Assembly (NCBI RefSeq): GCF_056712565.1
Contig: NZ_CM160072.1
DNA length: 64,000 bases
Direction: 5' to 3' (one strand)
Part shown: one piece after another, positions 1 through 64,000 of the stretch
Numbering within the stretch: position 1 is the stretch's first letter
Layout of the letters: every line of letters starts with the position of its first letter
Notes under the pieces: generated by a model
What the model was told of the DNA's origin: nothing
Database searches by the model: none
The model's input: the letters and a program-made list of their open reading frames with translations, nothing else
Translations under genes and position numbers: made by a program

Positions 1-1127
1 TCAGTGAAGTAAGGCGCGAACTGGGTGGCGATCAGCAGGACGGTAATCATCACGATGACCCCGCTTATCAACGTCCTGACCAGGTCTCCGCGGTGGATAA
101 CCGTAGCCATACAGATAAAGAACGGTGCTACCGGCAGGTCTGCGAGGGGTAACACTTTGTTGCCCGGTAAAATGCTGGCCAGAATTAACATAATGGGTAT
201 CAGTAGCAGACCGACAGCAATGGTGGTTGGATGCCCCAGCGTCACAGCAGTATCCAGACCGATATACACTTCACGTCCTTTGAAATATTTCTGGAAGAAC
301 TTTCTTGCACCGTCGGAGATGGGCAGCAGGCCCTCAACAATCAGGCGGATCATGCGCGGGAACAACACCATGATTGCCGCAACGGTAATCATCAGACTGG
401 CGCAACCTTTAAAGCCTTCACCAGCCGCCAGGCCAAAAATCAGACCGAGCACTACGCCGATAATCACCGGATCGCCGACCATGCCGTAGCGTTTCTGGAT
501 CTCCTGAGCATCGATATTGCGTCCCTTCATGAAAGGGATTTTTTCATAGATAGCATCAAGTAGAACGAAAAGCGGTACTGAACTGGAACCGTAGCCTTGC
601 GGTATCGAAATACCTTCCAGCCCGACGATGTTCTGTACCCGTTTTGCCGTCCAGTCGGCCATTTTTAACGATAGCGCCGCATGGCAGATTGCCCCCAGCA
701 CACCATAAATCAGGCTACCGGTCATAAGCTGGACCACCGTACCCGTAATGGCGTAGTGCCAGTAATTGTAAATATCGACGTTCATCGTTTTGGTCAGACG
801 GGTGACCAGCATGGCGACATTGAGAAGAAAAATAACTGGGATAATCATGGCGCCAATGGCTGTCGCATAACCAACGCCGGAGGCAGGGCCTGCGCCAACG
901 TCAAAGACATGCAGGGCTAGGCCGAAACGCTCAATCATCACTTTGATAGGGGGACTGAGGCTGTCGATCGCCATGACGATCACCAGTCCCATACCGACAA
1001 AACCAATCCCAACCGTTACCCCTGCCTTAATCGCCTGCAGCCAGGGGATGCGGAAGATAAGGCCAATCACGATCATGATGATAGGGACGAAAACGGTACC
1101 GCCGAGAGACAGGATGTAATCAAACAT
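1..1127 (-). CDS. sgcC: PTS EIIC permease SgcC, partial (gene continues past window start)
   Basis: Minus-strand frame from ATG at 1127 translates MFDYILSLGGTVFVPIIMIVIGLIFRIPWLQAIKAGVTVGIGFVGMGLVIVMAID..., a hydrophobic multi-pass protein; no stop before position 1; directly downstream of sgcB/sgcX as in K-12. Plus-strand ORFs 25-920 are antisense artefacts. Confidence 0.8.
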   Translation of the reverse strand, partial: MFDYILSLGGTVFVPIIMIVIGLIFRIPWLQAIKAGVTVGIGFVGMGLVIVMAIDSLSPPIKVMIERFGLALHVFDVGAGPASGVGYATAIGAMIIPVIFLLNVAMLVTRLTKTMNVDIYNYWHYAITGTVVQLMTGSLIYGVLGAICHAALSLKMADWTAKRVQNIVGLEGISIPQGYGSSSVPLFVLLDAIYEKIPFMKGRNIDAQEIQKRYGMVGDPVIIGVVLGLIFGLAAGEGFKGCASLMITVAAIMVLFPRMIRLIVEGLLPISDGARKFFQKYFKGREVYIGLDTAVTLGHPTTIAVGLLLIPIMLILASILPGNKVLPLADLPVAPFFICMATVIHRGDLVRTLISGVIVMITVLLIATQFAPYFT

Positions 1128-1138
1128 AATGCCTCCTT

Positions 1139-1417
1139 TTATTGAGTTAACAGAGCCTTGATTTGTTGTTTTAACGCGTCGTCGTTGATCCCTGTGAGCA
1201 GGGCGGCGCCATTAAGCGTAGGGATGCCGTAATCACTGTTGGTTCGCATGGAGGTTACAATAAGGTCCATACCGTTACAGTTAAGAGGGATCTCATTCAG
1301 ACAGCATTGGGCGGTAGTGGCTGAAATGCCCTGTTCAGTCAGGAACTCTTGCAGCTTGTGTGCAATCATGGTTGAAGTCGACATGCCGGTACCGCATGCC
1401 ACAAGGATCTTTTTCAT
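1139..1417 (-). CDS. sgcB: PTS EIIB component SgcB (92 aa)
   Basis: ORF MKKILVACGTGMSTSTMIAHKL... has the EIIB phospho-cysteine loop (CGTGMSTS); 4-nt overlap with upstream sgcX stop. Confidence 0.85.
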   Translation of the reverse strand: MKKILVACGTGMSTSTMIAHKLQEFLTEQGISATTAQCCLNEIPLNCNGMDLIVTSMRTNSDYGIPTLNGAALLTGINDDALKQQIKALLTQ

Positions 1418-2535
1418 AATGGATGTGCCTCTTGTGTAGTGCCTGAATCAGGCTCAACGGGGAAATGTGCTGCTGACATACCTGCCAGAGCGGTCAATAG
1501 GCGGATGCAATCAGTCAAATCACGCAGGCTGGCAACCTCCGCCGGAGAATGGGTATAGCGACAAGGAATAGAGAGACTGGCGCAGGGAATACCATCCTGC
1601 TCAACCTGGATATAACCGGTTTCTGTTATCACGCCGGGAGCCACTTCTCGCTGCACCGGAATGTTGTGTTCAAGAGCCGTCTGTTCCAACATCCGTATCA
1701 GGCGAGGAGGCGTGATTAATCCGGCCAGCGTTCCCCGACCATGGTAGTTCAGGCAGGTGATCCCAACGCCCTGATTAATCCTGACCTCGGAATAATCGTG
1801 TAAATCAGGGGTGTCACACGATGGAGTGATATCAATACCAATCGCCAGGTCAGGTTTTACACGGCGTAATACGGGAACAATGCCGCGGATATTAAATTCT
1901 TCCTGTACCGAAGCCACCAGATAAACGGCGATATCAAGCCCCATAGTACTGATAGCATCCGCTACACCGAGCAGGGCAGTACAGCCTAGACGATCGTCTA
2001 GTGCTTTACTGCACACCAGATCGTTTGCCAGGAGTTGCGGCGGGTTATACAGAGTGACAGGCGTACCGACTTGAATGCCCATCCGTATAGCGTCGTCTTT
2101 GTCTTTGGCACCAATATCAATCCACAGTTTGTCGACAGAAGGTGACTGCGTGCGCTCGTCGCCTTTGGCAAAGTGGTAGGACTTAATGCCGATACACCCC
2201 ATGACTGGCCCTTTGTCCCCGGTGAGGGTGACGATGGAACCAGCCATAGTGACCTGCGCAGGACCGCCTACGCGTTCAAAGCGTAAAAATCCAGACGGCT
2301 CTATTTTGCGCACCATAAAACCGACTTCATCCATATGCGCAAAAATCATCAGTCGCAGCGCATCGGGTTTATCACTACCGTAGCGCGCGACGACATTCCC
2401 AAGCCTGTCTCGCCAGACCTCTTTTGCCTGACGCCTGAATTCGCACAGCATGACGTCAGCGACAGCGTTTTCGTGTCCTGAAATCGCATTGTGCTGCAAA
2501 AGCGAGAACAGGGTTTCCTGCACAGAAAATGACAT
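1414..2535 (-). CDS. sgcX: SgcX, M42-family aminopeptidase/endoglucanase-like protein
   Basis: ORF 1414-2565; start placed at internal MSFSVQETLF to give the 373 aa I recall for K-12 SgcX; operon position sgcX-sgcB-sgcC. Confidence 0.75.
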   Translation of the reverse strand: MSFSVQETLFSLLQHNAISGHENAVADVMLCEFRRQAKEVWRDRLGNVVARYGSDKPDALRLMIFAHMDEVGFMVRKIEPSGFLRFERVGGPAQVTMAGSIVTLTGDKGPVMGCIGIKSYHFAKGDERTQSPSVDKLWIDIGAKDKDDAIRMGIQVGTPVTLYNPPQLLANDLVCSKALDDRLGCTALLGVADAISTMGLDIAVYLVASVQEEFNIRGIVPVLRRVKPDLAIGIDITPSCDTPDLHDYSEVRINQGVGITCLNYHGRGTLAGLITPPRLIRMLEQTALEHNIPVQREVAPGVITETGYIQVEQDGIPCASLSIPCRYTHSPAEVASLRDLTDCIRLLTALAGMSAAHFPVEPDSGTTQEAHPL

Positions 2536-2769
2536 AGCTATCTCCGTAGACCGTAAAACAATCACTCGTTGAGCGTTTTATAGGCGCAGACTGGTCGAAT
2601 AATTGTGAGAACGTTCACGTGAAAACGCGCAAAGCTGAACAAATAAAAAATTATGTGAGCCGAGTGGAATAAAAGCGCTCAACGTTTGTGAAAGTTACGG
2701 GCTGGAGAGACCAGTGATTATGGTTGAAATAATGAGGATGAATAAAACGCGGTAACTGTTATAGCACCA

Positions 2770-2896
2770 CTTTGTTGCAGGACGCTCCCTCTTCATTACG
2801 TCCTGCACGTGGATACCCCAGCATCTCCATCAGCGGATCTTAGAATGTAATGGCGCGTGGCAGGTCGTTGGTTCCCAGCATAATGTAAGAAAACAT
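2770..2896 (-). pseudogene. Remnant of a VOC/glyoxalase-family gene (short N-terminal frame, then frameshifted continuation)
   Basis: AGGAG SD 6 nt upstream of ATG at 2896; frame reads MFSYIMLGTNDLPRAITF then stop; a shifted frame continues DPLMEMLGYPRAGRNEEGASCNKV. N-terminus resembles VOC proteins. Confidence 0.3.
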
Positions 2897-2933
2897 CGGA
2901 TCTCCTGAATAGATTCAGAGGGAGTATAGATAA

Positions 2934-3194
2934 TCAGCTCAAATCACTCTCCGCTTTATGAGCCCAGGCTGGCATTGCCGTCAGATAACGTTTTGCACGC
3001 TTATGTGCTTCCTCCGGGCCGACTTTTTGCCAGGAATCAAGGAAGCTGGCTAAACCTGATACCGCTTCTTCCCAGGGTTTGAGATTGCCGTTGCTGTCGC
3101 TGCATTACGCACAATATTGATCACTGGCACTGTGTGCATCTGGTGCCGACATCGGCATTCCGCAAGCCTGACAGAACTGTTCATGTTGTGACAT
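2934..3194 (-). pseudogene. Small zinc-ribbon protein gene interrupted by in-frame TAA (possibly the K-12 yjhY-type pseudogene)
   Basis: AAGGAG SD 7 nt upstream of ATG at 3194; frame reads MSQHEQFCQACGMPMSAPDAHSASDQYCA-stop-CSDSNGNLKPWEEAVSGLASFLDSWQKVGPEEAHKRAKRYLTAMPAWAHKAESDLS; the TAA (3105-3107) sits inside the second CxxC pair. Confidence 0.5.
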
Positions 3195-3320
3195 ATGATG
3201 CTCCTTATGGTGACATCTTGATTAATAAACATACTGAATATGTATTGTGCAGGTGATACATCAGATCAAAGCAAAGGTAAAGCCTCGATATTTCCAGCCA
3301 GAAATACCGGGAACCTGTTG

Positions 3321-4067
3321 TTACCGGGCGATGAGTGCGAACACGCCCCAGCCAAAGCATTCCCGCGCGTAGGTCACGTAGCGTTTCGGCGCGATGTTTA
3401 GTTCGGCCCTGACTTCGGCGGCGAAGTCATCGTCAGGATTCGCTTCCAGCCAGCGGCGCATGGTCAGCCATTTTGCGGCTTCATACCGGTCCCAGCCTTC
3501 CTGGTCTGCCAGTACCATTTCCACCACGTCATAGCCGAGATCGTCGAACGCTCCGACAAGTCCTGGCAGCGTCAGGAAATCGCTTGTCGAGCTGACGCCG
3601 CAGGCCTGGGCTATTTCTTCTGTTGCTGGTAGCTGACGCCAGTAGGGTTCGCCGATAAGCATGATCCCGCCCGGTTTCAGGCTTTGCGCTAGCAGCTCCT
3701 CCGCCCCGGCAAACCCACCGGCAATCCATGTCGCGCCGACGCAGGCCGCCACGTCACATTTTTCATTTGCGACGTAACCGGCCGCATCGTTATGAATAAA
3801 ATGTACGCGTTCGCTGACGCCGAGTTCTTCCGCGCGACGCTTTGCCTGCGCGGTGAAGAGCGAACTCATGTCGATGCCAGTCCCCGTAATGCCATGATCC
3901 CTGGCCCAGGTGCAGAGCATCTCGCCCGAGCCGCTGCCGAGGTCAAGAATGCGGGTGCCCGGCTTCATGCGCAGCACGCGACCCAGCGTGGCGTACTTCT
4001 CTTCGGTGAACGGGTTATGGATGCGGTGTTCACTTTCGCTGATGGTAAAAATACGTGGGATATCCAT
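3321..4067 (-). CDS. yjhP: SAM-dependent methyltransferase YjhP (248 aa)
   Basis: ORF with methyltransferase motif I (ILDLGSGSGEM); position matches K-12 yjhP. Confidence 0.8.
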   Translation of the reverse strand: MDIPRIFTISESEHRIHNPFTEEKYATLGRVLRMKPGTRILDLGSGSGEMLCTWARDHGITGTGIDMSSLFTAQAKRRAEELGVSERVHFIHNDAAGYVANEKCDVAACVGATWIAGGFAGAEELLAQSLKPGGIMLIGEPYWRQLPATEEIAQACGVSSTSDFLTLPGLVGAFDDLGYDVVEMVLADQEGWDRYEAAKWLTMRRWLEANPDDDFAAEVRAELNIAPKRYVTYARECFGWGVFALIAR

Positions 4068-4122
4068 TATTTAATTCCTGTTATTGGGTTAAGCCTTAAA
4101 AAGGACACAACAAGATTGTTAT

Positions 4123-4668
4123 TCACGTCAGTGCTCCGGTTTCATCAGGGTCTGCGCACCGGATGTGGCCGGTCAGGGTCATGGGCTGAGCGGTGAGTGA
4201 TTGCATCATCCAGCAGGCTTTGTGCTCCTCCGGGATGGGATAAGGTGCCGGATAGCCTTTGTCTCCGGCACAGGGTTCGAACCCATGTCGGGGGTAATAG
4301 GTGGCGTGGCCGAGAACAAAAACCGTCTGGCAGCCCATCAACCTCAGGTGCTCGATGCCAGTGCGTATCAACCGTCCTCCCACGCCCATCCCTTGGTATT
4401 CCGGTATGAAAGCCAGGGGAGCGAGGATGTGCATCAACGGTGAATCCATTTCTCCTTTGAAGGTTGCCCGGGTAAATAAAATATGCCCGACGGCTTTGCC
4501 TTCATACCGGGCTAGCAGCGATAACGCGGGGCGCGCGCTTTCATCCTCAAGTAAAGAGGCCACTAAATCGGCTTCTTTGCCGAAGCCAAATGCGCGGGTT
4601 TCGACTTCCCGGATATCACTGGCATCACTTTTATCTGTGATATGAAAAGTGAAGTGGTGTACTGTCAT
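4123..4668 (-). CDS. yjhQ: GNAT acetyltransferase YjhQ (putative TopAI antitoxin)
   Basis: 181-aa ORF with GNAT-like core (QGMGVGGRLIRTGIEHL); immediately downstream of topAI. Confidence 0.8.
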   Translation of the reverse strand: MTVHHFTFHITDKSDASDIREVETRAFGFGKEADLVASLLEDESARPALSLLARYEGKAVGHILFTRATFKGEMDSPLMHILAPLAFIPEYQGMGVGGRLIRTGIEHLRLMGCQTVFVLGHATYYPRHGFEPCAGDKGYPAPYPIPEEHKACWMMQSLTAQPMTLTGHIRCADPDETGALT

Positions 4669-4679
4669 AGAAACTCTCC

Positions 4680-4936
4680 TTAGCGATTATCGAGCTGAGC
4701 GCGAACTTTATTCAGCTCGGTGGTGTTGATTCGATAGGGCTGGCCATTGACGGACTTGATAAGTTTTTGGTTTTGAGTTTTTTGAAGACGGCGAGCGTGC
4801 AGTCGGTCAGCAACAGCCCTTCGCGGCTGTAGCATTCAACGGAAGTGACGCGGCCTGAAGAATCGCGGACGTGCGCAATACGTCTACCTTTAGCGAGAAC
4901 GTGTAAGGTATGTTGTTCCTGACGGGATAAATTCAT
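4680..4936 (-). pseudogene. topAI: topAI (yjhX) topoisomerase I inhibitor toxin gene, frameshifted in an A-run
   Basis: ORF 4712-4936 gives [57 protein letters not shown] then diverges; the -1 frame continues [27 protein letters not shown] to TAA at 4680-4682, reconstituting the 85-aa K-12 protein if one A is added to the A5 run near 4765-4769. Confidence 0.7.
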
Positions 4937-5426
4937 ACTGAAGAACCTATTTAATCATCATGTGCAAAACGTGCAAACACACCGCGGTGTCCGCATTCGA
5001 TTTCGGCGCATTGATAATCAGTCCGGCCTGAAAAGGTCGGGGAACTGATTATCGGATGATTACATTCTCCAGCATCAAAGCCTCGGGTTGAGTTGAAAGG
5101 TATTTACGGAGCGAATATTAACACGTAGTTATAGGAGGGATATGTTTCAGTAGAAAAAGTGTGATGTACTTTGGAAATTGAATGCCAACCCATTTACTGG
5201 AAAAGGCAGATGACACTGACGAATGCATGTTGAAGTACGCCTGAAATGGCCTCATCGGCTTTTCCCTTCGGGAGATTATTCTCCTTTTGTTAAATCCAGA
5301 ACATAAATATGCTCACCCATATTCGATGCTTGAAAAATTGAAGCCAATCCTGATAAGTAATTTTTTTGAAAGGGTATTTTCCGGATTCACACCGGCTTTG
5401 ATGAGTGAAAAACCGTTCTCTTTTAT

Positions 5427-5600
5427 TCAGTCAATCGTGGCGGTAATTGCTTCAATTGCATATCCCTGGCGAGCATAAGCGGGACTGATGGTATAGCCGA
5501 GCCAAAACACATCGCATTGCTGACGTAAATAGATATCACCAATCAAAACCTGCGTCATTTGTTGACAATGGCCAATTGAATATCGCGAGCAAGTGTAAGA
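5427..5600 (-). pseudogene. C-terminal fragment of a GNAT/RimJ-like acetyltransferase (possibly yjhZ-type pseudogene)
   Basis: Minus frame reads ...IGHCQQMTQVLIGDIYLRQQCDVFWLGYTISPAYARQGYAIEAITATID-stop (TGA at 5427-5429); GNAT-like C-terminal motif with no intact N-terminus. Confidence 0.3.
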
Positions 5601-5897
5601 ACTCCCAGCAAGACCCTGTAAATAATTCTGTGTAACTGCCCACGATTAAAGGTGGCCGCTCAGGCGGTCACCGTATTCGATAATAAATGGGTCTGGAAAA
5701 AGTGCAGCATCTGGCAGCGTAATGCAGGTAGCCCAGTTCAACTCTCACTACCAGTATGATCCCAAGTTCGAGCGCGGAATGTATCTGTATGAGCATCGTC
5801 GCTGTTTCAATAACATCATCGACTACTGTAACTCACTTTGCTATCACGGTAAGTTGCAGCCTAAAAGAGGGATGGAAAAAGGACGATTTTCCCCGCA

Positions 5898-6914
5898 ATG
5901 GGATATTTACATATTGATGGTAGAGGCATGAAGCCAAATGGAGGGAGCCGTCATAACCCTCTTGAAGCTGAAACAATAGCAGCATGGCTGGTGGCACATA
6001 AGGATGATATAGAGCGCCATTACGGGGAACCACTGTACAAAGTTGTTGGTGTTGTGACGCCATTTTCGGCGCAGGTTAATGCTATCAAAATGTCATTGCG
6101 TAAGCTGGAAATTAATGGCAAAGACGAGCAGGGTTTACTGACAGTGGGGACTGTGCACTCCTTGCAGGGGGCGGAAAGGGCGATTGTTCTCTTTTCTCCT
6201 GTCTACTCAAAACATGAAGATGGCAGGTTTCTTGATAGCAACAGCACTATCCTCAATGTTGCTGTCTCACGCGCTAAAGATAGTTTTCTGGTATTTGGCG
6301 ATATGGACCTTATCGAGATGCAGCCCGCATTTTCGCCGCGAGGGTTATTGGCAAAATATCTCTTTTCTTCAGATAATAATGCGTTGCAATTTGAGTTTCA
6401 GAAACGACAGGATTTAATTTCCGCACATACACAAATTTCAACGCTGCATGGTGTGGAGCAGCATGATGAATTTTTGAACAAGACTCTTGCCGGAGCTCAA
6501 AAGAAAATAACGATTATTTCCCCTTGGTTATCCTGGCAAAAAGTGGAGCAAACGGGATTTCTGGCATCAATGGCTTTGGCCCGTTCCCGGGGCATTGATA
6601 TTACCGTGGTGACGGATAAAAACTGCAATATAGCGCATGTCGATGATGATAAGCGTCAGGAGAAACAACATCTGCTGAATGATGCTGTTGAAAAGCTCAA
6701 TAAGATGGGTATCGCTACGAAATTGGTTAATCGTGTTCACAGCAAAATTGTGATTGAGGATGAAGAACTGCTGTGTGTCGGATCTTTTAACTGGTTCAGT
6801 GCTACACGGGAAGATAAGTATCAACGATACGATACGTCTTTGGTGTACCGTGGTGAAGGCGTAAAAAATGAAATAAAGGCAATATATGGTAGTCTGGATC
6901 AACGTCAGCTTTAA
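5898..6914 (+). CDS. yjhR: YjhR-like protein: C-terminal SF1 helicase motifs fused to a PLD-like domain; likely remnant of a larger gene
   Basis: 338-aa ORF with helicase C-terminal motifs ([22 protein letters not shown]) followed by a PLD-like region ([24 protein letters not shown]); upstream 5722-5931 frame has further helicase-like sequence in another frame. Confidence 0.6.
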
Positions 6915-7496
6915 ATGTGATGAGCCGTTCATGATACAGGAGTAGTAAAGGGCATATTTTACCAATGTTAAGGCGACTTTCCGTTTTATTGTGAGTCGCC
7001 TTTCCTGATTATAAATCTTATTGTTTACCTAATCATTTTCCTTTGCATAATGCGCCTGGGATTAATGGCGGGTGCTTTTAGGAATGAAAGAAAATGCAAG
7101 CAATAATATAATAATGGCCTAATTTCTTTGAACATCATTAAGCATATCATCATCGTCTATTTGCCAGAATCCGTCGACTTATAATCGCCAGAACGGCATA
7201 TCAGGACGGTGCTGCGAACGCTGTGGCCCAAAACGTTCCAGTAAACTGTGTAGATGTTCGTAGATTTCCGAGCCATAATCGAAAAGGCGCGGATGTCTAT
7301 TAAGGCATCCGGCTAATCTGTAAGCAATAACAACGGTTTATGCGGTGCGCGTTTTTCACCCTTGTGCCAGATTATTATATTGGCAATTGCCTGCTGTTCG
7401 AGCCCGCAAGTGAAGAGATATTACCTTGATCTCATTTGTTTTTTGTTGTCTACTCTGAGAACGAACAAGGACATCCCCCATGAATAAACTCCCCGC

Positions 7497-8477
7497 TCAC
7501 CTTTCGCGCCAAAACTGCAAAATTGCTTCTACAAATCTGTCAGAAATAATCCCCCGACGGGCTGCAGTGCTGAAATGACTGCTTCGCAGTGCCGTCGTCC
7601 AGTTCTCCGGTGACCGGTACGCTGAACCGTAATATCCCGTGCTTAAATCGTCCGGGTCTTCATCAGGCGCGTTCGTCAGTCCTCTTTCACCTTGTTGCTG
7701 GAAGTCGACGAAAATAATATTGGCTAAAACATTATTTTGATAATTGCCATAAATAGCTTCATACGAATGCGGGAAATTTTCTTTCCAGTACCAGGTGGTA
7801 TCGCCGCAAAACCACGGCGCGTCAGTAATATTATTAAGCTGAGAATGGTATTGTTTTAGATCCCTACGAAAGGCTTCAACCATATGATTAAAGTGTTGAG
7901 GGTGTGACGCGTAGTCACTGGTCATTAAGTCAAATTCGCCTTGCATCCAGCATGCGCCGAGGAATTTGTTCTGCGGATTTTTTGCCAGTGCGGCTCGCGT
8001 TCTGCTGACTAAATCCTGGTACAGCGGAGTATCCGTTCCCCAACGACAAGCATCATGGCTGGCTCCGTGCCGTTCTGAATATGTCCCTTCGCTGCCCGCG
8101 GTAAAAGCCGATCCGCCACGGCAACACGGAACGATAAGAATCCCTGCATTATCAGGAATGAAGGGCAGTAATTTCCGTGCAATATGCAGTGCCTGGCCAA
8201 CGGTGCCGTACTGTGTTTGATGATTCGTTGCCAGAGGATGGTGATAACCCTGCATATCCTGAACATCGTGTGGGCAGTGAGTCAGTGGAATAATGTCGTT
8301 AAAGTGACATGGCGGGCCTCCGGGATGCGTATGCGCAAATCTCGCTAATTGTTTAATTCTGGGATGAGGCGCATCTTCCCTGTCCGGTAATGGCAGTCCT
8401 TCGCCATACGCCATGGCATTAGACTGACCAGCAACGGTAAGAACATAGTAATAATCGGGCGATATTATTGCGTTCAT
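7497..8477 (-). CDS. nanS: N-acetyl-9-O-acetylneuraminate esterase NanS (YjhS)
   Basis: ORF 7497-8504; start set at MNAIISPDYYYVLTVAGQSNAMAYG to give 326 aa; downstream of nanM/nanC. Confidence 0.8.
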   Translation of the reverse strand: MNAIISPDYYYVLTVAGQSNAMAYGEGLPLPDREDAPHPRIKQLARFAHTHPGGPPCHFNDIIPLTHCPHDVQDMQGYHHPLATNHQTQYGTVGQALHIARKLLPFIPDNAGILIVPCCRGGSAFTAGSEGTYSERHGASHDACRWGTDTPLYQDLVSRTRAALAKNPQNKFLGACWMQGEFDLMTSDYASHPQHFNHMVEAFRRDLKQYHSQLNNITDAPWFCGDTTWYWKENFPHSYEAIYGNYQNNVLANIIFVDFQQQGERGLTNAPDEDPDDLSTGYYGSAYRSPENWTTALRSSHFSTAARRGIISDRFVEAILQFWRER

Positions 8478-8541
8478 ATAAATTTCGCGTAATTGAAATG
8501 ACAAATTGATAGCAGGGCCCCTTTACCGGGGCCCTGAAGCG

Positions 8542-9648
8542 TTAGTTTTGTACTGTGACTTTATTATCCTTCACAGTGATCAAAACTGAATCCGTCACCG
8601 CTTTGCCGCCTGCAGTTTCACCGCCAATAATCAATAGACTATTATTCCAGGGCAATGATACTCCGTAGGCCCGACCTTGCGATAATTCACCCGATTTATC
8701 CCATTTCCCGTTATGCCAAAGATGAATATCAGTGCTATATGATTTTTTCAGGCCTTCATGCGCATAGTTCTTACCGTTCTGGTAATTTTCTCGTGAACCT
8801 TTGAATCCGGCCCCTCCGGCAAATATAAGAGAATCATTGCTTATCCCCGCAAAACCGCCAGCTACGCCATCTGGTGATGAGACGGGAGCAAGCTTATTCC
8901 ATTTTAAATTATTACCGGTGAAATCAAGTTCAAATACGGCATCCGTTCGCAATCCTGGTTTGGCTTCGCCATTAATAAGCCAGGTTTTATCACCTTTATT
9001 CACAACCGCCGCACCAGCCGTTCCGTACCAGGGCGATTCGCCAGCGTAACTCCATTGCTGTGTTGAGGGATCAAAAGACAACAGAAACTTATTGAAGAAA
9101 TAATCTTCTGCTTTTTTGTCAAAATAGTGAGCATTGATTTTATCTATAGCGGTTGAATCTTTTCCAGCCTCGTTGAGATCTTCAAAATAGCCATTGAAGA
9201 TATTCTGGTTAACACCACCAGTAACATAAGCCTTGCCGTTGTGTACAAAAGTCACATGGCCCGCCATGCCCATCGGCGCGTGCGACATCAATTTAACCCA
9301 ACTATTGGTTTTGGGGTTGTATTTGTGTACGTCATTAAATACCTGAGTCAAGCCCTCGCTGTTTTTGCCAATGCCGCCAAACACATACAGATTGCCATCA
9401 ATAAATGCAGAGGTTGCTTGATCTCTTGGTCCGCCAGGGAATGCAGCTAACGCTGTCCATTTTTTATCTTTGGCCTGTGTATCCAGCTTGTACCATGCCG
9501 TACCTGCGCTACCTAAACCAATGTAGACAGTGTCGTTATCAATTGCTCCGGTACCACTTTTAAATGGCACAGGAGTTTCCGGTAATACAGATGCGTTTGC
9601 GGCAAATGAAGCCATCATGATAGCAAGCGCCGTTATTGTTTTATTCAT
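8542..9648 (-). CDS. nanM: N-acetylneuraminate mutarotase NanM (YjhT), Kelch-repeat periplasmic protein
   Basis: ORF 8542-9756; start set at MNKTITALAIMMASFAANA (signal peptide) for 368 aa; repeated Kelch-like GG/W motifs. Confidence 0.85.
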   Translation of the reverse strand: MNKTITALAIMMASFAANASVLPETPVPFKSGTGAIDNDTVYIGLGSAGTAWYKLDTQAKDKKWTALAAFPGGPRDQATSAFIDGNLYVFGGIGKNSEGLTQVFNDVHKYNPKTNSWVKLMSHAPMGMAGHVTFVHNGKAYVTGGVNQNIFNGYFEDLNEAGKDSTAIDKINAHYFDKKAEDYFFNKFLLSFDPSTQQWSYAGESPWYGTAGAAVVNKGDKTWLINGEAKPGLRTDAVFELDFTGNNLKWNKLAPVSSPDGVAGGFAGISNDSLIFAGGAGFKGSRENYQNGKNYAHEGLKKSYSTDIHLWHNGKWDKSGELSQGRAYGVSLPWNNSLLIIGGETAGGKAVTDSVLITVKDNKVTVQN

Positions 9649-9667
9649 TGTGACTGTCTCCTGTCTA

Positions 9668-30898: not shown

Positions 30899-31578
30899 GC
30901 TTGCGCTCCTTGCGTTGGGTTGCGACGTTCTTCGAAGTTAAGCCAGACGCGCAAAATGTTGGCTCCGACAAATTTAAACACCAGGATGACGGCTAAAGGT
31001 ACGATTACGGACGTGCCCAGAAAGGCAAACACCGCGACGCCGGAAGAGAAGTAGTTGGTGATGATGGCGCTACCGCTGGTTTGATATGCGGCGAAAATCA
31101 CTTTATCGCGTTCGGTAATTTCACCTTCCTGCGCCAGCTCTTTGGTCATACCGGCGGCGGCATCGGTGTTTTGCAGGTTAGCGATCAGCGCCAGCGAGCA
31201 GATCCCTGGAATGCCCAACAACGGTTTTAGCACAGGTGTCATTAACTGCTGCGCGGCGCGTAATCCACCAAGACCATCGGTAATTGAAATAATCCCCAGA
31301 GAGAGAATGACTGACGGTGCCAGCTCCAGCGCAAAGAGAAAGCCATCTTTAGCCCCCGCGCCACCCGCGCCGCGAAATGAGGTGGTGGCTCCGTTCGCAC
31401 CAGGCAGTTGCCCAAACGATCCGTTCAGAACGGAAAAATCAAAAACGCGCCACCAGCTGTCTGTTCCGGAAAAAACACCGGAAAAAAAGATTATGGTGAG
31501 AAAAAAGGCCAGATACCCTTTAATGCCCACTTTTTCTGTCGCCAGCTCCCCGGCTACAGCATCCCCTTGTTGTGTCAT
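30895..31578 (-). CDS. yjiH: Inner-membrane protein YjiH
   Basis: ORF 30895-31590; start set at MTQQGDAV (about 227 aa). Confidence 0.75.
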   Translation of the reverse strand: MTQQGDAVAGELATEKVGIKGYLAFFLTIIFFSGVFSGTDSWWRVFDFSVLNGSFGQLPGANGATTSFRGAGGAGAKDGFLFALELAPSVILSLGIISITDGLGGLRAAQQLMTPVLKPLLGIPGICSLALIANLQNTDAAAGMTKELAQEGEITERDKVIFAAYQTSGSAIITNYFSSGVAVFAFLGTSVIVPLAVILVFKFVGANILRVWLNFEERRNPTQGAQA

Positions 31579-31827
31579 AACAATCCCCATTGTTTTTTTG
31601 TGTTTGTGTGTTGCTTGAGCCAGGAAAATTCCTGGAACTGAAAAACCTTATCAGCCATGTGGGTATGGGGAAAATGCAAGTATGTTTCTGGCTATGCGTT
31701 TTTTGCATAGCGGAAAAATTACGCTGTGTGGAAAAGGCTCTGCGCAGGATTGAGTTGCAGAAAATTCATAAACCAAGTGACAATGACATCAGTAAATAAA
31801 AACAGAAAATCCAGGGACGAAAACGAG

Positions 31828-32382
31828 ATGGCAAAGTACAACGAAAAAGAGCTGGCGGATACGAGCAAGTTTTTAAGTTTTGTCCTCCGACACAAACCGG
31901 AGGCGATTGGTATCGTACTGGACCGTGAAGGATGGGCGGATATCGATAAGCTCATACTTTGTGCCCAAAAAGCGGGCAAGCGGTTAACCCGTGCATTGCT
32001 GGATACTGTGGTTGCCACCAGCGATAAAAAGCGTTTTAGTTATTCCAGTGATGGTAGGTGCATCCGCGCGGTTCAGGGGCATTCGACTTCGCAGGTCGCT
32101 ATTTCCTTTGCCGAAAAAACACCGCCACAGTTTCTCTACCACGGTACGGCAAGCCGTTTCCTTGACGAGATAAAAAAACAGGGGCTGATTGCAGGTGAGC
32201 GTCACTACGTACATCTCTCTGCTGATGAAGCAACGGCACGCAAAGTGGGAGCAAGACACGGATCGCCGGTTATTTTAACCGTCAAAGCACAGGAAATGGC
32301 GAAACGAGGCCTCCCTTTCTGGCAAGCGGAAAACGGGGTCTGGCTGACATCAACGGTTGCGGTTGAGTTTCTTGAGTGGTAA
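31828..32382 (+). CDS. kptA: RNA 2'-phosphotransferase KptA (Tpt1 family)
   Basis: ORF 31726-32382; start set at [25 protein letters not shown] (184 aa). Confidence 0.85.
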
Positions 32383-32394
32383 GGGAAACTTCCC

Positions 32395-33573
32395 TCATGA
32401 AGTGACCACTTGTAGCTTAAATAATTGCACTGTGCTGATAAGCGCAGCAATAAACAACGCCGCCGCGCCGCAGAGAGTGGCGCTGGCAAGCGCCGATGTT
32501 CCATTGCTGAGCATACTAGTCAGCGCCGGGCCGAGGATTTGCCCAATGCCGTAAATGAGCGTCACAAAGCCTAAAAGATTGAGATTTCCCGGTACGCTCA
32601 GTTGGCGGGCGATAGTCATCACCAGAGATGTCGTGCCCATAAAGGTACCGCCAAAACCAAGACTGCTGATGATAAGCAAGAGAGGCGAGTCGCTGGCGAG
32701 AGTAAGCAGCACACAGATAGCCTGCACCAGCAAATTCGCCGTCAGGCAGGGCAAAGCCCCCCAACGTTTTGCTGCCCATAGCCAGCCAAAGCAACCAGGC
32801 ACAATTGATAAGCCGACTAACGTCCAGAGATGGGCGGTTAACAATGGTGAGCCTGCATCTTTCGCCATGAGCGGCAGGTAAGTCGCGACGATGATATAAC
32901 CAAATCCCGCCAGGCCGTACAGAATAGCCAGTAACCACCAGCTCATTATCTGTTGCTCCGTTTTTGCCAATGGCATTGGTGTGATGGCGTGTTTTTTCGA
33001 GGGCATTAAAAGCGTAAGTGCAATCAGCATCATGCCAGAAAGCGCCCCGGCGCCTTGCCATAACGTTTGCGAGGAGAGGTCAAAATGCAGGCCTGCCAGA
33101 ACATATTCATTGCCCAGTGCGATGCCAATGCCAACGCCAGAAAACAAAGCTGCCAGCACAAAAGGATGGCGCGTGTGCTGCATAATCAGCGTCGAACCAA
33201 AAATCAGCATACCGGCGCTGGCGACACCCGCCAGGACGCGAATCAATAACACCAGAATAAATGGCGGCAACCATGCCATTGCGAGGATCAACAACCCGCT
33301 CGCCAGGGCAGAAGCCAACAGAAATGGGCGCAGGCGCGATGGCTGGTGAAATGCGCCAAAAGAAAATAGCAGACTGCCAGCCAGATACCCCGCATAGTTG
33401 CCGCTGGCAATCCACGAGAGCTGGCTAAATGAAAACGATCCTTCCGCCATCATGACGGGCAACATAGGCGTATAAAGGAAGCGGCCTAAACCCATACCTA
33501 AGGTCAGAACCAGCATCCCGAAAAGCGCGGTGCTGAAAGAAAAGCGTTCTACGGGATGCGTGGACGAAGGCAT
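32395..33573 (-). CDS. yjiJ: MFS transporter YjiJ
   Basis: 392-aa ORF with many predicted transmembrane segments. Confidence 0.8.
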
Positions 33574-33640
33574 GTTTAACCTTGTTTGTCATTTTTGTTG
33601 TTAACAAGTTAATAACAAAAAGGTGAAGCATGCCAGCCTG

Positions 33641-35593
<1,953 letters not shown>

Positions 35594-35596
35594 TCC

Positions 35597-36748
35597 TTAC
35601 AGCATCTCAATAAAGGCCGCGACACGGGTACTGAGCTGCCCGACATCCGAGGTGGAGTAGTCTGTTTCAATAGCGATATAAGGAATGTTGTGCTGCTGGC
35701 GCACATGACGTTTAATCGCCAGCGATTCCACCGCGTAGGTATGGCACGCCTGCAAAATCACATCAACTACGCCATCGACCTGATATTCCTCCACCATCTG
35801 GCTGAGCATTTTCAGGCGCTGATCGTTCGGCGAAACACAGGAGCAGCCAATCGCCAGATATTTATCCGCCAGCGCGTCGTAGACATCGCCCGTTTCTGCC
35901 ACGCATTGCTCGGTCGCTTTCGCCCCGGTGCAGTTTTCATAACCGACAACCCAGCCGCCATTCTCTTCAATCGCGCGCACCACTTTTTCTGCTGCGCCGC
36001 CAATCGGGCAGCCGGTGATTAAAATGCGCGGACGCGGGTCCAGTCGCTGGCCTTCTTCCCACTGCTGACGAACGCGGGCGGTCATTGCATCCAGTTCATT
36101 GATCAACGCCTCTTTATCGAACCGGAAGGTTGCGCCGTAAACCACTTTCAGAATGTCGCTGCCGCTAAGCGCCGGAGGATTTAACTGCCCAAGATGATAA
36201 AAGTTGGCCAGTGCGCGACGTTCGCGGTTTTTCAGCGCAATGGCATCGCGCAGAGCATCTTCGCTAATCTCGTGCCCAAAACGTTCTTCTACCGTTTTTT
36301 GCAAGCGCAGCATCTCGGCTTTCCATAATGCACGCGAGGCATCGTCCTTAACGCTGTTTGGCAACTGCATCACATGAACGGGCTTAAATTCTGCCATGTA
36401 TTCATACATTTTCTTTTTGCCGTCGCAGGTGGTTTCACCGACCACCAGATCAGAAAAGTAGAAGTAGGGGCATTTATCGGTTTTGCCGAAGCCGTAGCTG
36501 CTTTTAATCAGCGGGCAGAGGTTGCGCGGCAGATCTTTCTCGGCTTCTTCAATGGTTTCATCAGAGGTGGAACATAGCGAAACCACAACCGCACCGGCTG
36601 CCATCGGGATCTCTTGCGGCATAAAGGTGCAGTAGGTGCCAACCAGCGGAATGCCGCGCTCCTTGAGATCCATGACGGTGAGAAAGCCTTTCTGGCGAGC
36701 TTCAGAGAACTGATCGAAAATGGCGGGTAGATCGGTGACAAGTGACAT
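35597..36748 (-). CDS. yjiM: YjiM, 2-hydroxyacyl-CoA dehydratase HgdB-like component
   Basis: ORF 35597-36769; start set at MSLVTDLPAIFDQ (383 aa); immediately upstream of yjiL. Confidence 0.8.
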   Translation of the reverse strand: MSLVTDLPAIFDQFSEARQKGFLTVMDLKERGIPLVGTYCTFMPQEIPMAAGAVVVSLCSTSDETIEEAEKDLPRNLCPLIKSSYGFGKTDKCPYFYFSDLVVGETTCDGKKKMYEYMAEFKPVHVMQLPNSVKDDASRALWKAEMLRLQKTVEERFGHEISEDALRDAIALKNRERRALANFYHLGQLNPPALSGSDILKVVYGATFRFDKEALINELDAMTARVRQQWEEGQRLDPRPRILITGCPIGGAAEKVVRAIEENGGWVVGYENCTGAKATEQCVAETGDVYDALADKYLAIGCSCVSPNDQRLKMLSQMVEEYQVDGVVDVILQACHTYAVESLAIKRHVRQQHNIPYIAIETDYSTSDVGQLSTRVAAFIEML

Positions 36749-36863
36749 GATTTTCCTTCCCCGTACCACGGGAGATAATGAAAAGAGGCCACATTATTAC
36801 CATTCTTTTAGTGTGGTTTATTTGATCTCTCTCGCGGTTAGCCACTTAGTTTTTCATGGATTT

Positions 36864-38144
36864 CTATAAATTGCCGAGGGGGAACAAGGCCGGGAGCTGC
36901 GACAGCAAATACAAAATAAGTCCAATACAACCGCCAACCAGCGTACCGTTGACACGGATAAACTGGAGATCTTTGCCGATATTTAACTCGATTTGCCGCG
37001 ACATATCCCGTGCGTCCCAGCTTTTTACCGTGTCGCTGATATGGCGAGTCAGGAATGCGGAAAACTCAGGCGCAATGCGGTGTGCGGCTTGTTCCAGATG
37101 ACCATTTAACGACGCCCGCAAGGCATCATCGGCAATTAACGTTTCGCCAAACCATTGACCCGCCCGCGCGATACGTTCTTTCACACGAGAATCTTCACTG
37201 TTGATATCCGCATTCAGCCATTCCCGTAAATCCCCCCACAATTCACTGAGATAGCGGTTAAAAGCTTCATCTTCTTTCAGATAGCTTTTTACGGCATCGG
37301 CTCGCGCTGCCATTTCCGGATCGTTTTTCAGCTTGTCGATCAGGGCAAAAGTGGCGCGATCAAACGCATGGCGGATCTGATGCGCACGATCGCGGCTGAT
37401 ATCATCAAGCAAAGAATTCACCGCGTCAGAAACCAACTCCGCGCTATGTTCGCCCAGCCATTCAGTGGGCAAAATTTTGGCTTTCAGTGGATGCTCGCTC
37501 TCCAGCCAGCGAACAATTTGCTGGGCGATAAACTTGCGCGATTTATCGCGCTGGAGAAGGGCGATCAACTGTGCGATCAGCGTATCGAGCAGCACCTGAT
37601 GACGATCGTTTCTGGTCATGCTCTCCAGAATCAGTGCGCTGGTGCCGGAAAGATCGACCTTATCGATCGCCCGGTGGACCGCGCGCTTAAGCAGGCGCTG
37701 AATACGCGCATCATCGGTCAGTTCGAGAAAACCGCTCATGATCTGTAACAGATGCTGACCAACGCGGCGGGCGTTCTCCGGCTGACTAAACCAGTTGCCA
37801 ATCAACAACGCCGGTTCGTGACGTCGAATCAATGCCACCAGCGATTGGGTATCGAGAAATTTTTCCTGCACGAACTGGCCGAGATTTTCGCCAATCCGGT
37901 CTTTATTACGCGGGATAATCGCCGTATGACGAGAAATGATCGGAATCGGCACGCGGCGAAACAGCGCCACCACCGCAAACCAGTCCGCCAGCGCGCCGAC
38001 CATCGCCGCTTCAGCAATCGCCTTCACACCGCTCACCCAAAAATTGGGCGGCAAAAACAGCGTAACGACAAAGGTAGCAGCGGCGATAAGCAGTAAAGAG
38101 AGAGCCAACATTTTGGCGCGTCTGAGTTCAATGAGTTTATTCAT
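36864..38144 (-). CDS. yjiN: Inner-membrane protein YjiN (DUF445)
   Basis: ORF 36864-38180; start set at [16 protein letters not shown] (426 aa). Confidence 0.75.
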
Positions 38145-38328
38145 ATCGTAAGAATAGAGCCTGACGGTAAGAAAACGCAAAAAGCGAGATATCTTCCATA
38201 AAAATGTATCGTTTGCAGAAGAATAAAAATAGCCTGGAAACCGCCTCGGGGAATAGGAAATAGCCAGGTGTGAATGGCTTTGTTAGTCGCTAAAGTTGGG
38301 CCATCTTATCTACAGGTGACGGATCGCC

Positions 38329-39249
38329 ATGACAAACTTTACGACCAGCACGCCGCATGACGCATTATTTAAATCCTTTCTCACACACTCTGACACCGCG
38401 CGGGATTTTATGGAGATCCACTTACCCAAAGATTTACGTGAACTGTGCGATCTCGATAGCTTAAAACTGGAATCCGCCAGCTTTGTCGATGAAAAATTGC
38501 GGGCGCTACATTCCGATATTCTGTGGTCGGTAAAGACCCGTGAAGGCGATGGCTATATTTATGTAGTGATTGAACATCAGAGCCGTGAGGATATTCATAT
38601 GGCCTTTCGTCTGATGCGATATTCCATGGCGGTGATGCAGCGCCATATCGAACATGATAAACGCCGGCAGCTACCACTGGTCATCCCGATGCTGTTTTAT
38701 CACGGTAGCCGTAGCCCTTATCCTTGGTCTTTGTGCTGGCTGGACGAATTTGCCGACCCAACTACCGCACGGAAGCTTTATACCGCCGCGTTCCCGCTGG
38801 TGGATATCACTGTCGTGCCAGACGACGAGATTGTGCAGCATCGCAGAGTCGCCCTGTTGGAGTTGATCCAAAAGCATATTCGCCAGCGCGATCTGATGGG
38901 GCTTATTGACCAACTGGTAGTATTACTGGTTACAGAGTGTGCTAATGACAGCCAGATAACTGCGCTGTTAAATTACATTTTACTGACTGGTGATGAAGCG
39001 CGTTTTAATGAGTTTATCAGTGAAATTACCCGTCGACTGCCACAACAAAGGGAGCGAATAATGACGATTGCAGAGCGAATTCATAATGATGGATATATAA
39101 AAGGGGAACAGCGCATTCTTCGATTGTTTTTGCAGAATGGGGTAGATCCTGAATGGATACAAAAGATTACCGGACTTTCGGCAGAGCAAATACAGGCATT
39201 AGAGCAGCCCTTGCCTGAGCGTGAGCCTTATTCATGGCTCAAGAGCTAA
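38329..39249 (+). CDS. rpnD: Recombination-promoting nuclease RpnD (PD-(D/E)XK, Rpn/YhgA-like); intact here
   Basis: 306-aa uninterrupted ORF with Rpn-family N-terminus ([25 protein letters not shown]). Confidence 0.8.
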
Positions 39250-39267
39250 TCAGAGACGGATGACAAA

Positions 39268-39376
39268 CGCAAAGCTGCCTGATGCGCTACGCTTATCAGA
39301 CCTACATTATCTCTGCAATCTATTGAATTTGCGCGGTTTGTAGGCCGGATAAGGCGTTCACGCCGCATCCGGCATG
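39268..39376. repeat. BIME-like pair of REP elements
   Basis: GCCTGATGCGCTACGCTTATCAGACCTACA and TGTAGGCCGGATAAGGCGTTCACGCCGCATCCGGCA in opposite orientation. Confidence 0.65.
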
Positions 39377-39654
39377 AACGAAGCACACTTTACGTGGCGA
39401 TGATAGTGACCTTCCTGCACCAACCTTGCCGCCGCCATTTATGTGAACGGTACATTAACGCTGCTGGTGGCAGCAAATGCAGACCCGGTGCGTGTTACAG
39501 CAGGTGAGAGATGAACGGTTAAAGGATATTGGGTTATGCAGGGAGGATGTGGTGTAATGGAGAGAGTCCTTCACGAAACGATGGGATTTATATGTCACCT
39601 CGTCAGATAAGGGGTTATTATTGCGAAATCATCGCTTCACGGAAAGACGTCAGA

Positions 39655-41748
39655 ATGAAAGCTACAGAAGCCCGCCTACTCGATTTTTTAAAACGTTCGC
39701 AGCAGTTCGTTATTACCATTTATCAACGGACTTATTCATGGACAGAACAACAATGTCGGCAACTTTGGGACGACATCATTCGTGCCGGAAAGCGTGACGA
39801 TATATCAGCGCATTTTATCGGTTCGGTTGTTTATATTGAGCAGGGGTTGTATCAGGTTTCTGGTATTTCTCCGTTACTGGTCATTGATGGTCAACAAAGG
39901 CTGACGACCGCAATGTTGCTGATTGAGGCTTTATCGCGTCATCTTGGCGAAGACGAAGTTTTTGATGGCTTTTCAGCAATGAAATTGCGTAATTATTATT
40001 TACTCAATCCTTATGAGTCCGGCGAGAAAGGATTTAAATTACTGCTGACCGAGACTGATAAAGACAGTTTGCTGGCGTTAATAAAACAAAGACCAATGCC
40101 AGAAAACTATTCCCATCGAATAATGGAAAACTTTACTTTCTTTGATGAACAAATTACCAAACTCGGTGATGACTTGATCCCCTTATGTCGTGGGTTAGCA
40201 AAGTTATTAATTGTCGATGTGGCGCTTAATCGTGGTCAGGATAATCCGCAACTGATTTTTGAAAGTATGAACTCCACCGGTAAGGCATTAAGTCAGGCCG
40301 ATCTGGTGCGCAATTTTATTCTGATGGGCCTCGAACCAGAGCATCAAACCCGGTTGTATGAAGATCACTGGCGTCCAATGGAAGTCGCGTTTGGTCAGCA
40401 AGGTTACAGCGAATATTTTGACAGTTTTATGCGTCATTATCTGACGGTAAAAACGGGGGAGATCCCTCGGACAGATGAAGTCTATGAGGCATTTAAACTC
40501 CATGCCCGCAGCCAGAGTGTTGCTGAAAAAGGCGTAGATCGGCTGGTTGAAGATATTCACATCTACGCGGAGTATTACTGTGCAATGGCATTGGGAAAAG
40601 AAAGTGACAAATCGCTTGCTACGGCTTTTCAGGATTTGCGCGAGTTAAAGGTCGATGTGGCGTATCCTTTCTTACTGGCGCTTTATCATGACTATAAAAA
40701 TGGCGTTTTGTCTCACGAAGATTTCCTGAGCATAATTCGTTTAATTGAATCTTATGTTTTCCGCCGTGCAGTATGTGCGATTCCGACAAATTCTCTTAAC
40801 AAGACGTTTGCTACTTTTTATAAGGTCATTAATAAAGAAAAATATCTGGAAAGTATTCAGGTACATTTTCTGAATCTGCCTTCATATCGTCGTTTCCCCA
40901 ACGATGATGAATTTAAACGGGAATTAAAAGTTCGTGATCTCTATAATTTCCGTAGTCGCAGCTACTGGTTACGACGACTGGAAAACGATAAACGCAGAGA
41001 GCGCGTGGAAGAGTTTACGATTGAGCATATTATGCCGCAGAACGAAAATTTGTCGGCTAAATGGCGTGAAGAGCTGGGAAGTGACTGGCAACGCATTCAT
41101 AAAGAACTGTTGCATACGTTGGGGAATCTCACATTAACGCGCTATAACTCCCGCTACAGTGACAGACCTTTCGCGGAAAAACGCGATATTGAAGACGGCT
41201 TTAAACATAGCCCGCTCTATTTGAATATCGGTCTTGGACAGTGCGAAAAATGGGATGAAGCAGCCATTCGCGCCCGTGCAGATCGTCTGGCCGATCTCGC
41301 GGTTCAGGTCTGGCAAGCGCCTGCTCTTCCTGAAGAGGTTTTAGCTGTTTATCGGGCGCAGCCGGAGAACAAAACCAGTTACAGCCTGAGTGATTATCCT
41401 TTTCTTGCTGATGGTTCGCATAGCCGGGTGTTATTTGATCATCTTCGCGATGAAGTTATGCGCCTGGACGCAGGGATCACGCAGGAAGTTTTAAAGCTCT
41501 ATATTGCGTTTAAAGCTGAAACGAATTTTGTTGATGTTGTACCGCAAAAAAGCCGACTGCGGTTGTCGCTTAATATGCAGTTTCATGAACTGGTCGATCC
41601 GAAAGGTATTGCCAAAGATGTGACAAATGTTGGGCGATGGGGCAATGGTGATGTGGAAATTGGTTTCAGTGACCTCGCACAACTTCCTTACATTATGGGA
41701 TTAATTCGTCAGGCATTTGAAAAACAGATGGAGAGCGCGTTGGTATAA
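39655..41748 (+). CDS. DUF262/DUF1524 (GmrSD-like) protein, candidate type IV restriction / defence nuclease
   Basis: ORF 39529-41748; start set at MKATEARLLDF (697 aa). N-terminal DUF262 signature (YQRTYSW ... LVIDGQQRLTT) and C-terminal HNH-like DUF1524 signature (EHIMPQN ... LGNLTL..YN). Confidence 0.8.
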   Translation: MKATEARLLDFLKRSQQFVITIYQRTYSWTEQQCRQLWDDIIRAGKRDDISAHFIGSVVYIEQGLYQVSGISPLLVIDGQQRLTTAMLLIEALSRHLGEDEVFDGFSAMKLRNYYLLNPYESGEKGFKLLLTETDKDSLLALIKQRPMPENYSHRIMENFTFFDEQITKLGDDLIPLCRGLAKLLIVDVALNRGQDNPQLIFESMNSTGKALSQADLVRNFILMGLEPEHQTRLYEDHWRPMEVAFGQQGYSEYFDSFMRHYLTVKTGEIPRTDEVYEAFKLHARSQSVAEKGVDRLVEDIHIYAEYYCAMALGKESDKSLATAFQDLRELKVDVAYPFLLALYHDYKNGVLSHEDFLSIIRLIESYVFRRAVCAIPTNSLNKTFATFYKVINKEKYLESIQVHFLNLPSYRRFPNDDEFKRELKVRDLYNFRSRSYWLRRLENDKRRERVEEFTIEHIMPQNENLSAKWREELGSDWQRIHKELLHTLGNLTLTRYNSRYSDRPFAEKRDIEDGFKHSPLYLNIGLGQCEKWDEAAIRARADRLADLAVQVWQAPALPEEVLAVYRAQPENKTSYSLSDYPFLADGSHSRVLFDHLRDEVMRLDAGITQEVLKLYIAFKAETNFVDVVPQKSRLRLSLNMQFHELVDPKGIAKDVTNVGRWGNGDVEIGFSDLAQLPYIMGLIRQAFEKQMESALV

Positions 41749-41794
41749 CGTGGCGAATAATACCCGGTAGCACTGGCGCTACCGGGTCAATGTA

Positions 41795-42136
41795 TCAGGC
41801 GACTTTCTGTTTACCCGCAATCACCCCAATAAACTCCTGCACCTGCCTTTGTTTACGCGCCGACAGCTTGCACACCTGGCGAAGCGACTGCATCAGTTCG
41901 CTCTCTTCGGCGGCGGGGGGTTGGGCGGTGAGGACAATACAGCCTTCCATCACTTTGACATCTATCGCCGTGCCAGTGGCAAAACCGGCGGCTTCCAGCC
42001 ACTGACCTTTCAGGGTGATGGCGGGAATACGGCTGTAATCCGGGTAGCGACTCGCATAACTCACGGTTAATTGACGGTTATTTGCCGGGGAGACTTCTGC
42101 TTCGAACGGTTGTGCAATAGAATGCGTGTCAGTCAT
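41795..42136 (-). CDS. symE: SymE, SOS-induced toxin-like protein (113 aa)
   Basis: ORF 41795-42193; start set at [52 protein letters not shown], matching SymE. Confidence 0.85.
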
Positions 42137-42200
42137 GATTACTATTCTCCATAAATAGTGATTGTGATGAGCGGTGCGGGTGTGTTGGCGCACATCCGCA
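42120..42200 (+). ncRNA. symR: Putative SymR antisense sRNA overlapping the symE 5' end (approximate)
   Basis: SymR is known to be encoded antisense to the symE translation start; plus strand here includes GCGGGTGTGTTGGCGCACATCCGC hairpin. Ends not determinable. Confidence 0.35.
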
Positions 42201-42364
42201 TCGCGCTAAATACCTGGATATATCATCAGTAAATACAGGGAAAGTCCAGCTAAAAATAGAATAAAATGGGAAGTTTCTGGAACGATTTAAATATATTTGT
42301 GTGAGTTATGATTGGCGTAAAAATAATAAATAGCGCACCAGAAAGGTGCGCCAGAAAATAATGA

Positions 42365-43732
42365 TCAGGACTTTTTACGCGAGGCTTTTTTACCCCCGCT
42401 GGCTGCGCGTTCAGCTTTGATTTTCTCCAGCAACGCGGCGGCGCTGTTTTCACCGCTGATTAATTCCGGGTTTTCGGCCCGCCACTGGGCGGTGAGTTCA
42501 CCACGGAACGCTTTTGCCAGGATGGATTGCGTCAGATTGTTGACGCGGGCTAAGGCGTTGTTGACCTGTTTTTCTATTGTGTCGGCGTAGGCGAAGAGTT
42601 GCTCGACGCGGCGAACGATTTCAGCTTGTTCGGGAAGGGGGGGAACAGTTATTGGGTATGCAATTAATTTCTGTGCATTAATATTTGATTGACTGACCCC
42701 ATCAGATTTAACTGAATAGCAATATTGTCTCCCCAAAATGCTATTTAAATGGTAGTTAAGATAGTCAGGGTTTAAATCAGGTAAACATTGAACCCTAATC
42801 AAATAACCTGCATAAATAGCTGGTTGCTCTGATTTATATATGGCTGTTTTCCCGACAAGTTCAGGACTATTTGTACGATTGAATAATACATCATTGTACT
42901 CAAGTTTATACTTTTCAATTTCTATGGTATCTGACGTATAGACTAGATCCGTCCAGTCCAACTTTCCTCCCTGAAGATTGCCCATTCTTAATACAGGAAT
43001 GAGTCCTTCTTTATTAGACTTAGATGACGTTCCGTAACTTGGTTTTTTTATAAACTCCCCAAGTTTGCCTTCTCTCCACCCAGACAGGCTTGAATTATCT
43101 CTCCAGTCTTCAGTTAGTTTTCCTCTCACCGCTGCACCCAGAACCGCCTGACGAAAACGTTTCAGGATTTGTGGGATTTGCTCAAGACGTGCTTTGGTGC
43201 TGTCTACCTGTGCCAGCAGCGTATCGAGTTTTTCAGCGATGATTTTTTGTTCGGCAAACGGTACAAGAACAAATGGTAATGTTTTCGCAGAACTACCAGA
43301 AATTTCTTTAAAAGTTGTTCCTGTGCCCATTTCCTCTGCAATATGTCTGATGTTGCGGAGAAAGTAATATGCATAATCAGGAAAAATGTCTGAAGGAAAA
43401 GCAAAACTTTTGAAACCCTGGTTAGTCGCAATCTCATTTGCAGCAATAGCAACATATCCAATCGGTGCCCGGCTACTAAAAAGTATAGTGCCTTTGGGCA
43501 TTAGTTTTGCTGAACAAGAGGAATAGCCTAGTGTAGTTAAATCTCTGGCACCATGTGAGATATATTTCTCTTTATAACCGCTCAAATCGGCAGGCGTAAG
43601 CCAGGCGACTCCCTCACCCGAAGGTGCAAAATTTTCAGCGACTCCCGATTTTGGTGTCCCACCAGAGATGACATCAGCAATGTCGCCTATTTCAATCTGT
43701 TCCCACCCCTCCGGCAATTTCCCAGCACTCAT
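42365..43732 (-). CDS. hsdS: Type I restriction-modification specificity subunit HsdS (family IA), 455 aa
   Basis: N-terminus MSAGKLPEGW, central conserved region (EQKIIAEKLDTLLAQVDSTKAR...RFRQAVLG) and C-terminus (EQAEIVRRVEQLFAYADTIEKQVNNALARVNNL...) match EcoKI-type HsdS as I remember it; the two variable regions differ. Confidence 0.85.
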   Translation of the reverse strand: MSAGKLPEGWEQIEIGDIADVISGGTPKSGVAENFAPSGEGVAWLTPADLSGYKEKYISHGARDLTTLGYSSCSAKLMPKGTILFSSRAPIGYVAIAANEIATNQGFKSFAFPSDIFPDYAYYFLRNIRHIAEEMGTGTTFKEISGSSAKTLPFVLVPFAEQKIIAEKLDTLLAQVDSTKARLEQIPQILKRFRQAVLGAAVRGKLTEDWRDNSSLSGWREGKLGEFIKKPSYGTSSKSNKEGLIPVLRMGNLQGGKLDWTDLVYTSDTIEIEKYKLEYNDVLFNRTNSPELVGKTAIYKSEQPAIYAGYLIRVQCLPDLNPDYLNYHLNSILGRQYCYSVKSDGVSQSNINAQKLIAYPITVPPLPEQAEIVRRVEQLFAYADTIEKQVNNALARVNNLTQSILAKAFRGELTAQWRAENPELISGENSAAALLEKIKAERAASGGKKASRKKS

Positions 43733-45318
43733 TCCTTCACCCCACCAAATGCTTCTTCCAGCAACTGGCGCTGCGCATCCGCCTCATCGCTCGCCCCCAG
43801 TTCACGCATCAGCGCATCCAGTTCAGACAGCGCCTGTACCAGTTCACCCATCGCTTCTGCCGCTAATACATCCGGCTCCGGCAGGTTGTCGGCATCAATA
43901 CTGTCTTTATCTTTCAGCCAGGAGATATCCAGCGAATCGGATTTCGCGGTGCGGATCCACTCGCGGCTGAACTTGCGCCAGCGGCTGGTAGCAAGATGCT
44001 GGTCGGTGTTTTTGTTCTCTTCGCTGTCGGCAATTTCCGTCTCTTCGGCGTTAAAACTCCATTCACCTTCAGTGCGCGGGCTTAAGCCGTGCGGGTCTTC
44101 GCCAAACACGCGCTCAAACGGTTGCAAATGCTCGTCGGTAAACGGCGTGCGTTTACCAAAGCTCGGCATATTGGTCCGCAGGTCGTACACCCACACGTCA
44201 TCGGTGCAGTTCTTATCCTGATTCGGGTTCGCCACCGTCCCTTTGATAAAGAACAGCACGTTGGTCTTCACGCCCTGCGCGTAAAAAATACCGGTCGGCA
44301 GACGCAGAATAGTGTGCAGATGACACTTATCCATCAGGTCACGACGGATGTCCGTACCTTTGCCGCCTTCAAACAGCACGTTATCCGGCACCACCACCGC
44401 CGCACGACCGCCGGGGTGCAGCGTTTCGATAATATGCTGCATAAAGCACAACTGTTTGTTGCTGGTCGGGTGAACAAAGGTGCGGGTAATGTTGGTGCCT
44501 GCGGCGCTGCCAAACGGCGGGTTAGTGGCGACAATATGCGCCTTCGGCAGGTTTTCGCCGTCGCTGCCCAGGGTGTTGCCCAGACGGATTGCGCCGCCGT
44601 GGTCGAGGTTGCCTTCAATATCGTGCAGCAGGCAGTTCATCAGCGCCAGACGACGGGTGCCGGGCACCAGTTCGAGGCCGATAAACGCGCGGTGGATCTG
44701 GAAATCCTGCGTGTCGCCATCAAGGTCGTCCAGATCGTTAGTCTGCGACTTAACGTAGCGGTCGGCTTCAATCAAAAAGCCCGCCGTACCGGCTGCCGGA
44801 TCCTGTACCACTTCACGTGGCTGCGGTTTCAGCAGATGAATAATGGTTTTAATCAGCGGACGCGGGGTGAAGTACTGGCCCGCGCCAGACTTGGTTTCAT
44901 TGGCGTTCTTCTGCAGCAGCCCTTCGTACATATCGCCGAAGTCATCGCGCGACTTACCGTGCGCACCGTTGTACCAGTCCAGTGAATCCATATTGCTGAC
45001 CAGTGCGGTTATTTGTTTCGGCTCGGTGATGGTGGTACTAACATTATGAAAAACTGCCTGTACCAGCTTTTTGTCATCTTCGCCTAAATGCACGAGCATT
45101 TTTCGGTAGAACTGCAACTGCTCCTGGCCGATGCGGGATTTCAGGTCATCCCAGCGGTAACCTTCCGGCAGGTATTCCGCTTCCTGCCCGGTCTCTTTAC
45201 ACATTTTCAAAAACAGCAGCGAGGCGAGTTCATTGACGTAGTTTTGATAGGAAACGCCGCCATCGCGCAGGTTGTCGCACAGCTTCCACAGCTTCGCGAC
45301 CAGATCGTTATTGTTCAT
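43729..45318 (-). CDS. hsdM: Type I restriction-modification methyltransferase HsdM
   Basis: 529-aa ORF with N6-adenine methyltransferase motif (NPPFG); 4-nt overlap with hsdS. Confidence 0.9.
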   Translation of the reverse strand: MNNNDLVAKLWKLCDNLRDGGVSYQNYVNELASLLFLKMCKETGQEAEYLPEGYRWDDLKSRIGQEQLQFYRKMLVHLGEDDKKLVQAVFHNVSTTITEPKQITALVSNMDSLDWYNGAHGKSRDDFGDMYEGLLQKNANETKSGAGQYFTPRPLIKTIIHLLKPQPREVVQDPAAGTAGFLIEADRYVKSQTNDLDDLDGDTQDFQIHRAFIGLELVPGTRRLALMNCLLHDIEGNLDHGGAIRLGNTLGSDGENLPKAHIVATNPPFGSAAGTNITRTFVHPTSNKQLCFMQHIIETLHPGGRAAVVVPDNVLFEGGKGTDIRRDLMDKCHLHTILRLPTGIFYAQGVKTNVLFFIKGTVANPNQDKNCTDDVWVYDLRTNMPSFGKRTPFTDEHLQPFERVFGEDPHGLSPRTEGEWSFNAEETEIADSEENKNTDQHLATSRWRKFSREWIRTAKSDSLDISWLKDKDSIDADNLPEPDVLAAEAMGELVQALSELDALMRELGASDEADAQRQLLEEAFGGVKE

Positions 45319-45394
45319 TGTGAGTTCCGTAAATTAAACAACGGCCCGCATTGTTTGGGGCCGCAGAAGAAGAAATTGCCGAGGGTAATATACA

Positions 45395-45518
45395 CAAAAT
45401 CATTCAGGTTGCATCAAGGCGGCAAGTGAGTGAATCCCCGGGAGCGTACAGAAGTACGTGACCGGGGTGAACGAGCGCAGCCAACGCAGAGGCAGCCTGA
45501 AGGATGAAGTGTATACGT
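45395..45518. repeat. ERIC/IRU-like repeat in the hsdR-hsdM intergenic region
   Basis: GTGAATCCCCGGGAGCGTACAGAAGTACGTGACCGGGGTGAACGAGCGCAGCCAACGCA resembles the ERIC consensus including the ERIC1R/ERIC2 primer regions. Confidence 0.6.
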
Positions 45519-45519
45519 G

Positions 45520-48500
45520 TCAGGCCAGCTCGTCCCAGATATAATCGCTGAATTTATCAAGCAGGTTGTCGAGATTATCGTCAAAGGTTCTTTGTAGCAT
45601 CGCCTTACCGCCGCGGCGGTGGAAGTTGCCGGTTTTGAAGACATCGTCGTCGAGCACCACTTTCTCTTTCAGCGCCTGCGCTAAACGATCGAGCCAGCTT
45701 AATTGCTCGCTGCTCCAGTCGTTTTCACCCTTAATGCGCGTCAGCGCGTGATCGACACGTTCCTCAAACGGTTTCAGCGCATCGCCCACCGCAGCGCGGC
45801 GAATATGACCAATCAGCCGGGCGGCGATATCTTCATTGCGCGTCTCTTTCCATGCTTTGCGCAGGGAAGATTCCTCAAAATGCTGGCGGTCAAACCACTC
45901 CTGGAGCTCGACCAGCCCTTTACGGGTGAGATCGCGCGGGCGATTGATCACCGCCTGCAATGCCGGCTGCGCGTTCGGGGAACGTTGCACCAGCGAGTCA
46001 AAGGCTTCGAGGAAATCCTGCGGCGTGTCGTAATCACCGTACAGCGATTTTACACTCACCACTTCATCGTCGATATCGAGGAAGATCGGCGCATCATTCA
46101 GGTTGTTGATGTCCGTTTTCAGCTTTTCCAGACGGGCGATAAAGCCAGGCAGTTTGTTAAAGACTTCGGCGCTCCAGTGCGGCCCTTTTTCCCGCAGGCG
46201 CGAGGCGAAGCCGTTAAAGTTCACGCCCGCCGCGTCCTGGCATAGCTCATCCAGACGACGCACCTGTTTATCTATCGTTTCGCTGCGGTCACGGTTAAAC
46301 GTGGCCAGGCCGATGATGCGCTGGAGCTTCGCCACCAATTGTTCATGGCTGTGCTCGGCAAAGCTACGGCCATCCGCTTCGGTGATTTTATAGGTTTCTG
46401 AATCGGTAATTTCATTGACCAGCGTTTGCAGTTCCACCTTCGGACGCACCACCACCGGACGCATGGTGTCGACGCTCTCCAGCGTGCTGTAGATATCGAC
46501 ACAGTCGAAAATCTTAAAGCTGGTTTTATTCACGTCCGGGCATAAGCGCGTGGCGCGGCCTTTCATCTGCTCGTACAGAATACGGCTGCGTACTTTACGC
46601 AGGAACACGATATTACAGATCGACGGAATATCGACGCCGGTTGTCAGCAGGTCGACGGTTACCACGATATTGGGCAGCCGCTCTTTATTGAAGCGGGTGA
46701 TCATGGTCTGCACTTTGCGCGCGTCTTTATCGGCATCACCGGTGATCTTGATGATCGCGTCGTGCTCCAGTTGCGGATACTTTTTCTTGAACGCGGTACG
46801 CAACTCTTCCACCACCATATCGGCATGGGCATTGGTAACGCAGAAGACCAGCGTTTTTTGCGACCCGGTCGGGTCAAGGTAGTTGGTGAGCTCGTTACAG
46901 ACGGCGCGGTTAAACGCCGGGATCACCAGGCCACGGTTAAAGTCGGCGACCTCAAAATCCTGATCGTCTTCCAGGGTATCGTTGATCACTTCTCCCTGCG
47001 GGCTGATGCGCTCTACCTGTTCGCCCTTGGAGAGATAAACCCCCTCCTGGGCGTTGCGGGTGATGATCTGAATCGGCGGATCCTGGTCGATCAGAAAACC
47101 GTCGATAACCGCGGTACGGTAGGTATAACGGTAAACCGGCTCGCCGAAAATCTGCACCGTATGCAGCGCCGGGGTGGCGGTGAGGGCGATTTTTACCGCA
47201 TCGAAGTGATCGAGAATGCGACGGTAGGCAGAAACGTAATCCAGCTGGCTGCGGAACTGCAGCTCGCCTTCGGTCTGCTCTTTATCGAGAATATAGCCGC
47301 GATGCGCTTCATCGACGACGATACAGTCGTAACGGGCCACCGGCATCGGTTCATCTGATTGTAGGGTGCGTTTCACCAGCGACTGTACGGTGGCAACGTG
47401 AATTTTGGTGCTGTCTTCGGGGAATTTATCCGTCAGCCCTTTAATGTCGAAAATGCTGTTGAAGGTGTCGCCGTTAATACGCGTATCTTCAAACGCCCCC
47501 AGTGCCTGCTCGCCAAGAGAACGGCGATCGACAAGGAAGAGAATGCGTTTAAAACGCTGGGACTGGATCAGGCGGAACATCATGGCAATTGCGGTGCGGG
47601 TTTTACCGGTACCGGTCGCCATCGCCAGCAGGATCTCTTGTTGACCCTTGACGATTGCCTTTTCCACCGCGCGGACGGCATCTTCCTGGTAATAACGCAG
47701 GCCCAGCTCGCTCATGCCCGGGTTATCGGCAAACCACTGATTCTGTTTTTGCGGTTCGCTGCCGAGCATTTCCAGCAGCTCTTCCGGGCGATGCCACTCG
47801 GGTAAGGCTTTCGACATATTGCGGGTATCACGCACGTCGCGATACCAGATGCCACTTTTAGTCTTCATTGCTGCGCGATATTCGCGCCCGTTGGTGGAGT
47901 AGCAGAAGGGGATTTTAAACCGTTGTTGGCCGCTGGTGTCCTGCCAGCTAGTTTCATACTCCGGCACAGCTTCATGCACTTCATCCGGTGAGTAATGCTC
48001 AAGCAAGGTTTCCCGCAGGAAGCCATTATCGAAGCATTTGCTGTAGCGATACGACTCATTGAGCTTGCCGGGAACGTCGATATTTTTACGTTTCGCCTCT
48101 ACCACCGCGATGGGCTTGAGGCCGACAAACAGCACATAATCCGCAAAGCCCTGATTACCCGTTTCATCTTTCCCGGTCGGCCATTCGGCAATGGCTTTAT
48201 TGACGCCGGGTTCCGGGCGTGCGCCTTTGGAGAAGCGCAGGGTTTTGCTATCGGCCTGCCAGCCTGCTTTACGCAGTTGCGCGTCAATCAGGAAGCGACT
48301 CTCTTCTTCGCTAAGGTTGAGTGTGCGCTTGATGGCCTGATCGGTAATTTCTTTGTGGTAAGCCTTACGTTCCTGTTCGGTCTGTTTGGCCAGCTCCGCG
48401 TTCTTCTCGGCGAGCTGTGCTTCCAGCGCCGCAAGGCGAGCCTGGGTTTGCGCTTCTGTTTCCTGCTGTTTGCCTTCCAGAATGGCGATATAGCCGTTCA

Positions 48501-49032
48501 GGGCAACCAGCTTCTGCTGTTGCGCTTCGACTTCTGCCCGAGTCTGCGCTTTTTCTCGCGCCTGCTGTTCAAGCTGTTGTTTTAGCGTCAGCACTTCCTG
48601 GTGATAGAGGTTTTCGCCACGTTCCGGCAACACAAATACCGGCACCGGGAAGTCATAATCTTTGGTGACCAGACGGTAGTACCAGACAGCCAGGCGGAAC
48701 CCGAGTCGCAGGCACATCTGGGCATCGTCGAGATCGTTATGGTATTCGTGCACCGCCTGGTTACCAATGCGGCGTAATTTGTGGAATACAGAGAGAATGT
48801 TGTCATCAACGAAGGCGATTTTGCCGAGTTCGCGCAGGAGATCGTGTTGATTCTCACAAGGGGGGATGTTGAGTAACAGACCAAGATGTTTCGCTGTAGC
48901 TTCGCCAAACATACGCATTTTAATCAGCGTCGTGTTGGGATCATCCGGGTAGTTATTTTCCGCCGCACAGGCGATGGCATAAGTGAAGTCGTTGACGCCC
49001 TTCAGGAATTCGAAGTTGGATTTATTCATCAT
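45520..49032 (-). CDS. hsdR: Type I restriction endonuclease subunit HsdR
   Basis: 1170-aa ORF with helicase motif I (GTGKTRT) and DEAH-like VVDEAHRG; upstream of hsdM/hsdS. Confidence 0.9.
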   Translation of the reverse strand: MMNKSNFEFLKGVNDFTYAIACAAENNYPDDPNTTLIKMRMFGEATAKHLGLLLNIPPCENQHDLLRELGKIAFVDDNILSVFHKLRRIGNQAVHEYHNDLDDAQMCLRLGFRLAVWYYRLVTKDYDFPVPVFVLPERGENLYHQEVLTLKQQLEQQAREKAQTRAEVEAQQQKLVALNGYIAILEGKQQETEAQTQARLAALEAQLAEKNAELAKQTEQERKAYHKEITDQAIKRTLNLSEEESRFLIDAQLRKAGWQADSKTLRFSKGARPEPGVNKAIAEWPTGKDETGNQGFADYVLFVGLKPIAVVEAKRKNIDVPGKLNESYRYSKCFDNGFLRETLLEHYSPDEVHEAVPEYETSWQDTSGQQRFKIPFCYSTNGREYRAAMKTKSGIWYRDVRDTRNMSKALPEWHRPEELLEMLGSEPQKQNQWFADNPGMSELGLRYYQEDAVRAVEKAIVKGQQEILLAMATGTGKTRTAIAMMFRLIQSQRFKRILFLVDRRSLGEQALGAFEDTRINGDTFNSIFDIKGLTDKFPEDSTKIHVATVQSLVKRTLQSDEPMPVARYDCIVVDEAHRGYILDKEQTEGELQFRSQLDYVSAYRRILDHFDAVKIALTATPALHTVQIFGEPVYRYTYRTAVIDGFLIDQDPPIQIITRNAQEGVYLSKGEQVERISPQGEVINDTLEDDQDFEVADFNRGLVIPAFNRAVCNELTNYLDPTGSQKTLVFCVTNAHADMVVEELRTAFKKKYPQLEHDAIIKITGDADKDARKVQTMITRFNKERLPNIVVTVDLLTTGVDIPSICNIVFLRKVRSRILYEQMKGRATRLCPDVNKTSFKIFDCVDIYSTLESVDTMRPVVVRPKVELQTLVNEITDSETYKITEADGRSFAEHSHEQLVAKLQRIIGLATFNRDRSETIDKQVRRLDELCQDAAGVNFNGFASRLREKGPHWSAEVFNKLPGFIARLEKLKTDINNLNDAPIFLDIDDEVVSVKSLYGDYDTPQDFLEAFDSLVQRSPNAQPALQAVINRPRDLTRKGLVELQEWFDRQHFEESSLRKAWKETRNEDIAARLIGHIRRAAVGDALKPFEERVDHALTRIKGENDWSSEQLSWLDRLAQALKEKVVLDDDVFKTGNFHRRGGKAMLQRTFDDNLDNLLDKFSDYIWDELA

Positions 49033-49219
49033 TGTTATTAATCCATTGCTGTGTGGGCCTGTCCAAATATTTAAGGCCCATAACGCCCTATCTTAGCTTT
49101 CTGTACCTTTCCGGGCAATGACCGGAGTCACAGCAACTGACTCATTTCTAACGTGTTCGTCTATTTTGGTAGTGTTATAGTAGCCGAAAAACATCTACCT
49201 GATTCTGCAAGGATGTACT

Positions 49220-50134
49220 ATGACGGTTCCTACCTATGACAAATTTATTGAACCTGTTCTGCGTTATCTGGCAACAAAACCGGAAGGTGCAGCCGCGCGT
49301 GATGTTCATGAGGCTGCCGCGGATGCATTAGGACTGGATGACAGCCAGCGATCGAAAGTCATTACCAGCGGACAACTTGTTTATAAAAATCGTGCAGGCT
49401 GGGCACATGACCGTTTAAAACGTGCCGGGTTGTCGCAAAGTTTGTCGCGTGGCAAATGGTGCCTGACTCCTGCGGGTTTTGACTGGGTTGCGTCTCATCC
49501 CCAGCCAATGACGGAGCAGGAGATGAACCATCTGGCCTTCAATTTTGTGAATGTCAAACTTAAGTCACGGCCGGATGCCGTCGATTTAGATCCGAAAGCC
49601 GACTCTCCCGATCATGAAGAACTTGCAAAGAGCAGCCCGGACGATCGGTTAGATCAGGCGCTAAAAGAGCTTCGTGATGCGGTGGCTGATGAGGTTCTGG
49701 AAAACTTATTGCAGGTTTCTCCTTCGCGCTTTGAAGTCATTGTTCTGGATGTTTTGCATCGCCTGGGGTATGGCGGCCACCGTGATGATTTGCAGCGTGT
49801 TGGCGGTACTGGAGATGGTGGCATCGATGGTGTGATATCGCTTGATAAACTTGGCCTGGAGAAAGTTTATGTTCAGGCAAAACGTTGGCAGAATACTGTA
49901 GGCAGGCCAGAATTACAGGCATTTTACGGCGCACTGGCTGGGCAAAAAGCGAAACGTGGGGTGTTTATTACCACTTCTGGATTTACTTCTCAGGCGCGTG
50001 ACTTTGCCCAATCCGTCGAGGGTATGGTGTTGGTTGATGGGGAACGCCTGGTGCACTTAATGATCGAAAACGAAGTAGGGGTTTCTTCACGTTTGTTGAA
50101 GGTGCCGAAACTGGATATGGATTATTTTGAGTGA
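49220..50134 (+). CDS. mrr: Mrr type IV restriction endonuclease (modified-DNA dependent)
   Basis: 304-aa ORF divergent from hsdR, as in K-12. Confidence 0.85.
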   Translation: MTVPTYDKFIEPVLRYLATKPEGAAARDVHEAAADALGLDDSQRSKVITSGQLVYKNRAGWAHDRLKRAGLSQSLSRGKWCLTPAGFDWVASHPQPMTEQEMNHLAFNFVNVKLKSRPDAVDLDPKADSPDHEELAKSSPDDRLDQALKELRDAVADEVLENLLQVSPSRFEVIVLDVLHRLGYGGHRDDLQRVGGTGDGGIDGVISLDKLGLEKVYVQAKRWQNTVGRPELQAFYGALAGQKAKRGVFITTSGFTSQARDFAQSVEGMVLVDGERLVHLMIENEVGVSSRLLKVPKLDMDYFE

Positions 50135-50142
50135 AATATCAG

Positions 50143-50172
50143 GCCGGATGCGGCTGCGCCTTATCCGGCCCA
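50143..50172. repeat. REP-like palindrome
   Basis: GCCGGATGCGGCTGCGCCTTATCCGGCC. Confidence 0.55.
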
Positions 50173-50179
50173 TAACCCC

Positions 50180-51136
50180 TTACTTCCTCAACCCCGCAAA
50201 CGCCGCCCGAATCTCATCCTCCGGCAGCTGAATCCCGATAAACACCATCGTGCTATGCGGTTTTTCATCGCCCCACGGCCTGTCCCAGTCGGCGCTGTAG
50301 AGGCGCTGGACGCCCTGGAACAGCAGGCGGTTAGGTTCGCCGTCAATCCACAGCATCCCTTTGTAACGCAGCAGTTTATCTGCCGATTCCAGCAGCAGGT
50401 TTTCCATCACGCGGGAAACTTCGCTGATATCTACCGGGTAATCCAGTTCCACCACAATCGACGAAATATCGTTTTGTTTGTCCGCGATAAAGTGAAAACG
50501 TGGCTTGGTGCTGACGACGTTTTCTTCCAGCATAAAACCGTTGGTGTTGAACAACAGGCCCAGGTCGATGTCGCCGTGGGTGACGGTGTAGACCGGTGCA
50601 CGGGCGTTGATGCGCGCCAGGCGTTCACGCAGTTTTTCTGCTTCGCCTGCGACGTCGGTTTTAGTCAGCAGAATACGGTCGGCGTAGCCAACCTGGGACT
50701 GGGCGATGGTGAACTGGTTCATCTGCTCATCGGCATGTACCGCATCCACCAGCGCAATCACGCCATCCAGCAGGTAACGCTGGCATAAAATCTCATGGGA
50801 GAAAAAGGTCTGAATAATCGGGCCGGGATCGGCCATGCCGGTGCATTCAATGACCAGACGGTCGAACTGAATATTGCCCTTGTCGAGATTATCCAGCAGG
50901 TCGAGTAGGGCGTCTTCCAGCTCGTTGGAGCGCGAACAGCAGATGCAGCCGTTGGTCAGCGTTTTGATCTGCGTGGCGCGGTCGCCAATCAGTTGATCAT
51001 CAACGGAGACTTCGCCGAATTCGTTTTCAATCACGGCAATCTTGTAGCCGTGTTGTTCGTTAAGAATATGGCGCAGCAGGGTGGTTTTTCCTGCGCCTAA
51101 AAAACCGGTGAGTAGGGTAACTGCAATCGGGTTCAT
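50180..51136 (-). CDS. yjiA: COG0523 GTPase YjiA (G3E family)
   Basis: ORF 50180-51220; start set at MNPIAVTLLTGFLGAGKTTLLRHIL (P-loop), 318 aa. Confidence 0.85.
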   Translation of the reverse strand: MNPIAVTLLTGFLGAGKTTLLRHILNEQHGYKIAVIENEFGEVSVDDQLIGDRATQIKTLTNGCICCSRSNELEDALLDLLDNLDKGNIQFDRLVIECTGMADPGPIIQTFFSHEILCQRYLLDGVIALVDAVHADEQMNQFTIAQSQVGYADRILLTKTDVAGEAEKLRERLARINARAPVYTVTHGDIDLGLLFNTNGFMLEENVVSTKPRFHFIADKQNDISSIVVELDYPVDISEVSRVMENLLLESADKLLRYKGMLWIDGEPNRLLFQGVQRLYSADWDRPWGDEKPHSTMVFIGIQLPEDEIRAAFAGLRK

Positions 51137-51146
51137 GCTCTCTCCA

Positions 51147-51350
51147 TTAACAACAGCGCATACCGCCTTTACCATCGCCGCCGTAGCGCGCGTTCTGGCG
51201 TTCGCGGAAGAATTCTTCATAGCTCATGTACGGCTTGTCGGGATGGTTGGTCTTCATATGCTCGACGTAGTTGTCGTAGTCTGGAATGCCAATCAACATC
51301 TTCGCCGCCTGGCCGAGATATTTTTTTGCCTGTCCTAAGTTACCAAACAT
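51147..51350 (-). CDS. yjiX: Small protein YjiX (DUF466), 67 aa
   Basis: Short ORF immediately downstream of btsT and upstream of yjiA. Confidence 0.75.
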
Positions 51351-51392
51351 TTTGCCTTCCAGATATGCGTAAAGCCCGGAAGGTCCGGGCTG

Positions 51393-51430
<38 letters not shown>

Positions 51431-51467
51431 TACGATAGCCATTTTGTAAGCCGGATAAGGCAACCGG

Positions 51468-53618
51468 TTAGTGGTGCGAAGAGATCTTCACGCCGCCTTC
51501 CGGGATTGGAACGTACGGTGTTTCTTTGTCAGTACGTTTGTCGCTGTTACGCACCTTCAGCCAGGTTTTGAAACCGTAGAAGATGATGCTGTACACCACA
51601 ATCAGGAACAGAATACTCAGGCCTGCGTTGGTGTAGTTGTTCACAACGATGTGGTTCATGTTGGCAATCTGCTGCGCCGTCAGGTCAGTACCGTTAGCAA
51701 TCTTCTCTTTGTACTGGCTCGCCATGTAGAAGAAGCCTTCCATCTGCGGGTTGGTGCTGAACAGTTTCAGGCCCAGCGCCCAGGTGGTGCAGATAAGCAG
51801 CCATACTGCCGGGATAACGGTAACCCAGATGTATTGGGTGCGCTTCATCTTAATCAGTACAACGGTGCCCAGTACCAGCGCCACGGCTGCCAGCATCTGG
51901 TTGGAGATACCGAACAGCGGCCACAGGCTCTTAACGCCGCCCAGCGGATCGACCACGCCCTGATACAGCAGGTAGCCCCACAGACCCACACAGCCCGCAG
52001 TACCGATGATACCGGCAACCAGAGAGTCGGTTTTTTTCAGGAACGGGATGAAGTTACCCAGCAGGTCTTGCAGCATAAAGCGGCCAGAACGGGTACCCGC
52101 ATCCAGCGCGGTCAGGATGAACAGGGCTTCGAACAGAATACCGAAGTGATACCAGAAGCCCATGTCAGCCATCGGCAGCACTTTGTGGAACACGTGAGCG
52201 ATACCTACCGCCAGCGTTGGCGCACCACCTGCACGGTTCAGGACAGAAGGCTCACCAATGTCTTTCGCGGTTTGCAGGATCTGCTCTGGCGAAATCACGA
52301 AGCCCCAGGAGCTGACGGTCGCTGCCGCGTGTGCGGTAACGTCTTTCAGCTGTGCCATGATGATCGGCGCGTTCTCGCCACCCATTTCATGCAGGTTAGG
52401 CATGGTGATGCCGAGGCCAGCAGGCGGGGTGTTCATCGCGAAGTAAAGACCCGGTTCGATGATGGACGCAGCAACCAGCGCCATAATCGCCACGAAGGAC
52501 TCCATCAGCATTGCGCCGTAGCCGATGAAACGCGCGTCGGTTTCATTAGCCAGCAGTTTCGGCGTCGTGCCGGAAGAGATCAGCGCGTGGAAGCCAGATA
52601 CCGCACCACAGGCGATGGTGATGAACAGGAACGGGAACAGAGCGCCTTTCCACAGCGGGCCAGTACCGTCAATGTACTGGGTCATGGCAGGCATTTTCAG
52701 TTCCGGGTTCAGCACCACGATACCCAGCGCCAGGCCGACGATAACGCCGATTTTCAGGAAGGTTGCCAGATAGTCGCGCGGTGCGAGGATCAGCCACACT
52801 GGCAGCAGTGCGGAAACAAACGCATAGCCAATCAGCGCGAAAGTAATGGTGGTATCTTTAAAGGTCAGTGCCGGACCCCAGTACGGATCGTGAGCAATCA
52901 CGCCACCGAAGTAGATAGAGGCAACCAGCAGCACGATACCAATGACAGAGACTTCACCCACACGCCCCGGACGAATAAAGCGCATGTAGATACCCATAAA
53001 CAGCGCAATCGGTACGGTTGAGCAAACGGTGAAGACCCCCCACGGACTTTCGGCCAGGGCTTTAACCACAATCAGTGCCAGAACGGCGAGGATGATGATC
53101 ATGATTAAGAAACAGCCAAACAGCGCGATAGTCCCCGGTACTGGTCCCATCTCTTCTTTGATCATCTCACCAAGAGATGCGCCGTTACGGCGAGAGGAGA
53201 TAAACAGCACCATAAAGTCCTGAACCGCACCGGCCAGCACGACCCCCGCCAGCAGCCACAGCGTGCCAGGCAGGTAGCCCATCTGCGCGGCGAGAACCGG
53301 ACCCACCAGCGGACCAGCACCGGCGATAGCGGCGAAGTGGTGACCAAACAACACGTAACGGTTGGTCGGAACGTAGTTCAGACCGTCGTTGTTAATAACC
53401 GCAGGCGTCGCGCGCGTGGGGTCGAGTTTCATCACCTTCTGGGCGATGTACAGACTGTAGTAGCGATACGCCACCAGATACACCGACACAGAGGCGACCA
53501 CGATCCACAGGGCGCTGACGTGCTCCCCCCGACGTAATGCAACTACCGCGAGGCAGAATGCACCGATGATTCCGAGAATCACCCAAGGTATGTGCTTGAA
53601 TATCTTTTTAGTATCCAT
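51468..53618 (-). CDS. btsT: Pyruvate/H+ symporter BtsT (YjiY), CstA family
   Basis: ORF 51468-53633; start set at MDTKKIFKHIPWVIL (716 aa); large polytopic membrane protein. Confidence 0.85.
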   Translation of the reverse strand: MDTKKIFKHIPWVILGIIGAFCLAVVALRRGEHVSALWIVVASVSVYLVAYRYYSLYIAQKVMKLDPTRATPAVINNDGLNYVPTNRYVLFGHHFAAIAGAGPLVGPVLAAQMGYLPGTLWLLAGVVLAGAVQDFMVLFISSRRNGASLGEMIKEEMGPVPGTIALFGCFLIMIIILAVLALIVVKALAESPWGVFTVCSTVPIALFMGIYMRFIRPGRVGEVSVIGIVLLVASIYFGGVIAHDPYWGPALTFKDTTITFALIGYAFVSALLPVWLILAPRDYLATFLKIGVIVGLALGIVVLNPELKMPAMTQYIDGTGPLWKGALFPFLFITIACGAVSGFHALISSGTTPKLLANETDARFIGYGAMLMESFVAIMALVAASIIEPGLYFAMNTPPAGLGITMPNLHEMGGENAPIIMAQLKDVTAHAAATVSSWGFVISPEQILQTAKDIGEPSVLNRAGGAPTLAVGIAHVFHKVLPMADMGFWYHFGILFEALFILTALDAGTRSGRFMLQDLLGNFIPFLKKTDSLVAGIIGTAGCVGLWGYLLYQGVVDPLGGVKSLWPLFGISNQMLAAVALVLGTVVLIKMKRTQYIWVTVIPAVWLLICTTWALGLKLFSTNPQMEGFFYMASQYKEKIANGTDLTAQQIANMNHIVVNNYTNAGLSILFLIVVYSIIFYGFKTWLKVRNSDKRTDKETPYVPIPEGGVKISSHH

Positions 53619-53830
53619 AGTAAAACCTGGCATGTATTGATTAATAGTTGGCCGAAGCCGTTCTAGGTTTGCGTTGCGTTTGAGGAGGTAAATTGACCGC
53701 TATCCTGCAGTGATGTTGCCAGAGTTACGCGCGCGTAAAGTAAGGTAAATAACTGAGTGGTTATTTTAGGGACGTAAGCGGTCAGGAATGGCGGTGAGCG
53801 GCAAAGGCGTCGTTTAAGTGACCATAAATA

Positions 53831-53846
53831 TGTGATTTATATCACA
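53831..53846. promoter_or_regulatory. Candidate CRP binding site upstream of btsT
   Basis: TGTGATTTATATCACA is a perfect TGTGA-N6-TCACA palindrome, about 215 bp upstream of the btsT start. Confidence 0.6.
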
Positions 53847-53937
53847 TATTTATATTGCGAATAATTTATGTAAATAATGGCTTTTTAAATTCAGGGGGTG
53901 AATAAAATTACTCGGCGTCATCTCCGCGGGATTTTCA

Positions 53938-53964
53938 TAAAGTTTTTCCTTTCCAGGCCGAAAA
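53938..53964 (+). promoter_or_regulatory. Sigma28 (FliA) promoter of tsr
   Basis: TAAAGTTT, 11-bp spacer, GCCGAAAA matches the FliA consensus TAAAGTTT-N11-GCCGATAA; about 30 bp upstream of the tsr ATG. Confidence 0.75.
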
Positions 53965-53994
53965 TCTTGCATCGGTCCACAGGAAAGAGAAACC

Positions 53995-55650
53995 ATGTTA
54001 AAACGTATCAAAATTGTGACCAGCCTACTGCTGGTTTTGGCCGTTTTTGGCCTTTTACAACTGACTTCAGGCGGTCTGTTCTTTAATGCCTTAAAGAACG
54101 ACAAAGAAAATTTCACTGTTTTACAAACCATTCGCCAGCAGCAATCCACGCTGAATGGCAGCTGGGTCGCTTTGTTGCAGACGCGTAACACCCTCAACCG
54201 CGCGGGTATCCGCTACATGATGGATCAGAACAATATTGGTAGCGGTTCAACCGTTGCTGAGCTGATGCAGAGTGCCAGTATTTCGCTGAAACAGGCGGAA
54301 AAAAACTGGGCGGATTACGAAGCGTTGCCGCGTGACCCGCGTCAGAGCACCGCCGCAGCGGCAGAGATCAAACGTAATTACGATATTTATCACAATGCGC
54401 TGGCGGAGCTGATACAACTGTTAGGTGCAGGCAAAATCAACGAGTTCTTTGATCAGCCGACCCAGGGATATCAGGACGGTTTCGAGAAGCAGTATGTGGC
54501 TTACATGGAGCAAAACGATCGGCTCTATGATATCGCCGTCAGCGATAACAATGCCTCCTACAGCCAGGCGATGTGGATTCTGGTAGGCGTGATGATCGTC
54601 GTACTGGCGGTCATCCTCGCCGTCTGGTTCGGTATTAAAGCCTCGCTGGTAGCGCCAATGAATCGCCTGATTGACAGCATTCGTCATATTGCAGGCGGCG
54701 ATCTGGTGAAACCGATTGAGGTGGATGGCTCTAATGAGATGGGGCAACTGGCAGAGAGTTTGCGCCATATGCAGGGAGAGCTGATGCGTACCGTCGGTGA
54801 TGTGCGCAACGGGGCCAATGCCATCTATAGCGGTGCCAGCGAAATCGCCACCGGCAATAACGATCTCTCTTCGCGCACCGAGCAACAGGCCGCTTCGCTG
54901 GAAGAGACGGCAGCCAGCATGGAGCAACTGACCGCAACGGTGAAACAGAATGCCGAAAATGCGCGCCAGGCCAGCCATCTGGCGTTAAGTGCTTCCGAAA
55001 CGGCGCAACGCGGCGGCAAAGTGGTGGATAACGTGGTGCAGACCATGCGCGATATCTCCACCAGTTCGCAGAAAATCGCCGATATTATCAGCGTAATTGA
55101 CGGCATTGCCTTCCAGACCAATATTCTGGCTTTGAACGCGGCGGTTGAGGCTGCGCGTGCGGGTGAGCAAGGACGCGGTTTTGCGGTGGTCGCGGGAGAA
55201 GTGCGTAATCTGGCCCAGCGTAGCGCTCAGGCTGCTCGTGAAATTAAAAGCCTGATTGAAGACTCGGTGGGGAAAGTGGATGTTGGCTCTACGCTGGTCG
55301 AAAGCGCCGGGGAAACAATGGCGGAGATTGTCAGTGCCGTGACCCGCGTGACGGACATTATGGGCGAAATTGCTTCTGCTTCTGATGAGCAGAGCCGTGG
55401 TATCGATCAGGTTGGCTTAGCGGTTGCTGAGATGGACCGGGTAACTCAACAGAACGCCGCGCTGGTGGAAGAATCTGCCGCCGCCGCCGCCGCGCTGGAA
55501 GAACAGGCCAGTCGCCTGACCGAAGCAGTGGCAGTGTTCCGGATTCAGCAACAGCAGCGTGAAGCATCGGCTGTGGTAAAAACCGTGACGCCAGCTACGC
55601 CGCGCAAAATGGCCGTGGCAGATAGCGAGGAGAACTGGGAAACGTTTTAA
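53995..55650 (+). CDS. tsr: Methyl-accepting chemotaxis protein I (serine chemoreceptor) Tsr
   Basis: 551-aa ORF with TM1, periplasmic domain, HAMP and conserved signalling domain ([41 protein letters not shown]) and C-terminal NWETF. Confidence 0.95.
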
Positions 55651-55659
55651 CGTAATGAT

Positions 55660-55690
55660 GCCGGATGAGTATTTCATCCGGCGTTTTTAT
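55660..55690 (+). terminator. Rho-independent terminator after tsr
   Basis: Stem GCCGGATGA/TCATCCGGC with 5-nt loop followed by GTTTTTATT; immediately after the tsr stop. Confidence 0.7.
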
Positions 55691-55692
55691 TA

Positions 55693-56964
55693 TTAAACCA
55701 GGAACAGTGAAATCGCCGGGATATATGTCACCAGCATTAGCATTAACAGTAGAGCCGCCAGTAGGGGCAGGGATTGTTTAAAGAAATTTCCCACCGAAAC
55801 TTGCGTGATATTACATACCAGCAGCATCACGGTACCTACCGGTGGCGTGAATGCGCCAATCGACAGGTTGAAGATCATGATGATGCCAAAATGCACCGGA
55901 TCGATGCCAAAGTGTTCGACCACCGGTTTTAATAGTGGTACCAGGATCAGCAAAATGGCGTTTCCTTCCAGAAACATCCCCAGCGTCAGCAGCAATATGT
56001 TGATAATCAACAGGAACATGTATTTGTTTTCGGTCAGCGAAGTCACAAAATTCGCCACTGCGACACCAGCATGTTCCATTGAGAAAATCCATCCCAATGC
56101 GGCGCTGGCCATGATTACCAGCATCACCGATGCGGTTGCGCGTGCCGTTTCGCCCAATGCTTTGACGACATGAGAAATCCGCATTTCACGATAGATAAAA
56201 AAGCCAATCGCCAGCACGATTAGCACCGCTACTGCACCTGCTTCTGTTGGGGTGAAAATGTTAGCGCGAATACCACCCACCACAGCAAAAATGAGGAACA
56301 GCGCAGGCCAGGCCTGTCCCAGCGAGAACACCACCTCTTTGCCCGTAGGCCAGCTTTCACGCGAGGGTTTAGCGTTAGTTTTGCGGGCGACAAGGTAGAC
56401 GGTAAACATCAGTACGACTGCGCATAGCAAACCAGGTACCAGTCCGGCGATAAACATTTTTCCGATAGAGACATCGGCAACCAGACCGTAAATAATCAGG
56501 GCTATTCCAGGCGGTATGATCGGGGTGACTAACGAGCCACCAGCGGTAATGGCGGCGGCAAACGCGCGATTGTAGCCTTTACGTTCCATCTCCGGCACCA
56601 TCATGCGCGACAGCATCGCCGCGTCAGCAAGGTTAGAGGCGCTGACGCCGCCCATCATGGTGCTGACGAGAATGTTTGCCACGCCCAGTCCGCCGCGCAT
56701 TTTCCCCACCAGAACGTTGGCAATGTGCAGGATGCGTTCGGCAATGCCGGTGTAGCTCATTAGTGTGCCGAGCAAGATAAAAAACGGAATTGCCAGCAAT
56801 GATGGGCTTTGCGTTGGCGCGATTAGTCTTTGCACGGCAATTTCAATCGGTACGCTGGAGAAGAATAAAAAGTAAGCGATGATGCCAATAAACATCGCCA
56901 GATAGACCCGAATGTTGAGAAACAAACAGACGATCATTAGCGGAATAATCAATAACCAACTCAT
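55693..56964 (-). CDS. TRAP transporter large permease (DctM family)
   Basis: 423-aa polytopic ORF; 4-nt overlap with the upstream DctQ-like gene. Confidence 0.8.
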   Translation of the reverse strand: MSWLLIIPLMIVCLFLNIRVYLAMFIGIIAYFLFFSSVPIEIAVQRLIAPTQSPSLLAIPFFILLGTLMSYTGIAERILHIANVLVGKMRGGLGVANILVSTMMGGVSASNLADAAMLSRMMVPEMERKGYNRAFAAAITAGGSLVTPIIPPGIALIIYGLVADVSIGKMFIAGLVPGLLCAVVLMFTVYLVARKTNAKPSRESWPTGKEVVFSLGQAWPALFLIFAVVGGIRANIFTPTEAGAVAVLIVLAIGFFIYREMRISHVVKALGETARATASVMLVIMASAALGWIFSMEHAGVAVANFVTSLTENKYMFLLIINILLLTLGMFLEGNAILLILVPLLKPVVEHFGIDPVHFGIIMIFNLSIGAFTPPVGTVMLLVCNITQVSVGNFFKQSLPLLAALLLMLMLVTYIPAISLFLV

Positions 56965-57434
56965 TGCATTTTGTCTCCGCTATCGGATTGTTTTGTATCG
57001 TTTATTAACCAGTAGAGGGTATAAATAGCCGTTGCCAGTGCGCCGACAGGGACCGCCAGATCGATCCAGAACCAGGAAACTTTCAGAATTTGTGTCACTT
57101 TAAACTGCGCCATTTCGGCTAGTCGGTAGCCCAGCCAGGCCATATAAAGCAGCAGTGCGATGGAGAGAAGGGCGACCAGTACTGCAATAACACGCCTGAG
57201 TTTGCCTGGAAGCATCTCCATCAGGAAGGGAATGGTCAGGTGCGCCCTGTCACGTTCCGCCACCACTCCACCTAACATCACCACCCAAATCATCAGCATT
57301 CCCGACATTTCTTCTGTCCATTGAAGCGGTTGGCCGATGAAATAACGCATAAATACCGCTCCAATTGTCACCACAACCAGAACGAATAGCGCAAAGGCAG
57401 CACTAAATTCTGCCACTTTGCCAAAAAGACGCAT
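56961..57434 (-). CDS. TRAP transporter small permease (DctQ family)
   Basis: 157-aa ORF with four predicted TM helices between the DctP-like and DctM-like genes. Confidence 0.75.
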   Translation of the reverse strand: MRLFGKVAEFSAAFALFVLVVVTIGAVFMRYFIGQPLQWTEEMSGMLMIWVVMLGGVVAERDRAHLTIPFLMEMLPGKLRRVIAVLVALLSIALLLYMAWLGYRLAEMAQFKVTQILKVSWFWIDLAVPVGALATAIYTLYWLINDTKQSDSGDKMQ

Positions 57435-57497
57435 GAAACCTCCTGTTAGTGCGTGTCCTGCCTAAGAGAGATGAGGCAGGACGCTGAGCATTAATGC

Positions 57498-58469
57498 TTA
57501 TTGCAGTTGCTGTTGAATGGTTTCGTACAGACCTGGTGTCCATTCCGGGAATTGAGAGTAAACTTCGCGTGCTTTCTTCTGGAATGGTCCAGTATCGGGA
57601 TAGATCACTTCGACGCCGGCTGCCTGCATGGTTTTCAACATTTCGGCATCACGCTCAAGAGTGAGTTTCTGGCTATAGACACCCGCTTCATAGCCGGTCT
57701 GGTGGATCATCTCCAGTTGTTCTGGTGAAAGGGTGCTAAAGAAGGCTTCACCACCTATCCACACTGAGGTATTTGTCAGGTAGTTAACCATTGTCAGATA
57801 TCTTGCCTGCTCATACAGTTTTTGCCCTTGCAGCACTGAAATTGGGTTTTCTACGCCGTCAATAACGCCCTGGGTTAATGCGGGATAAACTTCGCCTAAT
57901 GGCATGGGAGTTGGTGTTGCCCCCATCGCCTGAATGGCTTTTATTTGCATGACGTTATTAGGAACGCGAATTTTTAAACCTGCGAGATCGTCAACGGTGC
58001 GAATGGGTTTTTTCGAAATAATCTGTCGAGTGCCATAGAGATAATTATTCATTACCACATGAATTCCCTTTTTCTTCAGACTTTCATTTTTTTGTTTAAA
58101 CCAGTCGCTTTCATATATTTTGAACAGTTTTTGCGGATCGTCAGTCAGATACGGTCCAAACAAAATCCCCAAATCGGGTTCATAATCGGCAAGAAAAGCC
58201 ACATCACTCAAGGTTATGACATTCATGCCCATCATGGCTTGCTCGGTGACATCCTGTTTTGATCCCAATTGGGAGCTGGGATAGAGCGCAAGTGTTATTT
58301 CGCCATTACTTTTTTTATTTAATAGGTCTGCCCAGTAACGCATGACCACATCCAGGGGTTCTCCAGGGTTATTTTCATAGGCAACTTTTATTGAAATAGG
58401 TTTTGCCTGGATTATTGACGGTAAAAAAAGGGTACTGACAGTAATTAGCATCGCTATTATTTTGCTCAT
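57498..58469 (-). CDS. TRAP transporter periplasmic solute-binding protein (DctP family)
   Basis: 323-aa ORF with signal peptide MSKIIAMLITVSTLFLPSIIQA; first gene of a dctPQM-type operon; AT-rich codon usage. Confidence 0.8.
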   Translation of the reverse strand: MSKIIAMLITVSTLFLPSIIQAKPISIKVAYENNPGEPLDVVMRYWADLLNKKSNGEITLALYPSSQLGSKQDVTEQAMMGMNVITLSDVAFLADYEPDLGILFGPYLTDDPQKLFKIYESDWFKQKNESLKKKGIHVVMNNYLYGTRQIISKKPIRTVDDLAGLKIRVPNNVMQIKAIQAMGATPTPMPLGEVYPALTQGVIDGVENPISVLQGQKLYEQARYLTMVNYLTNTSVWIGGEAFFSTLSPEQLEMIHQTGYEAGVYSQKLTLERDAEMLKTMQAAGVEVIYPDTGPFQKKAREVYSQFPEWTPGLYETIQQQLQ

Positions 58470-59159
58470 CTTTACTTACTCCATGCTAAGGAAATAAAAC
58501 TCCAACATTGTTGTCGGGAGTGAAACCTTATGAAAAAGCAGTCATTACTGAAAAGTAGTCAGCGAATAGCAGAATGGCTGCAGATGTATCATAAATTCGT
58601 GCACCGGGTAATACTTTGCTGCTTTTAATCGGTTTTTAATGCATTTTTTGATTGTATATCTTAAAGTTATGTAATGCATGACGTTACAAGGAACACCCTC
58701 TGATGAGTTTAGTTACCGCTGATAAGATCTCTTATTCTGTTGATGATTTATTAAAAATAAAATCATTAATTTGGCTGCGGCCATTTTAAATTGTCAATAC
58801 AGATAAAAACTAAGTGTTGACGCAGAATGGTGGTATCCATTAAATTTATTTAGTGCTGATTTAATACATTTGCTGAACGTATAATTCATGCTGATATTAA
58901 AAGAAAACCGTCATTCACTAAATAACTTGTTCGGCAAGGAAATCAGAGAGTAACGGATGATTCGTTACAACGGGGAAAGGCAGTAAATATTCACGTGGTG
59001 AATTTGTTATCAACTTGAAAACTCATTTTACTGGGTTCCTTCTGATCATGTGAGTGAACGCAGTGATTAATGATTAACGTTAAGTGCTAACCAGAGCGCT
59101 TTTTATGAAGTTAAATTAATAATATCCATTATTTATGAATGAGGAAGCCTGTTTATTAT

Positions 59160-60812
59160 ATGGAAATACTTTTAACAATTTTAATTCTTACGTTGGTAGT
59201 ATCATTAACCAGCGTGCTTACACGTCTGTCTCCTGTCCAGATACCACTTCCTTTAATCCAGATTGCCGCTGGCGCAGTACTGGCCCAGCCTATATTTGGT
59301 CTGCATGTGGAATTCAATCCTGAACTTTTTCTCTTATTGTTTATACCACCCCTGTTGTTTGCTGAAAGTTCAAAAATACAACCTAAAGAATTGATCAAGC
59401 ACAGCCGGGAAATTATCAGCCTGGCACTTGTGTTGGTACTAATCACTATTTTTTGTGTCGGCTATGTGATTCATTTACTCTTACCGAATGTGCCGCTCAT
59501 CGCTGCTTTCGCATTAGCCGCCGTGTTGTCGCCTACCGATGCCGTGGCGTTGCTGGGGATTGTCGGGAAAGGGCGTATCAGCAAAAACATCCAGGAAGTG
59601 CTCGAAGGCGAAGCGTTGATGAATGATGCTTCCGGCCTGGTGGCGTTGAAATTTGCTGTTGCAGTGACGATGGGAACGATGGAATTCAGCGTTCATGGCG
59701 CAACCATTGCGTTTTTTGTCGTTGCGTTGGGCGGTATTGCCGTGGGGATCGCTGTTACCTGGTTATATGGTAAAGGGCTGCTGTTGATCAGCCGATATGC
59801 TCACGATGAACCTTCCATTCAGATTGTATTGATGCTTCTGTTGCCGTTTATTGTTTATCTGGTTGCGGAACATTTTGGCTTATCTGGCATTCTTGCCGCT
59901 GTCGCCGCGGGGTTAACAACCAGTCGCATTGGTGTAGTCCACCACGCGCCTATTCGCCTGAGAATTAAAGCTAAAAGTAGCTGGTCGATGCTTGAATATG
60001 TCTTTAACGGCATGGTGTTTCTGATTTTAGGCTTACAACTGCCGGGCATTATTTCGGAATCACTGATCCGTGCAGAAAACGATCCACTGGTGGACACCGG
60101 ATCGCTGCTCCTTGATGTCATTTGGATCTACCTGGCGTTAATGGTTGTGCGCCTGGGCTGGCTTTGGCTGATGCGTCTGTATAGCCGTAAACGACCCGGC
60201 AAACATCCGATGCTGTTTGCTGGATATAAAACGCGTCATATGCTGCTGGCGACCTTTGCGGGGGTGCGCGGAGCTATCACGCTTGCGGGGGTGCTTTCTA
60301 TCCCGTTATTGCTGCCGGATGGCACACCTTTTCCCGGGCGTTACTTGCTGGTATTTCTCGCCACAGGTGTGATCCTCTTTTCGCTGGTTTGCGGCATTAT
60401 TATTCTGCCGTTATTACTGGGGAAAAATGTGGGGATTTTCAGCGATAACCGACAAAAAGAAGAGGAAGCTGCCGATCTGTTTATGGCTAAAATGGCCATA
60501 CTGAGTGTGCAAAAGACCGAGCAACGTTTGCTGCGCGCCAGAACAGAAAACCTCGATAACGAGTTGATTATGGAAACGGGGGCCAGAGTTATCGGTTATA
60601 TGCGACATAGTGAAGAGGATATGTCGCCTAATGATAATTCCCTGCATATGCAGCGTGCGAAGCTGGAAAGAACATTTAATCTGGCGGCGTTAAATGCCAA
60701 ACGCGCGGCTATTTACCAGATGCGCGCAAGGCAAGAAGTCAGTGATGAAACACTGGCAAAAATAGTCAGTGAATTAGATGTGCTGGAAACGTTAATCATG
60801 GATAGCCGATAA
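59160..60812 (+). CDS. CPA1-family Na+/H+ (cation/proton) antiporter
   Basis: ORF 59139-60812; start likely MEILLTIL; N-terminal transport domain with NhaP-like motifs (SPTDAVALLG, EGEALMNDASGLV) and a long cytoplasmic tail. Confidence 0.75.
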   Translation: MEILLTILILTLVVSLTSVLTRLSPVQIPLPLIQIAAGAVLAQPIFGLHVEFNPELFLLLFIPPLLFAESSKIQPKELIKHSREIISLALVLVLITIFCVGYVIHLLLPNVPLIAAFALAAVLSPTDAVALLGIVGKGRISKNIQEVLEGEALMNDASGLVALKFAVAVTMGTMEFSVHGATIAFFVVALGGIAVGIAVTWLYGKGLLLISRYAHDEPSIQIVLMLLLPFIVYLVAEHFGLSGILAAVAAGLTTSRIGVVHHAPIRLRIKAKSSWSMLEYVFNGMVFLILGLQLPGIISESLIRAENDPLVDTGSLLLDVIWIYLALMVVRLGWLWLMRLYSRKRPGKHPMLFAGYKTRHMLLATFAGVRGAITLAGVLSIPLLLPDGTPFPGRYLLVFLATGVILFSLVCGIIILPLLLGKNVGIFSDNRQKEEEAADLFMAKMAILSVQKTEQRLLRARTENLDNELIMETGARVIGYMRHSEEDMSPNDNSLHMQRAKLERTFNLAALNAKRAAIYQMRARQEVSDETLAKIVSELDVLETLIMDSR

Positions 60813-60982
60813 TTTTATCGCTGCCAGTAATAGGGAATTAAATGATGGCTGAGAGTAATACTTCCAGCATCGTTTATTCCCTATGTATTTCCTTATGGGC
60901 AGAACAATCGCCTGGATTAATACTGCATTAATACAACATAGTGATATAAACCAAGAATCAATGTTTTTAATCTGTACTTAAT

Positions 60983-61888
60983 TTATCGGTGATGTTGCCT
61001 GATGGAACGAATCATTGATTGTTTGGCGGTATCCAGATGGTTTCGCAACGCCGTTATTGCATCTAAATCGCTACGGCAAATCAGGGCGCTGAGAATGGTC
61101 ATATGTTCATCAACAGCAATGATATTGCGCTGTTTGAGATCGCTTTCATCCCATTGATAGTGAAAATGAAAGATCACCGATATAATTTCAAGTGATTGAT
61201 TAAAAAAGATGTTGTCAGCAGCGGATAACAGCATGGCATGAAAATCACGGTCTAATTGAGAAAACATTCGAAAGTTGCTGCCAATGCTGTCGCGCAATGT
61301 CCTGTGACGTTCGAGCATGGTTTTCGCCTGCAACCAGCGAGGGTCATCATCGGGAAGGTTGAGAAAGTGTTGCAGGGAATGTGTTTCGAGCATTTCGCGT
61401 AGCTCAAACAGCTGCTCGGCGTAGGATTGATCGAACTGCTTCATGCTCCATTGGCCGCGCTTTTCGCTTTGAATAAGATTATAACGACCGAATTTCAAAA
61501 GATATTCTCGTACCACTACCGGACTGACGCTTGCCGCTCGCGCCAGCTGAAGTTCGGAAAAGCTTTCTCCGGCGCGTAACTGGCGCAGGTTAATCATGGT
61601 GAAAAATGCCTGCTCGAAAAGACGGTTTTGCTCTTTCAGCGAGGCCGTGATGCAATCAAATCCATCGTTCTGTTCGGGTTTGCGGGCGATAACATAATTT
61701 TTCCCCACCAGGGTGAGCACGCCACATGCGCTTAAATGCTGGAGTATGTGGCGTACCGTAGTGCGACTGATGTTATACATTTCTGCCAGTCCGCTTTGTG
61801 AAGGCAGCGGAGAAGGAATATTGCCCCTCGCCATATCTTCAATCACCTGATTTATGACGCTATGACGTAAATTCTGCGAACGACTCAT
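60983..61888 (-). CDS. lgoR: GntR-family regulator LgoR (YjjM)
   Basis: 301-aa ORF with N-terminal HTH; divergent from lgoD as in K-12. Confidence 0.75.
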   Translation of the reverse strand: MSRSQNLRHSVINQVIEDMARGNIPSPLPSQSGLAEMYNISRTTVRHILQHLSACGVLTLVGKNYVIARKPEQNDGFDCITASLKEQNRLFEQAFFTMINLRQLRAGESFSELQLARAASVSPVVVREYLLKFGRYNLIQSEKRGQWSMKQFDQSYAEQLFELREMLETHSLQHFLNLPDDDPRWLQAKTMLERHRTLRDSIGSNFRMFSQLDRDFHAMLLSAADNIFFNQSLEIISVIFHFHYQWDESDLKQRNIIAVDEHMTILSALICRSDLDAITALRNHLDTAKQSMIRSIRQHHR

Positions 61889-62026
61889 TCTTCCCTCCAG
61901 TCCGGCATTAAAAGCCGATTTAAAACATTTTTATGCGCGATCATCCGCATATTTTATGGGTAAATTCAGGCGCTCTTATAAATTCGACGATATCTGAAAG
62001 TCATAAAATAAAAGGAGCGGTGAATC

Positions 62027-63049
62027 ATGTCCACAATGAAAGTATTAATTTGTCAGGAAATAAAGAATTTAGTATGGGAAGTCCGGGAAAGACCGGTGCC
62101 AGGCGATAATGAAGCATTAATTAAAATTAAAACTGTCGGGATTTGCGGTACAGATATTCATGCCTGGGCGGGCAATCAGCCATTTTTTAGTTATCCACGC
62201 GTTTTAGGCCATGAAATATGTGGGGAGATTATTGAATCAGGAAAAAACATTCACAATTTTAATATCGGACAGCAAGTTGCGGTAATTCCGTATATTTCTT
62301 GTCAGCAATGCCCGGCGTGTAAAAGCGGTCGTACCAATTGCTGTGAAAAAATTTCAGTCATGGGCGTGCATCAGGATGGCGGTTTTAGTGAGTATTTGAG
62401 CGTGCCGGTGGCGAACATTTTGCCCGCAGACGGTATTGACCCGCAGGCGGCAGCATTGATTGAACCTTTCGCTATTAGCGCTCATGCGGTGCGTCGTGCA
62501 GCCATTGCACCCAGCGAGCAGGTGCTGGTGGTCGGGGCGGGGCCAATCGGTCTGGGCGCGGCGGCAATCGCTAAAGCCGATGGCGCGCAGGTGGTGGTGG
62601 CGGATACCAGTCCGGCGCGTCGTGAACATGTGGCAACGCGTCTGGAATTACCTGTTCTGGACCCGTCAGCCGAAGATTTTGACGCGCAGCTGCGGGCGCA
62701 GTTTGGTGGTTCGCTGGCGCAGAAAGTGATTGACGCGACAGGTAATCAACATGCGATGAATAACACCGTAAATCTGATTCGTCACGGCGGCACGGTGGTA
62801 TTTGTCGGCCTGTTTAAAGGTGAGTTGCAGTTCTCCGATCCGGAATTCCATAAAAAAGAAACGACGATGATGGGCAGCCGCAACGCCACGCCGGAAGATT
62901 TCGCTAAAGTCGGTCGATTGATGGCGGAAGGGAAAATCACTGCCGACATGATGTTAACCCATCGCTATCCGTTCGCCACGCTGGCAGAAACCTACGAGCG
63001 CGATGTGATTAACAATCGTGAGTTGATTAAGGGCGTAATTACTTTCTGA
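62027..63049 (+). CDS. lgoD: L-galactonate 5-dehydrogenase LgoD (YjjN), Zn-dependent MDR family
   Basis: 340-aa ORF with catalytic-Zn motif (GHEICGEI), structural-Zn Cys cluster and Rossmann motif VVGAGPIGLGAA. Confidence 0.85.
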   Translation: MSTMKVLICQEIKNLVWEVRERPVPGDNEALIKIKTVGICGTDIHAWAGNQPFFSYPRVLGHEICGEIIESGKNIHNFNIGQQVAVIPYISCQQCPACKSGRTNCCEKISVMGVHQDGGFSEYLSVPVANILPADGIDPQAAALIEPFAISAHAVRRAAIAPSEQVLVVGAGPIGLGAAAIAKADGAQVVVADTSPARREHVATRLELPVLDPSAEDFDAQLRAQFGGSLAQKVIDATGNQHAMNNTVNLIRHGGTVVFVGLFKGELQFSDPEFHKKETTMMGSRNATPEDFAKVGRLMAEGKITADMMLTHRYPFATLAETYERDVINNRELIKGVITF

Positions 63050-63148
63050 TAAGGCGAGATTATTCAAGTTGCCATGCAGCGTCCGGGGAAGTGTTGGGCG
63101 CTGTTTTTTTTCTGTTTCTCAATAATGTTTTGTAGGCCGGAGAAGGTG

Positions 63149-63175
63149 TGTAGGTCGCACTTTATGCGACCTACA
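63149..63175. repeat. Palindromic hairpin between convergent lgoD and the final gene
   Basis: TGTAGGTCGCACTTTATGCGACCTACA. Confidence 0.45.
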
Positions 63176-63188
63176 CATCAGTCAGGAA

Positions 63189-64000
63189 TTACCCTTCACG
63201 TTCTACCACTTTAATTTCCACCATGCCGATCCCGAGCTTACGCGGCGAGTGCCCGAGGATATTCCCTTCGTTGGTTGAGACAGGTTCCGGTGGCACAATT
63301 ACCAGTGTGTCGGCATCGGTTGGGTTATCGAAATGCAGTGTGGTGGTGGTCACTTCATTGCCCAGCACAAGGGTTTGTTCTTCATTGCCTACGCGTACCG
63401 GAATAGGACGGCTGGCGTTATTGCCGTATGCTTTGGCGGTAATCACCAGGTCAAATTTCTTCGGCAGCGGATGCTTGTACTCGATTTTTACTTCATCGCC
63501 CAGCTGTGCGTTGGACCAGCGGCCCCACGACTCTGGACGAGAAATCCCGCTAAACTGTTTCACCTCTTCTGGCGCACCAGCGACGTTAAAGATGAAACTG
63601 TCGGCTTTGTAGCGAATATCGTTATCAACAATCTTTAGCGTATCGACATTGCCTTTGTAACGCGCCATGTCGATGACCGTATCTTTAAATGCCGTTTTTC
63701 CCTTCCATATTGCTTTGTCAACATGCTGAACAATTTGCTGACCGCCAAGCTGCCCTTGCGAGACACACCAGTCGGTGGAGAGTGCCAGTTCCGGAGCCCA
63801 GAGTTGTGCCATCTTGTAGCAACGGTCAACCCAGACGAAATTGTCGCGTGGAGCGAAATCTGCCAGCTGGAAACGCAGCGGTGCTGAGTATTCGCTTTCC
63901 GGCAGCGGTTCCACGCGTTTGTCTGAAACCCGCAACAGCAGCGGCAAACGGAAATGGCTACCTGAGAAGGCAATCATGTTTTTCTGCTGGTCGATGGTGA
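63189..64000 (-). CDS. opgB: 3' end of a large gene, probably phosphoglycerol transferase OpgB (MdoB) by synteny; continues past window end
   Basis: Minus-strand ORF with stop at 63189 and no start before 64000; position after lgoD matches K-12 order; identity from synteny only. Confidence 0.5.

Follow-up and report, generated by a model that had tools for sequence, protein, structure and literature searches.

A putative decayed tail of the topAI–yjhQ–yjhP module in Escherichia coli: the yjhY pseudogene and a VOC gene stump

The topAI, yjhQ and yjhP genes of E. coli have been described as an operon under the control of Rho and of toiL, an antibiotic-sensing uORF (Baniulyte and Wade, eLife 2025, PMC12121999). 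Ribosome-targeting antibiotics strongly induce this operon; under tetracycline, the number of footprints on yjhP increases from 15 to 2013 (PMC12121999, supplement). TopAI and YjhQ form a toxin–antitoxin pair (Yamaguchi and Inouye 2015, PMC4666372). The published operon model ends at yjhP and includes neither of the two frames that follow it, and yjhY is absent from the supplementary table of that study (PMC12121999). Both frames are already known features: yjhY is a named pseudogene of K-12, and the stump of a VOC family gene is flagged by standard annotation pipelines. A full-text literature search for yjhY and yjhZ found no paper on these loci beyond a table entry for yjhZ.

The window analyzed here is a stretch of 64,000 nucleotides from contig NZ_CM160072.1 of the RefSeq assembly GCF_056712565.1. 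It belongs to the E. coli chromosome and contains the sgc/yjh part of the accessory island beside the fim genes. Its source is closely related to K-12 but is not MG1655: the first 8.9 kb differ from MG1655 by seven mismatches and one gap; strain ST95-32 is nearer, with two mismatches and one gap over 11 kb. When the island haplotypes of MG1655 and ST95-32 are compared with each other, their identity is 99.93% over 10.3 kb. The two short frames lie between sgcX and yjhP, and both frames as well as sgcX, yjhP, yjhQ and topAI are encoded on the minus strand. The neighboring genes are located as follows.

2535..1414, minus strand: sgcX, the neighbor of the VOC stump
3321..4067, minus strand: yjhP, SAM-dependent methyltransferase, the intact gene directly upstream of yjhY on the same strand
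4123..4668, minus strand: yjhQ, GNAT acetyltransferase and antitoxin, in the same operon as yjhP
4680..4936, minus strand: topAI (yjhX), toxin gene, with a 1-nt deletion in an A6 run in the window

The deletion in topAI, located near position 4769, changes CCAAAAAAC to CCAAAAAC. It shifts the frame after about codon 56 and leaves two ORFs (4936..4712 and 4835..4680). A search with a 431-nt query found this deletion in 0 of 5426 complete E. coli genomes, the best matches having 99.8% identity and one gap. Two origins are conceivable, an error of sequencing in the homopolymer or a private mutation that inactivates the toxin. When all of the window was scanned with Rfam at gathering thresholds, no family appeared in or near the interval occupied by the two frames; symR was the only family that reached its score (SymR antitoxin RNA, 42131..42207, plus strand, 95.8 bits). 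A promoter-like match on the plus strand at 2857–2884 was dismissed, as there are fewer such matches in the region than in shuffled sequence.

The zinc-ribbon frame yjhY and its intact orthologues

A reading of this DNA made from the sequence only had described two short degraded frames downstream of yjhP, and all of its sequence statements hold. Both frames have strong Shine–Dalgarno sequences, AAGGAG for yjhY and AGGAG for the VOC stump. The TAA at 3107..3105 breaks the second CxxC of the zinc-ribbon frame within C28-x-x-C31, and the VOC-like frame ends after 18 codons with the TAA at 2842..2840. The labels "zinc knuckle" and "VOC-like" also proved correct. The features of yjhY are listed below.

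2934..3194, minus strand: yjhY (b4656), pseudogene of an 86-codon Zn_ribbon_2 gene with one in-frame ochre stop (MG1655 and PGAP annotation, PF12674)
3201..3206, minus strand: Shine–Dalgarno sequence AAGGAG with a 6-nt spacer to the ATG (read from the sequence)
3194..3192, minus strand: ATG (read from the sequence)
3105..3194, minus strand: sole translatable product of the broken gene, a 29-residue peptide with the first CxxC and C28 (ORF list)
3105..3107, minus strand: premature TAA at codon 30, in place of Tyr between C28 and C31 (TAC in relatives)
2936..2934, minus strand: terminal TGA, the end of the reopened frame

Codons 1–29 of yjhY encode MSQHEQFCQACGMPMSAPDAHSASDQYCA and are followed by the premature TAA, beyond which the frame is open for 56 more codons (CSDSNGNLKPWEE...KAESDLS) up to the terminal TGA. 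The TAA falls on the second "x" of C28-x-x-C31. Thus placed, it separates C8, C11 and C28, which are encoded before the stop, from C31, which is encoded after it, and no single polypeptide contains the CxxC...CxxC pattern. With the Tyr restored, the protein scores 41.9 bits (E = 1.7e-10) against Pfam PF12674 (Zn_ribbon_2; cut-off 22.5), and its residues 7–77 cover positions 1–80 of the 81 positions of the profile. The 29-aa product alone scores 21.0 bits, just under the cut-off. The part past the stop has 98.8–100% identity to intact E. coli proteins; given this identity and the PF12674 score, the zinc-ribbon frame is not a chance ORF. An in-frame restart past the stop was considered and rejected, since the next in-frame Met is codon 74.

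The MG1655 record contains "pseudogene yjhY b4656" at 4532050–4532310, which corresponds exactly to 2934–3194 of the window, and PGAP describes the locus as "hypothetical protein; internal stop" in W3110, ST95-32 and other strains. To judge by the sequence, the window holds a PF12674 pseudogene and not a working member of the family. In some genomes, PGAP starts the zinc-ribbon gene or pseudogene at the internal Met13 (72 aa, WP_117005374.1; 2934–3152 of the window). This start drops the first CxxC; the gene of O55:H7 is annotated with its full 86 aa, and the discrepancy is one of annotation and not of sequence.

Comparison with the orthologous loci of other E. coli, which had been suggested as a check, revealed a single-base change. 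Codon 30 is TAA in the window and in W3110, and TAC in E. coli O55:H7 DEC5E, in Z1323 and in the contig of a metagenomic relative (L024). For these last three, the annotation names an intact "zinc ribbon domain-containing protein". The same was found at the stop of the VOC stump: at both positions, the sense codon of the relatives is TAC, one base from TAA.

A scan of one genome per species revealed 17 orthologous zinc-ribbon loci in the genera Citrobacter, Lelliottia, Hafnia, Yersinia, Klebsiella, Kosakonia, Phytobacter, Trabulsiella, Kluyvera and Entomohabitans. The Shine–Dalgarno sequence AAGGAG (or CAGGAG) is kept upstream of all 17. In the alignment of 15 intact proteins from 11 genera (the E. 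coli O55:H7 allele and 14 orthologues), C8, C11, C28 and C31 are invariant, as is the C-terminal motif RYLTAMPAWAHKA, and residue 30 is Y or W in every protein. The dN/dS values of orthologues against the intact E. coli allele are 0.03–0.13 and are low in both the N- and C-terminal halves; in the closest comparisons, the C-terminal half has a dN of 0.017–0.034 against a dS of 0.10–0.41. These substitution rates show that the intact orthologues have evolved under strong purifying selection over their whole length. Since dN/dS is low in both halves, the portion that is removed by the yjhY stop is functionally constrained elsewhere, and selection has acted on the intact gene as a genuine coding sequence, the portion past the stop included.

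The AlphaFold model constructed from the zinc-ribbon alignment is confident (mean pLDDT 87.4) and predicts a zinc knuckle followed by helices 41–56, 60–72 and 75–85. Neither a PDB sequence search nor a Foldseek search of the PDB with the model gave a significant match to the zinc-ribbon protein. Two further differences between the genes can be noted. Relative to other genera, every E. coli zinc-ribbon allele, whether broken or intact, has lost 1 nt close to the 3′ end (2934..2950 of the window), a deletion which turns the ...KADE-stop terminus of the 83-aa proteins of other genera into the ...KAESDLS-stop terminus of the 86-aa protein. The Kluyvera orthologue (4001–4257 of its locus) has an independent frameshift after codon 17.

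The VOC stump and the five-gene module

The second frame lies between yjhY and sgcX and has the following features.

2780..2896, minus strand: 5′ stump of a VOC/glyoxalase gene, 39 of ~130 codons, with an internal stop (PGAP and intact orthologue)
2902..2906, minus strand: Shine–Dalgarno sequence AGGAG with a 5-nt spacer to the ATG (AAGGAG kept in outgroups)
2896..2894, minus strand: ATG (read from the sequence)
2840..2842, minus strand: TAA at codon 19, ancestral TAC (Tyr) (intact orthologues)
2759..2782, minus strand: deletion junction and non-homologous tail (CNKVVL, then stop), where the VOC homology passes into DNA upstream of sgcX (alignment)

The stump begins with 18 codons encoding MFSYIMLGTNDLPRAITF, which are followed by the TAA; past it, the frame continues as DPLMEMLGYPRAGRNEEGASCNKVVL for 26 more codons to a stop at 2761..2759. 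In every genome inspected, PGAP describes the region corresponding to 2780–2896 of the window as [quoted passage not shown]; the MG1655 record has no feature or gene name at this place. The stump is not yjhZ, as the K-12 pseudogene of that name is a different fragment, located between topAI and yjhR. Pfam and NCBIfam scans of the 45-aa fragment gave no match. Because the fragment is too short for these profiles, its identity was taken from an intact orthologue: it shows 92% identity (E = 8e-25) to residues 1–36 of the intact 130-aa VOC protein of Citrobacter amalonaticus, which indicates that this frame is not a chance ORF either. The C. amalonaticus protein scores 28.5 bits against Pfam PF00903 (Glyoxalase; cut-off 20.6).

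The homology between the E. coli frame and the intact genes ends around codons 36–39. The VOC domain of ~120 residues, built of paired beta-alpha-beta-beta-beta modules, is thus incomplete in the window, where 39 codons are left and codon 19 is a stop. Codon 19 is TAC in Citrobacter, Lelliottia, the lineage of the metagenomic relative and strain fS149a, and short protein homologues of the fragment read FYDPLM at the corresponding position. A protein-database search with the fragment gave only matches of ≤79 aa; a widespread truncation of VOC proteins was not concluded from this, as the search collects its candidates by words. In C. braakii, the VOC orthologue (4317–4700 of its locus) has a large internal deletion and has decayed independently.

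Gene order beyond E. coli places both frames in one module. The order topAI–yjhQ (or a second methyltransferase)–yjhP–Zn_ribbon_2–VOC is kept in C. braakii, C. amalonaticus and Lelliottia, and, without the VOC gene, in Hafnia. An intact VOC ORF of 130 codons directly follows the zinc-ribbon gene in Lelliottia nimipressuralis and C. amalonaticus, and the intact counterparts of the two frames in other genera follow yjhP at the same spacing. Consensus-based scans of the coding strand from topAI to the end of the VOC frame found no terminator-like site in the window or in C. amalonaticus, where a GC-rich hairpin is located after the VOC gene. We infer that the topAI–yjhQP transcription unit has these frames as its decayed tail and that they are still co-transcribed with it; if so, this would account for the retention of strong ribosome-binding sites, which are probably leftovers of recently functional genes.

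Two variations of the module were observed in addition. Upstream of topAI and on its strand, C. braakii (L005:615-731) and C. amalonaticus (L007:898-1014) encode a further VOC-like N-terminus with 85% identity to the fragment, and the five-gene module may therefore be flanked by VOC paralogues in these species. Two Logan assemblies (L025, 261–1898; L026, 255–1892) encode a single 545-aa product with two methyltransferase regions in the yjhQ–yjhP position, so that the intact zinc-ribbon gene is preceded by a methyltransferase gene that is fused or duplicated.

Allele frequencies, order of events and rival explanations

The frequencies of the stops were determined in 5426 complete E. coli genomes by counting exact 59-mers centered on each stop. 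The yjhY/VOC locus is present in about 1650–1670 of these genomes and absent from about 70%. The 59-mer with TAA at codon 30 of yjhY was found in 907 of 1654 carrier genomes, a count inflated by the many laboratory K-12 derivatives in the collection, and the 59-mer with TAC in 680 of 1658. About 40% of E. coli with the locus retain an intact zinc-ribbon gene. The TAA carriers include the K-12 and B laboratory lineages, with MG1655, W3110 and BW25113 among them, and also isolates from humans, poultry, swine and the environment. Over 771 bp, genomes of the TAA haplotype are 99.6–100% identical to the window, and the nearest TAC haplotypes are 99.1–99.2% identical. Sequence comparison suggests that the haplotype carrying both stops may be common to distant lineages of E. 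coli.

At codon 19 of the VOC stump, TAA was found in 1636 of 1650 genomes. This stop is nearly fixed, and the decay of the VOC gene is older than that of yjhY. The yjhY stop is still polymorphic in E. coli and therefore recent, and the allele frequencies identify it as what appears to be a young, segregating null allele. The recent decay proposed from the sequence accordingly applies to yjhY, where TAC changed to TAA and 907 genomes carry the stop against 680 with the sense codon. It does not apply to the VOC stump, where the truncation came first and 1636 of 1650 genomes carry the stop.

Relatives with intermediate states indicate the order of events. Three contigs (L024–L026) encode the YjhX toxin, a GNAT protein, a methyltransferase and an intact 83-aa Zn_ribbon_2 protein, followed by a truncated VOC frame of 45 codons that is joined to the same DNA upstream of sgcX and still has TAC at codon 19. 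Strain fS149a, with a haplotype about 10% divergent, has the truncated stump beside sgcX with the same junction and TAC at codon 19. Since the truncated frame has TAC in both, the truncation occurred first, the ochre mutation of the VOC stump second and that of yjhY third. The stump copy of fS149a is divergent and frameshifted, and its locus (L022, 4001–4730) has no yjh genes; a remnant of an IS4-family transposase stands in their place, and this remnant and a MurR/RpiR-PTS-NanE cluster adjoin the stump and the region upstream of sgcX.

Taken together, the interval very probably consists of two pseudogenes that represent the decayed 3′ end of a horizontally mobile module, topAI–yjhQ–yjhP–Zn_ribbon_2–VOC. 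A deletion or rearrangement would have removed ~90 VOC codons together with the downstream hairpin and brought the DNA upstream of sgcX directly against VOC codon ~39. The useless stump would then have gained the TAC to TAA change at codon 19, which is now nearly fixed. Much later, one haplotype would have gained the TAC to TAA change at codon 30 of the zinc-ribbon gene and given rise to the known pseudogene yjhY; K-12, E. coli B, ST95-like strains and the window share this haplotype. The stop would remove the fourth zinc ligand, C31, and the conserved C-terminal domain of three helices. The broken gene would make a 29-residue peptide at most and is probably to be regarded as a null allele, and neither truncated product is likely to have a function.

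It is vanishingly unlikely that the true codons at 3105–3107 and 2840–2842 are TAC or TAT and that both genes are intact, the stops having arisen by an error of sequencing or assembly. The private homopolymer deletion in the nearby topAI, found in 0 of 5426 genomes, suggests that the assembly is perhaps not error-free. However, both stops are substitutions and not homopolymer indels, the 59-mers with TAA were counted in 907 and 1636 complete genomes that had been sequenced independently, and removal of its stop would leave the VOC frame still about 90 codons short. Since the same TAA recurs in hundreds of independent complete genomes, the sequencing error considered in the sequence-only reading is excluded as its source, and the reference annotation likewise records an internal stop or a pseudogene. 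That reading had also proposed readthrough, whether programmed or tolerated, by which the UAA at codon 30 of yjhY would be decoded often enough to give a functional full-length zinc-ribbon protein; we consider this extremely improbable. The frame past the stop is perfectly open and identical to the intact alleles, but this is expected anyway from a very young nonsense mutation. In favor of readthrough are also an intact ribosome-binding site and an upstream operon that is strongly inducible (yjhP from 15 to 2013, tetracycline, PMC12121999). Against readthrough, the stop is not conserved: a sense codon is found in the closest relatives, in all orthologues and in at least 680 E. coli genomes. 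A stimulatory structure was not detected either, the folding energy of the 81 nt from the stop onward being −17.2 kcal/mol against a mean of −20.2 kcal/mol for shuffled sequences (z = +0.90). The context of the stop is UAA-U, which Poole, Brown and Tate are said to have described in 1995 as the most efficient termination signal of E. coli. UAA is read by both release factors, and we know of no dedicated system of UAA recoding in E. coli. With no restart possible before codon 74, readthrough is thus unsupported.

Another explanation is that the truncation itself is functional, the 29-residue peptide acting as a small protein, or that the loss is adaptive and the null allele was spread by recombination. 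The TAA allele reaches a high frequency (907 of about 1654 carriers), the identity of 99.93% over 10 kb between the MG1655 and ST95-32 haplotypes suggests recent spread, and independent losses are seen in the frameshifted Kluyvera orthologue and the decayed VOC gene of C. braakii. However, a dispensable gene of an accessory island would be just as likely to show shared haplotypes and repeated loss, the locus is missing from about 70% of E. coli genomes, and K-12 derivatives inflate the TAA count. Moreover, the peptide has three of the four cysteines and nothing of the RYLTAMPAWAHKA motif, and purifying selection acts on the full length of the orthologues. A functional or adaptive truncation is therefore very unlikely. 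Some facts do stand against the null reading and against neutral decay: a 29-aa peptide with one CxxC could in principle be made and act, and the high frequency of the TAA allele (about 55% of carriers, a share inflated by K-12 derivatives) is not required by neutral decay. Overall, there is a slim chance that the yjhY ochre is not neutral, either through an advantageous loss and the spread of its haplotype by recombination or through a function of the 29-residue peptide, or of a trace product of UAA readthrough, in the antibiotic-induced response of topAI–yjhQP.

Comparison with known systems

With two decayed genes as the preferred reading, the topAI–yjhQ–yjhP operon of K-12 would be the truncated form of a five-gene module, the tail of which is intact in Citrobacter and Lelliottia. 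K-12 would then be a natural double mutant for the operon tail, which is relevant to work on the physiology of the operon. Relative to this operon, both pseudogenes are located directly downstream and on the same strand, whereas the published operon ends at yjhP. The window does not differ from MG1655 within the interval: yjhY has the same locus, the same extent of 261 nt, the same strand and the same internal TAA. When compared with Zn_ribbon_2 proteins, such as the 86-aa E. coli protein WP_000077645.1, the restored yjhY shares the CxxC...CxxC pattern, whereas the product encoded in the window ends at residue 29. VOC proteins of PF00903 are single-domain proteins of ~130 aa, whereas the fragment in the window comprises only about 30% of the domain and contains a stop.

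Follow-up and report, generated by a model that had tools for sequence, protein, structure and literature searches.

The topAI toxin gene of the window, the whole 64-kb stretch of DNA analysed here, is frameshifted as written by the loss of one A from a homopolymer, and we judge this missing base more likely to be an assembly or base-calling undercall, with a probability of about 0.62. The organism itself would then have A6 and an intact 85-residue TopAI, and the missing A would be a homopolymer undercall left in the consensus. Error is favoured because the A5 call is a singleton, because it recurs mainly in error-prone assemblies, because its rate in public data is at or below background, and because the same assembly contains a chimeric fimS switch. 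A first-pass annotation of this locus, made from the sequence alone, had offered slipped-strand inactivation and homopolymer sequencing error as alternatives, and these two stand as the only live explanations.

The topAI reading frame

The frameshifted ORF (Table 1) begins with the 57 native codons of topAI (4936-4766), continues through 17 out-of-frame codons and stops at a TGA at 4714-4712. Its 74-residue product is already on record, as an exact match, under WP_001338190.1. The shift falls at nucleotides 169-173 of the ORF, in a run of five As whose homologue in all relatives examined is A6 (codons K57-K58). Adding one A regains K58 and the 27 residues that follow it, up to the native TAA, and the resulting 85-residue protein is identical to K-12 TopAI (WP_001054376.1 in strain 104, AH19D088 and MG1655). 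The first-pass annotation had described 57 residues of K-12 TopAI, a shift at an A5 run and recovery of the last 28 residues by a single added A, and the sequence agrees with it on each point; the run itself, which it had put at about 4765-4769, lies one base further left.

At the level of sequence, the match to TopAI is far beyond chance. The repaired protein matches the Pfam family PF09857 (YjhX_toxin) with 127.2 bits over positions 1-85 of 85, and the 74-residue product matches it with 86.4 bits over profile positions 1-67 of 85, both scores being above the gathering score of 27 bits. As written, the window does not encode a full-length domain of about 85 residues with the PYRI...VRAQxDNR C-terminus; that motif is encoded out of frame in the displaced 3' part of the gene, and a 51-aa ORF at 4680-4835 has this displaced sequence as its end. 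A second A6 run, located 10 bases upstream of the affected run, is intact and provides a control site within the same gene.

Table 1. Features of the topAI-yjhQ-yjhP locus in window coordinates.
Feature	Position	Strand	Basis
topAI ORF, frameshifted, 74-aa product	4712..4936	-	ORF list and translation
Frameshift site, A5 (T5 on the plus strand)	4764..4768	-	Single gap against relatives
Displaced topAI 3' part, L59-R85 and TAA (4682-4680)	4680..4763	-	Readable only with one A restored
Second topAI A6 run, internal control site, intact	4778..4783	-	Codons F51-K52-K53
yjhQ, GNAT acetyltransferase, reported antitoxin, 181 aa, intact	4123..4668	-	PF00583, PF13508; annotation in relatives
yjhP, SAM-dependent methyltransferase, third operon gene, 248 aa, intact	3321..4067	-	ORF, domains, relatives
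toiL regulatory uORF, intact, ATG CTG GAG AAT GTA ATC ATC CGA TAA (MLENVIIR)	5049..5075	-	Direct read
topAI 5' upstream region, 171 nt, pyrimidine-rich rut at 5' end, unchanged	4937..5107	-	Position set by identity with relatives

The operon and its leader

These genes form the known topAI-yjhQ-yjhP operon, preceded by its toiL leader, on an E. coli chromosome of ST95-like type (phylogroup B2). In K-12, TopAI inhibits topoisomerase I and so arrests growth, and is neutralised by YjhQ (PMC4666372). The window has the same order, with topAI followed within about 11 nt by yjhQ and then by yjhP (cf. PMC4666372); the yjhQ ATG lies 11 nt past the normal topAI stop and is preceded by its own AAGGAG Shine-Dalgarno sequence. 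The earlier statement that the downstream GNAT gene is intact holds, as the yjhQ ORF is complete and its DNA is identical in the window and strain 104.

Inside the 171-nt leader, toiL starts with an ATG 139 nt upstream of that of topAI. The toiL DNA is the same as in strain 104, and its flanking TTG/CTG, AAT at codon 4, Val5 and UAA stop agree with the published description (bioRxiv 10.1101/682021). Given that the K-12 topAI leader measures 171 nt from the transcription start (bioRxiv 10.1101/682021), transcription of topAI would start near 5107 in the window. The published Rho-termination zone, nt 10-42 of the topAI ORF (Baniulyte & Wade, bioRxiv 10.1101/682021), is placed at 4927-4895, and the A5 run is downstream of all known topAI control elements. 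An Rfam scan of 4000-6000, leader included, matched no family. The window resembles the K-12 operon (PMC4666372; bioRxiv 10.1101/682021) in gene order, in the 11-nt gap, in toiL spacing and in the sizes of yjhQ and yjhP. It differs from K-12 in lacking one A of the K57-K58 A6 run, which yields the 74-residue product, and in having the B2-type yjhQ allele WP_001350781.1 in place of WP_001309181.1.

The A5 run is private to one assembly

Comparison with other strains, which the first-pass annotation had suggested, finds A6 in every relative examined. A query of 81 bases with the run at its centre matched 1035 complete E. coli genomes; A5 is present in none of them (0/1035), the best matches all being 81/82. 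Over 1.2 kb, the missing A is the sole difference between the window and strain 104. When the full 64 kb is compared with the two closest complete genomes, AH19D088 and strain 104, A5 is the only single-base indel, the remaining differences being three or four isolated SNPs and an anomaly in the fim switch. No other homopolymer discrepancy was found in the 64 kb against near-identical relatives. As would be expected of an artefact, A5 is private to one assembly and absent from its close relatives.

The nonsynonymous SNPs are an HsdR Q>R change at 48539 and a Na+/H+ antiporter G>C change at 59454. Neither occurs in the closest RefSeq complete genomes that were examined (directly checked in two), and together they mark a sublineage of at least 20 other public contigs, GCA_027274065.1 among them. 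With one member of this sublineage, JAPXBK010000001.1, the window shares 100% identity over the 19.5 kb compared. On these alignments the window appears to have no demonstrable private substitutions, yet it has a private homopolymer indel, a combination that error fits better than evolution. None of the seven contigs of at least 50 kb that carry the 74-residue product has the window's background (0/7). A5 appears to be absent from sublineage members with contigs over 1 Mb, since no sublineage contig is found among the carriers of the 74-residue product; protein look-ups reach 10 kb from the marker genes, and topAI lies about 40 kb off.

The same call in public data

The 74-residue product is found on 39 contigs (49 index blocks), which amounts to 0.086% of the 56,721 blocks of the intact allele. 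Ten A5 carriers were fetched. None has the window's background, and they fall on at least three different, unrelated backgrounds; A5 is a recurrent call and not an inherited one. Eight of these carriers show additional 1-bp indels within 6 kb, among them indels at CCWGG (Dcm) sites and deletions in other homopolymers, and such indels are marks of uncorrected long-read or 454 data.

The other two carriers are clean (L004 and L008). One of them, CP041563.1 (L004, 3289-5818), has an IS66-family element inserted in yjhQ after codon 6, together with A5 in topAI. The insertion is accompanied by an 8-bp target duplication (CACTTCAC) equivalent to window positions 4651-4658. Both genes of the pair are hit in this record, an arrangement that suggests real operon decay. 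A genuine A5 allele thus probably exists somewhere in nature, since CP041563.1 is clean and its yjhQ is cut by the IS66-family element.

The A5 product is unevenly distributed over assembly types. Expressed as a share of all topAI-carrying blocks in each contig class, it makes up 0.17-0.44% on contigs under 10 kb, 0.008-0.02% on contigs of 10-200 kb (typical short-read drafts) and 0.19% on contigs over 1 Mb (long-read assemblies). The excess on contigs under 10 kb relative to the rest is highly significant (Fisher p=8e-17), as is that on contigs over 1 Mb relative to those of 10-200 kb (odds ratio 17, Fisher p=5e-4).

Deletion rates at control homopolymers

An essential-gene control was dropped, as the only A6 run of dnaC gives a 13-aa product that is never gene-called; btsT, opgB, tsr and the other run of topAI were used instead. 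Deletion in the upstream, intact run of topAI is found on 128 contigs (146 blocks, 0.26%), and its product is three times as common in public data as that of the affected run. The G6 to G5 deletion in btsT is found in 106 of about 24,000 blocks (0.44%). Both of these deletion products follow the A5 product in their contig-length profile and are missing from the 50 kb-1 Mb class. The two A6 sites of opgB show deletions on 13 and 5 contigs. Insertions are seen on 4 contigs for each of the two topAI runs, and deletions exceed insertions 10-30 fold.

The A5 allele is accordingly at or below the generic homopolymer-deletion background, and the toxin gene is not singled out, because the rates at the other topAI run and at btsT G6 are equal or higher. 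The same miscall recurs on unrelated backgrounds, in error-prone data and at the background rate, as would be expected of an artefact. The heading of the first-pass annotation, in which a toxin is lost while its antitoxin is kept, implies selection, and this framing is unsupported, both control rates being higher than that of A5.

The one-base deletion product of the tsr A7 run (138 aa) occurs on 209 contigs (L019 4836-6491; window about 54,000-55,650). Genomes of Shigella dysenteriae and S. flexneri have it annotated, and there it is a real inherited pseudogene. The tsr A7 run is confounded as a control because of these real Shigella pseudogenes, and homopolymer frameshift products in the collection are not all errors.

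Among the carriers of the deletion in the upstream topAI run, several belong to one SRA series (SRR196341xx) and some have clean flanks. Five of eight such carriers, from unrelated assemblies, share a C deletion at a CCTGG Dcm site in yjhQ (CTCCCCTGG, window 4419), which splits yjhQ into 99 + 88 aa. A further public record (L009) has the same C deletion and a second one, with a split into 77 + 88 aa. The CCTGG deletion in yjhQ is a systematic long-read error and could pass for antitoxin loss.

A chimeric fimS switch in the same assembly

The invertible switch fimS (13566-13892) is an ON/OFF chimera in the window, anomalous at 13575-13600 and at 13726-13739. Just inside the left inverted repeat lie ~26 bases of OFF-type sequence; the rest is ON-type, with a 14-base OFF-derived insertion (CATCTTCCTCATTC) at the centre. 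These anomalies create perfect inverted repeats, one terminal (36 bp) and one central (16 bp). The window's version of fimS is absent from 5426 complete genomes, in which the best full-length identity is 92.4%. The chimera is probably a consensus of mixed ON and OFF reads, because two independent template-switch mutations in one 314-bp element would be far less likely. It follows that the assembly contains consensus artefacts, though it is otherwise clean.

Consequence of the deletion, if real

If the deletion is real, the 74-residue product is very probably non-toxic, because the 28 lost residues are conserved and form part of the predicted fold. Conservation in this segment equals that of the rest of TopAI, with 14 of the 28 residues invariant across 21 Enterobacterales. 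Conservation of I60, S62, Q81 and D83 stays at 90% or more when relatives with identities as low as 35% are included. The motif LI.S..G.PYRI...VRAQ.DNR is kept down to the same level, nearly all relatives ending at DNR, and all 21 close relatives and most of the 40 distant ones retain the C-terminal motif. A structure model from alignment A2 (pLDDT 87.5, pTM 0.74) predicts two β-strands and a C-terminal helix (72-84) in the lost part; a first model, from the shallow alignment A1, was poor (pLDDT 62.5) and was set aside. Searched against the PDB with Foldseek, the model had no hit at E<=1e-3 and showed only a weak winged-helix-like resemblance (TM <=0.5), and no fold is assigned. A PDB sequence search likewise found nothing, and a literature search found no published analysis of TopAI truncation. 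The toxin inactivation raised by the first-pass annotation is thus a reasonable outcome of a real deletion, given the conserved residues and the predicted strands and helix that would be lost, with error remaining the favoured account of the missing base.

The effect on the rest of the operon would probably be small. The 74-aa ORF stops 44 nt before the yjhQ ATG, and downstream expression of yjhQ would be little changed even by a real deletion, because yjhQ has its own Shine-Dalgarno sequence.

Error or real deletion

The A5 call shares several properties with the homopolymer undercalls of long-read or 454 assemblies. It is a one-base deletion in a run of six and a singleton, it turns up again in assemblies with further 1-bp indels, some of them at Dcm sites, deletions far outnumber insertions, and contigs over 1 Mb and very short contigs hold more than their share of it. 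It differs from them in that no other such error is present across the window's 64 kb. The likeness to orphan antitoxins and toxin pseudogenes lies in a toxin ORF broken as written beside an intact partner, and CP041563.1 shows that the topAI operon can really decay. Unlike such cases, the present lesion shows no inheritance, is not enriched relative to control genes and gives no sign of selection. We infer that this particular call belongs to the error class.

The alternative is that replication slippage shortened A6 to A5 in the strain or in culture, truncating TopAI after residue 57 and leaving YjhQ and YjhP as an orphan pair under an intact toiL leader. We regard this as possible, though somewhat improbable. 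The high base-level accuracy of the window, with a sole indel in 64 kb, sets it apart from most public A5 carriers, which are visibly noisy; the chimeric fimS consensus in the same assembly argues the other way, although some polishers can also yield such a chimera. Short-read polishing, if done, should have mended an A6 undercall. A6 runs are real slippage hotspots, loss of a tightly repressed toxin costs the cell nothing, and the deletion would very probably inactivate TopAI, as the lost segment is strongly conserved and lies inside a confidently predicted fold. Against slippage, the allele is a singleton, shows no trace of inheritance within the sublineage and has no private SNPs alongside. 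Clean carriers are known, and the combination of A5 with the IS66-family insertion in CP041563.1 fits real decay. The frequency of about 0.01% for A5 in 10-200 kb contigs is also about what would be expected of terminal-branch slippage. The overall public frequency and contig-length profile, however, are those of the homopolymer-error background, and A5 is rarer than the control-run deletions, with no sign of selection on the toxin. Knowledge of the sequencing method would shift this balance: error is very likely if the consensus is from long reads only, and unlikely if the assembly was polished with short reads.

A bolder version holds that the deletion is both real and selected, so that an ExPEC strain without TopAI but with YjhQ and YjhP escapes arrest under antibiotics. 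Ribosome-targeting antibiotics switch topAI on through toiL, and in this version the two A6 runs in a lysine-rich stretch would serve as a ready-made off-switch. We consider this version very unlikely.

Still less credible is phase variation, in which the run would act as a contingency tract and changes in its length would turn TopAI on and off. The homopolymer does lie inside coding sequence, and +1 and -1 products of both topAI runs occur in public data. The run is only 6 bases long, A6 is fixed in 1035/1035 complete genomes, variants total well under 0.5%, as in ordinary genes such as btsT, and close relatives show no alternation of states. Phase variation is effectively refuted by the universal A6 and by variant rates of 0.086-0.26% against 0.44% in the control gene.

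Programmed -1 ribosomal frameshifting or transcriptional slippage that restores full-length TopAI from the A5 template is the least probable reading and is likewise effectively refuted: a shift of -1 on the A-run would recover the frame, and ACC AAA AAC is A-rich, but the frame-0 C AAA AAC departs from the X XXY YYZ pattern in its first base, C, leaving no slippery motif, RNA polymerase would not slip efficiently on only five As, and there is no conserved recoding signal, because the in-frame A6 form is universal among relatives.

Implications for annotation

The operon, the leader and the type of lesion are all already known, and none of them is new here. The missing base carries little biological weight, and its practical value is for annotation. 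Because the A5 call in public data is mainly an error, the frameshift should not be reported as loss of TopAI or as an orphan antitoxin without read-level confirmation. A real deletion would amount to another routine toxin pseudogene, confined to one strain. The control at population level can be used again: one-base homopolymer-deletion products of ordinary genes amount to 0.1-0.4% of the intact allele and, in large public collections, are concentrated in long-read and fragmentary assemblies.

We further observe pseudogenes of another kind close to the operon. In near-identical relatives, the RefSeq annotation of the region corresponding to 5898-7400 and about 7800-8300 lists three remnants, namely a yjhR helicase that is frameshifted and truncated, part of a phosphorothioated-DNA-binding restriction endonuclease, and a sialate O-acetylesterase that is also truncated. 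These yjhR-region pseudogenes are lineage-wide and not private to the window.

What the first reader, a model, noticed from the sequence alone, without database searches (positions are those of the whole stretch)
5427..5600. GNAT acetyltransferase C-terminal remnant between topAI and yjhR
The minus-strand frame ends with a GNAT-like motif (AYARQGYAIEAITATID) but has no intact N-terminus. Together with the VOC, zinc-ribbon, topAI and helicase remnants, it marks the 2.5-7 kb stretch as a decaying island edge.
Basis: partly seen in the sequence, partly recalled or inferred. Interest (0 to 1): 0.25.

Follow-up and report, generated by a model that had tools for sequence, protein, structure and literature searches.

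The report
Known dead acetyltransferase gene remnant (yjhZ)
This is the already catalogued E. coli pseudogene yjhZ, the broken rear two-thirds of a small acetyltransferase gene whose front was cut off next to an insertion-sequence scar; it is ordinary gene decay inside an old genomic island.

Summary
The 43-codon minus-strand ORF at 5427-5558 is part of the E. coli K-12 pseudogene yjhZ (b4657); the window is 750/751 identical to K-12 across this locus.

The full remnant is 5276-5611 (-). It corresponds to codons 48-158 plus the natural stop of a 158-aa Acetyltransf_3 (RimJ/RimL-like) GNAT. That gene is intact in Enterobacter, Citrobacter, Klebsiella, Salmonella and 8 of 5,426 complete E. coli genomes, at 91-96% DNA identity.

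The window copy has four lesions:
- loss of the first 141 nt;
- a 1-nt deletion at 5559/5558;
- a TGG>TGA nonsense codon at 5429-5427, which makes the frame "end" at ...TATID;
- a 1-nt insertion at about 5316-5319.

The 5' break directly abuts a 77-bp right-end remnant of an IS256-family (ISEc39-like) element at 5612-5688. That remnant in turn abuts the 5'-truncated helicase pseudogene yjhR.

The segment 2790-5611 is a doubly truncated copy of a conserved island module: VOC, GNAT, topAI, yjhQ, yjhP, Zn-ribbon, VOC. The "decaying island" reading is therefore supported. This is a known pseudogene of low interest; the IS scar and the lesion order are small additions.

The parts
5276..5611 (-). 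Full extent of the yjhZ pseudogene remnant: codons 48-158 plus the natural stop of a 158-codon Acetyltransf_3 GNAT gene
   Evidence: blastn and MAFFT against intact genes in L004, L005, L008, L010 and L011. Repaired translation scores 46.9 bits on Pfam PF13302, profile 52-138 of 138.
5427..5558 (-). It holds the acetyl-CoA-binding motif-A region ...PAYARQGYAIEA...
5427..5429 (-). Premature TGA; the codon is TGG (Trp) in all intact orthologues and in 742 E. coli genomes
   Evidence: Alignments. Allele counts: TGA 911 genomes, TGG 742 genomes.
5558..5559 (-). Site of a 1-nt deletion (AACAAGATG > AACAAATG) that shifts the frame between codons 65 and 66
   Evidence: Allele counts: deletion 914 genomes, undeleted 368 genomes.
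5316..5319 (-). Site of a 1-nt insertion (GAAGA-GGGTGAG > GAAGATGGGTGAG). It creates the TGA at 5313-5315 that ends the K-12 yjhZ annotation.
   Evidence: Alignments. Present in all four truncated E. coli copies examined (window, K-12, R8, 1162T7).
5276..5278 (-). Natural TAA stop of the ancestral gene (...GEHIYVLDLTKGE*), back in the original frame after the -1 and +1 changes
5612..5688 (-). 77-bp right-end remnant of an IS256-family (ISEc39-like) insertion sequence: the terminal inverted repeat plus the last 13 transposase codons (FIIEYGDRLSGHL*). Its outer terminus directly abuts yjhZ nt 142.
   Evidence: 98.7% identical to an IS256-family fragment in strain IMT16316 and 88% to ISEc39 of CFT073. 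Flanks diverge exactly at GACCCTGTAAAT.
5689..6914 (+). yjhR pseudogene: a C-terminal fragment (about aa 766-1172 of a 1172-aa AAA_11/AAA_12/PLDc_2 helicase) with an internal frameshift near 5880-5895
   Evidence: tblastn against the L005 helicase; PGAP annotation; K-12 b4308
2790..5611 (-). Truncated copy of the conserved island module (GNAT', toiL-topAI, yjhQ, yjhP, Zn-ribbon', VOC'). It is cut inside the GNAT at one end and inside the VOC gene at the other.
   Evidence: Single blastn block, 94.2% identity over 2827 nt to L004 and L005 positions 8142-10967; gene content
4679..4936 (-). topAI (yjhX) toxin gene immediately downstream. In this window it is frameshifted by loss of one A from an A6 run at about 4763.
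   Evidence: no complete E. coli genome shares the allele
5049..5075 (-). toiL leader uORF (MLENVIIR*) of topAI, 139 nt upstream of the topAI start. The topAI transcription start lies about 171 nt upstream (about 5107), and so roughly 170 nt downstream of the yjhZ stop.
   Evidence: Sequence; positions from PMC12121999

Best explanation
The feature is the non-functional relic of a 158-codon RimJ/RimL-like (Pfam Acetyltransf_3) GNAT acetyltransferase gene. It is the E. coli K-12 pseudogene yjhZ (b4657), in the distal part of the KpLE2 island.

In intact islands of other enterobacteria, and in a few E. coli, this gene sits about 340 nt upstream of toiL-topAI-yjhQ-yjhP on the same strand. It belongs to a conserved cargo module: VOC, GNAT, topAI, yjhQ, yjhP, Zn-ribbon, VOC.

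In the E. coli lineage represented here, the first 141 nt with the start codon and upstream signals are gone. The break coincides exactly with the outer end of an IS256-family element. Only 77 bp of that element survive, and its inner break is joined to a 5'-truncated helicase gene (yjhR).

The inferred history is as follows:
1. An IS256-family element inserted at, or caused an adjacent deletion up to, yjhZ nt 141/142.
2. A later deletion removed most of the IS together with everything up to codon ~765 of yjhR.
3. The relic carries three further disabling changes: +1 insertion, -1 deletion and TGG>TGA.

No acetyltransferase can be made from it. The remnant lacks the first 47 residues (Pfam profile positions 1-51), which in GNATs form the N-terminal strand and helices. 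It also has no start or ribosome-binding context of its own.

Shown here: identity with yjhZ, homology, the lesions, the IS junction and the population frequencies. Inferred: the order and mechanism of the rearrangements, and the absence of function.
For: **Identity with K-12 yjhZ.** The locus is 750/751 identical, and b4657 is annotated as a pseudogene.

**Intact homologues.** 158-aa proteins occur in Enterobacter, Klebsiella, Citrobacter and Salmonella. Their Pfam Acetyltransf_3 match covers the full profile, 1-138. Divergent intact pairs have dN/dS of 0.2-0.4, so the intact gene is under constraint.

**Homology and lesions.** DNA homology starts at gene nt 142, which is window 5611. The lesions are mapped.

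**IS256-family end.**
- The junction segment matches IS256-family elements.
- It aligns from the exact IS terminus, and the flanks differ in all three loci compared.
- ISEc39 in CFT073 has the matching terminal inverted repeat at both ends.
- The segment encodes the transposase C-terminal peptide FIIEYGDRLSGHL*.

**Population survey of 5,426 complete E. coli genomes.**
- 1,657 carry the gene, and only 8 carry it full length.
- 1,278 share the yjhZ'-IS'-yjhR' junction.
- TGA allele 911 versus TGG 742.
- -1 allele 914 versus undeleted 368.
- The near-equal counts suggest that the TGA and the -1 deletion occur together on one derived haplotype, added on top of a shared truncation. Co-occurrence was seen directly only in the window and K-12.
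- Other strains show further decay, such as an ISEc52 insertion that removes more of the gene.

**Other checks.** There is no Rfam match and no promoter-like site on the minus strand in or around the relic.
Against: - Nothing contradicts pseudogene status.
- PGAP still calls the 43-codon ORF a protein (WP_001309182.1), and longer ORFs of 81-99 aa exist in other strains. Translation of a fragment has not been excluded experimentally.
- The two-step IS scenario cannot be verified, because the other IS junction and any target-site duplication are deleted.
- In the Enterobacter loci the related helicase is only 75% identical and lies on the other side of the module. The ancestral E. coli arrangement is therefore unknown.
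Confidence: 0.95

Rival explanations
1. The 43-codon ORF, or the 81-99-aa versions in other strains, is expressed as a small protein with a new function, for example a truncated GNAT fragment that binds acetyl-CoA or interacts with TopAI/YjhQ.
For: PGAP annotates it as a CDS. The ORF retains the motif-A region. A small protein gene, ythB, is annotated in the same region.
Against: - There is no Shine-Dalgarno-like sequence before the ATG (sequence) and no promoter-like site on that strand.
- The ORF boundaries are set by a frameshift and a nonsense mutation found in only about 55% of carriers, so the ORF is not conserved as such.
- The Pfam profile positions 1-51 and 106-138 are missing from the ORF.
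- Other strains delete more of it.
Confidence: 0.03
2. The relic persists because its DNA serves as upstream regulatory sequence for the toiL-topAI-yjhQP promoter.
For: It lies on the same strand, and its stop is about 170 nt upstream of the topAI transcription start. [quoted passage not shown]
Against: No element was detected. Strain 1162T7 retains topAI with an IS3-family element replacing most of the relic. The same spacing exists where the GNAT gene is intact, so position alone explains the proximity.
Confidence: 0.04
3. The GNAT-like motif is a chance resemblance in non-coding DNA.
For: The 43-aa ORF alone is below Pfam's gathering score.
Against: The relic is 94-96% identical in DNA to intact genes over 336 nt. 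Protein matches reach E=1e-41 to 1e-45. The repaired relic is above the Pfam cut-off.
Confidence: 0.005

Closest known systems
[quoted passage not shown]
   Same: It is the same locus, between topAI and yjhR. The surrounding 751 nt are 750/751 identical, with the same truncation, -1 deletion, TGA and +1 insertion.
   Different: One substitution at window 5321 changes Asp to Tyr in the dead frame. The K-12 annotation covers only window 5313-5558, whereas homology runs from 5276 to 5611.
Intact 158-aa island GNAT (e.g. P0007 from Enterobacter, P0009 from Klebsiella pasteurii, P0018 from Citrobacter cronae, WP_112920515.1 in E. coli R2)
   Same: It is the orthologous gene at 91-96% DNA identity. 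It occupies the same position upstream of topAI in the same module.
   Different: The intact genes have all 158 codons and a VOC gene upstream. The window copy lacks codons 1-47 and carries three more lesions.
RimJ / RimL ribosomal-protein N-acetyltransferases and the structural-genomics GNAT 3fbu
   Same: They share the Pfam Acetyltransf_3 subfamily. The nearest solved structures are 3fbu (E=1e-8), 2fck and 3igr, the last a RimJ.
   Different: The relic is not an equivalog. NCBIfam RimJ scores 21.6-24.3 bits against a cut-off of 190. The substrate of the intact family is unknown.
ISEc39 (IS256 family) of E. coli CFT073
   Same: The right terminal inverted repeat and the transposase C-terminus match window 5612-5688 at 88% identity. 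An IS256-family fragment in strain IMT16316 matches at 98.7%.
   Different: Only 77 bp of an element of about 1.3 kb survive. No full-length copy of the exact IS type was found here.

Membership tests
K-12 yjhZ pseudogene (b4657) | Same sequence and same position between topAI and yjhR | tested here: met
   750/751 identity over 751 nt. The b4657 coordinates map to window 5313-5558.
GNAT superfamily, Pfam Acetyltransf_3 (PF13302) | Domain score above the gathering threshold (25.4 bits) | tested here: met
   The repaired 111-aa remnant scores 46.9 bits. The 43-aa ORF alone scores 20.7 bits and the 71-aa frame 21.7 bits, both below the cut-off.
GNAT superfamily, Pfam Acetyltransf_3 (PF13302) | Acetyl-CoA-binding motif A (Q/R-x-x-G-x-G/A loop) | tested here: met
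   The sequence A-R-Q-G-Y-A (ARQGYA) aligns with F-N-K-G-Y-A of 3fbu. The G-x-A core is present. The first position is non-canonical, as it is in 3fbu.
GNAT superfamily, Pfam Acetyltransf_3 (PF13302) | Complete domain, including the N-terminal part (profile positions 1-51) | tested here: not met
   The remnant covers only profile positions 52-138, whereas intact P0007 covers 1-138. DNA homology begins at gene nt 142.
Functional protein-coding gene | Uninterrupted reading frame with its own start | tested here: not met
   5' truncation, -1 deletion, TGA nonsense and +1 insertion.
RimJ (ribosomal protein S5-alanine N-acetyltransferase, NCBIfam NF008072) | Score above the equivalog cut-off (190 bits) | tested here: not met
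   21.6 bits for intact P0007 and 24.3 bits for the repaired remnant.
IS256-family insertion sequence (junction segment 5612-5688) | Terminal inverted repeat and transposase sequence matching a family member, starting at the element's terminus | tested here: met
   The segment aligns from the terminus GACCCTGTAAAT..., and the flanks diverge in three loci. ISEc39 has an inverted repeat at 2505-2529 and 3786-3810 of L013. C-terminal peptide FIIEYGDRLSGHL* compares with FIIEFGDRLSEHL*.
IS256-family insertion sequence (junction segment 5612-5688) | Complete element with transposase, both ends and a target-site duplication | tested here: not met
   Only 77 bp remain. The inner side joins yjhR at about 5689.

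The most novel reading that the evidence does not exclude
The intact 158-aa GNAT may be a working part of an antibiotic-responsive cargo module. The module is VOC, GNAT, toiL-topAI, yjhQ, yjhP, Zn-ribbon, VOC, and it rides on enterobacterial defence islands. The topAI operon is induced by ribosome-targeting antibiotics through toiL. The GNAT might acetylate a drug or a TopAI-related target. Most E. coli would then have lost that component through an IS256-mediated deletion that no current K-12 annotation records. The evidence here shows only conserved synteny and moderate purifying selection on the intact gene.
Probability: 0.1. Interest if true: 0.35.

Novelty: already known. Interest (0 to 1): 0.08.

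Why it matters
It matters little. The finding re-identifies a catalogued K-12 pseudogene.

It has some use for annotation:
- The relic is 336 nt (5276-5611). The K-12 annotation covers 246 nt, and PGAP calls only a 43-codon CDS.
- The unannotated 77 bp between yjhZ' and yjhR' is an IS256-family end. That explains why two divergent genes both lack their 5' parts.
- The lesions are layered. The truncation and the +1 insertion are present in every truncated copy examined. The -1 deletion and the TGA each occur in about 910 of 1,657 carrier genomes. They could serve as lineage markers.
- The work also places the well-studied toiL-topAI-yjhQP operon inside a larger conserved island module, of which E. 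coli K-12 keeps only a clipped copy.

Tried and rejected
- **Pfam on the ORF alone.** The match is sub-threshold, so it was not used as proof. It was replaced by homologue and DNA comparisons.
- **Frameshift at the ...TATID end.** I first suspected one. The translation shows an in-frame TGA instead.
- **Rfam scan of 4600-6000.** No match.
- **Promoter and terminator scan of 4900-5950.** Nothing on the minus strand within the relic. The hairpins at the yjhZ stop are on the plus strand and weak.
- **Search for a full-length copy of the exact IS type, using the IMT16316 fragment.** The rows listed (25 of 1,627 matching records) showed only matches to the 200-nt fragment annotated as IS256 family transposase, none opened to check its length; no full-length element was identified. 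Family assignment therefore rests on ISEc39 at 88% identity.
- **Deriving the E. coli yjhR/yjhZ arrangement from the Enterobacter loci by one deletion.** Rejected. That helicase is only 75% identical and lies on the opposite side of the module.
- **Literature on yjhZ.** The only relevant mention is a table entry giving the EcoCyc name. A search for KpLE2 together with yjhR found nothing.
- **dN/dS on the relic itself.** Not attempted formally, because only about six lineage-specific substitutions exist and the test would have no power.

Full report
**1. What is at the coordinates**

On the minus strand, an ATG-initiated ORF runs from 5558 to a TGA at 5429-5427. It encodes MTQVLIGDIYLRQQCDVFWLGYTISPAYARQGYAIEAITATID.
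- The ORF alone gives only a sub-threshold Pfam match to Acetyltransf_3 (20.7 bits against a cut-off of 25.4).
- In near-identical E. coli genomes, PGAP calls the same 43 codons WP_001309182.1. It names the product either 'GNAT family N-acetyltransferase' or 'hypothetical protein'.

**2. Identity with a known feature**

The window is E. coli.
- K-12 MG1655 annotates the pseudogene yjhZ (b4657) between topAI and the pseudogene yjhR. Its coordinates map to window 5313-5558.
- The 751 nt around it are 750/751 identical to the window. The single difference is at 5321.
- KpLE2 is the leuX-associated island that carries the fec and sgc genes (PMC3032704).

**3. The intact gene and the true extent of the relic**

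A search with a repaired 91-aa translation found intact 158-aa GNATs in Enterobacter, Klebsiella pasteurii, Citrobacter cronae and Salmonella enterica (82-89% identity, E=1e-37 to 1e-42). It also found many shorter E. coli fragments.
- The intact protein matches the whole Acetyltransf_3 profile, 1-138, at 66.4 bits.
- Its nearest solved relatives are 3fbu, 2fck and the RimJ structure 3igr.
- It is far below the NCBIfam RimJ cut-off.
- Divergent intact orthologues have dN/dS of 0.2-0.4, so the intact gene is a real, constrained gene.

DNA alignment shows that homology to the gene runs from nt 142 to the stop. This corresponds to window 5611 down to 5276.

**4. Lesions in the window copy**

- (i) Codons 1-47 and everything upstream are lost.
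- (ii) One nucleotide is deleted between 5559 and 5558 (AACAAGATG > AACAAATG).
- (iii) TGG has changed to TGA at 5429-5427.
- (iv) One nucleotide is inserted at about 5316-5319 (GAAGA-GGG > GAAGATGGG).

The -1 and +1 changes cancel. With these three lesions repaired, the 111-aa translation scores 46.9 bits on Acetyltransf_3, profile positions 52-138.

**5. Cause of the 5' truncation**

The 77 bp between the yjhZ break (5611) and the start of yjhR homology (about 5689) match IS256-family elements.
- The match is 98.7% to a fragment in strain IMT16316 and 88% to ISEc39 of CFT073.
- The three-way alignment starts exactly at GACCCTGTAAAT (window 5612), and all three flanks differ there.
- ISEc39 carries this sequence as its terminal inverted repeat at both ends.
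- The window segment encodes the transposase C-terminus FIIEYGDRLSGHL* followed by its stop, compared with FIIEFGDRLSEHL* in ISEc39.

The outer end of an IS256-family element therefore sits flush against yjhZ nt 142. The element itself is broken 77 bp inside, and that break is joined to yjhR. What survives of yjhR is roughly residues 766-1172 of a 1172-aa AAA_11/AAA_12/PLD helicase, with its own frameshift.

The most economical history is an IS insertion at nt 141/142, or an IS-adjacent deletion up to that point. A later deletion would then have run from inside the IS into yjhR. This order is inferred and was not observed.

**6. Context**

In Enterobacter, Citrobacter and a few E. coli, the intact gene belongs to a conserved module:
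- VOC (130 aa)
- GNAT (158 aa)
- topAI
- yjhQ
- yjhP
- Zn-ribbon
- VOC (133 aa)

The module lies in islands that also carry YagK/YfjJ and AlpA-like genes, and often defence systems such as BREX, type I R-M and TIR.

The window's 2790-5611 is one block, 94.2% identical to this module. It is cut inside the GNAT at one end and inside the distal VOC gene at the other. PGAP marks as pseudogenes the VOC gene, a hypothetical protein with an internal stop (at the position of K-12 yjhY and of the module's Zn-ribbon gene), yjhR and a restriction-endonuclease fragment.

The well-studied toiL uORF lies at 5075-5049, and the topAI transcription start lies about 171 nt upstream of topAI (PMC12121999). Both are downstream of the relic and do not overlap it.

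**7. Population picture**

Among 5,426 complete E. coli genomes:
- 1,657 carry the gene. Only 8 have it full length, and the two of these examined lie in different island contexts.
- 1,278 carry the same yjhZ'-IS'-yjhR' junction.
- The TGA allele is in 911 genomes and the TGG allele in 742.
- The -1 allele is in 914 genomes and the undeleted allele in 368.
- The remaining carriers have lost that part. In strain 1162T7, for example, an ISEc52 replaces it.

The truncation and the +1 insertion are shared by all truncated copies examined. The -1 deletion and the TGA were each found in about 910 genomes, which suggests a single later haplotype; they co-occur in the window and K-12, the two copies of that type I compared directly. 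One metagenomic protein (P0001) has the E. coli-type +1 ending but retains codons 22-47, which hints that the +1 came before the truncation.

**8. Other checks**

No Rfam family matches 4600-6000. There is no promoter-like site on the minus strand in the relic.

**9. Verdict**

The feature is a known pseudogene with no plausible function. The added details are the IS256 scar, the full extent of the relic, the layering of the lesions and their frequencies. Interest is low.

Noticed in passing
window 4679-4936 (-), change at about 4763: The topAI toxin gene carries a 1-nt deletion (an A6 run shortened to A5). This shifts the frame after codon 57, giving ...[12 protein letters not shown]... in place of ...[14 protein letters not shown].... 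K-12 and the otherwise near-identical strains E10 and 104 have A6. None of 5,426 complete E. coli genomes has the A5 allele. It could be a private inactivating mutation of the toxin or a homopolymer sequencing error.
   Followed up: yes
window 5612-5688: An unannotated 77-bp IS256-family (ISEc39-like) end remnant lies between yjhZ' and yjhR'. The RefSeq K-12 feature table lists nothing there. PGAP's yjhR pseudogene start at 5674 runs into it.
   Followed up: yes
hits H110-H121 (next to djlA in many E. coli genomes): A 60-nt stretch 91.7% identical to the same IS256-family end (window 5612-5671) sits beside djlA in many E. coli chromosomes. It looks like another solitary IS-end scar.
   Followed up: no
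L004 11738-16477; L010 13470-18480; L011 13969-18480: The intact VOC-GNAT-topAI-yjhQ-yjhP module travels in islands next to defence systems. These include BREX brxA/B/C, a TIR-domain protein with a WYL regulator, and type I restriction-modification.
   Followed up: partly
L010 10082-10792 (E. coli R2): In this intact-GNAT island, the gene after the YjhX toxin is a class I SAM-dependent methyltransferase rather than the YjhQ GNAT antitoxin. The toxin's partner may therefore vary between islands.
   Followed up: no
L014 1621-2168, L015 2397-2944 and L011 10086-10633: In several E. coli strains (R8, 1162T7, A41) the antitoxin gene yjhQ is annotated as frameshifted while topAI is intact. That is the reverse of the situation in this window.
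   Followed up: no
window 7497-8504 (-): The window has a full-length nanS-like ORF of 335 codons from a TTG start. Strains E10 and 104 differ from the window by only 2 mismatches and 1 gap over 8.5 kb, yet they are annotated with a partial sialate O-acetylesterase pseudogene there.
   Followed up: partly

Follow-up and report, generated by a model that had tools for sequence, protein, structure and literature searches.

We find that yjhR, as it stands in an E. coli K-12-like chromosome, is very probably a pseudogene that preserves the 3′ 35% (codons 765–1171 of 1171) of mkoC, a type II Mokosh anti-phage gene. The 64,000-nucleotide stretch of DNA that was analysed, referred to here as the window, comes from the right-hand end of the KpLE2 island, and within it yjhR occupies positions 5690–6914, over which it is 100% identical to BW25113. 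Both the pseudogene status of yjhR and its connection with Mokosh are already known; to these we add where exactly the gene broke, its junction with an IS, the intact ancestor at the same locus, and how far remnants outnumber intact copies. Biologically this detail adds little, and its value lies in the caution that it carries and in the worked example that it provides.

The yjhR remnant and the intact gene at the same locus

Across the locus the gene order runs: sgc genes, yjhP, yjhQ, topAI, a GNAT acetyltransferase fragment, yjhR, a restriction-endonuclease fragment, nanS, nanM, nanC, and fimB. The remnant closes the series of island genes ahead of nanS, at the edge of a KpLE2-like island, as the initial annotation of this DNA had placed it. 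The part that is annotated as yjhR is a 338-aa ORF at 5898–6914 (+), which corresponds to MkoC residues ~834–1171 and encodes the RecA2 half of a helicase, a linker, and a PLD nuclease domain. Translation and alignment to two comparison loci that carry the intact gene, L008 and L010, revealed a second piece of the same gene immediately upstream, at 5690–5881 (+), which represents MkoC codons ~765–829 in frame 0 and is now out of frame with the 338-aa ORF (frame 2). This upstream piece holds the Upf1-like motif IV region (LYEHRRC), and the earlier description of helicase-like sequence lying upstream in a different frame was therefore correct.

The two pieces are separated by a 1-bp deletion that shortens a G run from GGG to GG at 5880–5882 (+; about 5881), as located by pairwise and multiple alignment. 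The deletion is present in the window, in BW25113 (L001), and in L012, and it is absent from L011, L002, L005, L006, L008, and L010; K-12-type alleles thus share the G-run deletion, and all intact alleles as well as several other remnants are without it. The feature had been drawn from 5700 to 6914, of which the end stands and the start does not, as homology to the intact gene already begins at 5688–5690. A tblastn search with the intact protein matched residues 759–832 to window positions 5674–5895, and the NCBI annotation pipeline (PGAP) likewise records a pseudogene at 5674–6914, described as ‘helicase YjhR; frameshifted; incomplete; missing N-terminus’.

When protein databases were searched with the repaired fragment, all that came back were partial proteins or proteins cut off by contig ends, none longer than 716 aa, and a full-length homologue was not among them. 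The search was therefore continued with DNA, seeded with a metagenomic allele of greater length from this locus (L006), and in this way the intact gene was found in complete E. coli genomes; one intact allele has the accession WP_053290669.1 (from NZ_AP025214.2). A 569-aa allele (P0003) was considered as the full-length form and rejected, since it is cut by an IS3-family element; this is a separate truncation of the gene that leaves 569 codons. The intact gene, annotated as ‘helicase YjhR’ in L008 and L010, is 3516 bp long, encodes 1171 aa without interruption, and lies directly upstream of nanS–nanM–nanC–fimB, which is the position that the remnant occupies in K-12. Window positions 5688–9000 are colinear with L010 14289–17602 at 97.3% DNA identity with one gap, the 1-bp deletion at ~5881, and both pieces of the remnant align to one continuous intact gene. 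The proposal that yjhR is what is left at the 3′ end of a much larger helicase–nuclease gene is thereby borne out, with K-12 keeping codons 765–1171.

Mokosh systems combine a COG1112/Upf1-like helicase with a PLD nuclease, and in type II the two are fused in a single gene (Millman et al. 2022 preprint). Against the PADLOC profile for MkoC of type II Mokosh, the intact orthologue aligned over positions 1–1135 of 1136 (1471.8 bits), and the repaired 409-aa K-12 fragment aligned over positions 742–1135 of 1136 only (E=7.8e-179, 595 bits). As sequence matches these lie far beyond chance, and on these alignments the assignment of the ancestor to the MkoC family is secure, the window copy being partial. 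The earlier suggestion that the gene resembles a defence gene can accordingly be given a name. The intact protein carries, in one polypeptide, an N-terminal region, a Upf1-like SF1 helicase (Pfam AAA_11 and AAA_12; Walker A GPPGTGKT at aa 294, motif II DEAG at aa 701, and motif III GDTEQ), and a C-terminal single-HKD PLD nuclease with the active site HSKIVIED at residue 1114; Pfam detected no kinase domain in it. A PDB sequence search found no solved Mokosh structure and gave only weak matches to helicase cores (IGHMBP2, DNA2). The ancestral gene would have coupled a helicase that senses phage nucleic acid to cleavage by the PLD nuclease, as proposed for Mokosh.

A paralogue of MkoC that is 68% identical was also observed, in L004 at 8548–12064, where it and a neighbouring integrase gene form part of a different genomic island of E. 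coli; its insertion site we take to be the pheU tRNA gene, judging by the flanking dsbD. The L004 paralogue is itself split into ORFs of 496 aa and 687 aa, and many database entries named ‘partial DNA helicase’ (650–716 aa) belong with this 68%-identical group.

How the gene broke and what is left of it

Directly upstream of the remnant, at 5612–5689 (+), lies one end (~75 bp) of an IS256-like (ISEc39-like) element, recognised by megablast to the ends of IS256-family transposase genes and by alignment to L009 2501–2577. The inner side of this IS end is joined directly to MkoC codon ~765, and its outer end points away from yjhR. The simplest reading of the junction at ~5690 is a deletion that ran from inside a copy of the IS into mkoC. 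On this reading, the first step would have been a deletion with one end inside the IS256-like element, which took the promoter and the 5′ 2.3 kb of mkoC. In a later second step, the 1-bp deletion would have split the remainder and left the 338-aa ORF, with half a helicase core and an apparently intact PLD domain. The order of the two steps follows from strains of the L011 type, which share the breakpoint yet are without the 1-bp deletion and read through as ~397 aa (P0002; L011), so that the frameshift is later than the truncation. Many E. coli genomes have a 60-bp piece of this IS256-like end (window 5612–5671) near djlA as well, and it therefore behaves as a scattered IS-end relic.

The truncation removed residues 1–764, and with them the N-terminal region, Walker A, motif Ia, motif II, and motif III; a tblastn search with MkoC residues 1–758 found no counterpart anywhere in the 64-kb window. 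A ‘GSGKS’ at the start of the fragment was considered as a Walker A motif and rejected, because it aligns to MkoC residues 765–769 and the real Walker A is at residue 294. Among the features that mark type II Mokosh, the window copy has thus lost the ATP-binding helicase core (Walker A and motif II) and, through the 1-bp deletion at ~5881, the uninterrupted reading frame, and it keeps the C-terminal PLD nuclease with its HxK(x)4D motif.

Helicase motifs IV–VI are also kept. In SF1 Upf1-like helicases the AAA_12 domain makes up the RecA-like half on the C-terminal side, and Pfam places a remnant of it at 5940–6305 (+; ORF aa 15–136; E=6.7e-19, profile positions 81–194 of 195). Within the 338-aa ORF, motif V lies at aa 85–94 and motif VI (LNVAVSRAK) at aa 119–127, and residues Q90, G91, R94, and R125 are invariant in an alignment of 29 sequences. 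The PLD-family nuclease domain follows at 6480–6797 (+), with matches to Pfam PLDc_2 (E=2.9e-11) and to the PLDc active-site motif (E=7.4e-7), so that the order of domains given in the initial annotation, SF1 helicase C-terminal motifs and then a PLD-like domain, was right. This domain has one intact HxK(x)4D motif (H281-S-K-I-V-I-E-D288, window 6738–6761) followed by GSxN, and H281, S282, K283, D288, G295, S296, and N298 are invariant among the 29 homologues. Indeed, K-12 has kept all the residues that do not vary among the 29 aligned family members, including the HxK(x)4D motif and the arginine of motif VI, a degree of retention that is expected by chance at ~1% divergence.

AlphaFold modelled the 338-aa product with confidence (pLDDT 88.2, pTM 0.84), and Foldseek searches with the model gave different relatives for its two parts. 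The C-terminal domain matched NucT (6ehi, E=1.5e-10), Nuc (1byr, target TM-score 0.76), and Zucchini (4ggj), which were the top PDB matches and bear out a PLD-like fold; the RecA2 part (ORF residues ~1–170) matched Upf1 structures (2xzp, 6ej5).

Remnants of this kind are common and intact genes are rare. Some of the 3′ remnant is present in 1729 of 5426 complete E. coli genomes (~32%), and 1475 of the 5426 have the K-12 arrangement across 5000–7100; the 5′ 2.1 kb of the intact gene is present in only 13. Because the breakpoint is shared, the wide distribution points to the inheritance of one old event and not to repeated selection. At the locus, remnants outnumber intact copies by ~130:1 in complete E. 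coli genomes, and a census of defence systems that accepts loose coverage would therefore over-count Mokosh II.

Constraint, expression and alternative readings

To assess the constraint on the remnant, we compared substitution patterns between intact and truncated copies. The dN/dS ratio was 0.10 between two intact genes (L010 vs. L008), 0.44 between the K-12 remnant and L010 (13 nonsynonymous and 8 synonymous changes), and 0.49 between two remnants. When changes were polarised with outgroups, 6 nonsynonymous vs. 1 synonymous fell on the K-12 branch and 5 vs. 3 on the intact L010 branch. The ratios and branch counts are consistent with relaxed constraint on the remnant, on counts that are small (7–21 changes). 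The open frame of 1.2 kb argues neither way, because it too is expected by chance at ~1% divergence.

Signals for expression were sought in the sequence before the ORF. A promoter scan found no sigma-70-like site on the + strand from 5200 to the ORF start, the counts of the promoter and terminator scan were no higher than in shuffled sequence, and the ATG at 5898 is not preceded by a suitably spaced Shine-Dalgarno-like sequence. The yjhR region is, moreover, deleted in the viable reduced-genome strain DGF-298. Mokosh no longer defends once either the PLD active site or the site at which the helicase binds ATP has been mutated (Millman et al. 2022 preprint). Given that Walker A mutants of Mokosh lose defence, and that in K-12 the ATP-binding half, the promoter, and the start are all gone, we infer that the K-12 remnant very probably gives no phage defence. 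Since the ORF is open and all family-invariant residues are kept, some residual nuclease activity of the product is conceivable.

We regard as improbable the best of the alternative readings: that the truncated product (338 aa in K-12, 397 aa elsewhere) has been retained as a domesticated fragment and acts as a stand-alone PLD nuclease, a modulator, or a decoy. Correspondingly, there is a slim chance that the YjhR product is expressed at a low level and works either as a PLD nuclease without a helicase or by modulating other defence systems, in which case YjhR would be a defence-gene fragment that has been re-used and is not simply decaying. Single-HKD nucleases such as Nuc function as small stand-alone proteins, and this precedent, together with the match to their fold seen here, speaks for retention, as do the intact PLD catalytic motif and family-invariant residues, a model that folds confidently in both its RecA-like half and its PLD domain (pLDDT 88), the presence of the remnant in about a third of complete genomes, and a dN/dS of 0.4–0.65, which is below 1. 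Against it stand the deletion of the promoter and start with no promoter-like site upstream and no usable Shine-Dalgarno before the ATG at 5898, the excess of nonsynonymous over synonymous changes (6 to 1) on the K-12 branch, the one old inherited event that the shared breakpoint implies, and the viability of DGF-298 without the region. Further independent damage, which is common, argues in the same direction: K-12 has acquired its additional frameshift, and the remnants of other lineages have been hit by IS1, by ISEc52 (including in ST131 strains), and by IS66.

That yjhR is instead a complete stand-alone gene for a small helicase-like/PLD protein, with only coincidental similarity upstream, has a negligible probability. 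Earlier annotations do list the 338-aa protein, as do protein collections (cluster P0004, 1335 member sequences), which would suit such a gene. Homology to the intact gene nevertheless runs for 208 bp upstream of the ATG, in the other frame and at ~97% DNA identity; strains without the 1-bp deletion read 397 aa (P0002, L011); and the AAA_12 match starts only at profile position 81 of 195. Motifs I–III, which an SF1 helicase needs, are missing, and we know of no SF1 helicase that works without them. The alignment to the intact gene and the tblastn search with intact MkoC refute the stand-alone reading, and the upstream sequence is part of the same gene.

Finally, it is just as remote a prospect that the ancestor belonged to another helicase–nuclease family (type I Mokosh MkoA/MkoB, Nhi, DrmC of DISARM, Hhe, or ProA), to which weak PADLOC matches (MkoA 63, MkoB 51, DrmC 21, and Hhe 18 bits) and NCBIfam matches (PLuB helicase-like, ProA, and Hhe, each scoring well short of its cut-off, which no NCBIfam family reached) might point, since MkoC scores 595 bits for the fragment and 1472 bits end to end for the intact protein, ~10 times any other model, and a single gene that encodes a helicase and then a PLD nuclease, with no kinase domain or second gene, is the definition of type II. 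We therefore continue to read yjhR as a decayed remnant of type II mkoC.

The neighbouring genes and comparison with known systems

The mkoC gene lies a short way upstream of nanS, where an island integrated at the leuX tRNA gene has its far end, and in L008 it is found among defence genes and mobile elements, a setting that fits type II Mokosh. There, it is followed by two intact genes, which encode a 290-aa phosphorothioated-DNA-binding restriction endonuclease (HNH_2; L008 11013–11885) and a 216-aa HNH endonuclease, both with weak matches to PADLOC mREase_IV models and the first also to an HNH model. The co-occurrence of intact versions with defence genes, which had been put forward as a check on the defence reading, is thus observed at this very locus.

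In the window both neighbours are decayed as well. What remains of the restriction endonuclease gene lies at 7151–7397 (−), with 90.3% identity to the intact L008 gene by blastn and a PGAP pseudogene call; it comprises the first ~80–90 codons, interrupted by a frameshift and a stop codon, and a 667-bp deletion has taken the HNH domain. The gene for the 216-aa HNH endonuclease has suffered a 626-bp deletion, and its remainder lies around 7391–7508. The small ORF ythB (‘protein YthB’, 32 aa; 7480–7578, +) proved, by the blastn map and by translation of the window and L008, to be a deletion chimera in which the first ~5 codons (MNKLP) of the 216-aa HNH gene are fused to a pre-existing 29-codon ORF. 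This 29-codon ORF runs antisense across the 3′ end of nanS. As the neighbouring restriction endonuclease gene is decayed too, the locus is a fossil defence islet. It documents how three defence genes next to a tRNA integration hotspot decayed step by step, and a few strains still have the ancestor in intact form.

At the core side of the islet, the nanS ORF is open in the window (7497–8504, −; 335 aa, TTG start), yet the PGAP entry for nanS reads ‘sialate O-acetylesterase, incomplete, missing C-terminus’ in several genomes. The junction of island and core coincides with the nanS stop codon, and identity to L008 rises from ~90% to 98% at window ~7494. On the other side of yjhR, between it and topAI, lies a decayed GNAT acetyltransferase gene (5313–5558, −), in which a 43-aa ORF (5427–5558, −) has a weak Acetyltransf_3 match (E=7e-4); other strains have a longer, 246-bp ‘GNAT family N-acetyltransferase’ CDS at this site.

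In L010 and L008, a P4-like satellite with integrase, delta, psu, sid, and alpha primase genes (L010 1–11700; L008 1–6900) is interposed between leuX and mkoC. Its attR repeat, CGAGTCCGGCCTTCGCACCA, is found ~300 bp upstream of mkoC in both, and the islet is therefore outside the satellite. The psu–int defence hotspot of P4-like satellites was considered as the home of mkoC and rejected, mkoC being beyond attR. This hotspot in the L010 satellite holds a 961-aa reverse-transcriptase gene with a 229-aa partner gene, which are probably another defence system. No leuX-derived attachment repeat was found in the window, so that the K-12 island boundary is not definable in that way.

The partial nature of yjhR bears on how it has been used in the literature. 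K-12 YjhR has been labelled a fused Mokosh by the DefenseFinder group, and its AlphaFold model was compared with MOV10L1 and PLD6; the accessible portion of that preprint makes no mention of its being a fragment (10.1101/2022.12.12.520048). As 338-aa YjhR has only the RecA2 half of the helicase, the comparison with MOV10L1 rests on a partial core. The structural stand-in for fused Mokosh is, in other words, the last third of an 1171-aa protein, without the ATPase half.

Among known systems, type II Mokosh is the closest relative. The intact orthologue is, like type II Mokosh, a single gene that encodes a Upf1-like helicase and then a PLD nuclease, and its 1171 aa agree with the 132-kDa monomer described for Mokosh II, the defence of which is narrow, extending only to an ssDNA phage in the panel used (2025 preprint). 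The window copy differs from it in being without residues 1–764 and in being frameshifted, which makes it a pseudogene and not a working member of the type. Type I Mokosh has the same two catalytic modules, and the fragment matches MkoA (63 bits) and MkoB (51 bits) weakly, at about one-tenth of the MkoC score; type I, however, consists of two genes, of which MkoA bears a Ser/Thr kinase, whereas here the modules are fused and no kinase is present.

The C-terminal domain is best matched in structure by Nuc (pKM101), NucT (Helicobacter pylori), and Zucchini/PLD6, with which it has the HxK(x)4D motif and GSxN in common; these are small stand-alone enzymes at 12–16% identity, whereas in YjhR the domain forms the effector part of a fusion with a helicase. 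The other half of the protein is related to the Upf1-like SF1 helicases (Upf1, IGHMBP2, DNA2, MOV10L1), as indicated by the match to the Upf1 fold and by AAA_11 and AAA_12 in the intact protein, but the window keeps only the RecA2 half and the gene has no known link to RNA surveillance. Lastly, Mokosh II and type IV restriction (RM IV) have been reported to co-occur in E. coli in 882 of 975 cases and to co-localise (Wu et al., preprint 2022.08.21.504612). The arrangement in L008, in which mkoC is directly followed by two nuclease genes that weakly match mREase_IV, agrees with this published co-localisation; the window differs in that it has all three genes only as fragments.

Follow-up and report, generated by a model that had tools for sequence, protein, structure and literature searches.

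The spacer between yjhR and nanS in Escherichia coli very probably holds a dead fragment of an EcoWI-family restriction endonuclease gene

In a 64,000-nucleotide stretch of Escherichia coli DNA (contig NZ_CM160072.1 of assembly GCF_056712565.1; hereafter the window), the minus strand of the spacer between yjhR and nanS carries what is very probably a dead piece of a restriction endonuclease gene (type IV / IIM) from the EcoWI family, whose members join a sulfur-binding domain (SBD) to an HNH domain. The fragment codes for the N-terminal half of the SBD only. It is an ordinary pseudogene, already known to automated annotation, and nothing we met contradicts the pseudogene reading. The coordinates of the fragment, its lesions and its neighbors are listed in Table 1.

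The region around the site is E. coli chromosome, 99.90% identical to K-12 MG1655 across 10 kb. As originally predicted, the spacer is bounded by convergent genes, the decayed helicase gene yjhR on the plus strand and nanS on the minus strand; it is also flanked by the small gene ythB. Translated on the minus strand, window positions 7179–7499 read ...TVVIAYRLAGCLNRHPRLFDYGSEIYEHLHSLLERFGPQRSQHRPDMPFWRL, which includes exactly the 36-residue peptide that had drawn attention to the site. This peptide is encoded at 7182–7289 and followed by a TAA stop. The interval first given for it, 7190–7310, was about 10–20 nt off, while the object it pointed to was the right one. Read from 7337 to 7182, the frame runs through 52 codons without a stop, and its sole methionine lies six codons ahead of the TAA. 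In the list of open reading frames, none of at least 25 aa beginning with ATG, GTG or TTG falls in this frame, and a start codon with a ribosome-binding site, as a small protein gene (sORF) would have, is absent. With the exact peptide and its stop recovered and no usable start found, the description of a protein-like tail lacking an upstream start proved accurate.

Other kinds of element were also sought in the spacer. An Rfam scan of 6800–7650 at E-values up to 1 returned zero matches to known RNA elements, and a terminator scan of the spacer predicted no intrinsic terminator for nanS or for the remnant. The sole hairpin in the spacer, at 6970–7002, is a perfect 9-bp inverted repeat (AAGGCGACT / AGTCGCCTT) with a 15-nt loop; it begins 56 nt 3′ of the yjhR stop codon and may be the terminator of that decayed gene. 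A literature search returned no paper naming yjhR together with nanS.

The 52-aa peptide matched a single NCBIfam model, NF045808 (E = 8.7e-13, profile positions 26–74 of 284). This model, ‘phosphorothioated DNA-binding restriction endonuclease’, represents the SBD-HNH enzyme family of EcoWI. Immediately before this peptide, in the neighboring frame, a second one (YLFTCGLEQQAIANIIIWHKGEKRAPHKPLLLLTD) matched positions 4–28 of the same profile (E = 2.8e-8). Joined with the frameshift corrected, the two peptides (85 aa) matched positions 4–74 with E = 3e-24. This E-value marks the fragment as a homolog, and its score of 85.6 bits lies below the 180 bits that the model uses as the cutoff for complete members. 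Since the match is confined to positions 4–74, the fragment is the N-terminal quarter of the gene and not, as had been proposed, its C-terminus. A Pfam scan of the remnant peptides returned nothing, and NCBIfam alone recognized them. The database proteins that matched the fragment (P0001–P0070) were all short, 50–146 aa, and each carried the precomputed family PF26340.1, which was absent from our local Pfam scan output for both the fragment and the intact protein. The proposal that the sequence is the relic of a lost gene had been made dependent on finding homologous coding sequence in relatives. Such sequence was found as the profile match, the database proteins and intact genes at the syntenic site, and the protein-database matches extended to Klebsiella, Salmonella, Enterobacter and Xenorhabdus.

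Automated annotation agrees. In a strain whose spacer is 100% identical to that of the window, PGAP calls a pseudogene at the equivalent of 7182–7387 (‘frameshifted; incomplete; missing C-terminus’), and it makes the same call in strains Nord58 and U13A and the corresponding one in thousands of E. coli assemblies. Another K-12 MG1655 assembly (NZ_CP010445.1) carries the PGAP pseudogene, whereas the curated MG1655 record (NC_000913.3, 4536032–4536596) has no pseudogene feature there. In this the remnant differs from yjhR, yjhZ and yjhY, at the right-hand end of the variable region that K-12 has between leuX and nanS. Those pseudogenes are likewise truncated mobile or defence remnants within the same few kilobases, but they are annotated in the MG1655 reference record.

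Table 1. Features in and around the yjhR-nanS spacer, in window coordinates.
Feature	Position	Strand	Description	Basis
yjhR	5898–6914	+	pseudogene, decayed helicase gene; flanks the spacer	
3′ breakpoint	7148–7151		restriction-gene homology ends, at about codon 89	alignments, megablast limits
Pseudogene remnant	7151–7397	-	codons 8 to about 89 of a 290-codon SBD-HNH gene	profile match, PGAP, alignments, megablast
Premature stop	7179–7181	-	TAA; CAA (Gln80) in intact alleles	codon-by-codon comparison
1-bp deletion	7322/7323	-	frame shifts between codons 32 and 33	intact TTGCTATAC vs window TTGCT-TAC
73-bp deletion junction	7397/7398 (7393–7398)	-	between ACAGC direct repeats (ACAGCAG in VL46)	alignments
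Relic divergent intergenic (promoter) region	7398–7479		82 bp, now upstream of ythB	85–88% identity to L003/L004 4309–4428
ythB	7480–7578	+	32 codons; flanks the spacer	
Head-HNH deletion junction	7495/7496 (7494–7497)		about 641 bp lost, CG microhomology	sequence comparison
nanS	7497–8477	-	flanks the spacer, convergent with yjhR	

An intact 873-bp gene is present in the same orientation and the same place beside nanS in E. coli strains ET761, VL46 and LY180, the last of which belongs to the E. coli W lineage and has the gene at 4732656–4733528. The remnant shares about 90% DNA identity with the intact genes at this syntenic site, and megablast homology to their loci begins at 7151. The intact 290-aa product scored 437.6 bits against NF045808, well above the cutoff for complete members, and contains the Pfam domain HNH_2 at residues 182–236; its residues 5–142 are homologous to the SBD of ScoMcrA (PDB 5ZMO, E = 6.6e-8). 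The product of the LY180 allele has a computed mass of 33.31 kDa. We presume that EcoWI was named for E. coli W, and the name together with the match in mass (33.31 against a published 33.4 kDa, in a paper that gives no accession) indicates that the LY180 allele is probably EcoWI itself.

EcoWI is a dimer of 33.4-kDa subunits that cleaves GpsAAC/GpsTTC DNA at N7/N6; in vivo it keeps dnd+ plasmids from transforming cells, and T7 Express, which is without EcoWI, accepts such plasmids (PMC7461809). T7 Express has the K-12-type yjhR flank. By analogy, the N-terminal SBD of the intact 290-aa enzyme would recognize phosphorothioate-modified DNA and the C-terminal HNH domain would cut nearby, and the enzyme would destroy incoming DNA that carries Dnd-type sulfur modification. 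The ancestral product of the window gene presumably had an EcoWI-like activity of this kind. The intact alleles at the locus are full-length members of the SBD-HNH family, and the window fragment aligns to their N-terminal SBD. The window copy differs from them in having no start codon or HNH domain and in carrying both a frameshift and a nonsense codon, which makes it a pseudogene.

Alignment with the intact alleles and a walk along the codons revealed four lesions in the window copy. A 73-bp microhomology deletion took the Shine-Dalgarno region, the ATG, codons 1–7 and 55 bp of upstream DNA. A 1-bp deletion shifts the frame, in agreement with the two translated frames each matching adjoining parts of the NF045808 profile. 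Codon 80 has become a stop. Past about 7151 the remaining ~600 bp, coding for the remainder of the SBD and for the entire HNH domain, have been replaced by the flank downstream of yjhR, and homology to the HNH-coding part is accordingly absent. Given these lesions, which leave no uninterrupted open reading frame with a start and a ribosome-binding site, we infer that no protein is made and that the copy has no enzymatic function. As a gene, the fragment is probably an inert relic that is not expressed, and the protein-like tail would be the still-recognizable coding for SBD residues 33–79.

The DNA removed by the 73-bp deletion includes an 18-bp palindrome, TTGCGAGCATGATCGCAA. In VL46 it lies at positions 4292–4309 of the locus (L003), between the two divergent restriction genes of the intact locus, where it could serve as an operator or form a bidirectional hairpin. 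A short direct repeat within the window, 7158–7169 / 7182–7193, corresponds to the restriction gene's own FW(R/Q)L duplication. We also considered other explanations for the 3′ breakpoint. An att site of a leuX-integrated island was rejected, as a short-word BLAST comparing leuX and flanking sequence with 6801–7600 gave only chance matches of 8–12 nt. Strain ET670, tried as another possible setting of the breakpoint flank, turned out to hold this same remnant, with an IS1 close by.

All four lesions are common to K-12, Nord58 and U13A in the alignment, and they therefore predate the divergence of these lineages. Between the remnant and ET761, pS was 0.215 and pN 0.068, for a pN/pS of 0.32, a ratio that carries little statistical weight at 82 codons. 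Between the intact genes of ET761 and VL46, the same 90-codon span shows three synonymous changes and no others (pN = 0). The pS value implies that the parent allele had diverged beforehand from the intact alleles that we examined, with part of the difference older than the inactivation, and the pattern as a whole agrees with constraint having relaxed on an allele that had diverged earlier.

The restriction gene was not the only one lost beside nanS. In VL46 a 216-aa HNH endonuclease gene (L003:4405–5055) stands between the restriction gene and nanS, divergent from the former and convergent with the latter. At the C-terminus, its product matches the HNH domain found in E. coli McrA (PDB 6GHC), and its N-terminal part gives the gene the name head-HNH used here. 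Population counts were made over 5426 complete E. coli genomes, and head-HNH is intact in 1239 of them. SBD-HNH and the divergent head-HNH form a two-gene cassette that divides the architecture of ScoMcrA over two proteins.

In the window, head-HNH has been reduced to ATGAATAAACTCCCCG joined to CTCACCTTTCGC..., and its ATG is the start codon of ythB. The junction reads ...CTCCCCG/CTCACC..., against ...CTCCCCG/ATCATC... at the 5′ side and ...TGAACG/CTCACC... at the 3′ side in VL46. Comparison with VL46, ET761 and IAI1 showed that the lost 216-aa gene supplied the ATG and the first five codons (MNKLP) of ythB. Strains with the intact HNH gene have a 29-codon open reading frame (MNAHLSRQNCKIAS...), labeled a hypothetical protein by PGAP, whose ATG overlaps the HNH stop (TAATG) and which runs antisense to the 3′ end of nanS. 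The K-12 protein (MNKLP-AHLSRQNCKIAS...) is thus a fusion, in which five HNH codons and the HNH upstream region were placed onto a pre-existing open reading frame. Both epitope tagging (10.1101/511675) and mass spectrometry (PMC12529367) have revealed YthB, and a published list of convergent excludons includes ythB-nanS (PMC12288877), from which it follows that a promoter within or close to the relic is active.

Could the remnant itself supply that promoter? Within 7300–7520, the sole sigma-70-like match facing ythB is TTTTCA-17-TATATT at 7353–7381 (+), inside the remnant and on the strand opposite to the old gene, so the fragment DNA may not be wholly inert. The same scan found no such site in the intact VL46 locus, which has TGTTCA at the first hexamer, and the 73-bp deletion brought the site nearer to ythB. 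One could accordingly propose that the wreck of the two-gene cassette was recycled: YthB would have taken its start and upstream region from head-HNH, and the 5′ part of the remnant would contain the ythB promoter, or part of the ythB 5′ region, kept as regulatory DNA for the ythB-nanS pair. The production of YthB in K-12 and the excludon listing speak for this idea. Against it, the 7353–7381 site is a 9-of-12 consensus match, which is no evidence of function; the true promoter could instead be in the 82-bp relic inherited from the HNH gene; and the persistence of the arrangement in about 1700 genomes is equally explained by common descent. We therefore consider such co-option unlikely and retain the dead restriction gene as our reading of the fragment.

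A second alternative is that the truncated gene still yields a sulfur-binding peptide that works on its own, perhaps as a decoy or a regulator. In ScoMcrA of Streptomyces coelicolor (PDB 5ZMM/5ZMO) the sulfur pocket is formed by H116/R117, the arginine being lysine in most homologs, and Y164/P165, and a Y164M change strengthened binding (PMC6224610). H116/R117 align with the H-K of ‘APHKP’ and Y164/P165 with the M-P of ‘DMPFW’. The remnant contains both pocket motifs, with their codons still readable, and owes its protein-like look to them. The frameshift, however, separates the two motifs and the nonsense codon follows them; the start and ribosome-binding site are deleted, no open reading frame with a start codon exists in the frame, and about 82 of the ~140 residues of a complete SBD are left, cut near residue 89. 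A working peptide is thus very unlikely.

The likeness to ScoMcrA goes beyond the homologous SBD fold and the conserved pocket motifs (H-R/K and Y/M-P), as the lost neighboring gene matches the N-terminal ‘head’ domain of ScoMcrA (residues 29–93, E = 8.7e-5). The organization differs: ScoMcrA is one 561-aa protein of head, SBD, SRA and HNH domains, whereas in E. coli the head and the SBD are found in two divergent genes, each with its own HNH domain and neither with an SRA domain. An E. coli SBD homolog tested in the ScoMcrA study (PMC6224610) has its critical proline at position 482; it is a larger protein, distinct from the one discussed here.

The original prediction was that the fragment is the C-terminal end of a gene lost from the end of the nan (sialic acid) operon nanCMS. 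It does lie downstream of nanS on the same strand, and its frame has a stop and no start. The stop is nevertheless no gene end: the TAA after WRL is a nonsense mutation at codon 80, and homology runs on for about 30 nt past it. The sequence matches the N-terminal quarter of the profile, NF045808 is its sole family match, and the intact homolog is an SBD-HNH restriction endonuclease, not a sialic-acid gene, which in intact strains is parted from nanS by the oppositely oriented HNH gene. A former nan gene is extremely improbable. That the frame arose by chance in AT-rich intergenic DNA can be set aside almost entirely: an open run of 52 codons is unremarkable by itself (roughly estimated at ~0.08 per frame as (61/64)^52), but the E-values against a curated profile, already 8.7e-13 for the 52-aa peptide alone, and the identity to syntenic intact genes lift it above chance.

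To follow the restriction gene through the species, we turned to the same 5426 complete genomes. Some piece of the gene is present in 4870 of them, and 1707 hold at least 80% of it; the gene is intact in ~31%, about a third. The K-12-type spacer is found in 1728 genomes. The yjhR-side flank occurs in 1739, with at least 99% identity in 1724, and this near-identity points to a single origin of the junction. The K-12 type keeps nt 21–268 of the gene, and other strains retain other stumps, nt 1–161 in IAI1 and nt 449–873 in M217; the differing stumps indicate that the gene was destroyed independently several times, in at least three ways.

Strains also differ in the DNA that borders the gene on its far side. 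ET761 has a SIR2-family gene together with a P4 psu remnant and IS1, VL46 a cytosine methyltransferase, IAI1 DUF262/DUF3696 genes and LY180 McrBC-family genes. Such strain-variable cargo marks a hotspot for defence genes beside nanS and not an extension of the nan operon, and the window fragment is one occupant of this variable spot, whose contents depend on the strain. Two further observations concern this neighborhood. FDAARGOS_946 (L005:5417–10282) carries the restriction gene a second time, as an intact copy of 283 aa elsewhere in its chromosome, inside an integrase-bearing island where it adjoins a nanM fragment and a type II Zorya system (zorA2B2E); apparently a segment from beside nan was moved there. 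In many strains PGAP labels nanS a truncated pseudogene (‘missing C-terminus’), yet its DNA there is full-length and 97–98% identical to the intact nanS of the window, so that point lesions in nanS appear to be common.

These findings matter mainly for keeping annotation in order: PGAP calls a pseudogene that is missing from the curated MG1655 record. They also show the site next to nanS to be a polymorphic defence hotspot. Laboratory strains derived from K-12 and B tolerate plasmids with phosphorothioate modification (dnd+), and the relic, in which the chromosomal EcoWI-type gene is dead, fits this known tolerance. The origin of ythB is mildly new, a small case of an expressed small-protein gene built from the leftovers of a deleted gene; slightly new besides is the possibility that the stump of the restriction gene holds a candidate promoter for ythB.

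Follow-up and report, generated by a model that had tools for sequence, protein, structure and literature searches.

The rpnD gene beside the GmrSD cassette of an Escherichia coli restriction island is an ordinary intact allele predicted to encode a nuclease and an internally started antitoxin

Is an intact rpnD gene next to the variable defence cassette of an E. coli restriction island anything out of the ordinary, and could the nuclease that it encodes contribute to exchange of the neighbouring cassette? The questions arise from a 64,000-nucleotide stretch of contig NZ_CM160072.1 (RefSeq assembly GCF_056712565.1), here called the window, in which a sequence-only reading had described an uninterrupted 306-aa open reading frame and named it rpnD. 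The open reading frame was found at exactly the coordinates proposed, 38329 to 39249, running from an ATG start to a TAA stop with no internal stops, and position 38329 is the earliest start codon possible downstream of the preceding stop.

38329..39249, + strand: rpnD coding sequence, long product RpnD_L, intact (open reading frame list, profiles and synteny)

The encoded protein matches the Pfam profile PF04754 (Transposase_31, YhgA-like) with an E-value of 3.9e-86 and 288.3 bits against a cutoff of 21, over profile positions 1 to 202 of 203, and the NCBIfam Rpn family model TIGR01784 with 160.8 bits (cutoff 52.1). The gene sits between yjiN and the hsd/symE restriction region and has 94.6% DNA identity with K-12 rpnD, which identifies it as the rpnD orthologue; the syntenic gene of MG1655 is annotated as the pseudogene rpnD, b4584. 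Protein identity to the K-12 paralogs RpnA, RpnB, RpnC and RpnE is 57, 63, 48, and 57%, respectively, and the match to the RpnA equivalog model NF007361 falls below the cutoff (388.1 bits vs 583), which makes RpnD a paralogue of RpnA and not its orthologue. RefSeq WP_000181195.1, the annotated product in strains 7/2 and HM670, has the same amino-acid sequence as the window protein, and the rpnD DNA of strain 7/2 is one synonymous base apart from that of the window. The two family profiles, the paralog alignment and synteny with b4584 all uphold the earlier naming of the gene as rpnD, encoding a PD-(D/E)XK Rpn nuclease. In PADLOC-DB v2.0.0, a 2023 library apparently without an Rpn model, neither RpnD_L nor the predicted small product RpnD_S (see below) matched a family at E ≤ 0.01.

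The labels attached to these profiles would instead suggest the transposase of a mobile element: the Pfam family is named Transposase_31, and the top NCBIfam match is NF007418, "ISNCY family transposase", with 391.1 bits. This score is, however, below the model cutoff of 583, and a search around rpnD for terminal inverted repeats or target duplications found none, the only repeats there being of 14 to 17 nt, at chance level. The rpnD locus is present in 4,242 of 5,426 complete E. coli genomes as a single copy (median of one place per genome), has the same neighbourhood in each record examined, and is chromosomal at all but 2 of its 4,247 places. Zhong et al. 2023 saw no sign of autonomous transposition and judged a transposase role highly unlikely (PMC10400941). 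We consider it almost certain that rpnD is not a transposase gene.

The nuclease domain and the residues expected to matter for catalysis were located as follows:

38350..38958, + strand: Transposase_31/YhgA-like domain (aa 8-210), with the PD-(D/E)XK core (Pfam match limits)
38359..38361, + strand: D11 codon (GAC), invariant in the alignment with RpnA, RpnB, RpnC and RpnE
38515..38517, + strand: D63 codon (GAT), predicted catalytic Asp of the PD motif, invariant in the paralog alignment
38572..38580, + strand: E82-H83-Q84 codons, EXQ motif equivalent to (D/E)XK, all three invariant
38818..38829, + strand: PDDE motif (aa 164-167: P164, D165, D166, E167), invariant

In the alignment with K-12 RpnA, RpnB, RpnC and RpnE, the positions D11, D63, E82, Q84, R94, and PDDE are all invariant columns. 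Comparison with RpnA to RpnC had been proposed as a check; with RpnE added, it showed that the residues tested by mutation in RpnA are all conserved in RpnD. Purified RpnA (YhgA), the biochemically characterised exemplar of the family, is a Mg-dependent DNA endonuclease that cleaves with little or no sequence specificity. Its D11A mutation abolishes activity, the D63A protein shows no activity either in vivo or in vitro, no phenotype remains with E82A or Q84K, and D165A is hyperactive (PMC5350276). RpnD and RpnA share 57% protein identity together with D11, D63, E82, Q84, R94, and PDDE, but they are paralogues and the C-terminal extension of RpnD is 13 residues longer. Strong purifying selection acts on the nuclease domain: dN/dS is 0.07 to 0.12 over codons 1 to 244 in comparisons with three other alleles, and about 0.5, from few sites, in the C-terminal tail. 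An AlphaFold2 model built from seven sequences has low confidence (mean pLDDT 51.5); the order of its elements, H-E-E-E-H-E over residues 9 to 124, is compatible with a PD-(D/E)XK core.

K-12 rpnD (yjiP/yjiQ, b4584), known in repaired form as the yjiPc allele of Kingston et al. 2015/2017, and the window rpnD are both 921 nt long, are collinear and differ at 50 bases (94.6% identity). They share chromosomal position, catalytic residues, the predicted internal start, and a repeat-less C-terminal form, and are separated at the protein level by 14 amino-acid substitutions and the K-12 stop. Alignment with yjiP/yjiQ revealed no frameshift in the window gene, and K-12 rpnD is not intact; the earlier statement that the K-12 locus is split into yjiP and yjiQ was right in substance. 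The split is caused by an amber codon, TAG, at codon 104, for which the MG1655 coordinate compared is 4569307. A frameshift was considered as the K-12 lesion and rejected, since the alleles stay collinear throughout and a single C-to-T substitution (CAG to TAG) accounts for the stop.

38638..38640, + strand: codon 104, CAG (Gln), the site of the K-12 amber codon (TAG there) (alignment, translation and allele counts)

Over the whole gene, the wild isolate EC0880B differs from MG1655 rpnD solely at nt 310, with C in place of T, so that a single nonsense transition explains why K-12 rpnD is divided into yjiP and yjiQ. The amber codon stands in place of a Gln codon. The supE44 (glnV44) tRNA-Gln reads UAG, and laboratory strains that carry it could make some full-length RpnD with the native Gln.

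How common the two states of codon 104 are was determined with 41-nt allele probes carrying the variable base at their centre and searched by megablast with a 28-nt exact word, so that a match must cover and agree at that base. The TAG probe matched 339 of the 5,426 genomes, and the 25 TAG matches listed include the named K-12 laboratory strains and derivatives MG1655, DH1, J53, MC4100, NEB Turbo, Stbl4, and ER1709. The CAG probe matched at least 3,446 of the 4,242 genomes that bear the locus; the remaining genomes, approximately 450, presumably differ near the probe site. An intact rpnD coding sequence is annotated in 12 of 15 records sampled, the other three being K-12 (amber), O157:H7 (frameshift) and E. 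coli B (IS1 insertion). Most E. coli were already reported to encode a complete YjiP by Kingston et al. 2015 (PMC4498929). Intactness, which had been put forward as noteworthy, is thus the prevailing state, and the window gene, one of five E. coli Rpn genes, is the ordinary, normal form of E. coli rpnD. Intact alleles do vary: those of S65EC (WP_000181180.1) and ST2747 (WP_001577654.1) lie at the same locus and have 90 to 93% protein identity to the window RpnD, but differ in the last 10 residues and carry 12 and 8 additional Gly/Arg/Glu/Lys-rich repeat residues, respectively, after G255, where the window has none.

The end of the gene is where a second product is expected. A predicted internal in-frame start, as expected of an Rpn family gene, is found at the ATG of 39061 to 39063 (M245), 6 nt downstream of a Shine-Dalgarno-like motif:

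39049..39054, + strand: Shine-Dalgarno-like AGGGAG, 6 nt 5' of the internal ATG (sequence reading)
39061..39249, + strand: RpnD_S, 62 aa from M245, in frame, predicted antitoxin (invariant M245-T246 and alignment with PDB 7TH0)

M245 and T246 are invariant across all paralogs, as is E242, encoded inside the AGGGAG region, and RpnA and RpnD have the internal MTIAER start in common. In the alignment with the solved RpnA_S structure (PDB 7TH0), the first residue of its chain falls on M245 of RpnD. The motif, the invariant M245 and the 7TH0 alignment together indicate that the window encodes a 62-aa RpnD_S, read in frame with RpnD_L, which matches the small antitoxin product of rpnD that Zhong et al. 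2023 describe (PMC10400941). In RpnA, the ribosome-binding site and start mutations K240R, E241D, and M244L abolish RpnA_S (PMC10400941), and start peaks in ribosome profiling, as well as tagged small proteins, have been reported for all five K-12 rpn genes (bioRxiv 10.1101/520783; PMC10400941). Antitoxin action was demonstrated for RpnA_S, RpnB_S, RpnC_S, and RpnP2_S (PMC10400941).

A promoter scan of positions 38100 to 39700, run together with a terminator scan, returned three promoter-like sites, vs 2.5 expected from shuffled sequence. One of them, at 38945 to 38974 upstream of the internal start, was considered as the internal promoter that has been described and was rejected because the number of sites is about that expected by chance.

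Shortly after the internal start, alleles of rpnD diverge in length through a tract of four-residue repeats rich in Gly, Arg, Glu, and Lys:

39094..39100, + strand: insertion point of the four-residue repeat tract, after G255; the window has the shortest, repeat-less form (allele alignment)

Relative to the window, the tract adds 12 aa in S65EC, 8 aa in ST2747, and 4 aa in O157, and nothing in K-12. The alleles part 11 residues after M245, within the 8 to 20 residues past the internal Met at which repeats are expected, and the insertion point in the window agrees with the repeat position described by Zhong et al. 2023 (PMC10400941). In the genome search with rpnD, homology stops at query nt 766 in many genomes.

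The same short region is also where two of the broken alleles are interrupted. In O157:H7 strain 2-6-2 (locus 6735-6784), a 25-nt tandem duplication, GACGATTGCAGAGCGAATTCATAAT, begins two bases into the internal start codon and frameshifts rpnD; RpnD_L is thereby disrupted near codon 254, and the second copy re-forms an ATG-led RpnD_S frame of 66 aa. In E. coli B-LamR (locus 1060-1130), IS1 lies directly after codon G255, the same point as the natural repeats, and both products are truncated. The repeat variation, the O157 duplication, and the E. coli B IS1 insertion all fall inside approximately 50 nt.

Independent inactivation of the long product by the K-12 amber codon, the O157:H7 25-nt duplication, and the E. 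coli B IS1 insertion could mean that RpnD_L is effectively silent or decaying, and that the small C-terminal protein alone matters. The RpnD_S frame persists in K-12 and O157, and in K-12 the RpnS transcripts and proteins exceed those of RpnL (PMC10400941). Against this stand the strong purifying selection on the nuclease domain (dN/dS 0.07-0.12), the retention of all catalytic residues, and the intact coding sequence in 12 of the 15 records sampled; moreover, the IS1 insertion of E. coli B destroys RpnD_S too. A long product that no longer matters is in our judgment very unlikely.

The gene order in K-12, S65EC, ST2747, and O157:H7 is yjiN - mdtM - rpnD - yjiR - yjiS - variable cassette - symE - hsd. 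The window lacks several of these neighbours. By BLAST, it is collinear with the GmrSD-type loci of ST2747 and O157, with approximately 96% identity through GmrSD and symE, except for three deletions that flank rpnD and were mapped by BLAST against K-12, S65EC, ST2747 and O157 and by inspection of the junction sequences:

38160..38185, junction near 38167: deletion 1, approximately 1.55 kb, loss of mdtM and ytiE between yjiN and rpnD (BLAST, junction sequence)
39391/39395, junction: deletion 2, 421 bp, loss of part of yjiR (BLAST, junction sequence)
39465-39471, junction: deletion 3, 1,262 bp, loss of the remaining yjiR and most of yjiS (BLAST, junction sequence)
39395..39552: remnants of yjiR (77 nt, 39395-39471) and yjiS (88 nt, 39465-39552) (BLAST)
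39277-39305 and 39340-39379: two REP-like palindromic elements just 3' of the rpnD stop (sequence reading)

The sequence equivalent to deletion 1 is at 4302-5850 of the O157:H7 strain 2-6-2 locus. A site-specific signature was looked for at the three junctions and rejected, microhomology there being limited to 0 to 5 nt. When probes crossing each junction were searched, 676 of the 5,426 genomes matched at the mdtM deletion and 421 at the yjiR-yjiS junctions, which indicates that these are old events inherited by a lineage. Over 39101-39391, similarity to other strains drops to 82%, and homology continues through the two palindromic elements, which resemble the E. coli REP consensus, up to 39391, where the first yjiR deletion junction follows.

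The deletions bear on where the cassette begins. The claim that rpnD borders the McrBC/GmrSD position holds in the window, where rpnD adjoins the GmrSD cassette because yjiR and yjiS have been deleted; it fails in the four records outside the window's clade, in which those two genes lie between. In K-12, S65EC, ST2747, and O157, the cassette boundary is beyond yjiS, approximately 1.9 kb from rpnD, and in the strains compared this is also the side of yjiS on which McrBC and GmrSD alternate. K-12 has mdtM, yjiR, and yjiS, followed by yjiT-yjiV-mcrCB, whereas the window lineage is without those neighbours and has GmrSD instead. Replacement of McrBC by a GmrSD homologue in some strains is noted in a 2025 EcoSal review, in which rpn is listed as one of the ICR toxin-antitoxin systems (PMC12707154).

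Several features of the neighbouring genes were observed in passing. The yjiR and yjiS genes are published "framework" genes of the restriction island, and in strain 7/2 RefSeq places a 26-aa "hypothetical protein" on the yjiS remnant. The GmrSD gene of the window (DUF262 + DUF1524; 39655-41748, + strand) is one uninterrupted 697-aa frame, and its best PADLOC match is Orf5 PDLC02693 (E=1.8e-221). Its DNA is 100% identical in strain 7/2, yet RefSeq annotates it there as two pieces, a partial DUF262 protein and a 387-aa GmrSD protein; the ST2747 gene is annotated as two pieces too, without an internal stop, and the O157:H7 gene has a real 1-nt deletion at the equivalent of window position 40455. 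The SymR antitoxin RNA (Rfam RF01809, 95.8 bits) is at 42131-42207 on the + strand, opposite the 5' end of symE (41795-42193, − strand), as in K-12, and SymR/symE is a second toxin-antitoxin pair of the island, beside rpnD.

Could the RpnD nuclease, sitting at the edge of the island, cut locally, drive the exchange of McrBC and GmrSD, and perhaps have made the flanking deletions? The deletions on both sides of the window rpnD (mdtM on one, yjiR-yjiS on the other) would be in keeping with this, as would the behaviour of the repaired K-12 RpnD, whose overexpression raises RecA-independent recombination approximately 5-fold, with shorter replacement tracts, toxicity, and SOS induction (Kingston et al., PMC4498929, PMC5350276). 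Moreover, among 217 RecA-independent recombinants there were 3 in which both crossovers mapped to the border intervals of the island, approximately 100-fold over random expectation (PMC4498929). However, exchange at the restriction island is the very hypothesis that brought Kingston et al. 2015 to this gene; they tested it with the repaired allele, chosen for its place at the island border, and found that its action was not targeted to the island (PMC4498929), and deletion of rpnA-D leaves basal recombination unchanged, while RpnA cleaves with little or no specificity (PMC5350276). The cassette boundary approximately 1.9 kb away, beyond yjiS, in K-12, S65EC, ST2747, and O157 also argues against it, as does the presence of the window's GmrSD cassette (approximately 96% identical) in ST2747 and in O157, where rpnD is frameshifted. 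The three junctions, with their 0 to 5 nt of microhomology and their occurrence in 421 to 676 genomes, are old lineage events. That RpnD drives the exchange is improbable, and the significance that the sequence-only reading saw for an active Rpn nuclease in local cassette exchange is not supported, given the untargeted action reported in 2015 and the lack of effect of the rpnA-D deletion. The position of rpnD beside restriction genes is best explained as the usual clustering of defence genes, rather than by a role in the swap of the neighbouring cassette.

What rpnD does in such a cluster can be proposed from its relatives. In Zhong et al. 2023, the Rpn genes are reinterpreted as toxin-antitoxin systems that serve defence and lie in clusters with other such genes; phage defence was demonstrated only for the plasmid-borne RpnP2 (PMC10400941). 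RpnP2, from ECOR13, is the sole Rpn with proven phage protection; it belongs to the same family and, according to Zhong et al. 2023, is likewise a gene-within-gene toxin-antitoxin. It is highly probable that the window rpnD is an ordinary functional allele, which would encode the RpnD_L nuclease and the internally started RpnD_S antitoxin and would most likely serve in phage defence. By homology to RpnA, RpnB, RpnC, and RpnP2, from which the nuclease biochemistry, the antitoxin action of RpnD_S, and the phage defence role are all taken, the 306-aa RpnD_L would be a PD-(D/E)XK DNA endonuclease with little sequence specificity. When overproduced it would, as shown for the repaired K-12 RpnD, be toxic, induce SOS, and increase RecA-independent recombination. 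The 62-aa RpnD_S would be translated in the same frame from the internal start (AGGGAG, 6 nt, ATG at 39061) and, by analogy with RpnA, RpnB, RpnC and RpnP2, would bind and block RpnD_L via a shared helical oligomerisation region. One gene would thereby supply a toxin-antitoxin pair, with phage defence as its most likely purpose.

The independent loss of RpnD_L in K-12, O157:H7, and E. coli B, with two of these lesions and the repeat variation lying near the RpnD_S start, might reflect a toxin-antitoxin that is costly but active. The fuller version of this idea, in which the intact RpnD_L/RpnD_S pair is an active phage-defence system of the island whose own activity might add local instability, flanking deletions included, is speculative and unlikely to be right.

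As a discovery the finding has little weight: the gene is ordinary and correctly named, and the gene itself, the fact that most E. coli carry it unbroken, the nonsense codon of K-12, the restriction-island position, the exchange hypothesis, and the toxin-antitoxin organisation are all published (PMC4498929, PMC5350276, PMC10400941, PMC12707154). K-12 cannot make RpnD_L, and work in K-12 is therefore silent on the native long product. Strains like the one from which the window derives would be the right background in which to test phage defence by the chromosomal RpnD.

Follow-up and report, generated by a model that had tools for sequence, protein, structure and literature searches.

The prototypes of type IV restriction of glucosyl-hmC DNA, Eco94GmrSD and GmrSD of E. 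coli CT596, are single chains in which a DUF262 domain with a DGQQR motif, a helical linker and a DUF1524 domain with a (D/E)H motif follow one another. Both are prophage-borne and are inhibited by T4 IPI*. HEC-06 and BrxU/HEC-05 are single-gene, autonomous enzymes that are embedded in methylation-based systems; the HEC-06 tested by Payne et al. 2024 (bioRxiv 10.1101/2024.01.29.577857) came from an Hma system, and its DGQQR and EH mutants were dead. TgvAB of Vibrio cholerae VPI-2 and RloF of Campylobacter lie inside type I restriction-modification (R-M) operons, and TgvAB consists of two proteins, the DUF262-only TgvA and TgvB. Mutation of DGQQR or (D/E)H abolishes defence by HEC-06, BrxU and TgvB. 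After transfer into E. coli, HEC-06, BrxU and TgvAB were active against modified phages, alone or as a pair, without the host system. DndI (PDB 9JFL) and SspE (6JIV, 7DRS) are nickases that have the same DUF262-DUF1524 order and also carry DGQQR, but they spare marked self DNA, which is the opposite logic to type IV restriction.

The gene described here lies at 39655..41748 (+) of the window, the whole stretch of 64,000 nt analysed (contig NZ_CM160072.1, assembly GCF_056712565.1). The preliminary description had presented it as a candidate defence system, but a 2015 paper had already reported the gene and a 2025 catalogue lists it as CLS_001; its existence, family and location are all known. 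He et al. 2015 (Sci Rep, PMC4437046) named APECO1_2080 / UTI89_C5048 / c5421 as the homologue of GmrSD in the immigration control region and gave 24% BlastP identity to Eco94GmrSD and the CT596 enzyme. Silas et al. 2025 (Nat Commun, PMC12373910) assign WP_000648248.1 to CLS_001, their largest enterobacterial GmrSD cluster, of which a representative was assayed against T2, T4 and T6; five systems proved newly active in that study. Supplementary Dataset 6 of that paper places the CLS_001 label at record coordinates 4967613..4969706, matching the window gene. The texts of the two papers give no phenotype or target for the gene, the outcomes per cluster being presented in figures, and a literature search by locus tags found no paper testing it. 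The finding is correct but ordinary, namely an intact GmrSD-family defence nuclease gene in place of McrBC.

Identity and intactness of the gene

One frame is open from 39529 to 41748 (+), and the ORF listing gives exactly 697 aa from an ATG at 39655 to the end at 41748. This single frame and both of its neighbours, rpnD and symE, were found as claimed in the preliminary description. The DNA of the gene is 100% identical to APECO1_2080 (WP_000648248.1) of APEC O1 and to the gene of many ExPEC genomes, and the identical 697-aa protein occurs on at least 1000 contigs. The island context of the published gene is also the same (rpnD, symE, hsdSMR, mrr, yjiA). Only the choice of start differs, as He et al. 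2015 used a start giving 733 aa; the 697-aa choice is backed by the family alignment.

The current PGAP annotation splits the locus into a pseudogene ('DUF262, incomplete, missing C-terminus') and a 387-aa protein. For the window allele the split is an artefact, because the ORF is intact, the family profile aligns end to end, the predicted single-chain fold is confident, the catalytic residues are kept, dN/dS is 0.04-0.08, and the full 2094-nt CDS was called in an earlier RefSeq annotation. The O157:H7 allele, as sampled in strain 180-PT54, carries a frameshift caused by a 1-nt deletion at codon 267.

Domain organisation and predicted structure

The Pfam search proposed in the preliminary description gave significant matches, far beyond chance, to both domains named there. 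The DUF262 / GmrSD_N ParB-like NTPase domain (PF03235, E 1.3e-32) covers residues 9-222 (39679..40320, +), and the DUF1524 / GmrSD_C His-Me finger nuclease domain (PF07510, E 1.5e-26) covers residues 415-547 (40897..41295, +). A third domain at the C terminus had been overlooked: DUF5655 (PF18899, E 3.4e-13), an alpha/beta sandwich at residues 591-690 (41425..41724, +). The motifs DGQQR, EHIMPQ and LGNLTL were present where they had been noted.

The DUF262 domain contains Y23-Q24-R25-x-Y27-S28-W29 (nt 39721-39741, +), D78-G79-Q80-Q81-R82 (DGQQR; nt 39886-39900, +) and F202-E203-S204-x-N206 (nt 40258-40281, +). Among 65 diverse homologues D78, Q80, Q81, R82 and N206 were invariant, and Q24, R25, Y27, W29, G79, F202, E203 and S204 were conserved at 90% or more. 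In the nuclease domain EHIMPQ (residues 457-462; nt 41023-41040, +) holds E457-H458 and LGNLTL (residues 489-494; nt 41119-41136, +) holds N491, with N498 further on. P461 and N491 were invariant in the same 65 homologues, while conservation of E457, H458, Q462 and N498 was at least 90%.

The AF2 model of the 697-aa protein had an overall pLDDT of 91.6. The linker at residues ~223-414 (40321..40896, +) is all-helical, with continuous helices at residues 228-406, and the PADLOC Orf5 profile aligns without a break over residues 10-553. The DUF1524 domain forms the beta-beta-alpha arrangement in the model (beta strands 455-458 and 492-495, then helix 498-501). All the features by which the GmrSD family is defined (Pfam GmrSD_N and GmrSD_C; Machnicka et al. 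2015) were found in one chain: DUF262 with the complete QR / DGQQR / FxxxN motifs for nucleotide binding and hydrolysis, the helical linker, and DUF1524 with the (D/E)H...N...N catalytic set, here E-H...N...N. The GmrSD/BrxU-type architecture read from the sequence earlier was borne out by Pfam, PADLOC, the fold comparison and the literature on the same gene.

DUF5655 has a YdhG/YjbR/MotA-CTD-like fold. This fold is seen in small DNA-binding 'double-wing' proteins, and it also serves protein-protein contacts in frataxin and in type III secretion chaperones. When the DUF5655 model was searched against AFDB, most matches belonged to its own family or were short 'predicted transport protein' entries, and none pointed to a function; in NCBIfam no model matched the gmrSD-like protein.

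Comparison with characterised systems

Full-length PADLOC matches were obtained to 'Orf5' (PDLC02693, 1.8e-221, 735 bits), HEC-06 (PDLC04155, 2.7e-66, 222 bits) and mREase_IV (5.9e-27). Because the score for Orf5 was 735 bits and that for HEC-06 only 222, the protein belongs to a family related to HEC-06 and not to the same cluster. With HEC-06 it also shares the EHxxP form of the nuclease motif (EHICP in HEC-06, EHIMP here). The 'Orf5' model is numbered among the phosphorothioate-system models; from this numbering and the fold match to DndI we suspect that Orf5 is a dnd-associated gene.

Among solved structures the phosphorothioate-sensing DndI and SspE come closest, ahead of BrxU. The AF2 model superposes on all three, with fold matches of 2.9e-16 for DndI (TM 0.55 on target), 6.9e-14 for SspE and a distant 4.1e-5 for BrxU, and in the sequence comparison with solved structures DndI/SspE were best (2.4e-12). 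However, identity to DndI and SspE is only 16-19%, and both lack DUF5655. No dnd or ssp genes adjoin the window gene, whose neighbours are rpnD, symE, hsdSMR and mrr, and none were present among 20 screened neighbours of relatives. The phosphorothioate-sensing tyrosine of DndI, Y25 (Y23 here), was considered as a discriminator and rejected, since the YQR motif that contains it is general to DUF262.

The prototypes Eco94GmrSD and CT596 GmrSD agree with the window protein in domain order, helical linker, DGQQR, (D/E)H and the single chain, but they have no DUF5655. No second DUF262 ORF was found beside the window gene and, unlike TgvAB, the window system is one protein and lies outside the hsd operon.

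Position in the restriction island

In K-12 (NC_000913.3) the order at this position is rpnD-yjiR-yjiS-yjiT-yjiV-mcrC-mcrB-symE, in agreement with the preliminary description. The absence of a McrBC-like ORF held as well: K-12 McrB and McrC had no tblastn match in the whole 64-kb window (E<=1e-3), and at the same threshold no homologue of K-12 YjiT or MdtM was found in the window. Between the stops of yjiS and symE the gmrSD-like gene takes the place that McrBC has in K-12, and it lies between the conserved anchors yjiN and yjiA, as an alternative to mcrBC. Its assignment to this slot of the immigration control region agreed with both the K-12 comparison and the literature on the same gene. 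The window has the K-12-like order uxuR-yjiC-iraD-hypT, and by direct comparison the ibeA/GimA island of APEC O1 is absent from it.

The left neighbour is rpnD (38329-39249, +), followed by two REP elements (39277-39305 and 39344-39373). The cassette had been described as bracketed by REPs on one side and symE on the other. The symE side stood, as the match to K-12 sets in again at the stop of symE. The REPs had to be given up as a boundary and belong to the conserved flank, because K-12 holds the same REPs at the same place after rpnD and ~190 nt separate them from the true exchange junction. A query containing the REPs had a median of 34 matching places per E. coli genome. By sequence comparison the exchange junctions are the stop codons of yjiS and symE.

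Two remnants were detected by blastn and tblastn against K-12 and by alignment with K-12 and O157: an internal 77-nt piece of yjiR (39395-39471) and the 3' end of yjiS (39473-39557), in which PGAP calls a 26-aa hypothetical protein. The loss of yjiR and yjiS is a separate deletion that left these remnants behind. The left end of the exchanged cassette is a leader (39561..39654, +), sequence after the yjiS stop that is common to the O157 allele and diverges from K-12. On the right a 46-nt spacer (41749..41794) separates the convergent stops of the gmrSD-like gene and symE, and a repeat search located a perfect 10-bp hairpin in it (41762-41787). The right-hand anchors of the cassette are symE (41795-42136, -), with 95% identity to K-12 SymE by tblastn, and the symR antisense RNA (42131-42207, +; Rfam RF01809, 95.8 bits).

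A promoter-like site in the leader (39592-39621) matched no better than shuffle expectation, the spacer hairpin did not fit the terminator consensus, and promoter and terminator scans around the gmrSD-like gene gave nothing above shuffle expectation. As the scans stayed at shuffle level, no expression signal is claimed for this gene.

The rest of the restriction island spans 42365..50134. It comprises type IA hsdS (42365-43732, -), hsdM (43729-45318, -) and hsdR (45520-49032, -), which encode proteins 44%, 99% and 99% identical to those of EcoKI/K-12, and mrr (49220-50134, +), 99% identical to K-12 Mrr. The low identity of HsdS indicates a type I specificity different from that of EcoKI. The gmrSD-like gene is not a member of the hsd operon. 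The earlier label of a 'single-gene' system is plausible here, given that the gene runs towards symE and the hsd genes in convergent orientation. Close relatives elsewhere, by contrast, are mostly found within operons of type I R-M or other methylation-based defence.

Relatives and selection

Full-length homologues with 57-77% identity were found across many phyla and in archaea; the family includes archaea (methanogens among them), cyanobacteria and CPR bacteria. The frames were intact in 6 of 6 compared homologues and dN/dS was ~0.04-0.08, and the family is under strong purifying selection. The Kiritimatiella homologue has 71% amino-acid identity, with synonymous sites saturated.

The gene lies within 8 kb of hsdM/S/R at 35 of the 49 informative loci, often within the operon and with overlapping stop and start codons. 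As with TgvAB and RloF, close relatives are located between hsdS and hsdR or after hsdR. Most of the other informative loci have the gene beside other methyltransferase-based systems, while several have no adjacent methyltransferase. E. coli alleles with 98-100% identity adjoin different type I families, relatives with 60-74% identity lie within type I systems with Hsd proteins that share just 25-38% identity with the reference Hsd queries, and for other relatives the setting is a BREX, type III, type II or DUF499/DUF1156 system. This variety of partners around a conserved protein supports autonomy.

Predicted function and alternative readings

The gmrSD-like protein is probably an autonomous, NTP-regulated, modification-dependent nuclease, although we hold this view with some reserve. 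The type IV action is predicted from the characterised relatives Eco94GmrSD, BrxU, HEC-06 and TgvAB. DUF262 would bind and hydrolyse NTP and thereby gate the nuclease domain, and DUF1524 would cut incoming DNA with a base modification foreign to the host, such as the hypermodified cytosines of T-even phages. Host DNA would be spared because it lacks the recognised mark. More speculatively, DUF5655 may contribute to DNA binding or to the choice of target. The protein would stand in for McrBC in the immigration control region and may complement the neighbouring EcoKI-type type I system and Mrr, as it would attack DNA that evades methylation-based restriction through being modified.

Several points count against this reading. 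The closest solved relatives, DndI and SspE, sense a host mark and not a phage mark; the conservation seen with the Kiritimatiella homologue is unusual for an enzyme presumed to be in an arms race with phage inhibitors; modifications of the T-even type are not the obvious target for the archaeal, cyanobacterial and CPR members; and NCBIfam contains no model for the protein. One alternative is an effector like SspE/DndI, a rather unspecific nickase whose NTPase is stimulated by a host epigenetic mark so that it is released from marked DNA and cuts unmarked incoming DNA. The mark would most plausibly be N6-methyladenine set by a partner type I, type III or BREX methyltransferase. DndI (9jfl) and SspE being the best sequence and fold matches, the numbering of Orf5, the best PADLOC family, with the phosphorothioate models, and the frequent proximity to hsd or other methyltransferase genes all speak for such an effector. 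We nevertheless consider it unlikely. The protein keeps 60-77% identity while partner families and specificity subunits differ completely, and hence no sequence-specific mark can be what it reads. The occurrence of near-identical alleles next to different type I families, several loci without an adjacent methyltransferase, the lack of dnd/ssp neighbours, and the embedded relatives TgvAB, BrxU and HEC-06, which function without the host system, argue in the same direction. A broader form of the idea, to which we give a similarly small chance, is that the DUF262-DUF1524-DUF5655 subfamily is a universal add-on effector for methylation-based immunity and reads a general host mark (e.g. m6A) or the state of its partner, as SspE/DndI do, instead of acting as a classical type IV enzyme. 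If true, this would explain the range of embedding systems (type I, type III, BREX, DUF1156) in hosts as far apart as E. coli and methanogens, the 57-77% identity combined with saturated synonymous sites, and self-mark sensors as the nearest solved relatives.

The habitual embedding in R-M, BREX and related operons would also suit a guard or back-up nuclease that is normally silent and is switched on once the methylation-based system next to it has been put out of action by a phage anti-restriction protein (cf. PrrC with EcoprrI). DUF5655 would then be an interaction or sensor module, in line with the use of its fold for protein-protein contacts, and the high conservation would reflect a conserved protein partner or trigger. 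However, no single conserved contact could serve partners of such diversity, the window gene is a separate convergent transcription unit with symE/symR between it and hsd, and no precedent is known in the GmrSD family, which makes a guard role quite improbable. That the gene is in decay or has no part in defence, a leftover in the island without a current role, is very improbable. Such a state would account for the PGAP pseudogene and 387-aa fragment and for the frameshifted O157 allele, but the uninterrupted ORF, the unbroken profile alignment, the confident one-chain fold, the retention of all catalytic residues and the low dN/dS are against it.

Frequency in E. coli

The EcoSal Plus 2025 review (PMC12707154) makes the same assignment of the gene and gives GmrSD in 12% of 9,040 immigration control loci. 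Since about a quarter of complete genomes carry the gmrSD-like gene, it is probably among the commonest barriers to phage or engineered DNA in clinical E. coli, and phage therapy and the transformation of wild strains would both gain from knowledge of its target. Among complete E. coli genomes carriage was ~25%, as against 11% for mcrBC, a more than twofold excess over mcrBC at this locus, and the main ExPEC lineages were among the carriers.

Open reading frame, domains and predicted structure

The gene lies in a single open frame (39529..41748, + strand), and translation from the ATG at 39655 gave, without interruption, the 697 residues that the preliminary description had assigned to 39655-41748. 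The original annotation of APEC O1 used an upstream ATG and a 733-aa product (PMC4437046). Matches to Pfam and to the PADLOC family both begin within 10 residues of ATG 39655, which makes this codon the better start. Over its first 1.3 kb the gene had a GC content of 0.41-0.43, compared with about 0.5-0.55 in the flanks.

The motifs DGQQR, EHIMPQ and LGNLTL, noticed earlier, are located at residues 78-82, 457-462 and 489-494. Both domains proposed for the protein gave significant Pfam matches, GmrSD_N (PF03235, DUF262) at residues 9-222 (E 1.3e-32) and GmrSD_C (PF07510, DUF1524) at residues 415-547 (E 1.5e-26), but the two-domain description was incomplete, as it missed a third domain, DUF5655 (PF18899), at residues 591-690 (E 3.4e-13). 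In an alignment of 65 diverse full-length homologues, the residues that were invariant or at least 90% conserved were Q24, R25, Y27, W29, D78, G79, Q80, Q81, R82, F202, E203, S204 and N206 in the N-terminal part and E457, H458, P461, Q462, N491 and N498 in the nuclease part. They make up the complete nucleotide-hydrolysis and His-Me finger sets as defined for the GmrSD family.

AlphaFold2 modelled the protein as a confident single chain (pLDDT 91.6, pTM 0.81). Among solved structures Foldseek matched the model to DndI (9JFL; E 2.9e-16, TM 0.55 on the target), SspE (7DRS; E 6.9e-14) and BrxU (7P9K; E 4.1e-5), and a PDB sequence search ranked the three in the same order. The top PADLOC family was 'Orf5' (PDLC02693; E 1.8e-221, residues 10-553); the HEC-06 profiles matched over their own full length (E 2.7e-66), and the C-terminus matched the candidate family PDC-S18. 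The DUF5655 domain is compatible with a DNA-binding or contact module, although this is not proof, and an AFDB search with the DUF5655 model gave no functional lead.

Junctions of the exchanged cassette

In K-12 MG1655 the gene order is rpnD-yjiR-yjiS-yjiT-yjiV-mcrC-mcrB-symE-hsdSMR-mrr, in agreement with the yjiR to mcrB order stated beforehand. The window carries rpnD, two REPs, short remnants, the gene, symE/symR, hsdS, hsdM, hsdR and mrr. Tblastn of K-12 McrB, McrC, YjiT and MdtM against the whole 64-kb window found nothing, which bears out the reported absence of an McrBC-like ORF. The REP elements (39277-39305 and 39344-39373) had been taken as one border of the cassette, but they belong to the conserved flank, since homology to K-12 continues through rpnD and both REPs. 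Beyond them remain 77 nt from the interior of yjiR (39395-39471) and the final 80 nt of yjiS (39473-39552). PGAP annotates a 26-aa 'hypothetical protein' at 39477-39557 (WP_020233658.1, annotated at this place in many ExPEC genomes), which is the C-terminal end of YjiS (DUF1127).

O157 strain 180-PT54 retains intact copies of yjiR and yjiS, with the gene directly after them. A leader of about 95 nt after the yjiS stop is common to this strain and the window, and divergence from K-12 starts exactly there. On the right side K-12 homology restarts at the symE stop codon. With these two junctions the exchanged cassette spans about 39561-41794 (2.2 kb); its K-12 counterpart is yjiT-yjiV-mcrC-mcrB, about 7.6 kb. 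A deletion separate from this exchange removed yjiR and the 5' part of yjiS. The 46-nt spacer before symE contains a perfect 10-bp hairpin (41762-41787); in consensus scans neither this hairpin nor a promoter-like site at 39592-39621 was above chance.

HsdM, HsdR and Mrr of the window were 99% identical to the K-12 proteins, and HsdS (42365-43732) was only 44% identical to EcoKI HsdS. The divergence of HsdS relative to HsdM and HsdR points to a type IA system of the EcoKI family with a different recognition specificity. The window lacks mdtM (at 38181-38328), which K-12 has between yjiN and rpnD, and rpnD (38329-39249), a pseudogene in K-12, is an intact 306-aa ORF.

Prevalence, alleles and annotation

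Of 5426 complete E. coli genomes, 1360 (about 25%) carried the gene at a coverage of at least 80%, and 582 carried mcrBC. In the protein collection the exact protein was present on at least 1000 contigs. The allele of O157 180-PT54 (L089 3001-5093) has lost one nucleotide from a G5 run (GGGGG to GGGG) at codon 267, equivalent to window 40451-40455, and the frameshift splits it into ORFs of 293 and 387 aa. In several further O157:H7 and bovine strains the match was 2093 nt long, the query minus one base, which suggests the same lesion; the 25% would thus in part count a disrupted gene.

In the current RefSeq/PGAP annotation the 697-aa ORF, although intact, appears as two features (12406-13059 and 13336-14499 of the extracted locus L001): a pseudogene ('DUF262, incomplete, missing C-terminus') and a protein of 387 aa ('GmrSD restriction endonuclease domain-containing protein'). 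Neither feature covers residues 219-310. The full CDS was present in an earlier annotation (APECO1_RS28005, WP_000648248.1). For this allele the split is an annotation artefact, and the 387-aa gene model was probably derived from frameshifted alleles.

A second E. coli allele in the same island (76% identical, 699 aa, 595 member sequences; 10001-12100 in loci L006-L008) adjoins, in divergent orientation, a type I system of another kind, with an HsdM of 781 aa. Downstream of it are an unannotated 244-aa ORF (12144-12878) and a BrnA antitoxin gene.

Conservation and genomic context of homologues

Full-length three-domain homologues of 57-77% identity occurred in other Enterobacteriaceae, many other Gammaproteobacteria and Alphaproteobacteria, isolates of Kiritimatiella, Geothrix and cyanobacteria, and metagenome bins assigned to Planctomycetota, Chloroflexota, CPR phyla, Methanosarcina and Methanosaeta. 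Copies at 98% identity to E. coli in bins labelled Bacillota and Collinsella are almost certainly contaminating E. coli contigs. An exhaustive search gave 17,762 representatives at E<=1e-3, some with another C-terminal domain or none. The homologous ORF of Siccirubricoccus measures 1013 aa (L084 9056-12097), which suggests that it is extended at the N-terminus or fused to the gene upstream.

Nei-Gojobori estimates of dN/dS were about 0.04-0.08 in comparisons with alleles of E. coli, E. albertii and Citrobacter. In comparisons with the Kiritimatiella and Oceanimonas homologues, synonymous sites were saturated and amino-acid identity was 71-73% over 700 residues (window 39655-41745), which argues for constraint and not recent transfer alone. 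Such constraint is unusually tight for a defence nuclease in a presumed arms race.

The Kiritimatiella homologue lies between hsdS and hsdR (hsdM-hsdS-gene-hsdR, 4-nt overlaps), and in Oceanimonas, Halomonas-type and Idiomarina-type loci the order is brxR-hsdM-hsdS-bro-hsdR-gene. Among 49 loci of relatives with enough flank, 35 had hsd genes no more than 8 kb away, in most cases on the strand of the gene. Neighbours in the remaining 14 include BREX PglZ/BrxL, DUF499 with a DUF1156 methylase and PLD-helicase, type III Mod/Res, a type II methylase with a nicking enzyme, and Mokosh-like and Ppl-like proteins. The Hsd partners were only 25-38% identical to the reference Hsd proteins used; the gene itself was 60-74% identical. 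Earlier work has described that type I R-M genes are enriched around GmrSD homologues, as well as RloF of Campylobacter and embedded GmrSD-like genes (TgvAB, BrxU, HEC-05/06). One Bryobacterales bin carries in the same island, 8 kb downstream, another GmrSD-like gene that is distantly related (25% identity; L035 19948-22065).

Probable function

Two mechanisms are documented for DUF262-DUF1524 proteins: type IV restriction of phage-modified DNA (GmrSD, BrxU, HEC-06, TgvAB), and sensing of a host mark, by which the nuclease is released from self DNA (SspE, DndI). A generalised form of the latter, in which the protein would sense m6A or the state of a partner system, draws on the fact that DndI and SspE, the nearest solved relatives, are host-mark sensors and that the partner systems are nearly all methylation-based. 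It is nevertheless unlikely, and type IV restriction is probable, because the gene replaces McrBC within an island of restriction genes, no dnd/ssp partner lies next to it in the window, the same allele adjoins unrelated type I systems, an adjacent methylase is sometimes missing, and embedded relatives act alone against modified phages. A PrrC-like guard role is less likely still, and that the gene is simply decaying is very improbable. As a type IV enzyme the product would cut DNA carrying a phage modification.

Previous descriptions of the gene

The interpretation as a GmrSD-family gene is real and correct but already known for this exact gene. He et al. 2015 (PMC4437046) name it (APECO1_2080, UTI89_C5048, c5421, ECP_4674 and others); they class it as a GmrSD homologue that has diverged, with 24% identity to Eco94GmrSD, and place it in the immigration control region, from which McrBC is missing. 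According to a 2025 EcoSal Plus review (PMC12707154), 12% of 9,040 such loci hold a GmrSD homologue. Silas et al. 2025 (PMC12373910) clustered enterobacterial GmrSD proteins, and the largest cluster, CLS_001, includes the APEC O1 CDS 4967613..4969706 (WP_000648248.1), the CFT073 and 536 copies and D782_3934. In the same study a synthesised representative per group was challenged with T2, T4 and T6, and five further groups were active. A literature search by locus tag found no paper with a phenotype for the gene. The present analysis adds the third domain with its fold, the actual cassette junctions, figures for prevalence, estimates of how widely and how strongly the protein is conserved, a count of how often relatives are embedded in methylation-based systems, the affinity to DndI/SspE and the annotation artefact.

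The APEC O1 CDS is the window gene base for base. Despite this 100% identity over the gene, the window does not come from APEC O1, because the ibeA/GimA island of that strain is missing at 26000-28400, where uxuR-yjiC-iraD-hypT stand in K-12-like order.

Follow-up and report, generated by a model that had tools for sequence, protein, structure and literature searches.

Where does the symE-symR toxin-antitoxin segment of Escherichia coli end and the exchangeable restriction cassettes around it begin, and is the segment itself anything other than an ordinary module? The question is posed by a stretch of 64,000 nucleotides, analysed here as a whole (the window), in which symE faces a GmrSD-family gene. 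The symE product is an SOS-induced type I toxin, a protein of the AbrB/MazE fold. Our answer, in which we place high confidence, is that the window carries an ordinary symE-symR module, that a constant block of ~440 bp containing it lies between two independently variable defence slots, and that the GmrSD cassette extends as far as the symE stop codon and includes a hairpin of its own.

The gene order in the window, yjiN, rpn, gmrSD, symE, hsdSMR, mrr and yjiA, is that of the E. coli immigration control region (ICR); the enteric ICR was reportedly described as a defence island by Sibley and Raleigh in 2004. Collinearity with E. coli strain 7/2 is 99.7-99.9%, and the annotated order there is yjiL-yjiM-yjiN-rpn-gmrSD-symE-hsdS-hsdM-hsdR-mrr-yjiA-yjiX-btsT-tsr. 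Both anchor genes of the ICR are present (yjiN at 36864-38180, and yjiA at 50180-51136 through 99.9% collinearity with strain 7/2), as are type I and type IV restriction genes (the hsdSMR type IA equivalogs, mrr and gmrSD), and other genomes carry alternative cassettes in this slot. The features flanking symE are as follows.

38329-39249: rpn, an Rpn/YhgA-like recombination-promoting nuclease gene (PF04754, E=3.9e-86)
39396-39472: yjiR remnant (blastn against the O157:H7, CFE299 and Nissle loci)
39465-39557, plus strand: yjiS 3′ remnant, the left edge of the cassette slot (blastn against the same three loci)
39655-41748, plus strand: GmrSD-family gene, 697 aa, Type IV restriction-like (Pfam, PADLOC)
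42331-42353, minus strand: intrinsic terminator after hsdS, a 9-bp stem followed by TTTATTATTT, which parts the hsd operon from symE (terminator scan)
42365-43732, minus strand: hsdS, type IA (EcoKI family) restriction-modification, preceding symE in the same orientation (PF01420, NF007278 equivalog; annotation of strain 7/2, itself 99.7% identical to the window)

The GmrSD-family neighbour

The gene facing symE is a single uninterrupted reading frame with zero internal stops. It encodes DUF262 and DUF1524 in one polypeptide (PF03235, GmrSD_N, 114 bits; PF07510, GmrSD_C, 94 bits) together with DUF5655, an EHIMP His-Me motif is visible in the alignment of homologues, and across its entire length the product shares 76% identity with a 699-aa homologue, itself intact, that is encoded in another E. 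coli ICR. We start the gene at 39655 (697 aa), in agreement with RefSeq and with the 699-aa homologue; the ATG at 39547 would give 733 aa. [quoted passage not shown] It shares DUF262/GmrSD_N, DUF1524/GmrSD_C and the EHxxP His-Me motif with the characterised enzymes Eco94GmrSD, BrxU and SspE, but it is only distantly related to them and has the extra C-terminal DUF5655; the best match to a PDB sequence covers the N-domain only (E=2.4e-12). The family is characterised in addition by NTP-stimulated cleavage of modified DNA (5hmC/glc-5hmC/5mC), an activity that the window product may share.

A closer counterpart has been described in strain APEC O1, where the ICR holds a transposase-like gene, an endoribonuclease gene, hsdS, hsdM, hsdR, Mrr and a GTPase gene, together with APECO1_2080, a 733-aa GmrSD homologue that is 24% identical to Eco94GmrSD (He et al. 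2015, PMC4437046). As far as the published description of APEC O1 allows the comparison, the order is that of the window, including the transposase-like gene (Rpn), SymE, type I hsdSMR, mrr and yjiA, and 733 aa is the length obtained from the ATG at 39547. From that description we infer that the window gene is the orthologue of APECO1_2080.

RefSeq treats DNA identical to this reading frame in strains 7/2 and 104 as a split pseudogene, PGAP dividing it into a ‘DUF262 partial pseudogene’ and a 387-aa coding sequence (L002 4356-6449 and L011 448-2649 among our loci). We reject this interpretation, since there is no internal stop and the alignment to the homologue runs end to end; the split looks like an annotation artefact that spread from the frameshifted O157:H7 allele. 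In that allele, a 1-bp deletion opposite window position 40455 truncates frame 1 after 293 aa, and the O157:H7 Type IV gene is probably inactive. The 699-aa homologue comes from strain TUM14697 (L012 4001-6100) and is an intact second form of the ICR GmrSD gene, allelic or paralogous, with 76% amino acid identity. There it lies at the yjiA end of the ICR, with brnA and a Fic-family gene beside it, and is transcribed divergently from a different type I system.

Between rpn and gmrSD sit the yjiR and yjiS 3′ remnants, and a 26-aa ‘hypothetical protein’ annotated in strain 7/2 is the yjiS remnant. Because only remnants are left, the window strain has lost yjiR and yjiS relative to GmrSD loci of the O157:H7 type. 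Two further sequence elements were seen nearby. Downstream of rpn, 39298-39379 gives sub-threshold Rfam matches (naRNA4, 38.2 bits; ES036, 33.4 bits) and contains REP-like palindromic elements. In the hsdM-hsdR spacer, an imperfect palindrome of ~124 nt (45388-45511) gives a sub-threshold match to V_AS5 (44.9 bits; gathering 96), and it looks like an ERIC/IRU repeat element.

The symE-symR module and its control

41795-42136, minus strand: symE coding sequence, 113 aa (open reading frame; PF08845, NF010128 and comparison with K-12)
42131-42207, plus strand: symR, 77-nt cis-antisense RNA (Rfam RF01809)
42090-42130, plus strand: symR promoter zone inside the symE reading frame (identity to K-12)
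42214-42229, minus strand: LexA box, CTG-N10-CAG, reading TACTGATGATATATCCAGGT on the minus strand, in the symE promoter region (pattern match)

On the minus strand, symE runs from an ATG at 42136-42134 to a TGA at 41795-41797. The product is identical to K-12 SymE at 107 of 113 residues (6 differ), and it scores 76.6 bits against PF08845 SymE_toxin (E=1.6e-21; cutoff 29) and 229 bits against the NCBIfam equivalog NF010128, ‘endoribonuclease SymE’ (cutoff 132). The antisense RNA matches the whole of its Rfam model (95.8 bits against a gathering threshold of 61, E=1.9e-18, model positions 1-77 of 77). The matches for symE, symR and the neighbouring GmrSD-family gene are database-level and far beyond chance. 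The initial annotation had described symE as intact and the symR region as conserved over the symE start, and both descriptions hold: the reading frame is complete and above both curated cutoffs, the Rfam match is full length, and the 41 nt immediately 5′ of SymR are identical to K-12 throughout (41/41), with 0-2 differences across the nine other strains. The promoter of symR has been mapped and mutated in K-12, inside the symE reading frame (Kawano 2007, PMC1891008), and an embedded promoter is predicted at the same place in the window, where, judging by its position 8-13 nt ahead of the SymR 5′ end, the hexamer TAGAAT (42118-42123) is the putative -10 element.

SymR begins 3 nt inside the symE reading frame and is complementary to the AUG (42134-42136) and to the Shine-Dalgarno sequence GGAG, the complement of 42147-42150. 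Two hairpins are predicted for the segment (-41.1 kcal/mol, z=-5.96), and both are kept in 10/10 alleles compared (-35 to -44 kcal/mol); 69 of the 77 nucleotides match K-12 and 8 positions differ. The LexA box at 42214-42229 (CTGGATATATCATCAG) is conserved in 10/10 strains, K-12 differing by one spacer base.

In K-12, symE (yjiW) is regulated by LexA, SymE is degraded by Lon, and SymR, a stable RNA made constitutively and present at about ten times the level of symE mRNA, blocks symE translation and lowers the level of the mRNA (PMC1891008). The toxicity of over-produced SymE and its repression by SymR and Lon come from K-12 only (PMC1891008). By extension from that strain, LexA bound at 42214-42229 would repress transcription of symE, while SymR, abundant, stable and transcribed from the promoter within the reading frame, would pair perfectly with the symE 5′ UTR, Shine-Dalgarno sequence and AUG and block translation. 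With both controls in force, SymE would be expected to build up only after prolonged SOS induction. The mechanism is established in K-12; the near-identity of the sequences suggests that SymE toxicity, SymR synthesis and LexA control apply in the window strain as well.

The biochemical activity of SymE is disputed. The original assignment was to an RNA-cleaving protein (Kawano 2007, PMC1891008); Thompson 2022, as cited in PMC11894785, reportedly saw no endoribonuclease activity and found that SymE instead binds DNA non-specifically and condenses the nucleoid.

Several minor observations concern variation within the module. Within the conserved block, polymorphism relative to the nine other strains is highest in the SymR segment (42131-42207), with up to 11/77 differences against ~3-4% over most of the symE coding sequence, and the changes cluster in the 5′ hairpin beside the AUG. 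In REL606 the predicted first stem is shifted in register. In the Nissle allele the tip of the second hairpin (the equivalent of 42185-42190) is inverted from TTGGCG to CGCCAA, its exact reverse complement, and the stem is kept. In the LexA-box spacer, K-12 alone has T at window position 42217, where the other nine strains have G; on the minus strand this gives TACTGATGATATATACAGGT in K-12 and ...ATCCAGGT in the window, and the CTG and CAG arms are unchanged.

The ends of the constant block and the slots beside it

The limits of the block were located by aligning the window with nine E. coli genomes, which together represent four types of downstream neighbour, and by counting differences segment by segment.

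41819-42257: constant core of the symE-symR block, common to every junction class compared (10-genome alignment, megablast end points)
41798-41818, minus strand: last seven symE codons, AGKQKVA, common to the GmrSD, mcrBC and helicase types; SSKTPR in the yjiS type

At the downstream end, the point at which identity with the window begins depends on the neighbour. It is 41799 in K-12 and REL606, where mcrB lies downstream and is co-directional, the symE stop being TAA instead of the TGA of the window and the last codon GCG instead of GCC. It is 41795 in KY178 and Z1323CEC0014, which have a large convergent DEAD/DUF1998 helicase gene, and 41819, or 21 bp inside symE, in Nissle, CFE299 and JNE112863, where yjiS abuts symE. 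In the yjiS class, 13/21 nucleotides of the tail segment 41798-41818 differ, as against 0-2/21 in the other classes, and SymE ends in SSKTPR and is 112 aa long. At the upstream end, homology to genomes with type IB (O157) or type ID (Nissle) systems stops at about 42257-42262, just past the LexA box. The megablast end points across the larger collection fall at the same places, with left ends at 41795/41799 or 41819 and right ends at 42261-42267 (query positions 520 and 962-968). The constant block is thus 41819-42257; three of the four classes share a longer block that reaches the symE stop codon. The extent first proposed for the retained segment, 41795-42240, was a good approximation to this; the alignment that had been suggested as a check on the symE-proximal junction places the break at the symE stop codon (41795-41799) or, against yjiS types, at 41819.

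The upstream slot is occupied by the type I hsd operon, of family IA in the window and IB or ID elsewhere. The downstream slot is bounded by the stop codons of the convergent genes yjiS and symE, its left edge at or within ~12 bp of the yjiS stop, and it holds GmrSD (window), yjiT-helicase-mcrCB (K-12 and B) or yjiT-helicase, or is empty. Among 5,426 complete E. coli genomes, a collection biased towards O157:H7 and laboratory derivatives of K-12 and B so that the counts are not population frequencies, the 3′ neighbour of symE is GmrSD in 1,286, yjiS in 920, mcrB in 595 and the helicase in 60. About 2,470 of the 5,426 have no megablast match to the symE query, and they therefore lack symE at this locus.

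It had been correctly noted that the cassette next to symE in the window differs, GmrSD standing in place of the mcrBC of the K-12 layout, and that symE is the last gene before a convergent GmrSD-like gene 46 bp away; the spacer, 41749-41794, is exactly that long. The implication that this cassette is unusual was mistaken. GmrSD-symE is the commonest junction in the collection, and the K-12 layout, with mcrBC beside symE, is a minority state among the complete genomes sampled. The arrangement is moreover already known. SymE/SymR of K-12 (YjiW/RyjC) is the same gene pair in the same position downstream of hsdS, and symER sequences have been aligned from K-12, O157:H7, CFT073, UTI89, Shigella and Salmonella (Kawano 2007, PMC1891008). 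A 2025 review in EcoSal Plus reports E. coli ICRs in which a GmrSD homologue takes the place of McrBC, counts symE symR among the ICR toxin-antitoxin systems, and describes an ICR that, like the window, is variable between yjiN and yjiA and combines type IA, IB or ID hsd genes with Mrr, McrBC or GmrSD (PMC12707154). Between them, these two accounts and that of He et al. (2015) mean that the retention of symE/symR beside different cassettes was known before this study. The present findings carry little weight beyond the annotation of this strain, whose SOS-regulated SymE/SymR module and ICR-type GmrSD gene are both intact. What they add is modest: a base-level map of the block ends (41795-41799, 41819 and 42257-42262), whereas the review gives no base-level breakpoints; the junction frequencies; and the cassette-specific hairpins in the symE 3′ UTR.

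Outgroup sequences bear on the two forms of the symE tail. A scan with a degenerate ITLKGQWLE pattern found 22 loci, of which seven from Enterobacteriaceae were compared and 15 (Lachnospiraceae, cyanobacteria and others) were left out. Escherichia whittamii has a helicase-type junction and the AGKQKVA tail, and the tails of Pseudocitrobacter, Kluyvera and Salmonella enterica subsp. diarizonae are AGKTRKVM, ANKPRKRKA and AGSK. These sequences suggest that the AGK-type tail is ancestral; with AGK- or ANK-type tails in the outgroups, the SSKTPR tail of the yjiS-type junction is probably derived.

Two individual junctions deserve mention. The K-12 helicase-mcrC spacer and its hairpin (L001 3354-3409) are 93% homologous to the KY178 helicase-symE spacer (L004 4959-5000), a similarity that persists as far as the symE stop codon; it thus appears that mcrCB was inserted, or lost, precisely between the hairpin and symE. 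Breaks within symE also occur as rare secondary events: in strain ZYB62 (L010 4959-5297), a deletion fuses yjiT-derived sequence to symE at about codon 99, giving a 112-aa SymE with the novel tail TAPHQWQFHCHQV that overlaps a pseudogene.

Proposed exchange of cassettes, a possible link to restriction and the symE-gmrSD spacer

A rival idea is that symE-symR is functionally coupled to its neighbours, either as an addiction module for the hsd/Type IV island or because restriction damage, by way of the SOS response, leads to growth arrest. We consider this improbable. Whether the type I family is IA (window and K-12), IB (O157) or ID (Nissle), symE immediately follows the final hsd gene in the same orientation, as it also does in E. 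whittamii, Kluyvera, Pseudocitrobacter and another enterobacterium; yet such linkage could mean no more than that both reside in a recombination hot spot. SymE-family genes have been associated with restriction-modification operons, and symE is SOS-regulated (Kawano 2007, PMC1891008), but symE persists in CFE299, where hsd has decayed, it stands without an adjacent hsd gene in S. enterica subsp. diarizonae, and ~2,470 of the 5,426 genomes have no symE at the locus. A more elaborate version, to which we give the same low probability, is that symE-symR is a functional hinge, retained immediately behind whatever type I system is present, in which an SOS-induced, nucleoid-condensing SymE would turn restriction self-damage or loss of the island into arrest, and the 440 bp would serve in addition as the crossover site for independent swaps of the type I and type IV systems.

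Cassettes may be exchanged by homologous recombination, conserved flanks such as symE providing the crossover zones, and selection on the symE reading frame would make breaks pile up at its stop codon. The two SymR 5′-stem alleles, GAUUAC and AACUGC, each occur with GmrSD (window and O157) and with mcrBC (REL606 and K-12), so that all four combinations are found. Because the alleles are mosaic relative to cassette type, they fit homologous recombination in the conserved flanks, and from this mosaicism, seen in 10 sequences only, we infer that homologous recombination is the likely mode of exchange; recurrent independent insertions could also have produced the mosaic of alleles and cassettes.

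Another possibility is that a site-specific or nuclease-promoted process, in which rpn (38329-39249) could take part, directs the GmrSD, mcrBC and helicase cassettes to the point immediately behind the symE stop codon. Three unrelated cassettes do end within 5 bp of one another (41795-41799), although sharp breaks at a stop codon are expected from selection on a conserved flanking reading frame alone, and breaks are found at 41819 and 41840 as well. An Rpn-family gene (PF04754, E=3.9e-86) does stand at the other end of the slot, and the GC content of gmrSD looks foreign (0.437, against 0.553 for symE), but the repeat search and the annotations show no target-site duplications, inverted ends or integrase, and the symE allele mosaic fits ordinary homologous exchange. 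We judge targeted placement, too, to be improbable. The search for flanking direct or inverted repeats over 39250-41850 gave only short matches at chance level, and a mobile-element signature for the GmrSD cassette was rejected, there being no repeats or mobile-element ends in that interval.

The spacer between symE and gmrSD contains the following features.

41749-41794: convergent spacer, 46 bp, part of the GmrSD cassette (segment difference counts)
41762-41787: hairpin with a 10-bp stem (fold prediction)

In the spacer, 6/49 alignment columns differ between the window and O157:H7, which is of the GmrSD type, as against 32-36/49 for all non-GmrSD types. Being homologous in O157:H7 and not in the K-12/B, helicase or yjiS types, the spacer therefore belongs to the GmrSD cassette. 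The initial annotation had placed the cassette boundary between 41748 and 41795, and homology to K-12 does stop at the extreme edge of that interval, but the whole of the spacer is cassette DNA. Read literally, that interval would put the breakpoint inside the spacer and make part of it an ancestral symE 3′ UTR kept with symE, a reading that brackets the point where K-12 homology stops but is very improbable and largely refuted by the alignment: 41749-41794 does not align with K-12, B, KY178, Z1323 or the yjiS types and matches O157:H7 throughout, identity starts only at 41799 (K-12) or 41795 (KY178), and a different hairpin follows the symE stop directly in each cassette type.

The hairpin in the window lies 7 nt past the symE stop codon and 13 nt past that of gmrSD, with predicted folds of -20.2 and -20.8 kcal/mol (z about -2.7). 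AUUAUU follows it on the symE strand and the gmrSD strand has no U-run, so that it is more plausibly the terminator of symE. A strict scan of the spacer for intrinsic terminators called it on neither strand, and we regard it as a probable symE terminator that lacks the canonical U-run.

A hairpin stands 7-12 nt beyond the symE stop codon in every cassette type, non-homologous from one type to the next, and in the ‘empty’ genomes yjiS and symE converge across ~42 bp with one hairpin. The symE 3′ UTR and terminator hairpin of the window accordingly differ from those of K-12, because the downstream cassette is the convergent GmrSD and not the co-directional mcrB. Such cassette-specific 3′ UTR hairpins could alter symE mRNA stability or antisense read-through from one strain to another.

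Follow-up and report, generated by a model that had tools for sequence, protein, structure and literature searches.

The specificity subunits (HsdS) of Type I restriction-modification enzymes are laid out as a first target recognition domain (TRD1), a helix, a second target recognition domain (TRD2) and a second helix (PMC3874165 and established knowledge). In such enzymes, the two conserved helices pair as a coiled coil that docks two HsdM subunits and sets how far apart the TRDs stand, and each TRD reads one half of a bipartite target; M2S1 methylates one adenine per strand and, with two HsdR subunits, forms R2M2S1, which at an unmethylated site translocates DNA at the expense of ATP and cleaves at a distance. 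The family-IA prototype, EcoKI, recognises AAC(N6)GTGC; as reference we used the hsd locus of K-12 MG1655 (HsdS, b4348). A second specificity, CCA(N7)CTTC, was already represented by the prototype Eco646I, one of the two commonest isoschizomers in clinical E. coli (PMC2490747, PMC3874165).

The closest described system is that of E. coli UTI89, of which the hsdSMR locus was studied by Mehershahi and Chen (NAR 2021; PMC8287963). SMRT sequencing of UTI89 placed m6A at 5'-CCA(N7)CTTC-3' (754 sites, of which 97.8% on one strand and 99.3% on the other were methylated), and this methylation was gone in an hsdSMR deletion; the wild type, but not the deletion mutant, restricted plasmids that bore one or two unmethylated sites, and restriction of transformation depended on both motif and methylation (PMC8287963). 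UTI89 carrying the MG1655 hsdS methylated and restricted the EcoKI motif only (SMRT sequencing, restriction assays), so that UTI89 HsdM and HsdR function with the HsdS of EcoKI; the reciprocal strain, MG1655 with the UTI89 hsdS, was constructed and phenotype-screened only (PMC8287963). Neither removal nor switching of the system changed gene expression or phenotype (PMC8287963). The authors classed the system as Type IA (M and R 99% identical, S 45.4% identical) and named it EcoUTI89I; in REBASE, as cited there, it is grouped alongside 104 E. coli systems whose prototype is Eco646I (PMC8287963).

The DNA analysed here, referred to as the window, is a stretch of 64,000 nucleotides of contig NZ_CM160072.1. 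Its hsdS gene (42365–43732, minus strand; specificity subunit, EcoUTI89I/Eco646I-type allele) is an intact ORF of 455 amino acids with an ATG start, which, on reading of the sequence, overlaps the hsdM stop codon as ATGA. All 1368 of 1368 nucleotides are identical to hsdS of UTI89 (WP_001272440.1, S.EcoUTORF5051P). The published primers for knocking out hsdS in UTI89 (PMC8287963) carry 50-nt homology arms that match window positions 43683–43732 and 42365–42414 exactly, at the two ends of the ORF, which links the published gene to the window ORF. Among 5426 complete E. coli genomes, 223, UTI89 counted, hold the full-length gene at 100% DNA identity; besides UTI89 they include APEC O1, IHE3034, NU14, UM146, and S88-like strains.

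The likeness to UTI89 extends to the surroundings. The locus lies at the same chromosomal position with the same neighbours (mrr, symE/symR, and a GmrSD-like gene), and between 38.5 and 52.7 kb of the window only four differences from UTI89 were found: none in hsdS, none in hsdM, and one nucleotide in hsdR. The two differ in strain background only; the flank at 33.5–38 kb is about 2% divergent, and for this reason the window is not UTI89 itself. Over 24 kb the window is 100% identical to other ExPEC/APEC genomes, for example SF-468 and APEC O2:K1:H7 E18055.

The window locus is thus almost certainly a constitutive chromosomal family-IA Type I system whose hsdS is identical to that of EcoUTI89I, an Eco646I isoschizomer. 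The initial annotation had predicted a recognition sequence other than the AAC(N6)GTGC of EcoKI, a prediction borne out to the extent that sequence identity allows: the identical UTI89 allele methylates and restricts CCA(N7)CTTC (PMC8287963), and the window strain is expected to recognise this motif as measured in UTI89. The window holds ten CCA(N7)CTTC sites, both orientations counted, approximately the number expected from the genome-wide density in UTI89; those at 43059, 43742, and 43745 lie either within hsdS or in the 3'-terminal part of hsdM, and seven further sites lie elsewhere. DNA entering the window strain or its ST95-like ExPEC/APEC relatives would be restricted at CCA(N7)CTTC unless it came from an equally methylating host.

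That the locus is present yet inactive in the window strain, whether silent or decaying, was considered and seems very improbable. Disruption of hsdS does occur in some carriers of the allele or in relatives, by IS1 in strain N31 and by IS3 in strain TW11681 (locus L005, 4038–5200, in the central conserved region), but in the window all three ORFs are intact; hsdS and hsdM show no difference from the working genes of UTI89, and in hsdR only the single nucleotide given above is changed. A terminator-like hairpin with a T-run (42331–42353, minus strand) was found 12 nt past the hsdS stop by pattern scan and direct reading, as a consensus match only. A promoter scan gave four matches against 7.3 in shuffled sequence, no excess over chance.

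Allele, family, recognition sequence, and absence of a regulatory role have all been described before, and nothing new is added here on these points: Eco646I had already established the specificity, and the characterisation of the UTI89 allele dates from 2021. Because specificity, function, and lack of regulatory role are on record for the exact allele, no new question is opened by it. The locus is also a clean textbook case of Type I specificity evolving by exchange of TRD cassettes on a constant HsdM/HsdR chassis.

This chassis is that of EcoKI. The hsdM gene (43729–45318, minus strand) encodes the N6-adenine methyltransferase subunit of 529 amino acids (Pfam N6_Mtase and HsdM_N), identical to EcoKI HsdM at 524 of 529 residues (99%); hsdR (45520–49032, minus strand) encodes the translocase/endonuclease subunit of 1170 amino acids, identical at 1158 of 1170 residues (99%), with the Pfam domains expected of such a subunit and a score of 1742.9 bits against the NCBIfam equivalog for EcoKI-type R subunits (NF008521, cutoff 729). 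The gene order btsT-yjiX-yjiA-mrr-hsdR-hsdM-hsdS-symE is colinear with K-12, which is the locus position of family IA, and the similarity of HsdM and HsdR to the prototype (99% to EcoKI) is likewise that of family IA. HsdS itself has the two TRDs split by conserved central and C-terminal regions that mark the family; it contains two Methylase_S stretches (Pfam, E 4.6e-41), passes the NCBIfam equivalog for EcoKI-type S subunits (NF007278, 736.6 bits, cutoff 662), and has as its closest relative of solved structure the EcoKI S subunit model (PDB 2Y7C, E 4e-105). The Type IA frame proposed for the gene in the initial annotation is upheld by the HsdM and HsdR identities, by the location between mrr and symE, and by the NF007278 score.

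In contrast to its partners, HsdS is only 45% identical to EcoKI HsdS overall (455 amino acids against 464 in EcoKI), and the identity is distributed in blocks: 91% for aa 1–11, 20% for aa 12–157, 92% for aa 158–206, 28% for aa 207–356, and 90% for aa 357–455. The conserved blocks, which form a frame shared with EcoKI at 90–92% identity, align without gaps or change of length, whereas both TRDs are different and have no DNA match. The initial annotation had described EcoKI-like N-terminal, central, and C-terminal segments around two variable blocks (about residues 10–150 and 215–350); both parts of this description held, the block bounds being right within about 10 residues.

At the DNA level, the homology to K-12 that runs in from hsdM ends at window position 43702, returns at 43137–43257 (95.9%), and restarts at 42631, from where it continues through symE at 94.5% identity. 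The gene, read on the minus strand, accordingly divides into the N-terminal conserved segment (43702–43732; about aa 1–10, MSAGKLPEGW); the TRD1 cassette (43258–43701; about aa 11–158); the central conserved region of 121 nt, with one coiled-coil spacer helix (43137–43257); the TRD2 cassette (42632–43136; about aa 200–367); and the C-terminal conserved region, with the second coiled-coil helix and the tail (42365–42631).

The cassettes are AT-rich, as had been noted at the outset: the GC content is 0.42 for TRD1 (GC3 0.30) and 0.36–0.38 for TRD2 (GC3 0.30), against 0.50–0.58 for the conserved blocks of hsdS, 0.554 for hsdM, and 0.543 for hsdR. This composition is to be read as a property of the gene family, not of the allele, because the EcoKI TRDs are as AT-rich (GC 0.35 and 0.34). 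Among 450-nt windows of the 64-kb stretch, TRD1 and TRD2 fall at the 15th and 6th percentile only, positions that are not extreme because the stretch contains other AT-rich islands.

The window allele differs from that of EcoKI only by its two TRD cassettes. With both replaced, the specificity is different, yet HsdM and HsdR should still be exchangeable for their EcoKI counterparts.

Two routes to such an allele were weighed, exchange of cassettes and divergence of an ancestral hsdS in place by point mutation. Divergence in place would account for the Methylase_S fold that both window TRDs keep in common with those of EcoKI, and for TRD2 being a detectable homologue of EcoKI TRD2 (60 bits). 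It sits poorly with the edges of the cassettes, where DNA identity of 94–97% gives way over a few bases to sequence with no detectable match, and with the kinship of TRD1, which has relatives at 50–70% identity in many, distant phyla and matches an archaeal S subunit at 104 bits. The wide distribution of these relatives, together with the archaeal match, is in keeping with a pool of TRDs that many lineages have in common.

Mosaic alleles that occur in nature at this locus bear on the choice as well. When each cassette was searched alone, TRD1 was found in 242 E. coli genomes and TRD2 in 278, whereas the whole hsdS is present in 223; TRD1 thus occurs in 19 genomes beyond the carriers of the full allele, and 55 of the 278 TRD2 carriers have it at about 96.8% identity. 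Three hybrid types were compared: Tig228 (L004), TRD1 100% identical, TRD2 unrelated, 11 genomes (Tig228/BE2-5 type); TW11681 (L005), TRD1 98.6% identical, a third, unrelated TRD2, the gene being the one split by IS3; and strain 204446 (L003), TRD1 unrelated, TRD2 96.8% identical, the one locus examined among the up to 55 genomes that carry TRD2 at such identity. In every hybrid locus compared, the flanking hsdM and the central and C-terminal regions are 90–97% identical, and the junctions lie within conserved segments, a few to about 25 bases from those seen against K-12.

One TRD1 (98.6–100%) is thus combined with three TRD2s unrelated to one another, and one TRD2 (96.8%) also with an unrelated TRD1, all at one locus; these mosaics contradict divergence in place, to which we attach hardly any credence. 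Independent assortment of the cassettes, with junctions in conserved segments, fits recombination there, and comparison of these genome sequences supports the reading that TRD1 and TRD2 assort independently by recombination in the conserved segments. TRD exchange of this kind, foreseen in the initial annotation, is therefore sustained by natural alleles. The pattern of reassortment in the three E. coli hybrids is the same as that by which StySPI and StyLTIII gave rise to StySQ and StySJ, the classical family-IA hybrids, natural and laboratory-made, for which hsdS recombined within its central conserved region (PMC3874165 and established knowledge).

The mildly new element lies in these uncharacterised hybrid relatives only, not in the window allele. 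Strains BE2-5 and PE15, like Tig228, combine TRD1 with another TRD2, and ETEC1716, like strain 204446, combines TRD2 with another TRD1. No published specificity was found for hybrid alleles of the L003, L004, or L005 types. We would give an even chance to the expectation that such natural hybrids, if functional, recognise new targets built as CCA(Nx)-other or as other-(Nx)CTTC. Functional hybrids would also offer a direct test, provided by nature, of which TRD reads which half-site.

Phase-variable Type I systems that reassort their TRDs occur in other bacteria, and in the methylome of Bacteroides dorei the CCA and CTTC half-sites occur in several combinations, so that a phasevarion, in which hsdS would switch specificity for epigenetic gene regulation, was considered as well. 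The window has no second hsdS, and none of its inverted repeats takes in hsdS; the only arrays reported by Tandem Repeats Finder are four weak two-copy ones (scores 34–38), and there is no long simple-sequence tract. The allele is invariant in the 223 genomes that carry it, each genome having a single hsdS, and in UTI89 the sites are methylated nearly throughout and the system can be removed or switched without effect on expression or phenotype, as cited above (PMC8287963). A switching locus is, of all the readings weighed here, the one we would least expect to be right, and a constitutive system remains the preferred reading. The phase-variable Type I class, marked either by spare or silent hsdS copies with inverted repeats and a recombinase or by simple-sequence repeats in hsd genes, was accordingly rejected for the window locus.

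By general rule, the 5' half-site of a Type I target is read by the N-terminal TRD. On the strength of this rule, TRD1 would read CCA and TRD2 would read CTTC (GAAG), each TRD being assumed to read one half of 5'-CCA(N7)CTTC-3'. Among relatives of solved structure, TRD1 matches both TRDs of the Methanocaldococcus jannaschii S subunit (PDB 1YF2; 104 and 68 bits, respectively); the one hint that the sequence gives towards this assignment is a weak match of TRD2, at 37 bits, to the C-terminal, CTCC-specifying TRD of S.BsaXI (PDB 8W0P). Conserved frames and partner subunits of both proteins are unlike those of the window, and the likeness is one of TRD fold and type only, by which the same half-site is not implied.

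Three further searches were run. A sensitive blastn search of E. coli genomes for an EcoprrI-like (CCA N7 RTGC) relative of TRD1, meant to test whether TRD1 reads CCA, returned only the same TRD1 and one weak match; TRD1 as a protein query brought up about 2000 relatives in many phyla, none with a name that gives a specificity; and a full-text search for the motif led to the Eco646I paper and the Bacteroides dorei methylome, neither with data linking hsdS to half-sites that are relevant to the allele. The weak blastn match (93 nt, 72.9%) lies in an hsdS pseudogene of the EcoAI family (IB) in strain AR_0128 (L006, 4491–5390) and is present in 142 genomes; this pseudogene is truncated and adjoins IS1 and a cluster of resistance genes.

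The spacer of the motif is N7 for the window allele and N6 for EcoKI, and the recognition sequences differ. Since the HsdS frame has the same length as that of EcoKI, the difference does not come from a change of helix length of the EcoR124I/II type; the N7 spacer would rather reflect which positions the new TRDs specify. The interval between the methylated adenines is 8 for EcoKI, EcoBI, EcoDI, StySPI, and StyLTIII, and is given as '?' for Eco646I (PMC3874165). By analogy with these enzymes, the methylated adenine of the bottom strand may be the one that pairs with the first T of CTTC; an interval of 8 bp would follow, and the predicted methylated half-site would be 5'-GA(m6A)G-3'.

Directly downstream of hsdS, as in K-12, lies the toxin gene symE (41795–42136, minus strand), with the antisense RNA symR at 42131–42207 on the plus strand (Rfam RF01809, 95.8 bits). 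Beyond symE, K-12 has mcrBC, whereas the window has a continuous ORF of 739 amino acids with a TTG start (39529–41748, plus strand), in which the domains GmrSD_N, GmrSD_C, and DUF5655 were recognised, with no match to an NCBIfam model. This domain content suggests a GmrSD-like, modification-dependent nuclease of Type IV. In RefSeq the near-identical UTI89 sequence is split into a GmrSD protein of 387 amino acids and a DUF262 pseudogene, yet there is no stop in frame.

Differences from UTI89 are unevenly spread along the window: about 110 SNPs fall in the yjiJ-yjiN flank (33.4–38.1 kb; 33365–38100), and only four over the 14 kb with rpn, the GmrSD-like gene, symE, hsdSMR, mrr, and yjiA (38500–52732). 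The sharp shift in SNP density suggests that recombination has taken a different course in the block of restriction genes than in the flank. A pair of 22-nt inverted sequences (39335–39356 and 50157–50178; 86% complementary; REP-like, GCCGGATAAGGCG) flanks a block of 10.8 kb that reaches from the GmrSD-like gene to mrr; the two are probably ordinary REP elements.
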